A program made the translations under genes and the position numbers. A stretch of DNA of 14,524 bases from Chlamydiia bacterium (GTDB taxonomy: Bacteria > Chlamydiota > Chlamydiia > Chlamydiales > Parachlamydiaceae): NCBI GenBank assembly GCA_038257035.1, contig JBBSJT010000059.1:1-14524 (forward strand), written 5' to 3'. Numbering within the stretch: the stretch's first letter is position 1; each line of letters starts with the position of its first letter. Shown in pieces: positions 1-14,524 of this stretch. The notes beneath the pieces are model-generated. The model had not been told where the DNA came from. It saw nothing but the letters and a program-made list of their open reading frames with translations, and did not search any database.

Positions 1-179
1 AAAGCAGGCCTTCAGCCTGCGATCGTAACGCACTGATACCTAGGGCGTTGCCCTAGGCTATTATAAGCCAGGGCTTTGCCCTGAAAAATCGTCTTCCAGG
101 CTGAAGGCCTGGTTTTTAATAGCCTAGGGCATCGCCCTAGGTATGATATTGTATAAAATGCAGGCTGTAGGCCTGCTTT
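1..179. repeat. REPIN-like inverted doublet of CCTAGGGC-N3-GCCCTAGG REP units (may extend beyond the window start)
   Basis: 1-20 AAAGCAGGCCTTCAGCCTGC is the reverse complement of 160-179 with 1 mismatch; hairpins CCTAGGGCGTTGCCCTAGG (39-57) and CCTAGGGCATCGCCCTAGG (123-141) lie in opposite orientation; extra small hairpin CAGGGCTTTGCCCTG (69-83). Same motifs recur at 10060-10571. Confidence 0.85.
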
Positions 180-217
180 ATAATTATCCTAAAATACTTT
201 GTTTAAGCAACTTACTC

Positions 218-235
218 CTTAGCTTAATGCGTATG
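218..235. mobile_element. Possible right terminal inverted repeat of an IS4-like MITE whose left end is outside the window
   Basis: CTTAGCTTAATGCGTATG matches the reverse complement of the 10191-10208 TIR (CTTAACTTGATGACATTG) at 12/18; it ends 56 nt beyond the REP doublet, similar to the 49-64 nt spacing in the 10191-10480 element. Confidence 0.45.
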
Positions 236-316
236 CGCGACAGCGATCCTGCATATCCTGTTAAAAATCTCACATGTTAATAAATAGTCTGTTTATCTGC
301 ATCTTTCATATCTTTG

Positions 317-2029
317 TTATTGTCTCCGATATTGTTGCAGAAATTTACGTCGTAGTAATCCACCGGGATCATCTTTGATGCGATCAAGCAGCCGATCATC
401 CATCTTTTTCTGAGTATCTTCTTTGGCTTCACAAGCCTCTTTGTTTTCCTGATCGTTACTTTCAGGCTCTTCTAGATCATCTTTTTGCTCATTATCATCA
501 TTTTCTTCATTCTTTTGCTGATCTTTATCAGGATTTTGTTTATCTTCATCTTCTTGGTCTTTTTGATTATTTTTATCTTTGGGGTTATCTTGATTATCGC
601 TTTTCTTTTGATTTTCTTGATCTGGTTTGTTTTGTTCCGATTGGTCCGGGTCGTTCTCTTTATTTGTCTCTTTTTTGTCTTGATTATCTTGATTCGACTT
701 TTCGTCTTTAGATTTTTGTTCCTCAATTAATTTCTTATTGAAAAGAGCATCTTCATGCTCAGGATCCATTTCAAGAACCTTTGAATAGGCGTTGAGTGCT
801 TCTTCAAAATCCCCTAATTTTGCTCGTGCCGTTCCATAATTATATAATCCATCTACCGAATCATTTTCTTTAAATAGTGCGGAAGCCGCTTCATATTCTT
901 CTAACTTATAATGAGCACAAGCTTTCCAGTCCGGATTTTCAAATAAATTTTTAGCTTCCTCATAATTATTTTCCTGAAACAAGGCTTCAGCTTTTTCATC
1001 GTTGGATTCAAAAAGGCTTCCAAAACAAATGTGTGGAATAAATATCAGCGACAACAAAATGCCTCTTCGAAATAAAAGAGAGATAAAGGGCAATGCAATA
1101 AGTACAAGTAAATAACCTTGGTCCTGCCATTTTTTAGCCCCCATTTTGGACTCATCCTTTTTTACATTCGATTGATTACTGAATTCTTTGGCAAGCAATA
1201 GGACATCGCTATCGTCTACTTTTAAATCGAGGTAAAGCCCATTACCATTTGCTAATTTTTTTAAATTTTTAACTGGTAATTTTGTTGTTAAAATGCCACC
1301 TTTTGCATCTTTCAAGAAGCCCCCCGCCGGATTCAAAACAGGTGTTGGATTTTCGGTTCCAACTCCAAGAATTGATAATTTAAACTTGAGCTTTTGAATC
1401 AAGTCCAAAGATTTAGTCAAATCATCGTCTGATAATTGTGATGTGATCAGCAAGATAGAGCCATTTATAACCCCTGCTTGGTTAAGTAATTCCGATGCTT
1501 TTTGGAGGGCTTTTGTAACATTGTGCCCCCTTGATGGCATGATGCTCGTATCTAAGGCAGATAACTGAGATTGAATCGTTGCATGATCGTCCGTTAAGGG
1601 AGTGACCATGAAGGGATTGGCAGAAAAAACAAGCAATGCCGTCTGACTGCCCTTTCTTTGTTCTAGAATGTCATTAATCTTGTAGATAGCACGCTTTAAT
1701 CTTGATGGCTTGATATCTTCTGAATTCATTGCGTCTGATAGGTCTAAAGCAATAACAAGCCCGTCTCTTGGTTTAAAAACGGGTTGAAAAGACTCCTTCC
1801 AAGAGGGGCCTGCCATTGCAGTAACCAACCATGAAAAAAGAGCAAACATAAAAAACGAAAAAGATAAATTTTTTTTTGTTTTTTTAACAATGACATAAGG
1901 CAAAAGTTCTTTTGAGCAAATTTTGTCCCAGCAGCTTCTGTTCTTTTTTCGCAAAAATAAGATCAGCCCCAATATCAGCGGTATAAAGAGATAAAAAAAA
2001 TAAGGACGTAAAAAATGAAGTTCATTCAT
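317..2029 (-). CDS. batB: BatB-like membrane protein: VWA domain + TPR + acidic/Q/K-rich low-complexity linker
   Basis: N-term MNELHFLRP plus TM segments, AMAGPSW, VWA (LDLSDAM...DIKPSRLKRA...TPLTDD), WQDQGY motif, TPR (YNYGTARAKLGDFEEALNAYSKVLEMDPEHEDALFN), C-term DDPGGLLRRKF. ATG at 2029 overlaps the batA stop (ATGA), so it is preferred to the track start 2092. Confidence 0.88.
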   Translation of the reverse strand: MNELHFLRPYFFYLFIPLILGLILFLRKKNRSCWDKICSKELLPYVIVKKTKKNLSFSFFMFALFSWLVTAMAGPSWKESFQPVFKPRDGLVIALDLSDAMNSEDIKPSRLKRAIYKINDILEQRKGSQTALLVFSANPFMVTPLTDDHATIQSQLSALDTSIMPSRGHNVTKALQKASELLNQAGVINGSILLITSQLSDDDLTKSLDLIQKLKFKLSILGVGTENPTPVLNPAGGFLKDAKGGILTTKLPVKNLKKLANGNGLYLDLKVDDSDVLLLAKEFSNQSNVKKDESKMGAKKWQDQGYLLVLIALPFISLLFRRGILLSLIFIPHICFGSLFESNDEKAEALFQENNYEEAKNLFENPDWKACAHYKLEEYEAASALFKENDSVDGLYNYGTARAKLGDFEEALNAYSKVLEMDPEHEDALFNKKLIEEQKSKDEKSNQDNQDKKETNKENDPDQSEQNKPDQENQKKSDNQDNPKDKNNQKDQEDEDKQNPDKDQQKNEENDDNEQKDDLEEPESNDQENKEACEAKEDTQKKMDDRLLDRIKDDPGGLLRRKFLQQYRRQ

Positions 2030-2991
2030 ATAACCTTTAAGCGATAAAAAATTAATAAAAATGAGCCTACTAATGCAAAGATAAGCGGCCAATAGTAGAG
2101 AGTGACAATCGGAATATAATGTTGATTTGATTCACGACTTTCCAAACGATCAATTTCCTTATAAATTTGATCAAGCTCTTTTGTATTATAAGCTCGGAAA
2201 TATTTTCCGCCTGTTTTATCTGCCATTGATTTTAAAGCTTTTTCGTCAATATCTCCTGACGTTGCCATTCCTGCAAATTGCGGCCGACCATTATTCTTAG
2301 AACCAATGGCCACTGTATGAATTTTTAAATTGGCGTTAGCGGCAATTTGGGCAGCTTTTTCAGGCGTTAAATTCCCGGTGTTGTTGTTACCGTCTGTTAG
2401 TAAAATTAAAACTCTTGATGCAACCGAGCTATCTTTTAAATGTTTGATCGCAAGTCCAACCGCATCTCCAATAGCGGTTTCAGTTCCTGCAAGTCCAAGC
2501 TCCGTTTCTTTAAGCAATTGTTTTACGGCAATGCGATCAAATGTTAAGGGGGCTTGCAAATAAACTTCACTGCCAAATAAAACGAGGCCTATGCGATCGC
2601 CATGTCTTCTGTCAATAAAGTCACTTGCCATCAATTTCAAAGCTGATAATCGGTCCATGTATTTGCCATTAACGACAAAATCCTTAATTTGCATGCTGCC
2701 CGAAAGATCTACTGCAAGCATGATGTCTCTACCCTCTTCCGTTAACTGAATCGGCTCGCCAATAAATTCCGGATTTGCAGCAGAAATTAAAAACAGTCCC
2801 CATGTTAAAATACTTAAAATGGAAAGTGGCTTTGATAAGACTCTTGGTTTCTTAAAAGAAAATCCGGAAAAATCTTTAAAATCAGGCACTTTTAAGGCGA
2901 CGCTTATCTCTTCCTTTTTTGGAAAAAAACGATATACAAGCCATGGAAGAGGCAATAGCAAGAAAACTTGAGGAAAACCAAACTGGATCAT
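2026..2991 (-). CDS. batA: BatA-like VWA domain membrane protein
   Basis: GRDIMLAVDLSGSM (intact MIDAS DxSxS), DRIGLVLFG, QAPLTFD, TAIGDA, LILLTDG, TGGKYFRA; N- and C-terminal TM segments. ATG at 2991 overlaps the upstream stop (ATGA). Confidence 0.92.
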   Translation of the reverse strand: MIQFGFPQVFLLLPLPWLVYRFFPKKEEISVALKVPDFKDFSGFSFKKPRVLSKPLSILSILTWGLFLISAANPEFIGEPIQLTEEGRDIMLAVDLSGSMQIKDFVVNGKYMDRLSALKLMASDFIDRRHGDRIGLVLFGSEVYLQAPLTFDRIAVKQLLKETELGLAGTETAIGDAVGLAIKHLKDSSVASRVLILLTDGNNNTGNLTPEKAAQIAANANLKIHTVAIGSKNNGRPQFAGMATSGDIDEKALKSMADKTGGKYFRAYNTKELDQIYKEIDRLESRESNQHYIPIVTLYYWPLIFALVGSFLLIFYRLKVI

Positions 2992-3458
2992 AATGTATTT
3001 ACCCATCTTGATGTAAGCTTCAGCAATTCAACAACTTGAGATTTATCAACCTTTGGTTGATAGGGTGATGTCAATAAAAGCTTTCCTACCCCCTGGCTAA
3101 ACTCATTAGAATTTAAGGGCTTATCAAGAAGCTGTAACCAGGCTACACCTGTTAAACCGGCGTTATTTTCGCTTTTACTTAAGACCAATCTACGTAAAAA
3201 AGCGGATAAATCTGCCATGCATTTCGCGGCGTTTTCGGTATTTTGAAAATTTTCTTCAATGCTTTGCAAAATTTCTTTTGCTTGTTTTTTTAAAGTGGGT
3301 CTTAAAATCCATCTAGTCATTTTACGAATCGCGAAAAAAGCTAAAATCAAAAAAACCAATGCAACAATAAAAATGGTTATATATAAAAACCATGGCATTG
3401 ATGAAACGCTTTGAGGCAAATGAATATCTCTTAAAGGTAATTCTATTTTTTCATTCAT
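2988..3458 (-). CDS. DUF4381-family small membrane protein of moxR/bat operons
   Basis: LPLRDIHLP..VS..PW N-terminal signature, one TM helix, LS.FLRR, AGLTG.AWL..LD and PYQ motifs; canonical position between DUF58 and batA. Confidence 0.85.
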   Translation of the reverse strand: MNEKIELPLRDIHLPQSVSSMPWFLYITIFIVALVFLILAFFAIRKMTRWILRPTLKKQAKEILQSIEENFQNTENAAKCMADLSAFLRRLVLSKSENNAGLTGVAWLQLLDKPLNSNEFSQGVGKLLLTSPYQPKVDKSQVVELLKLTSRWVNTL

Positions 3459-4381
3459 CTAAATTCATTCTTTAAAAATGTTAAAGCATCTTCTTCTGTA
3501 GAGCATTCCATAAAATGAGCTTTAGTTTTACTGCAAAGCTCACTAAGTCCTTTTTTTCGCTCTAAAAACAACTTTTGATATTGCTCTAAAAAATTTTTAT
3601 CATACCCATCAATTCTTATTTGTTGATTTTGGTCACAGATTGGATAACTTCCATTTTTCGGGAAACTTACCTCTAGAGCATCATAAACAAGAATCAGATA
3701 AAGCTTTGTGGATAAAGCTATTTGCATCAGTAAACTTTTGGCATAAGAAGAAAGATAACGAAAGTCACTGATGATAAAACATAAGGTTCCTGCAGTTGCC
3801 ATGCACTTAACTTTTTCAATAGCTTTATCCAAGACAGCTTCTTTTAATTCTTCAGAAACGCTACTTTTATGATGCTGACCTGATTGATTTTCAAGTTCAT
3901 GCAAAATTGGCAATAAACCTTTTTTTCCAAGTCTAGGGGCTATTTCAATAAAAGCATTTTCATCAAAAATTAATCCGCCGATCTGATCCCCTTTTAAAGC
4001 TGCATGCCACCCAATATTTGCTGCAATCAATGCGGTTTGTACGGTTTTGAAAACGCCTTTTGTTGCAAAGTACATGTTGGATCTCATGTCGATTGAAACA
4101 ATCACTTTCCTGGTTCTTTCCGCAGTAAAAAGCTTTGTGTGTGCCTTTCCTGTCCTTGCAGTTACTTTCCAATCAATGTTTCTAACATCATCGCCTGCAT
4201 AATAACGACGGCTTTCAGCAAATTCCATCCCTCTTGCAAGGAGCTTTGTTTGCTGCTCTCCGACCAGATGATTTTTTGCTTTAAGTTTAGAAAGGCAAAA
4301 CATTTTACTATTTTTTTTTAGCTGCAACAACTCATCCAAAGTAACAAAAACTGCTGATTTTGTAGCTGTTTCCATCATCAT
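3455..4381 (-). CDS. DUF58-family (VWA-like) MoxR partner
   Basis: GMEFAESRRYYAGDDVRNIDWKVTARTGKAHTKLF signature, IISDF motif; directly downstream of moxR with ATGA overlap. Confidence 0.93.
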   Translation of the reverse strand: MMMETATKSAVFVTLDELLQLKKNSKMFCLSKLKAKNHLVGEQQTKLLARGMEFAESRRYYAGDDVRNIDWKVTARTGKAHTKLFTAERTRKVIVSIDMRSNMYFATKGVFKTVQTALIAANIGWHAALKGDQIGGLIFDENAFIEIAPRLGKKGLLPILHELENQSGQHHKSSVSEELKEAVLDKAIEKVKCMATAGTLCFIISDFRYLSSYAKSLLMQIALSTKLYLILVYDALEVSFPKNGSYPICDQNQQIRIDGYDKNFLEQYQKLFLERKKGLSELCSKTKAHFMECSTEEDALTFLKNEFR

Positions 4382-5403
4382 GGCACCGGCACGCGTCTGA
4401 TGAGTTCATCAATAAATTTATCTTGTGTAATCCCTTCAGCCTCAGCTTTATAAGACAAAATTACACGGTGACGAAGAACATCATGTGCCATTGCCTGCAC
4501 ATGGTCCGGGCCTACAAAATCTGAACCTTCCAAAAAGGCAAGAGCTTTTGCAGCTCTTGCAAGACAAATCCCACCGCGTGGGCTTGCACCAAATTGCACG
4601 TAATTGGCAATGTCTTTGCCATAATTTTTTGGGTTTCGTGTAGCAGCAATCAGTTGTATGATGTATTCTTGAATGTTTTTTGCCATATAAACATCTAAAA
4701 CTGCCTCTCTTGCTAGCAGAAGATCTGATTGAGAGAGTTTTTCCGGCATCGTAAGCTTAGCAAATGGCTTTTGGTTATATTCATTTTTCGCTTCACCTAA
4801 AACAAGACTCAACATTTCCATTTCTTTTTCAGGCGATGGATAATCAACATTAACTTTCAAAAGAAAACGATCCAACTGCGCTTCAGGAAGCGGATAAGTC
4901 CCTTCTTGTTCTATTGGGTTTTGTGTGGCCATCACTAAAAAGAGCTTTGGCAATGTATAAGTTTTTTTTCCAACGGTAATTTGTCTTTCGGCCATAGCTT
5001 CCAGTAAAGCGGACTGAACTTTTGCAGGAGCACGATTGATTTCATCTGCCAAAATTAAATTATGGAAAATGGGTCCTTGCTGAAACTCGAAAGTACCTGT
5101 TTCCATTCTGTAAATTTCTGTTCCAATTAAATCTGCAGGCAATAAATCGGGGGTGAATTGCAAACGGTGAAAGCTTGAATCAATAGCAGAACAAAGCATT
5201 TTAATTGCACGTGTTTTAGCAAGGCCTGGAGCTCCTTCAACAAGCAAATGGCCATCGGCCAATAGTGCTATCATCAAGCTTCTTACAAGATCTTCCTGTC
5301 CGATAATCATTTTATTTAGGAATTGAATAACCTCTTGGATAGGTTCTAAAAGCTGTTTATTTCGATTAACCTTTTTTACATCATCTATTTGACAATCTAT
5401 CAT
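4378..5403 (-). CDS. moxR: MoxR-family AAA+ ATPase
   Basis: Walker A GAPGLAKT, RLQFTPDLLPADLIG, Walker B LADEINRAPAKVQSALLEAM, ATQNPIEQEGTYPLPEAQLDRF, GASPR. ATG at 5403 is preceded by a GGAGG Shine-Dalgarno; the track start 5418 is the alternative. Confidence 0.96.
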   Translation of the reverse strand: MIDCQIDDVKKVNRNKQLLEPIQEVIQFLNKMIIGQEDLVRSLMIALLADGHLLVEGAPGLAKTRAIKMLCSAIDSSFHRLQFTPDLLPADLIGTEIYRMETGTFEFQQGPIFHNLILADEINRAPAKVQSALLEAMAERQITVGKKTYTLPKLFLVMATQNPIEQEGTYPLPEAQLDRFLLKVNVDYPSPEKEMEMLSLVLGEAKNEYNQKPFAKLTMPEKLSQSDLLLAREAVLDVYMAKNIQEYIIQLIAATRNPKNYGKDIANYVQFGASPRGGICLARAAKALAFLEGSDFVGPDHVQAMAHDVLRHRVILSYKAEAEGITQDKFIDELIRRVPVP

Positions 5404-5500
5404 AATGTTTACCTCCATAAAGCACTAGCTTTTATCAAAAACCTATACCTTTTTTCAAGTCTTTTTTTTGGATGCGACCGTTGTTGATGATTTTTTTTAC

Positions 5501-5711
5501 CGCTTAGGAGGACCTTTTAACCGCGAAGGCCGCGAAGAAAGACGCGAAGAAGCGCGAAGAAACGCGGCTTATGCCGCGAAAAAAAATATGCTTTGATATC
5601 TCATTTAAAGGCAATTGATAAAACCTTAAAACCAACCTTCTTTCTCGCGCTTTTAAGCGCGCTTCTTCGCGAACCTTCGCGGCCTTCGCGTTAAAATCGT
5701 CCCCCTTAGCG
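5501..5711. repeat. GC-rich palindromic element built of CGCGAAG units
   Basis: Left arm 5501-5556 (...TTTTAACCGCGAAGGCCGCGAAGAAAGACGCGAAGAAGCGCG) is an imperfect inverted repeat of 5658-5711 (CGCGCTTCTTCGCGAACCTTCGCGGCCTTCGCGTTAAAA...); inner hairpins CGCGGC-TTAT-GCCGCG (5563-5578) and CGCGCTT-TT-AAGCGCG (5646-5661). Confidence 0.8.
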
Positions 5712-5728
5712 ATGGAGCTTGGGTTTGA

Positions 5729-6634
5729 TTAGCGTCGTTCCCAGCGCCAGCAGTTGAAGGTTTTATTGGGTCGATTGGTGAGGATCTCATGCAAATCGCT
5801 TATAAATAGCGCATCGTCTATTGTTTTCCATTTACTTAAAGGTAGGTTTGATCTGTCACCTTCCTGGACACAAACATGCTGAATACGTGGGTTATCAATT
5901 ATTGCTTTAAAAACCGGCAACAAATTTAGAGTCCCAAAACTACAACAAGCAATTTTTACGTAGTGAATGGATTGATTCTTTTTGAATACACTAACAAGAG
6001 ATCGCATGACTGTATTTATATTTTTATAGTCTTTATTAAAGCTTAAAGCAAGATTTTGGGAACTTATCTCATTATCCCTTAGCATTTTTAAAAACAACAT
6101 CATGAGCTTATAATCAACAATATGCCTTGTTGCATGGTTTGGATTTCTTATAAGTGCAGGAGAACATAAACCGTTCATCGGATTTGCAGTTAATAGCATT
6201 TGCCTTGGCAACAATTTATCTTCAAAAAAAGGGAGAGTTTCCATGTTCCTTTTAACAAACCAAAAATCTACTTTTTCAAGCATAAAGCAAATAGCATCTC
6301 TTAAAACTTGAGCTCGCTCTTCAGATTTATCAGGTAATGAATTAATTTTGTCAAAAAAAGGTAGGCATCTCTCGTAATTATAAGGATCCCTATTGATGAT
6401 TTTGGAAAGAATATACTCTAAATTTTCTTGGGGTTTGGCAAAAATTGCCATCTGGGCTATTGGTTCAATTTTTTTACAAGTCAATTGAAGTGACTTCACA
6501 TTTGTGATGCTTAAATTTTTCATTACTTCCTGTAATATTTCAGGAGGCAAGATGGAAAAATTATCGTTTGCAGGAGTTATGAAAGGCTTCAAGACATATT
6601 CAACGGGTGAAAAAAAATAGTCGAAAAAAAACAT
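5729..6634 (-). CDS. F-box-like / RNI-LRR-like putative effector, array paralogue 1
   Basis: FSILPPEILQEVMKNLSITNVKSLQLTCKK F-box pattern; family motif SEERAQVLRDAIC; C-terminal FKKNQSIHYVKI / IIDNPRIQHVCV repeats; terminal WRWER. Confidence 0.75.
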   Translation of the reverse strand: MFFFDYFFSPVEYVLKPFITPANDNFSILPPEILQEVMKNLSITNVKSLQLTCKKIEPIAQMAIFAKPQENLEYILSKIINRDPYNYERCLPFFDKINSLPDKSEERAQVLRDAICFMLEKVDFWFVKRNMETLPFFEDKLLPRQMLLTANPMNGLCSPALIRNPNHATRHIVDYKLMMLFLKMLRDNEISSQNLALSFNKDYKNINTVMRSLVSVFKKNQSIHYVKIACCSFGTLNLLPVFKAIIDNPRIQHVCVQEGDRSNLPLSKWKTIDDALFISDLHEILTNRPNKTFNCWRWERR

Positions 6635-6636
6635 AA

Positions 6637-7092
6637 TTATAATTGTATTTGGTTATCTATTTCATCTAGATCTGCAACGTGAAAAACGGCACAATCTGTT
6701 CCTTTATCCTCAATGATAGAGAGATATTCAATCATGCTTATAGTCGGGTTTTGATCTTTTATTTGTCCATGAAATTCATCAAATGAAAAATTCCACTGAT
6801 CCATTTGGAAGATATGAAAAAAGATTTCTTTTGGAAGGAACGAAAAAATTGAGCTTTGCGCTTGATAACTTATAATTAATGGGGACCACTTTCTAAAAGT
6901 CAGCTCTTTATGATGATGCAGAGCATCTTCATAACACTGTTCCAAGAATGTTATGGAAATTCTTGAGGACTCTATAATTTTTGCAAATGGGTGTGATTTG
7001 TGATTTAAGATGAATTGCCCATACACATCTCTTAGCAAATCCCTTGTTAATTCATTTTCTGTATAAGGGTTTAAGTATCTTGCCAGCATCAT
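6637..7092 (-). CDS. Hypothetical protein with an internal F-box-like segment
   Basis: Open frame; ATG at 7092 follows AAAGGA (track start is TTG 7122); contains SIFSFLPKEIFFHIFQM; stop is 2 nt from the next ATG at 6634. Confidence 0.6.
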   Translation of the reverse strand: MMLARYLNPYTENELTRDLLRDVYGQFILNHKSHPFAKIIESSRISITFLEQCYEDALHHHKELTFRKWSPLIISYQAQSSIFSFLPKEIFFHIFQMDQWNFSFDEFHGQIKDQNPTISMIEYLSIIEDKGTDCAVFHVADLDEIDNQIQL

Positions 7093-7156
7093 AAAAGTTC
7101 CTTTTTGCTGACATCCTAGCAAAAGACGTCATTTTCAACAATATAGCTTTTTTTTC

Positions 7157-7177
7157 CTAAGGTCCTTCGGACCTTAG
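7157..7177. repeat. Perfect 9-bp stem hairpin in intergenic space
   Basis: CTAAGGTCC-TTC-GGACCTTAG, 40 nt downstream of the 7217 stop; no U-tract follows it on either strand. Confidence 0.6.
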
Positions 7178-7216
7178 CAAAAGAGATAAAAAGATTGTAA
7201 ACCAAAAATTTACAAC

Positions 7217-8173
7217 TTAACCATTCTTGCAGTGGGGCTTACATTCACCTCTATTCCACCAAAATAAATCTGTTTGTCTATGACAAGTTCCTAAAGGCCC
7301 TAATTCCCTATTTACAATTTCGAAAAGTTTATCATAATGGTCTAATTGCTTTTTTGGTAAAAATTTTAGAAGTTCTGCCATATACCATTCTCCATATTGG
7401 TCCATCTCTGTTTCAGCAATATAAACTGTTTTTATGCATTGATTGGTTTTTATAACTTCAACGATTGTTTGAATATCCGCATATTCCCACTTATCAAGTA
7501 TTAATTTTAATGTTTTAAGTGTCTGACTTTCCTCAATTGCCTCTTTTAACACTATAAAGGATTTGTTCAATGATGTGCCAAAAGCCTTTAATGAAAGATA
7601 TGTGGCATTAAGTAAATTTTTCTTTAACATTTTAGATACTAGCATCGTGGTCTTATAATCAACTAATCCTTTAACAGAATGAATGCAAATTTCACCGCGT
7701 TCAAAATTTTTCTTAATTACTTGGATGGGCAAATATTTATCCTCGTAAAAAGTATGCGAATCCATTAATTCTAAAAAAGTAAACCACTCCCTATTGACAA
7801 AATTAGAGCAAATAGAGTCTCGTAATGCTTGGCATTTTTCAGTGGAATAATTTTGAGCAATTTTTATCTTTTCCTTAAGAGCATTATAATTCTTGGGAAG
7901 CCCAATCCACTTGAATTTATCTGTTACCTTTTCCTCAAGATTACAAAGAATATTTTCTAAATTTTTTTGGGTTCTTTCAAGATTTGCTTCTCCTACACGT
8001 TTTACATTTTTTAGGCTTGTTGATTCAAGCGACCAAACATCTTGTATGGGTAAAATACTCATTACTACTTTTAAGATATCATTTGGCAGTCTAGCGATAT
8101 GATCATCACCAACAGCAACGTCGGTTCCCAAAACTTCTGGCATACTATAAGACAAGAAATCTGATAGATTCAT
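7217..8173 (-). CDS. F-box-like / RNI-LRR-like putative effector, array paralogue 2
   Basis: IARLPNDILKVVMSILPIQDVWSLESTS; NYSTEKCQALRDSIC; LKEAIEESQTLKTLKL, IKTNQCIKTVYIAE, NRELGP; AGAGG SD. Confidence 0.75.
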   Translation of the reverse strand: MNLSDFLSYSMPEVLGTDVAVGDDHIARLPNDILKVVMSILPIQDVWSLESTSLKNVKRVGEANLERTQKNLENILCNLEEKVTDKFKWIGLPKNYNALKEKIKIAQNYSTEKCQALRDSICSNFVNREWFTFLELMDSHTFYEDKYLPIQVIKKNFERGEICIHSVKGLVDYKTTMLVSKMLKKNLLNATYLSLKAFGTSLNKSFIVLKEAIEESQTLKTLKLILDKWEYADIQTIVEVIKTNQCIKTVYIAETEMDQYGEWYMAELLKFLPKKQLDHYDKLFEIVNRELGPLGTCHRQTDLFWWNRGECKPHCKNG

Positions 8174-8203
8174 AAAACCTCTTAAAACATAATCATTAAA
8201 AGT

Positions 8204-8232
8204 AATTTAATCCATCACCTAATGGAAGTAAA
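8204..8232 (-). promoter_or_regulatory. Putative sigma66/sigma70-type promoter of paralogue 2
   Basis: TTTACT-N17-TAAATT on the minus strand, at a position equivalent to the TTTACA-N17 boxes before three other paralogues. Confidence 0.4.
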
Positions 8233-8310
8233 GTAAGATTGCTATAAGGCCAGCTCTCTTGCATTCTTTGAAAACCGTCCATCCTCCTTTTTAAAAAGTA
8301 TTTCGAAAGG

Positions 8311-8367
8311 TATAGGTAATATACACATTATATAGGTAATGGCACGACCTTTCATTACCTATATAAT
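8311..8367. promoter_or_regulatory. Operator-like perfect 15-bp inverted repeat plus extra half-site
   Basis: ATTATATAGGTAATG (8327-8341) / CATTACCTATATAAT (8353-8367), 11-nt spacer; TATAGGTAAT repeated at 8311-8320. Confidence 0.55.
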
Positions 8368-8371
8368 CTCT

Positions 8372-8549
8372 TCATGTCGATTTTTCTCTGTTTTTTAGAT
8401 ATATTTATTAAATACACCAAGCCAATCGATATGTTTTCCGGATATGTCGATTTTTTTTCATTTTATAGACATATCCTTAAAACATATCGGTTGCTTAGAT
8501 GTATTATGACAATATGTCATAAAATGAAGAAAAATCGACATATCGATTG
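8372..8549. promoter_or_regulatory. Array of three ~32-bp ATATGTC...GACATAT operator-like boxes with 70-bp period upstream of the Fic remnant
   Basis: Boxes at 8372-8404, 8442-8474 and 8512-8543 (third inverted relative to second and nearly identical); flanking IR AAGCCAATCGATATGTTTT (8419-8437) / AAAACATATCGGTTGCTT (8479-8496). Confidence 0.6.
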
Positions 8550-8567
8550 ATTTTTTTGAATTTATAA

Positions 8568-8942
8568 TATTATGAAAAATTATTAAAAGTCACAACAAAT
8601 GAAGCTTGGCAAGATTGGATTCTTTATTTTTTGAAAGCCATCCTTGAAACTGCTAAGTGGACTACTGATAAAATTCTTTCCATTCAAGAATTGATTGATG
8701 AATCTTGTAAGTTTATTAAAACTAAAGCCCCTACCATATACAGTAAAGAACTTGTAGAGTTACTTTTTATACAACCTTATATAAGAATTTCAAATTTGGT
8801 CGAAATGAATGTTGCAAAGCGGGAGACAGCTTCTAAATATCTAAAAGCTCTATCTGATATTGGATTTGTTGAAGAGGTAAAAAAAGGAAGGGACAAAGTT
8901 TTTATCAATCATCGCTTCTTAAATCTGCTAAAACAGAAGTAA
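8568..8942 (+). pseudogene. 5'-truncated Fic-family (SoFic-like) gene retaining only the last Fic helices and the C-terminal winged-helix domain
   Basis: Frame reads YYEKLLKVTTNEAWQDWILYFLKAILETA...PTIYSKELVELLFIQPYIRISNLVEMNVAKRETASKYLKALSDIGFVEEVKKGRDKVFINHRFLNLL, recognisable as a SoFic-type C-terminus; in-frame TAA at 8565-8567; no HPFxDGNGR catalytic motif upstream. Confidence 0.8.
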
Positions 8943-8956
8943 TGGAAACGGATAAT

Positions 8957-9964
8957 TTAATACCGTTTCCAAGTCACGGTATTCCAATAACGAAAAATGT
9001 TAGTTGATATTGGTCCTAATTGGTCAATCATGATGTTGGTTAATTTGCTGATATGACGACTTTGGAACCATGAGTAACTCTCAGGGTGCTTCCAGGATGC
9101 TGCAAACTGGCTGTAGTAATCCATGTTCTTTTCATCAATATCAATTCTATTAATTCGTTCAATTTTTTTGACCGTTTCAAGGATTATGATTAAATGATTG
9201 AGATTCCAGTCTTGAATTTGAATAGATAATTCCTGAATCGAATGATTATTTTGAAGTGCTTTGAAAAGTAAATTCAAGAATTTTTCATTCAATGGACCTT
9301 TCTTTTCTTTACAGTCAATGTCGATCTCAAGCCTTTTTGGTATTAAAGCATTAATTGTTAATGCTTTCAGATGTAGATTATAGTATAGATGTTCCTTATA
9401 GTCCTGGTAATAGCATTTTAATGATTTTCTATCTTCAAAGAACTCTTTTAAAATTTGAATGGATAACTTAAAATCAATATCAAAAAAAGCCTCCGAATTC
9501 TCATATGTGTAAGCGAAAAAACTATAAACCCTTCTTTGAAGATCGAAGGTTTTGATATCCCATTGCTTATCTAAAAGAATGAAGCAAATGGCATTTCTCA
9601 AAATCTGAATGCGTTCTTCTGAATAGTTTTTCAGGCTTTTAGCTTTTTCAAGATAGTTAGAAATATCCGGCTCAAATACTAAATCTTTTAAATAAGAATT
9701 TAGTTCACGTCTATTTAAAATAAGATCTTCTAATTTTTTTTGCGTATCTGCATTGATTAAGAGCGCAGTCACAGGCCGTATTTTTGGCACCGCTATATGG
9801 AGGGCTTTCATATCCTTCACAGGTAATTTGGACGCGAGAACCATAAAAATGTCGGGGATCATTTCTGAAAAATAATCCTTTTCATAAACGATTTCCAACC
9901 CTCTTTTTTGTGCAGGAGTCCTTGTGTCATAGGAAAAAAACCAATTAAATGCATCAACGATCAT
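8957..9964 (-). CDS. F-box-like / RNI-LRR-like putative effector, array paralogue 3
   Basis: FSEMIPDIFMVLASKLPVKDMKAL (degenerate F-box); INADTQKKLE; NYSEERIQILRNAIC; IDFKLSIQ; LFKALQNNHSIQELSI; IDQLGP; terminal VTWKR. ATG at 9964 preferred to GTG 9997, which lies inside the predicted promoter. Confidence 0.75.
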   Translation of the reverse strand: MIVDAFNWFFSYDTRTPAQKRGLEIVYEKDYFSEMIPDIFMVLASKLPVKDMKALHIAVPKIRPVTALLINADTQKKLEDLILNRRELNSYLKDLVFEPDISNYLEKAKSLKNYSEERIQILRNAICFILLDKQWDIKTFDLQRRVYSFFAYTYENSEAFFDIDFKLSIQILKEFFEDRKSLKCYYQDYKEHLYYNLHLKALTINALIPKRLEIDIDCKEKKGPLNEKFLNLLFKALQNNHSIQELSIQIQDWNLNHLIIILETVKKIERINRIDIDEKNMDYYSQFAASWKHPESYSWFQSRHISKLTNIMIDQLGPISTNIFRYWNTVTWKRY

Positions 9965-9989
9965 AATAAACCCAAATTTTTTAAACAGA

Positions 9990-10018
9990 AGAATCACACT
10001 TCATGCATTAATTGTAAA
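9990..10018 (-). promoter_or_regulatory. Putative promoter of paralogue 3
   Basis: TTTACA-N17-GATTCT on the minus strand, same position as in sister paralogues; weak -10. Confidence 0.35.
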
Positions 10019-10059
10019 TCATTGTTAGTGTTAGAGTGTCAAGAGTATCAATAATTATT

Positions 10060-10571
10060 AACGCCCTAGGTGTCTTTTAGACCACTTGCAGGCTGCAAGC
10101 CTTCATTATAAAACTACTCAAAATAGATTAATAATCATAAAGGAGGCCTACAGCTTGAAAGCAGTTGAATGTAAGACCTAGGGCGTTGCCCAATGTCATC
10201 AAGTTAAGAAAGTTTTATAAGTTAAAGGGCATTTTGATACTTTTATGTTTATGAAGACCGAAGGTCTTAAATTGCAACAGCCTAGGGCACCGCCCTAGGA
10301 GCTAATAATTAAACTATGCAGCCTGTAGGGCTGCAATAAAACCACCTCTTGCAGGCCTTCAGCATGAATTTTTAAATGATAACACACCTAGGGCGTTGCC
10401 CTAGGCTGTTGCAATTTAAGACCTTCGGTCTACAAGACATGTCTATTTGTTATTTCTAAATTCCTAAGTTGACGACATTGGGGGTGCCCTAGGCATTTAT
10501 AAACCAGGGCTTTGCCCTGAAGAAAATATAAAACGTAAAACCCAAGGCTTTTATAATCCAGGGCATGCCCT
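10060..10571. repeat. Cluster of CCTAGGGC REP-like units (outer, degenerate REPIN interrupted by an insertion)
   Basis: ACGCCCTAGGTGTCTT (from 10061) is inverted to AAGACCTAGGGCGT (from 10173); 10142-10190 joined to 10489-10521 rebuilds the unit seen at 4-85; further GGGCATGCCC at 10561-10570. Confidence 0.8.
10191..10480. mobile_element. 290-bp MITE-like element with IS4-like 20-bp TIRs, carrying an internal REP doublet
   Basis: Left end CAATGTCATCAAGTTAAGAA vs reverse complement of right end CAATGTCGTCAACTTAGGAA (17/20); flanks GGGCGTTGCC | GGGGTGCC look like a decayed target duplication; internal 45-bp inverted repeat 10255-10299 / 10387-10431 with 1 mismatch; no ORF in the track. Confidence 0.75.
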
Positions 10572-10607
10572 CAAAAACAATATTACTCTTTAACAGAAAC
10601 AAGATTG

Positions 10608-11507
10608 TCATAAATTTAGCCGTTTCCAGCTCCAGCTACGATCTGTGGAATTAAATTTGCTTGAACGAAATCCTAATTGATTGTTAATTACTTTTTCTAA
10701 CTCATCAATCTGTGGGCTTCTTCCAAACCAACCAAAACTCTTAAACTTAGTATTATTTTCTAAAATTTTAATTTTTTTAATGCTTTTATTATTTTTTATT
10801 ACTGCTAGAATATCATTTAAATCGTCGTCACACCAATTCCAAACATTAAAAACAACCTCATTGATCGATTTATTTTTTTCTAAAGCCTTTAAGATCACTT
10901 TTAAAATTTTTTCATCCAAATTATTTCTTGTACTTGAATTTGTAATTCTAATTTCAAGAAGGCTGGGTTTTAGTTCGTTCGTCGCTAGTAAATCCATATA
11001 GAGGGTAAATTTCTTTTCCTCAGGGAAGTCACTATAATTGCATTTGATTGAAGATTCACATTCTTTAATTTTCACCATTTGAACTGCTAATTTATAATCC
11101 AAATTAAAGCACTGAAACCATTTTATCATAATCCTAGCAGAAGCACTACTTCGTATCACCTGAGAATTAATAGTGCCATCATGCGGTCTCTTTAGTATTT
11201 TATATTCATCCTCAAACAACGAACAAATTGCATTTCTTAAAACTTGAATTCTCCCCTCTGAATAATTTGGATATTTTTGAGCTATAGATAAATAAAGGGA
11301 AAGCTCCGATTTTTTTAACACAAGATCTTCCAATTTCATTTGAGTATTTGCATTGATGAAAGGTTGTGTAATCGGCAACATTTGGGAACAGGTTGCGCCA
11401 AATGCCTTAACAGCGTTAATTGGTAACTCATTTGTTATCAGCGTTAAGGTTTCCATGGGAAGCACTGAGAAGAAATTTAGTTTATTTTGCTTGTTACATA
11501 TATTCAT
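10608..11507 (-). CDS. F-box-like / RNI-LRR-like putative effector, array paralogue 4
   Basis: FSVLPMETLTLITNELPINAVKAFGATC; INANTQMKLE; NYSEGRIQVLRNAIC; LDYKLAVQ; ILKALEKNKSINEV; IKNNKSIKKIKILE; INNQLG; WSWKR; AAGGA SD. Confidence 0.78.
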   Translation of the reverse strand: MNICNKQNKLNFFSVLPMETLTLITNELPINAVKAFGATCSQMLPITQPFINANTQMKLEDLVLKKSELSLYLSIAQKYPNYSEGRIQVLRNAICSLFEDEYKILKRPHDGTINSQVIRSSASARIMIKWFQCFNLDYKLAVQMVKIKECESSIKCNYSDFPEEKKFTLYMDLLATNELKPSLLEIRITNSSTRNNLDEKILKVILKALEKNKSINEVVFNVWNWCDDDLNDILAVIKNNKSIKKIKILENNTKFKSFGWFGRSPQIDELEKVINNQLGFRSSKFNSTDRSWSWKRLNL

Positions 11508-11532
11508 ATTAAAAAATCCTTTTTAACCATAA

Positions 11533-11561
11533 ATTATTCCAGTTAAACCTTTAAATGTAAA
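11533..11561 (-). promoter_or_regulatory. Putative promoter of paralogue 4
   Basis: TTTACA-N17-AATAAT on the minus strand, 25 nt before the ATG. Confidence 0.5.
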
Positions 11562-11658
11562 CAAAAACAACACGCATTAACCTTTAAAATTTAGTTAACT
11601 TTATAAAAATTTTAAAGATTATATGGCAGACCTTCAGCTTACTTTATGTTAAGAAACC

Positions 11659-11850
11659 TTACTTTAAATGGTATTTTTTGAAAGTCCATTCATTTTTTAC
11701 GTAGTCAAAAGAATGTGCTTTAATGAATGCGGGTTGAAGATGTTCGATAATAATGTCCCCTAGCTTTTCATCTGGGCCCGATTCATAATCAAAATAACCT
11801 TCAGAAATTGTAACCCTATGGATCAAATGGTTACTTTTAACAGCTTCCAA
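11659..11850 (-). pseudogene. C-terminal remnant of an array paralogue
   Basis: EAVKSNHLIHRVTISEG...LGDIIIEHL...NEWTFKK aligns by eye with TVIKKNEKINTLIISEA...LNTVINDQL...NEWTFER of 12739-13677; no F-box part; in-frame stop shortly upstream. Confidence 0.65.
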
Positions 11851-11897
11851 AAATAAAGAAGCAATTTGCCTACAAATATAAAACCTTTTGCTTATGG

Positions 11898-12752
11898 CTA
11901 TTTAAACCAAGTCCAACTGATATCGTGACGTGCCACTCTCATTCCTATTTGGTGAAGGATAATTATGTCCAATTCGCTATGATGGGAACTTAATGCTTCT
12001 CGTTCCTTATGCGTTGAAAACTCATTGCCCACCTCAGAAATTATGCCGTAGATAATTCGACTTTTAGTTTTAACGACTTGTAAAATTTCTTTTAAATCGT
12101 TTGGATTCCAGTTATTGGCATTGAGAAACAATTTACAAATAGATTTATTTTTTTGGAGTGTTTTTAAAATCAAGTTCAAGATTTCTTTATCCAACGGAAT
12201 TTCTATTTTATCATCCTTAACAAAATTAATTTCAAGGGATGATGGTTTCATTTCATTGTTGCCAATAACATCCATTGTTGAAATAAACAATTTGTTATCG
12301 TAACAATGGTGATAGATACATTTAATGAATGATGAGTTATTGATAATTTTTACTATTTGAGTAGTCAATTTGTATTCAAGGTTCTTGCACATAGACCAGT
12401 TGTAGCTATTATCGATGTGACGATCAAGTTCTACTATCTCGTTTTTACCTGCAGCTGGCCAAAAAAATTGGGAGCAAATGGTATCCCTTAAAAATTGAAT
12501 TTTATTTTCTGTATTGTTTGTGAAGCCTTTAGCTATTTCAATTTTAGAACAAATAGCGGGTCTGGTTAAAATATATTTTTCTAAAGCGTTTATAGTGTCT
12601 GCATTGATGAACTGCTGTGTGATACGGTGCAGATGGTAACATGTGGTATGAAGTTGCTTTACAGCTTTAATGGGTAATTGGGATGCTATGTGTGTTAGAA
12701 CTTCCGAAGCTAATTCAGATAGATTCGACGTTTGACAATTACAAATGTTCAT
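11898..12752 (-). CDS. F-box-like / RNI-LRR-like putative effector, array paralogue 5
   Basis: Start MNICN (ATG 12752, AAGGA 5 nt upstream) equals the start of paralogue 4; LSELASEVLTHIASQLPIKAVKQLHTTC; INADT; ENKIQFLRDTIC; LEYKLTTQ; ILKTLQKNKSICKL; LHQIG; SWTWFK. Confidence 0.75.
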   Translation of the reverse strand: MNICNCQTSNLSELASEVLTHIASQLPIKAVKQLHTTCYHLHRITQQFINADTINALEKYILTRPAICSKIEIAKGFTNNTENKIQFLRDTICSQFFWPAAGKNEIVELDRHIDNSYNWSMCKNLEYKLTTQIVKIINNSSFIKCIYHHCYDNKLFISTMDVIGNNEMKPSSLEINFVKDDKIEIPLDKEILNLILKTLQKNKSICKLFLNANNWNPNDLKEILQVVKTKSRIIYGIISEVGNEFSTHKEREALSSHHSELDIIILHQIGMRVARHDISWTWFK

Positions 12753-13677
12753 GTGCATCCTTAATATTTCTTTCAAAAGTCCATTCGTTGCCACTTTGTA
12801 TAACTTTAGTTCCTAATTGATCATTAATGACTGTATTTAATTCCATCATGTGATCCTCATGCATTTTAAAAAATATTCCATGGTGTTTGAAATTCCATTG
12901 CCACATATCAAAAGCTTCTGAAATGATAAGGGTGTTTATCTTTTCATTCTTTTTTATTACAGTTAATATTTTATTTAAATCCGATTTATTCCACTCTTTG
13001 TTTTTAAGATTTACCTTGTGAAGATAGGGGTTTTTTAATGCTCTTAAAAGGATTGACATAATTTTTTCATCTAAAGGATTTCCTCCCCCGTAGATCTCAA
13101 ATTTCATTGATTTAGGACTGATTTGATTTTTTGCTAACAAATCCATGGTTAAGAAGAAACGTTTTTGAAGATATTGGTTTTTGTAACTGTATTTGCAAGG
13201 ATAATCTGAATCTTCATGCACAATTTTGAAGAGTTGAGTTGCTAATTTGTAGTCAAAATCACCATATTCCAATAATTTAACTAACACAGACTCTGTCGTT
13301 TGCCTTAATTCTCCATCATAATCACTATTTCCAAGATATATTAGCTTCTCCTCAAAACTGGAGCAAAAGGCATCTCTCAAAGTTTGAATTCTTGCTTCTG
13401 AATAGGCTGGTTGGGCATTAGATTTTTCAATAAAGTAAAATAAATTTTTATTACCCTGTATAGCATTTTCCAAAATCATTTGTATTTTTGCATTTATAAT
13501 TGGTTGTGCTATCGGTTGAAATTTATGTGAAACAGTATGAAGTGTCCTCACATTGTTTATTGGAAGTTGTTGGACTATTAGGCCTAAAACATCTTCAGGC
13601 AGTTTAGAAAAACAATCATTTTGGTCACTTTTTGGTAAAAAAGGAAGGATTGTTGAAAGTGTATTGTAAATATACAT
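12739..13677 (-). CDS. F-box-like / RNI-LRR-like putative effector, array paralogue 6
   Basis: FSKLPEDVLGLIVQQLPINNVRTLHTVSHKF (best F-box match); YSEARIQTLRDAFC; FDYKLATQ; LLRALKNPYLHKVNL; IKKNEKINTLIISE; INDQLG; GGAG SD. Confidence 0.8.
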   Translation of the reverse strand: MYIYNTLSTILPFLPKSDQNDCFSKLPEDVLGLIVQQLPINNVRTLHTVSHKFQPIAQPIINAKIQMILENAIQGNKNLFYFIEKSNAQPAYSEARIQTLRDAFCSSFEEKLIYLGNSDYDGELRQTTESVLVKLLEYGDFDYKLATQLFKIVHEDSDYPCKYSYKNQYLQKRFFLTMDLLAKNQISPKSMKFEIYGGGNPLDEKIMSILLRALKNPYLHKVNLKNKEWNKSDLNKILTVIKKNEKINTLIISEAFDMWQWNFKHHGIFFKMHEDHMMELNTVINDQLGTKVIQSGNEWTFERNIKDAHEHL

Positions 13678-13701
13678 AAAGAAACTCCATTTTTATCAAA
13701 A

Positions 13702-13730
13702 ATCATTGCATTAAGACGTTAAAATGTAAA
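13702..13730 (-). promoter_or_regulatory. Putative promoter of paralogue 6
   Basis: TTTACA-N17-AATGAT on the minus strand, 24 nt before the ATG. Confidence 0.5.
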
Positions 13731-13752
13731 TAATTTATTAATTCAAATTGCT

Positions 13753-13962
13753 TGTTAGCCACGAATGTGACGAAAGTATGTAGCCGCAGGTGTGAATCCG
13801 CGGACCATCCAAGAGCAAAAAAGAGCTGCGTTAGCTGCGACAGAGTCAATAAATGATTTAGTATGGTTTTCTGTCGCCACATACGTGGCTTATTTTCTTA
13901 TTATCTACTATCCGCGGGTTCACACCCGCGGCTACATGCTAGTCCCGCATTCGTGGCTAGCA
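13753..13962. repeat. GTAG-type REP doublet (REPIN-like)
   Basis: 52-bp arms 13753-13804 and 13911-13962 are imperfect inverted repeats, each with GTAG followed by the palindrome CCGCRGG-TGTGA-AYCCGCGG; inner GCGACAGA / TCTGTCGC pair. Confidence 0.85.
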
Positions 13963-14101
13963 CGGGGTCCTCTGAACCAAATCAAAAATCTAAGCCTATA
14001 AGGCTGATTTTTAGTTTTTTTGAAGTATAAGAAAGTGTTTTACTGCTAACTGACTTTGTGTTAATCTTCTACAGGAGTTAATAAAAAAAGGATTGCAAGT
14101 T

Positions 14102-14524
14102 TTGAAAAAAAAAATTTTAGGTGTCATACCTGCAAGATTCGAAAGTACACGATTTCCCGGTAAGCCTCTCGCTAAAATTTTAGGCAAAACTTTAATCCAA
14201 CGCACCTACGAAAATGCCAAAAATTGTGAAGATTTAGATGATCTTATTGTGGCAACCGATGATCAGCGCATTTTTGACCATGTAATAGCGTTCGGTGGAA
14301 AAGTTGTCATAACTTCCAATTGCCAAACAGGAACCGACAGAATTGCAGAAGTTGTTCTTTCAAATAAAGAGTATAACGAATATGACACAATCATCAATAT
14401 TCAAGGTGATGAGCCCTGTATAGAAACGGATGTTATTTCAAAAGTTATCGATGCGTTAGATGAGCAAGCTTCCATATCTACTGCTGTTATGAAATTGGAA
14501 AACGAAATGGAGGCCTTAGACCCT
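14102..14524 (+). CDS. kdsB: 3-deoxy-manno-octulosonate cytidylyltransferase (CMP-KDO synthetase), 3'-truncated by window end
   Basis: Own translation (absent from track): LKKKILGVIPARFESTRFPGKPLAKILGKTLIQRTYENA...IVATDDQRIFDHV...TGTDRIAEV...IINIQGDEP; TTG start at 14102 (alternative 14093) with AAGGA upstream. Confidence 0.95.
   Translation, partial: MKKKILGVIPARFESTRFPGKPLAKILGKTLIQRTYENAKNCEDLDDLIVATDDQRIFDHVIAFGGKVVITSNCQTGTDRIAEVVLSNKEYNEYDTIINIQGDEPCIETDVISKVIDALDEQASISTAVMKLENEMEALDP

Follow-up and report, generated by a model that had tools for sequence, protein, structure and literature searches.

An IS4-derived MITE with a REPIN as cargo, inserted in a REP hairpin of a Parachlamydiaceae genome, suggests that REPs may be copied by a second, unrelated transposase

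We analyzed a stretch of 14,524 nt, here called the window, which is contig C59 of a Parachlamydiaceae genome assembly (G000; 2.37 Mb, 210 contigs, 36% G+C). Positions 10191–10480 of the window are a MITE with IS4-family ends, and this element lies in the centre of the B hairpin of a REP unit. Its interior is a REPIN composed of two inverted D-B-A REP units, so that a REP hairpin serves as the target and a REP doublet as the cargo of one and the same element. We consider it probable, at roughly 0.8, that this composite of an IS4-derived MITE and a REPIN was moved as a unit by a DDE transposase. REP-targeting insertion sequences, IS4-derived MITEs and REPIN-RAYT systems are each known separately; their combination suggests that REPs may be copied by a second, unrelated transposase.

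Results

The features of the element and of its surroundings are collected in Table 1. The ORF list contains no ORF of 80 aa or more within 10191–10480. The sequence-only reading of the window had described 20-bp TIRs matching at 17 of 20 positions as the boundaries of the element; we reproduced this, and a repeat search extends the arms to 22 nt with 86% matching. The left TIR is preceded by CCTAGGGCGTTGCC and the right TIR is followed by GGGGTGCCCTAGGC; these are the two halves of a B hairpin, i.e. of the palindrome CCTAGGGC-N3-GCCCTAGG, whose central 10 nt are duplicated at this site. The duplication is imperfect, with 10 nt on the left side and 8 nt on the right side. That excision of the element restores the offsets of the host unit, as had been claimed, also holds: without the element and positions 10481–10488 the distances are 35 nt from A to B and 11 nt from B to C, equal to those of the intact unit at 4–83 of the window. 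The empty-site allele would read CCTAGGGCGTTGCCCTAGG without interruption. The target is the B hairpin of an A-B-C unit, and the same REP family flanks a RAYT elsewhere in G000. Folded as single-stranded DNA, the 318-nt region reaches −88.4 kcal/mol (z = −13.9), a value attained by 0 of 100 shuffles. An Rfam search of 9900–10700 yielded sub-threshold matches only.

Table 1. Features of the MITE, its REPIN cargo and the host REP unit in the window
Feature	Positions	Strand	Remarks
Intact REP array for comparison	4–176		A 4–20, B 39–57, C 68–83, A-like 96–112, B 123–141, A 160–176
Degenerate A-type hairpin of the host REP unit, GGAGGCCTACAGCTTG	10142–10157		35-nt offset to B as in the intact unit
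Left copy of the target duplication, GGGCGTTGCC	10181–10190		10 nt, inside the left half (10177–10190) of the split B hairpin
IS4-family-derived MITE, non-autonomous	10191–10480		290 bp; TIRs, end family, foldback
Left TIR, CAATGTCATCAAGTTAAGAA	10191–10210	+	TIR comparison
Left REPIN arm	10252–10299	+	D hairpin (~10254–10268), linker TTAAATTGCAACAGC, B hairpin (10281–10299)
A-type REP hairpin, GCAGCCTGTAGGGCTGC	10318–10334		'type 2' half
Degenerate A-type hairpin, GCAGGCCTTCAGCATG	10351–10366		'type 1' half
Right REPIN arm	10387–10434	−	B hairpin (10387–10405), linker, D hairpin (~10418–10432)
Right TIR, reverse complement CAATGTCGTCAACTTAGGAA	10461–10480	−	TIR comparison
Right copy of the target duplication, decayed, with the rest of the B hairpin	10481–10494		GGGGTGCC (10481–10488), then CTAGGC
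C-type hairpin of the host REP unit, CCAGGGCTTTGCCCTG	10504–10519

An empty site in relatives, to which the sequence-only reading had looked for support, was not found: the two ORFs flanking the element have no relatives in five related genomes, and the flanking DNA (window 8957–11507) matches G001 and G002 only in its REP part. The sequence occurs in three sequencing runs; no contig from them spans the element or joins across it, and one 151-nt contig (run X2) covers the junction between right TIR and flank with one difference. The pattern formed by end, spacer, D and B hairpin gave 0 matches in metagenome contigs and occurs in G000 only among 73 genomes of the family.

The inverted pair seen earlier inside the element is borne out, with arms of 48 nt (10252–10299 and 10387–10434) that are 96% complementary and stand 87 nt apart. 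Each arm consists of the D hairpin AAGACCGAAGGTCTT and a B hairpin, joined by a 15-nt linker, and the two A-type hairpins lie between the arms. Interior and target both have the properties of REPs, namely short G+C-rich intergenic palindromes that occur as inverted doublets. Free doublets such as C-B-A A-B-C are present elsewhere in G000, whose 2.37 Mb contain just 64 perfect B hairpins (∼1.2 kb in total). The genome also has nine Y1_Tnp matches at seven loci, and REP repeats flank a RAYT (Y1/HUH) gene in G000 as well as in the sister species G002. On contig C105 of G000, the RAYT is enclosed by C-B-A and A-B-C. The 150-aa Y1_Tnp RAYT on contig C24 of G002 (PF01797, E = 1.2e-28) lies between D-B-A and A-B-D, which is the exact order found inside the MITE of the window. 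In the MITE copies the two A hairpins are separated by 16 nt of the form AAGAxxxxxxTTTAT(G/T), a spacer that resembles AAGAGAGCATTATG, which leads into the start codon of the G002 RAYT; this likeness gives only a hint, and it would fit an origin of the cargo by deletion of a RAYT.

The end of the element belongs to a family. A regular expression for the end motif found 11 ends in G000, and 12 were obtained when up to one mismatch was allowed, with 0 for the reversed control. All 11 ends adjoin hairpin halves, seven of the B type and four of the GGCT-TT-AGCC type, a preference for REPs far beyond chance. Viewed from the hairpins, 16 B half-hairpins in G000 are without an exact second half: seven are cut by this IS4-type end and the other nine are point variants or lie at contig ends, so that the interrupter of all seven truly interrupted B hairpins is this end and no other interrupter was encountered. 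Two REP-free MITEs of G000 with these ends and targets, on contigs C14 and C24, are flanked by perfect duplications of 11 bp (GGGCAACGCCC) and 10 bp (GCCTTTAGGC), respectively. Counting copies with both ends intact, the duplication is perfect in seven of eight copies in G020 (10–11 bp), in three of four copies in G022 (11 bp, in a B hairpin as well) and in the one copy of G002 (GGCACGTGTC). The extra one-mismatch match in G000, at C48:16842, has no hairpin flank.

The duplications always cover the loop and 3–4 bp of each arm, which places the two cuts symmetrically about the dyad: cuts staggered by 10–11 bp at the dyad of a palindrome duplicate the loop plus 3–4 bp per stem arm. In the recent copies, the insertions sit at the dyad of short G+C-rich palindromes, with cuts staggered by 10–11 bp. 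Tn10 has a symmetrical target consensus. Another is described for Tn5 (PMC1525189). At the insertions on C1 of G000 and at L074 the flanking repeats carry the loop in inverted and not in direct orientation; such hybrid flanks have been explained by recombination between copies (Tobes & Pareja 2006, PMC1525189).

The MITEs have a cognate family of DDE transposases, whose full-length elements carry the same ends. G015 contains a complete insertion sequence of 1,499 bp (L012 1446–2944) with the TIRs CAATGGCATTAACTTAAA and CAATGGTGTTAACTTAAG and one ORF of 445 aa. The encoded transposase matches PF01609 (DDE_Tnp_1) with E = 8.9e-12 and the IS4-family model NF033592 of NCBIfam with 130.3 bits at a cut-off of 115. 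The IS4 family is characterized by a Y-(2)-R-(3)-E-(6)-K signature, located in the catalytic region at the C terminus, and this spacing fits YFKRWGTEENYKFFK in the G015 protein and YFKRWGAEENYKFFK in the protein encoded on contig C38 of G000. The ends, too, are of the IS4 type, which starts with CA and duplicates ∼9–13 bp: the tips read CAATG and the duplications measure 10–11 bp. A second MAG holds a copy of 1,501 bp whose ends match those on contigs C89 and C38 of G000; both relatives with the insertion sequence are Parachlamydiaceae MAGs. In G000 itself, C38 begins within the insertion sequence and contains the last 140 codons with YFKRWGAEENYKFFK as well as the right end GTTAAGTTAATGACATTG, and C89 starts 101 bp inside the opposite (left) end. 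The middle of the element is absent from the G000 assembly, and the C-terminal transposase fragment used as a query detected no second copy there. The full transposase protein gave no match in the assemblies of G002, G020 (79% complete) and G022 (73% complete). A 610-aa DDE_Tnp_1 protein on contig C175 of G000 was considered and rejected because its element does not have these ends. The parent element is an IS4-family insertion sequence native to Parachlamydiaceae, with ISPa1635 as its closest named relative.

ISPa1635, an IS4-family element of Pseudomonas plasmids and the closest named element in the plasmid collection, has a transposase with 31% identity over 96% of the length. Its TIR begins with CAATGTCATCAAC, matching the left end in the window at 15 of 18 positions, and it makes a 10-bp duplication. 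It differs from the elements described here in its length (1,637 bp compared to ∼1,500 bp) and in the insertion site of the one copy examined, GATTCCACCT, which is not palindromic. E. coli IS4 (insG) has ends of the form TAATGCC(A/G)(G/A)TCAGTTAAG, of which 12 of 18 positions agree with the end in the window (both end likenesses were counted by eye), and its K-12 copy is flanked by a 12-bp duplication; InsG is only 23.7% identical to the 445-aa transposase (E = 3.9e-13), and neither a MITE family nor targeting of REPs was encountered for E. coli IS4. The ends of the K-12 copy read TAATGCCAGTCAGTTAAG and TAATGCCGATCAGTTAAG, so the IS4 end that the sequence-only reading had cited was correct.

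Multiple copies of the composite exist. A BLAST search with the 290 bp of the element found two long relatives in G000, C1:48593–48838 and C52:15271–15497, and the alignment of all three shows the common end, a subterminal spacer and the order D-B-A-A-B-D. The spacer measures 27 nt at three of the four intact ends and ∼45 nt at the left end of the C59 copy. The halves of each copy are not identical to each other: one kind carries GCAGGCTGAAGG..CCTGCAAG, the other GCAGCCTGTAGGGCTGC, and both kinds are present in C59, C1 and C52. Only one TIR is intact in C1 and in C52; it is kept by the first-kind half in C1 and by the second-kind half in C52, and the C59 copy has retained both. At its other end C52 still reads ...GCCATTG, with a degenerate B half and then a C hairpin beyond it, and the other end of C1 is degenerate. 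C1 and C52 have 90% and 95% identity in their halves (92% over 209 bp by BLAST). In the part from B to A, the C59 copy shows 78–83% identity to C1 and C52 and up to 82% to free REP units. Since it is thus no closer to the other two copies than to free REPs, the case for its common descent with them is one of architecture and not of identity. Six of the eight D-linker-B units in G000 lie within these three copies.

By size (below ∼400 bp), IS TIRs, a target duplication, though decayed, the lack of a transposase gene and the occurrence in several copies, the elements are MITEs. G000 holds three copies of the C59 subtype, which are old, and two copies of a 156-bp subtype that is 71% self-complementary. 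The sister subfamilies are probably mobile, as indicated by copies with 99–100% identity at different sites.

The end motif was detected in 17 of 41 genomes searched, mostly of the same family, and the design of a REPIN-bearing MITE is met again, with different REPINs, in two other genera. A MITE of 333 bp is present in G020; eight copies were read, six of which are 97–100% identical, and the copies on contigs C19 and C21 are 100% identical and lie in different hairpins with different duplications. The interior consists of two inverted copies, at 82–86% identity, of a 115-bp unit that flanks a RAYT (C2:38747–39532), and this RAYT locus has no IS4-type ends. The REP motif occurs at 12 further loci of G020, nine of which bear an IS4-type end; at one of the other three, on contig C4, the REPIN is centred in an unrelated palindromic element of ATGGAC repeats without such ends. 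In the G020 MITE, the subterminal segment on the left differs from that on the right beyond ∼27 nt, as is the case for the two ends of the insertion sequence. G022 has a 293-bp MITE in four complete copies with 88–97% identity, and seven further copies of its REPIN core are without IS4-type ends; no RAYT was found in this genome (73% complete). We also considered the interiors in G020 and G022 as private MITE sequence, which is ruled out by units that flank a RAYT in G020 or occur without IS4-type ends in G022. Smaller elements of 66–67 bp, in which two 25-nt ends surround a single hairpin, are found in G015 and G023, and a 640-bp relative with these ends in G020 holds a PDDEXK_3 gene.

Discussion

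The sequence-only reading had proposed a DDE-mobilised spread of REPs by elements with such ends. It had looked for further end pairs with hairpin targets and REP-doublet interiors, for an IS4-family element with the same ends and for RAYT genes. The 11 ends in G000, each next to a hairpin half, the perfect 10–11-bp duplications of recent copies, the doublets shared by C59, C1 and C52, the 1,499-bp insertion sequence of G015 and the RAYT flanked by the same REP family agree with these expectations, and the copies, ends and duplications support the proposed spread. Recursive nesting, its other part, did not stand in the same way: no insertion into a MITE-borne hairpin was seen, which leaves nesting as a possibility and not an observation.

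We suggest the following course of events. A REPIN would first have inserted into a short ancestral MITE. The composite would then have been mobilised as a single unit by a DDE transposase provided in trans, giving the three copies in G000, all of them old. Composites formed independently would have given the eight and four copies in the two other genera. For the entry of the REPIN one may speculate that a palindromic MITE extrudes a single-stranded apex and that such an apex would suit an HUH enzyme as a target; the intermediates of IS200/IS605 elements are single-stranded (PMC6006769). If composites are moved by the DDE transposase, REPINs obtain, beside the RAYT, a second driver of another kind.

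Several other explanations must be weighed against this one. A composite transposon, in which two IS or MITE copies bracketed a REPIN and the outer ends moved the whole before internal deletions took place, would differ from our explanation only in how the REPIN got inside. The insertion sequence homes to REP clusters, so that paired insertions around a REPIN are expected; ends of two elements do lie <100 bp apart in G020:C78 and G015:C7, and these ends carry other cargo too, such as the PDDEXK_3 gene in the 640-bp element of G020. However, this history requires two matching deletions in each of three lineages, and neither remnants of inner TIRs nor half-hairpins are present between the subterminal spacer and the D hairpin. 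The REPIN of G020:C4, which lies at the centre of an unrelated palindrome without such ends, demonstrates moreover that REPINs do enter palindrome centres, and we regard the composite transposon as unlikely. A single event, in which a dead remnant of an IS received a REP doublet by insertion or recombination and the composite never transposed as a unit, is already disfavoured. The C59 copy is indeed old (TIRs 17/20, decayed duplication), its REP part matches C1 and C52 no better than it matches free REPs, and the composite is confined to G000 among 73 genomes searched. But two more copies elsewhere have the same order, spacing and half-asymmetry, each in a hairpin target, and G020 contains near-identical REPIN-bearing copies with perfect duplications; we give the one-off event very little credence.

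The direction could also be the reverse, with hairpins native to the MITE and free REPs and REPINs descending from decayed MITEs. Such a descent might be read from the IS4-type ends at nine of the 12 non-RAYT REP loci of G020, and MITEs of this family are foldbacks anyway, the 156-bp subtype being 71% self-complementary. It is highly improbable in view of the RAYTs on C105 of G000, C24 of G002 and C2 of G020, which have the same units on their flanks and no IS4-type ends in the vicinity, of the seven G022 copies of the REPIN core without such ends, and of the 64 perfect B hairpins in G000, only five or six of which lie within the three MITE copies. RAYT-like genes are at hand in G000 (nine matches at seven loci), and an HUH enzyme of this kind might move the whole unit with the IS4-like ends as passive passengers. 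This is scarcely credible, however, as the 10–11-bp direct duplications start exactly at the CAATG tips, the signature of a staggered cut by a DDE enzyme, and as the REP-free MITEs on C14 and C24 and the full-length insertion sequence share both ends and targets. Movement of the composite by the DDE transposase remains the explanation that we prefer.

REPINs are usually regarded as dependent on a RAYT present in single copy and as vertically inherited. REPINs and RAYTs are established (PMC3116915, PMC3337134, PMC3733652), and the REPIN in the window resembles those of known REPIN-RAYT systems in having two inverted REP units with a spacer and in belonging to a RAYT-flanking family (Bertels & Rainey 2011, PMC3116915, PMC3337134). 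In contrast to these, it is bracketed by terminal repeats of the DDE type with 10–11-bp duplications, and we therefore attribute its copying to the IS4-family transposase and not to a RAYT. If this reading is right, REPINs have a route of amplification that is independent of RAYTs, and mosaic, nested REP arrays of many genomes could arise by a simple route. In a wider form, the proposal states that REPINs of Parachlamydiaceae changed their driver at least three times by coming to lie between REP-homing IS4-type ends and were then amplified by the DDE transposase, carrying fresh targets with them; we hold this tentatively, at slightly less than even odds. If true, a REPIN family could persist, or spread from one genome to another, by means of the composite even where its RAYT is missing.

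Targeting of REPs is established for elements of the IS3, IS110, IS4, IS256 and IS5 families (PMC1525189, PMC3184786). The nearest case by description is ISRm22, an IS4-family element of Sinorhizobium meliloti 1021, which likewise targets REPs at palindromic sites with direct repeats and has nine of nine copies in REP elements (Tobes & Pareja 2006, PMC1525189). It comes from another phylum, it is likened here by description alone, and the account of ISRm22 in the sections cited mentions neither a MITE derivative nor REP cargo (PMC1525189). IS1397 and ISKpn1 (IS3 family) and IS621 (IS110 family) also home to REP palindromes (Delihas 2011, PMC3184786), but they belong to other transposase families with other chemistry, and the passages on them describe no REP cargo (PMC3184786). 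Our literature search found neither a published REPIN as cargo of a DDE-type MITE nor a paper on REPs or REP-RAYT systems in Parachlamydiaceae. The combination that we did not find in print is a REPIN inside a MITE that targets the same kind of hairpin, and it is present in three genera with three REPIN families. If our reading is right, chlamydial symbiont genomes hold several REP-RAYT systems.

IS4-family ends around foreign cargo that is mobilised in trans are known from the mobile insertion cassettes of IS231, which the PDDEXK_3-bearing relative in G020 resembles. Unlike the cargo of those cassettes, that of the C59 type is a repeat that is mobile in its own right and that includes the target of the element.

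Further elements with IS4-type ends

The source genome G000 carries a REP-free MITE of 156 bp with the same ends as the window MITE. Its two copies are 99.4% identical and are flanked by perfect duplications of 11 bp (contig C14) and 10 bp (contig C24), which lie in two differing hairpin types; this MITE has therefore been recently active. On contig C131 another palindromic repeat, ∼165 bp long (ends GCTAATTTGGAGTGCGG...) and present in at least five free copies elsewhere, begins 25 nt after an IS4-type end; the contig stops short of any second TIR. In other genomes, we found a 640-bp element with CAATGGCGTCAACTTAAT ends (locus L061 in G020) whose cargo is a 137-aa PDDEXK_3 gene (E 1.7e-38); the target of this CAATGGCGTCAACTTAAT-ended subgroup is a GTACATGTTCAC palindrome. 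Elements of 66–67 bp in G015 and G023 consist of two 25-nt ends with a single hairpin resembling type A between them and nothing more.

Coordinates of elements, genes and matches
Feature	Location	Strand	Basis
156-bp REP-free MITE	G000 C14:23085-23240		
156-bp REP-free MITE	G000 C24:2071-2226		
IS4-type end with palindromic repeat	G000 C131:5088-5278		
640-bp element	G020:C8:4072-4711		
66–67-bp minimal element	G015:C217:6531-6597		
66–67-bp minimal element	G023:C4:24932-24997		
RAYT-like loci	G000 C105, C29, C119, C7, C25, C48, C68		Y1_Tnp matches
B-D unit, sub-threshold RF01687 match	window 10254-10299	-	Rfam
B-D unit, sub-threshold RF01687 match	window 10387-10432	+	Rfam
ORF, ∼300–346 aa	window 7217-8173		
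ORF, ∼300–346 aa	window 8957-9997	-	
ORF, ∼300–346 aa	window 10608-11507	-	
ORF, ∼300–346 aa	window 11898-12794		
BatA/BatB/AAA-like gene run	window 317-5418	-	
DDE_Tnp_1 transposase	G000 C175:512-2344	-	

Insertion junctions

At the relative of the window MITE in G000 (C1:48593 region) and at the full IS copy in the second MAG (L074 805-2305), the hairpin loop is inverted between the two flanking repeats (TTT versus AAA) instead of direct, which suggests recombination between copies, or inversion. Three contigs of X3, an unrelated sequencing run from soil, link ...AAGTTAAGTTAATGACATTG straight to a B-D unit (loose end before window position 10391); the junction of the IS within a B hairpin is thus present in another sample too.

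Transposases and neighbouring genes

Nine Y1_Tnp (RAYT-like) matches were found at seven loci of G000, a chlamydial MAG; at least four are flanked by palindromic repeats of their own, differing between loci, and the copies on C7 and C25 look broken. Our literature search yielded no paper mentioning REPs in Parachlamydiaceae. A different transposase, a DDE_Tnp_1 protein of 610 aa, is encoded on the 2.6-kb contig C175, where its element shows no CAATG-type ends. One run of genes in the window encodes proteins similar to the VWA proteins BatA and BatB and to an AAA ATPase, with every match scoring under its curated NCBIfam cut-off. The four tabulated ORFs gave no Pfam family, and the two flanking the MITE had no relatives in five related genomes.

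Sub-threshold similarity to an Rfam family

The two-hairpin B-D units gave sub-threshold matches to Acido-Lenti-1 RNA (RF01687) of 22.9 and 18.2 bits, both below its gathering score of 37 bits; Acido-Lenti-1 may be a repeat of REP type in its own right.
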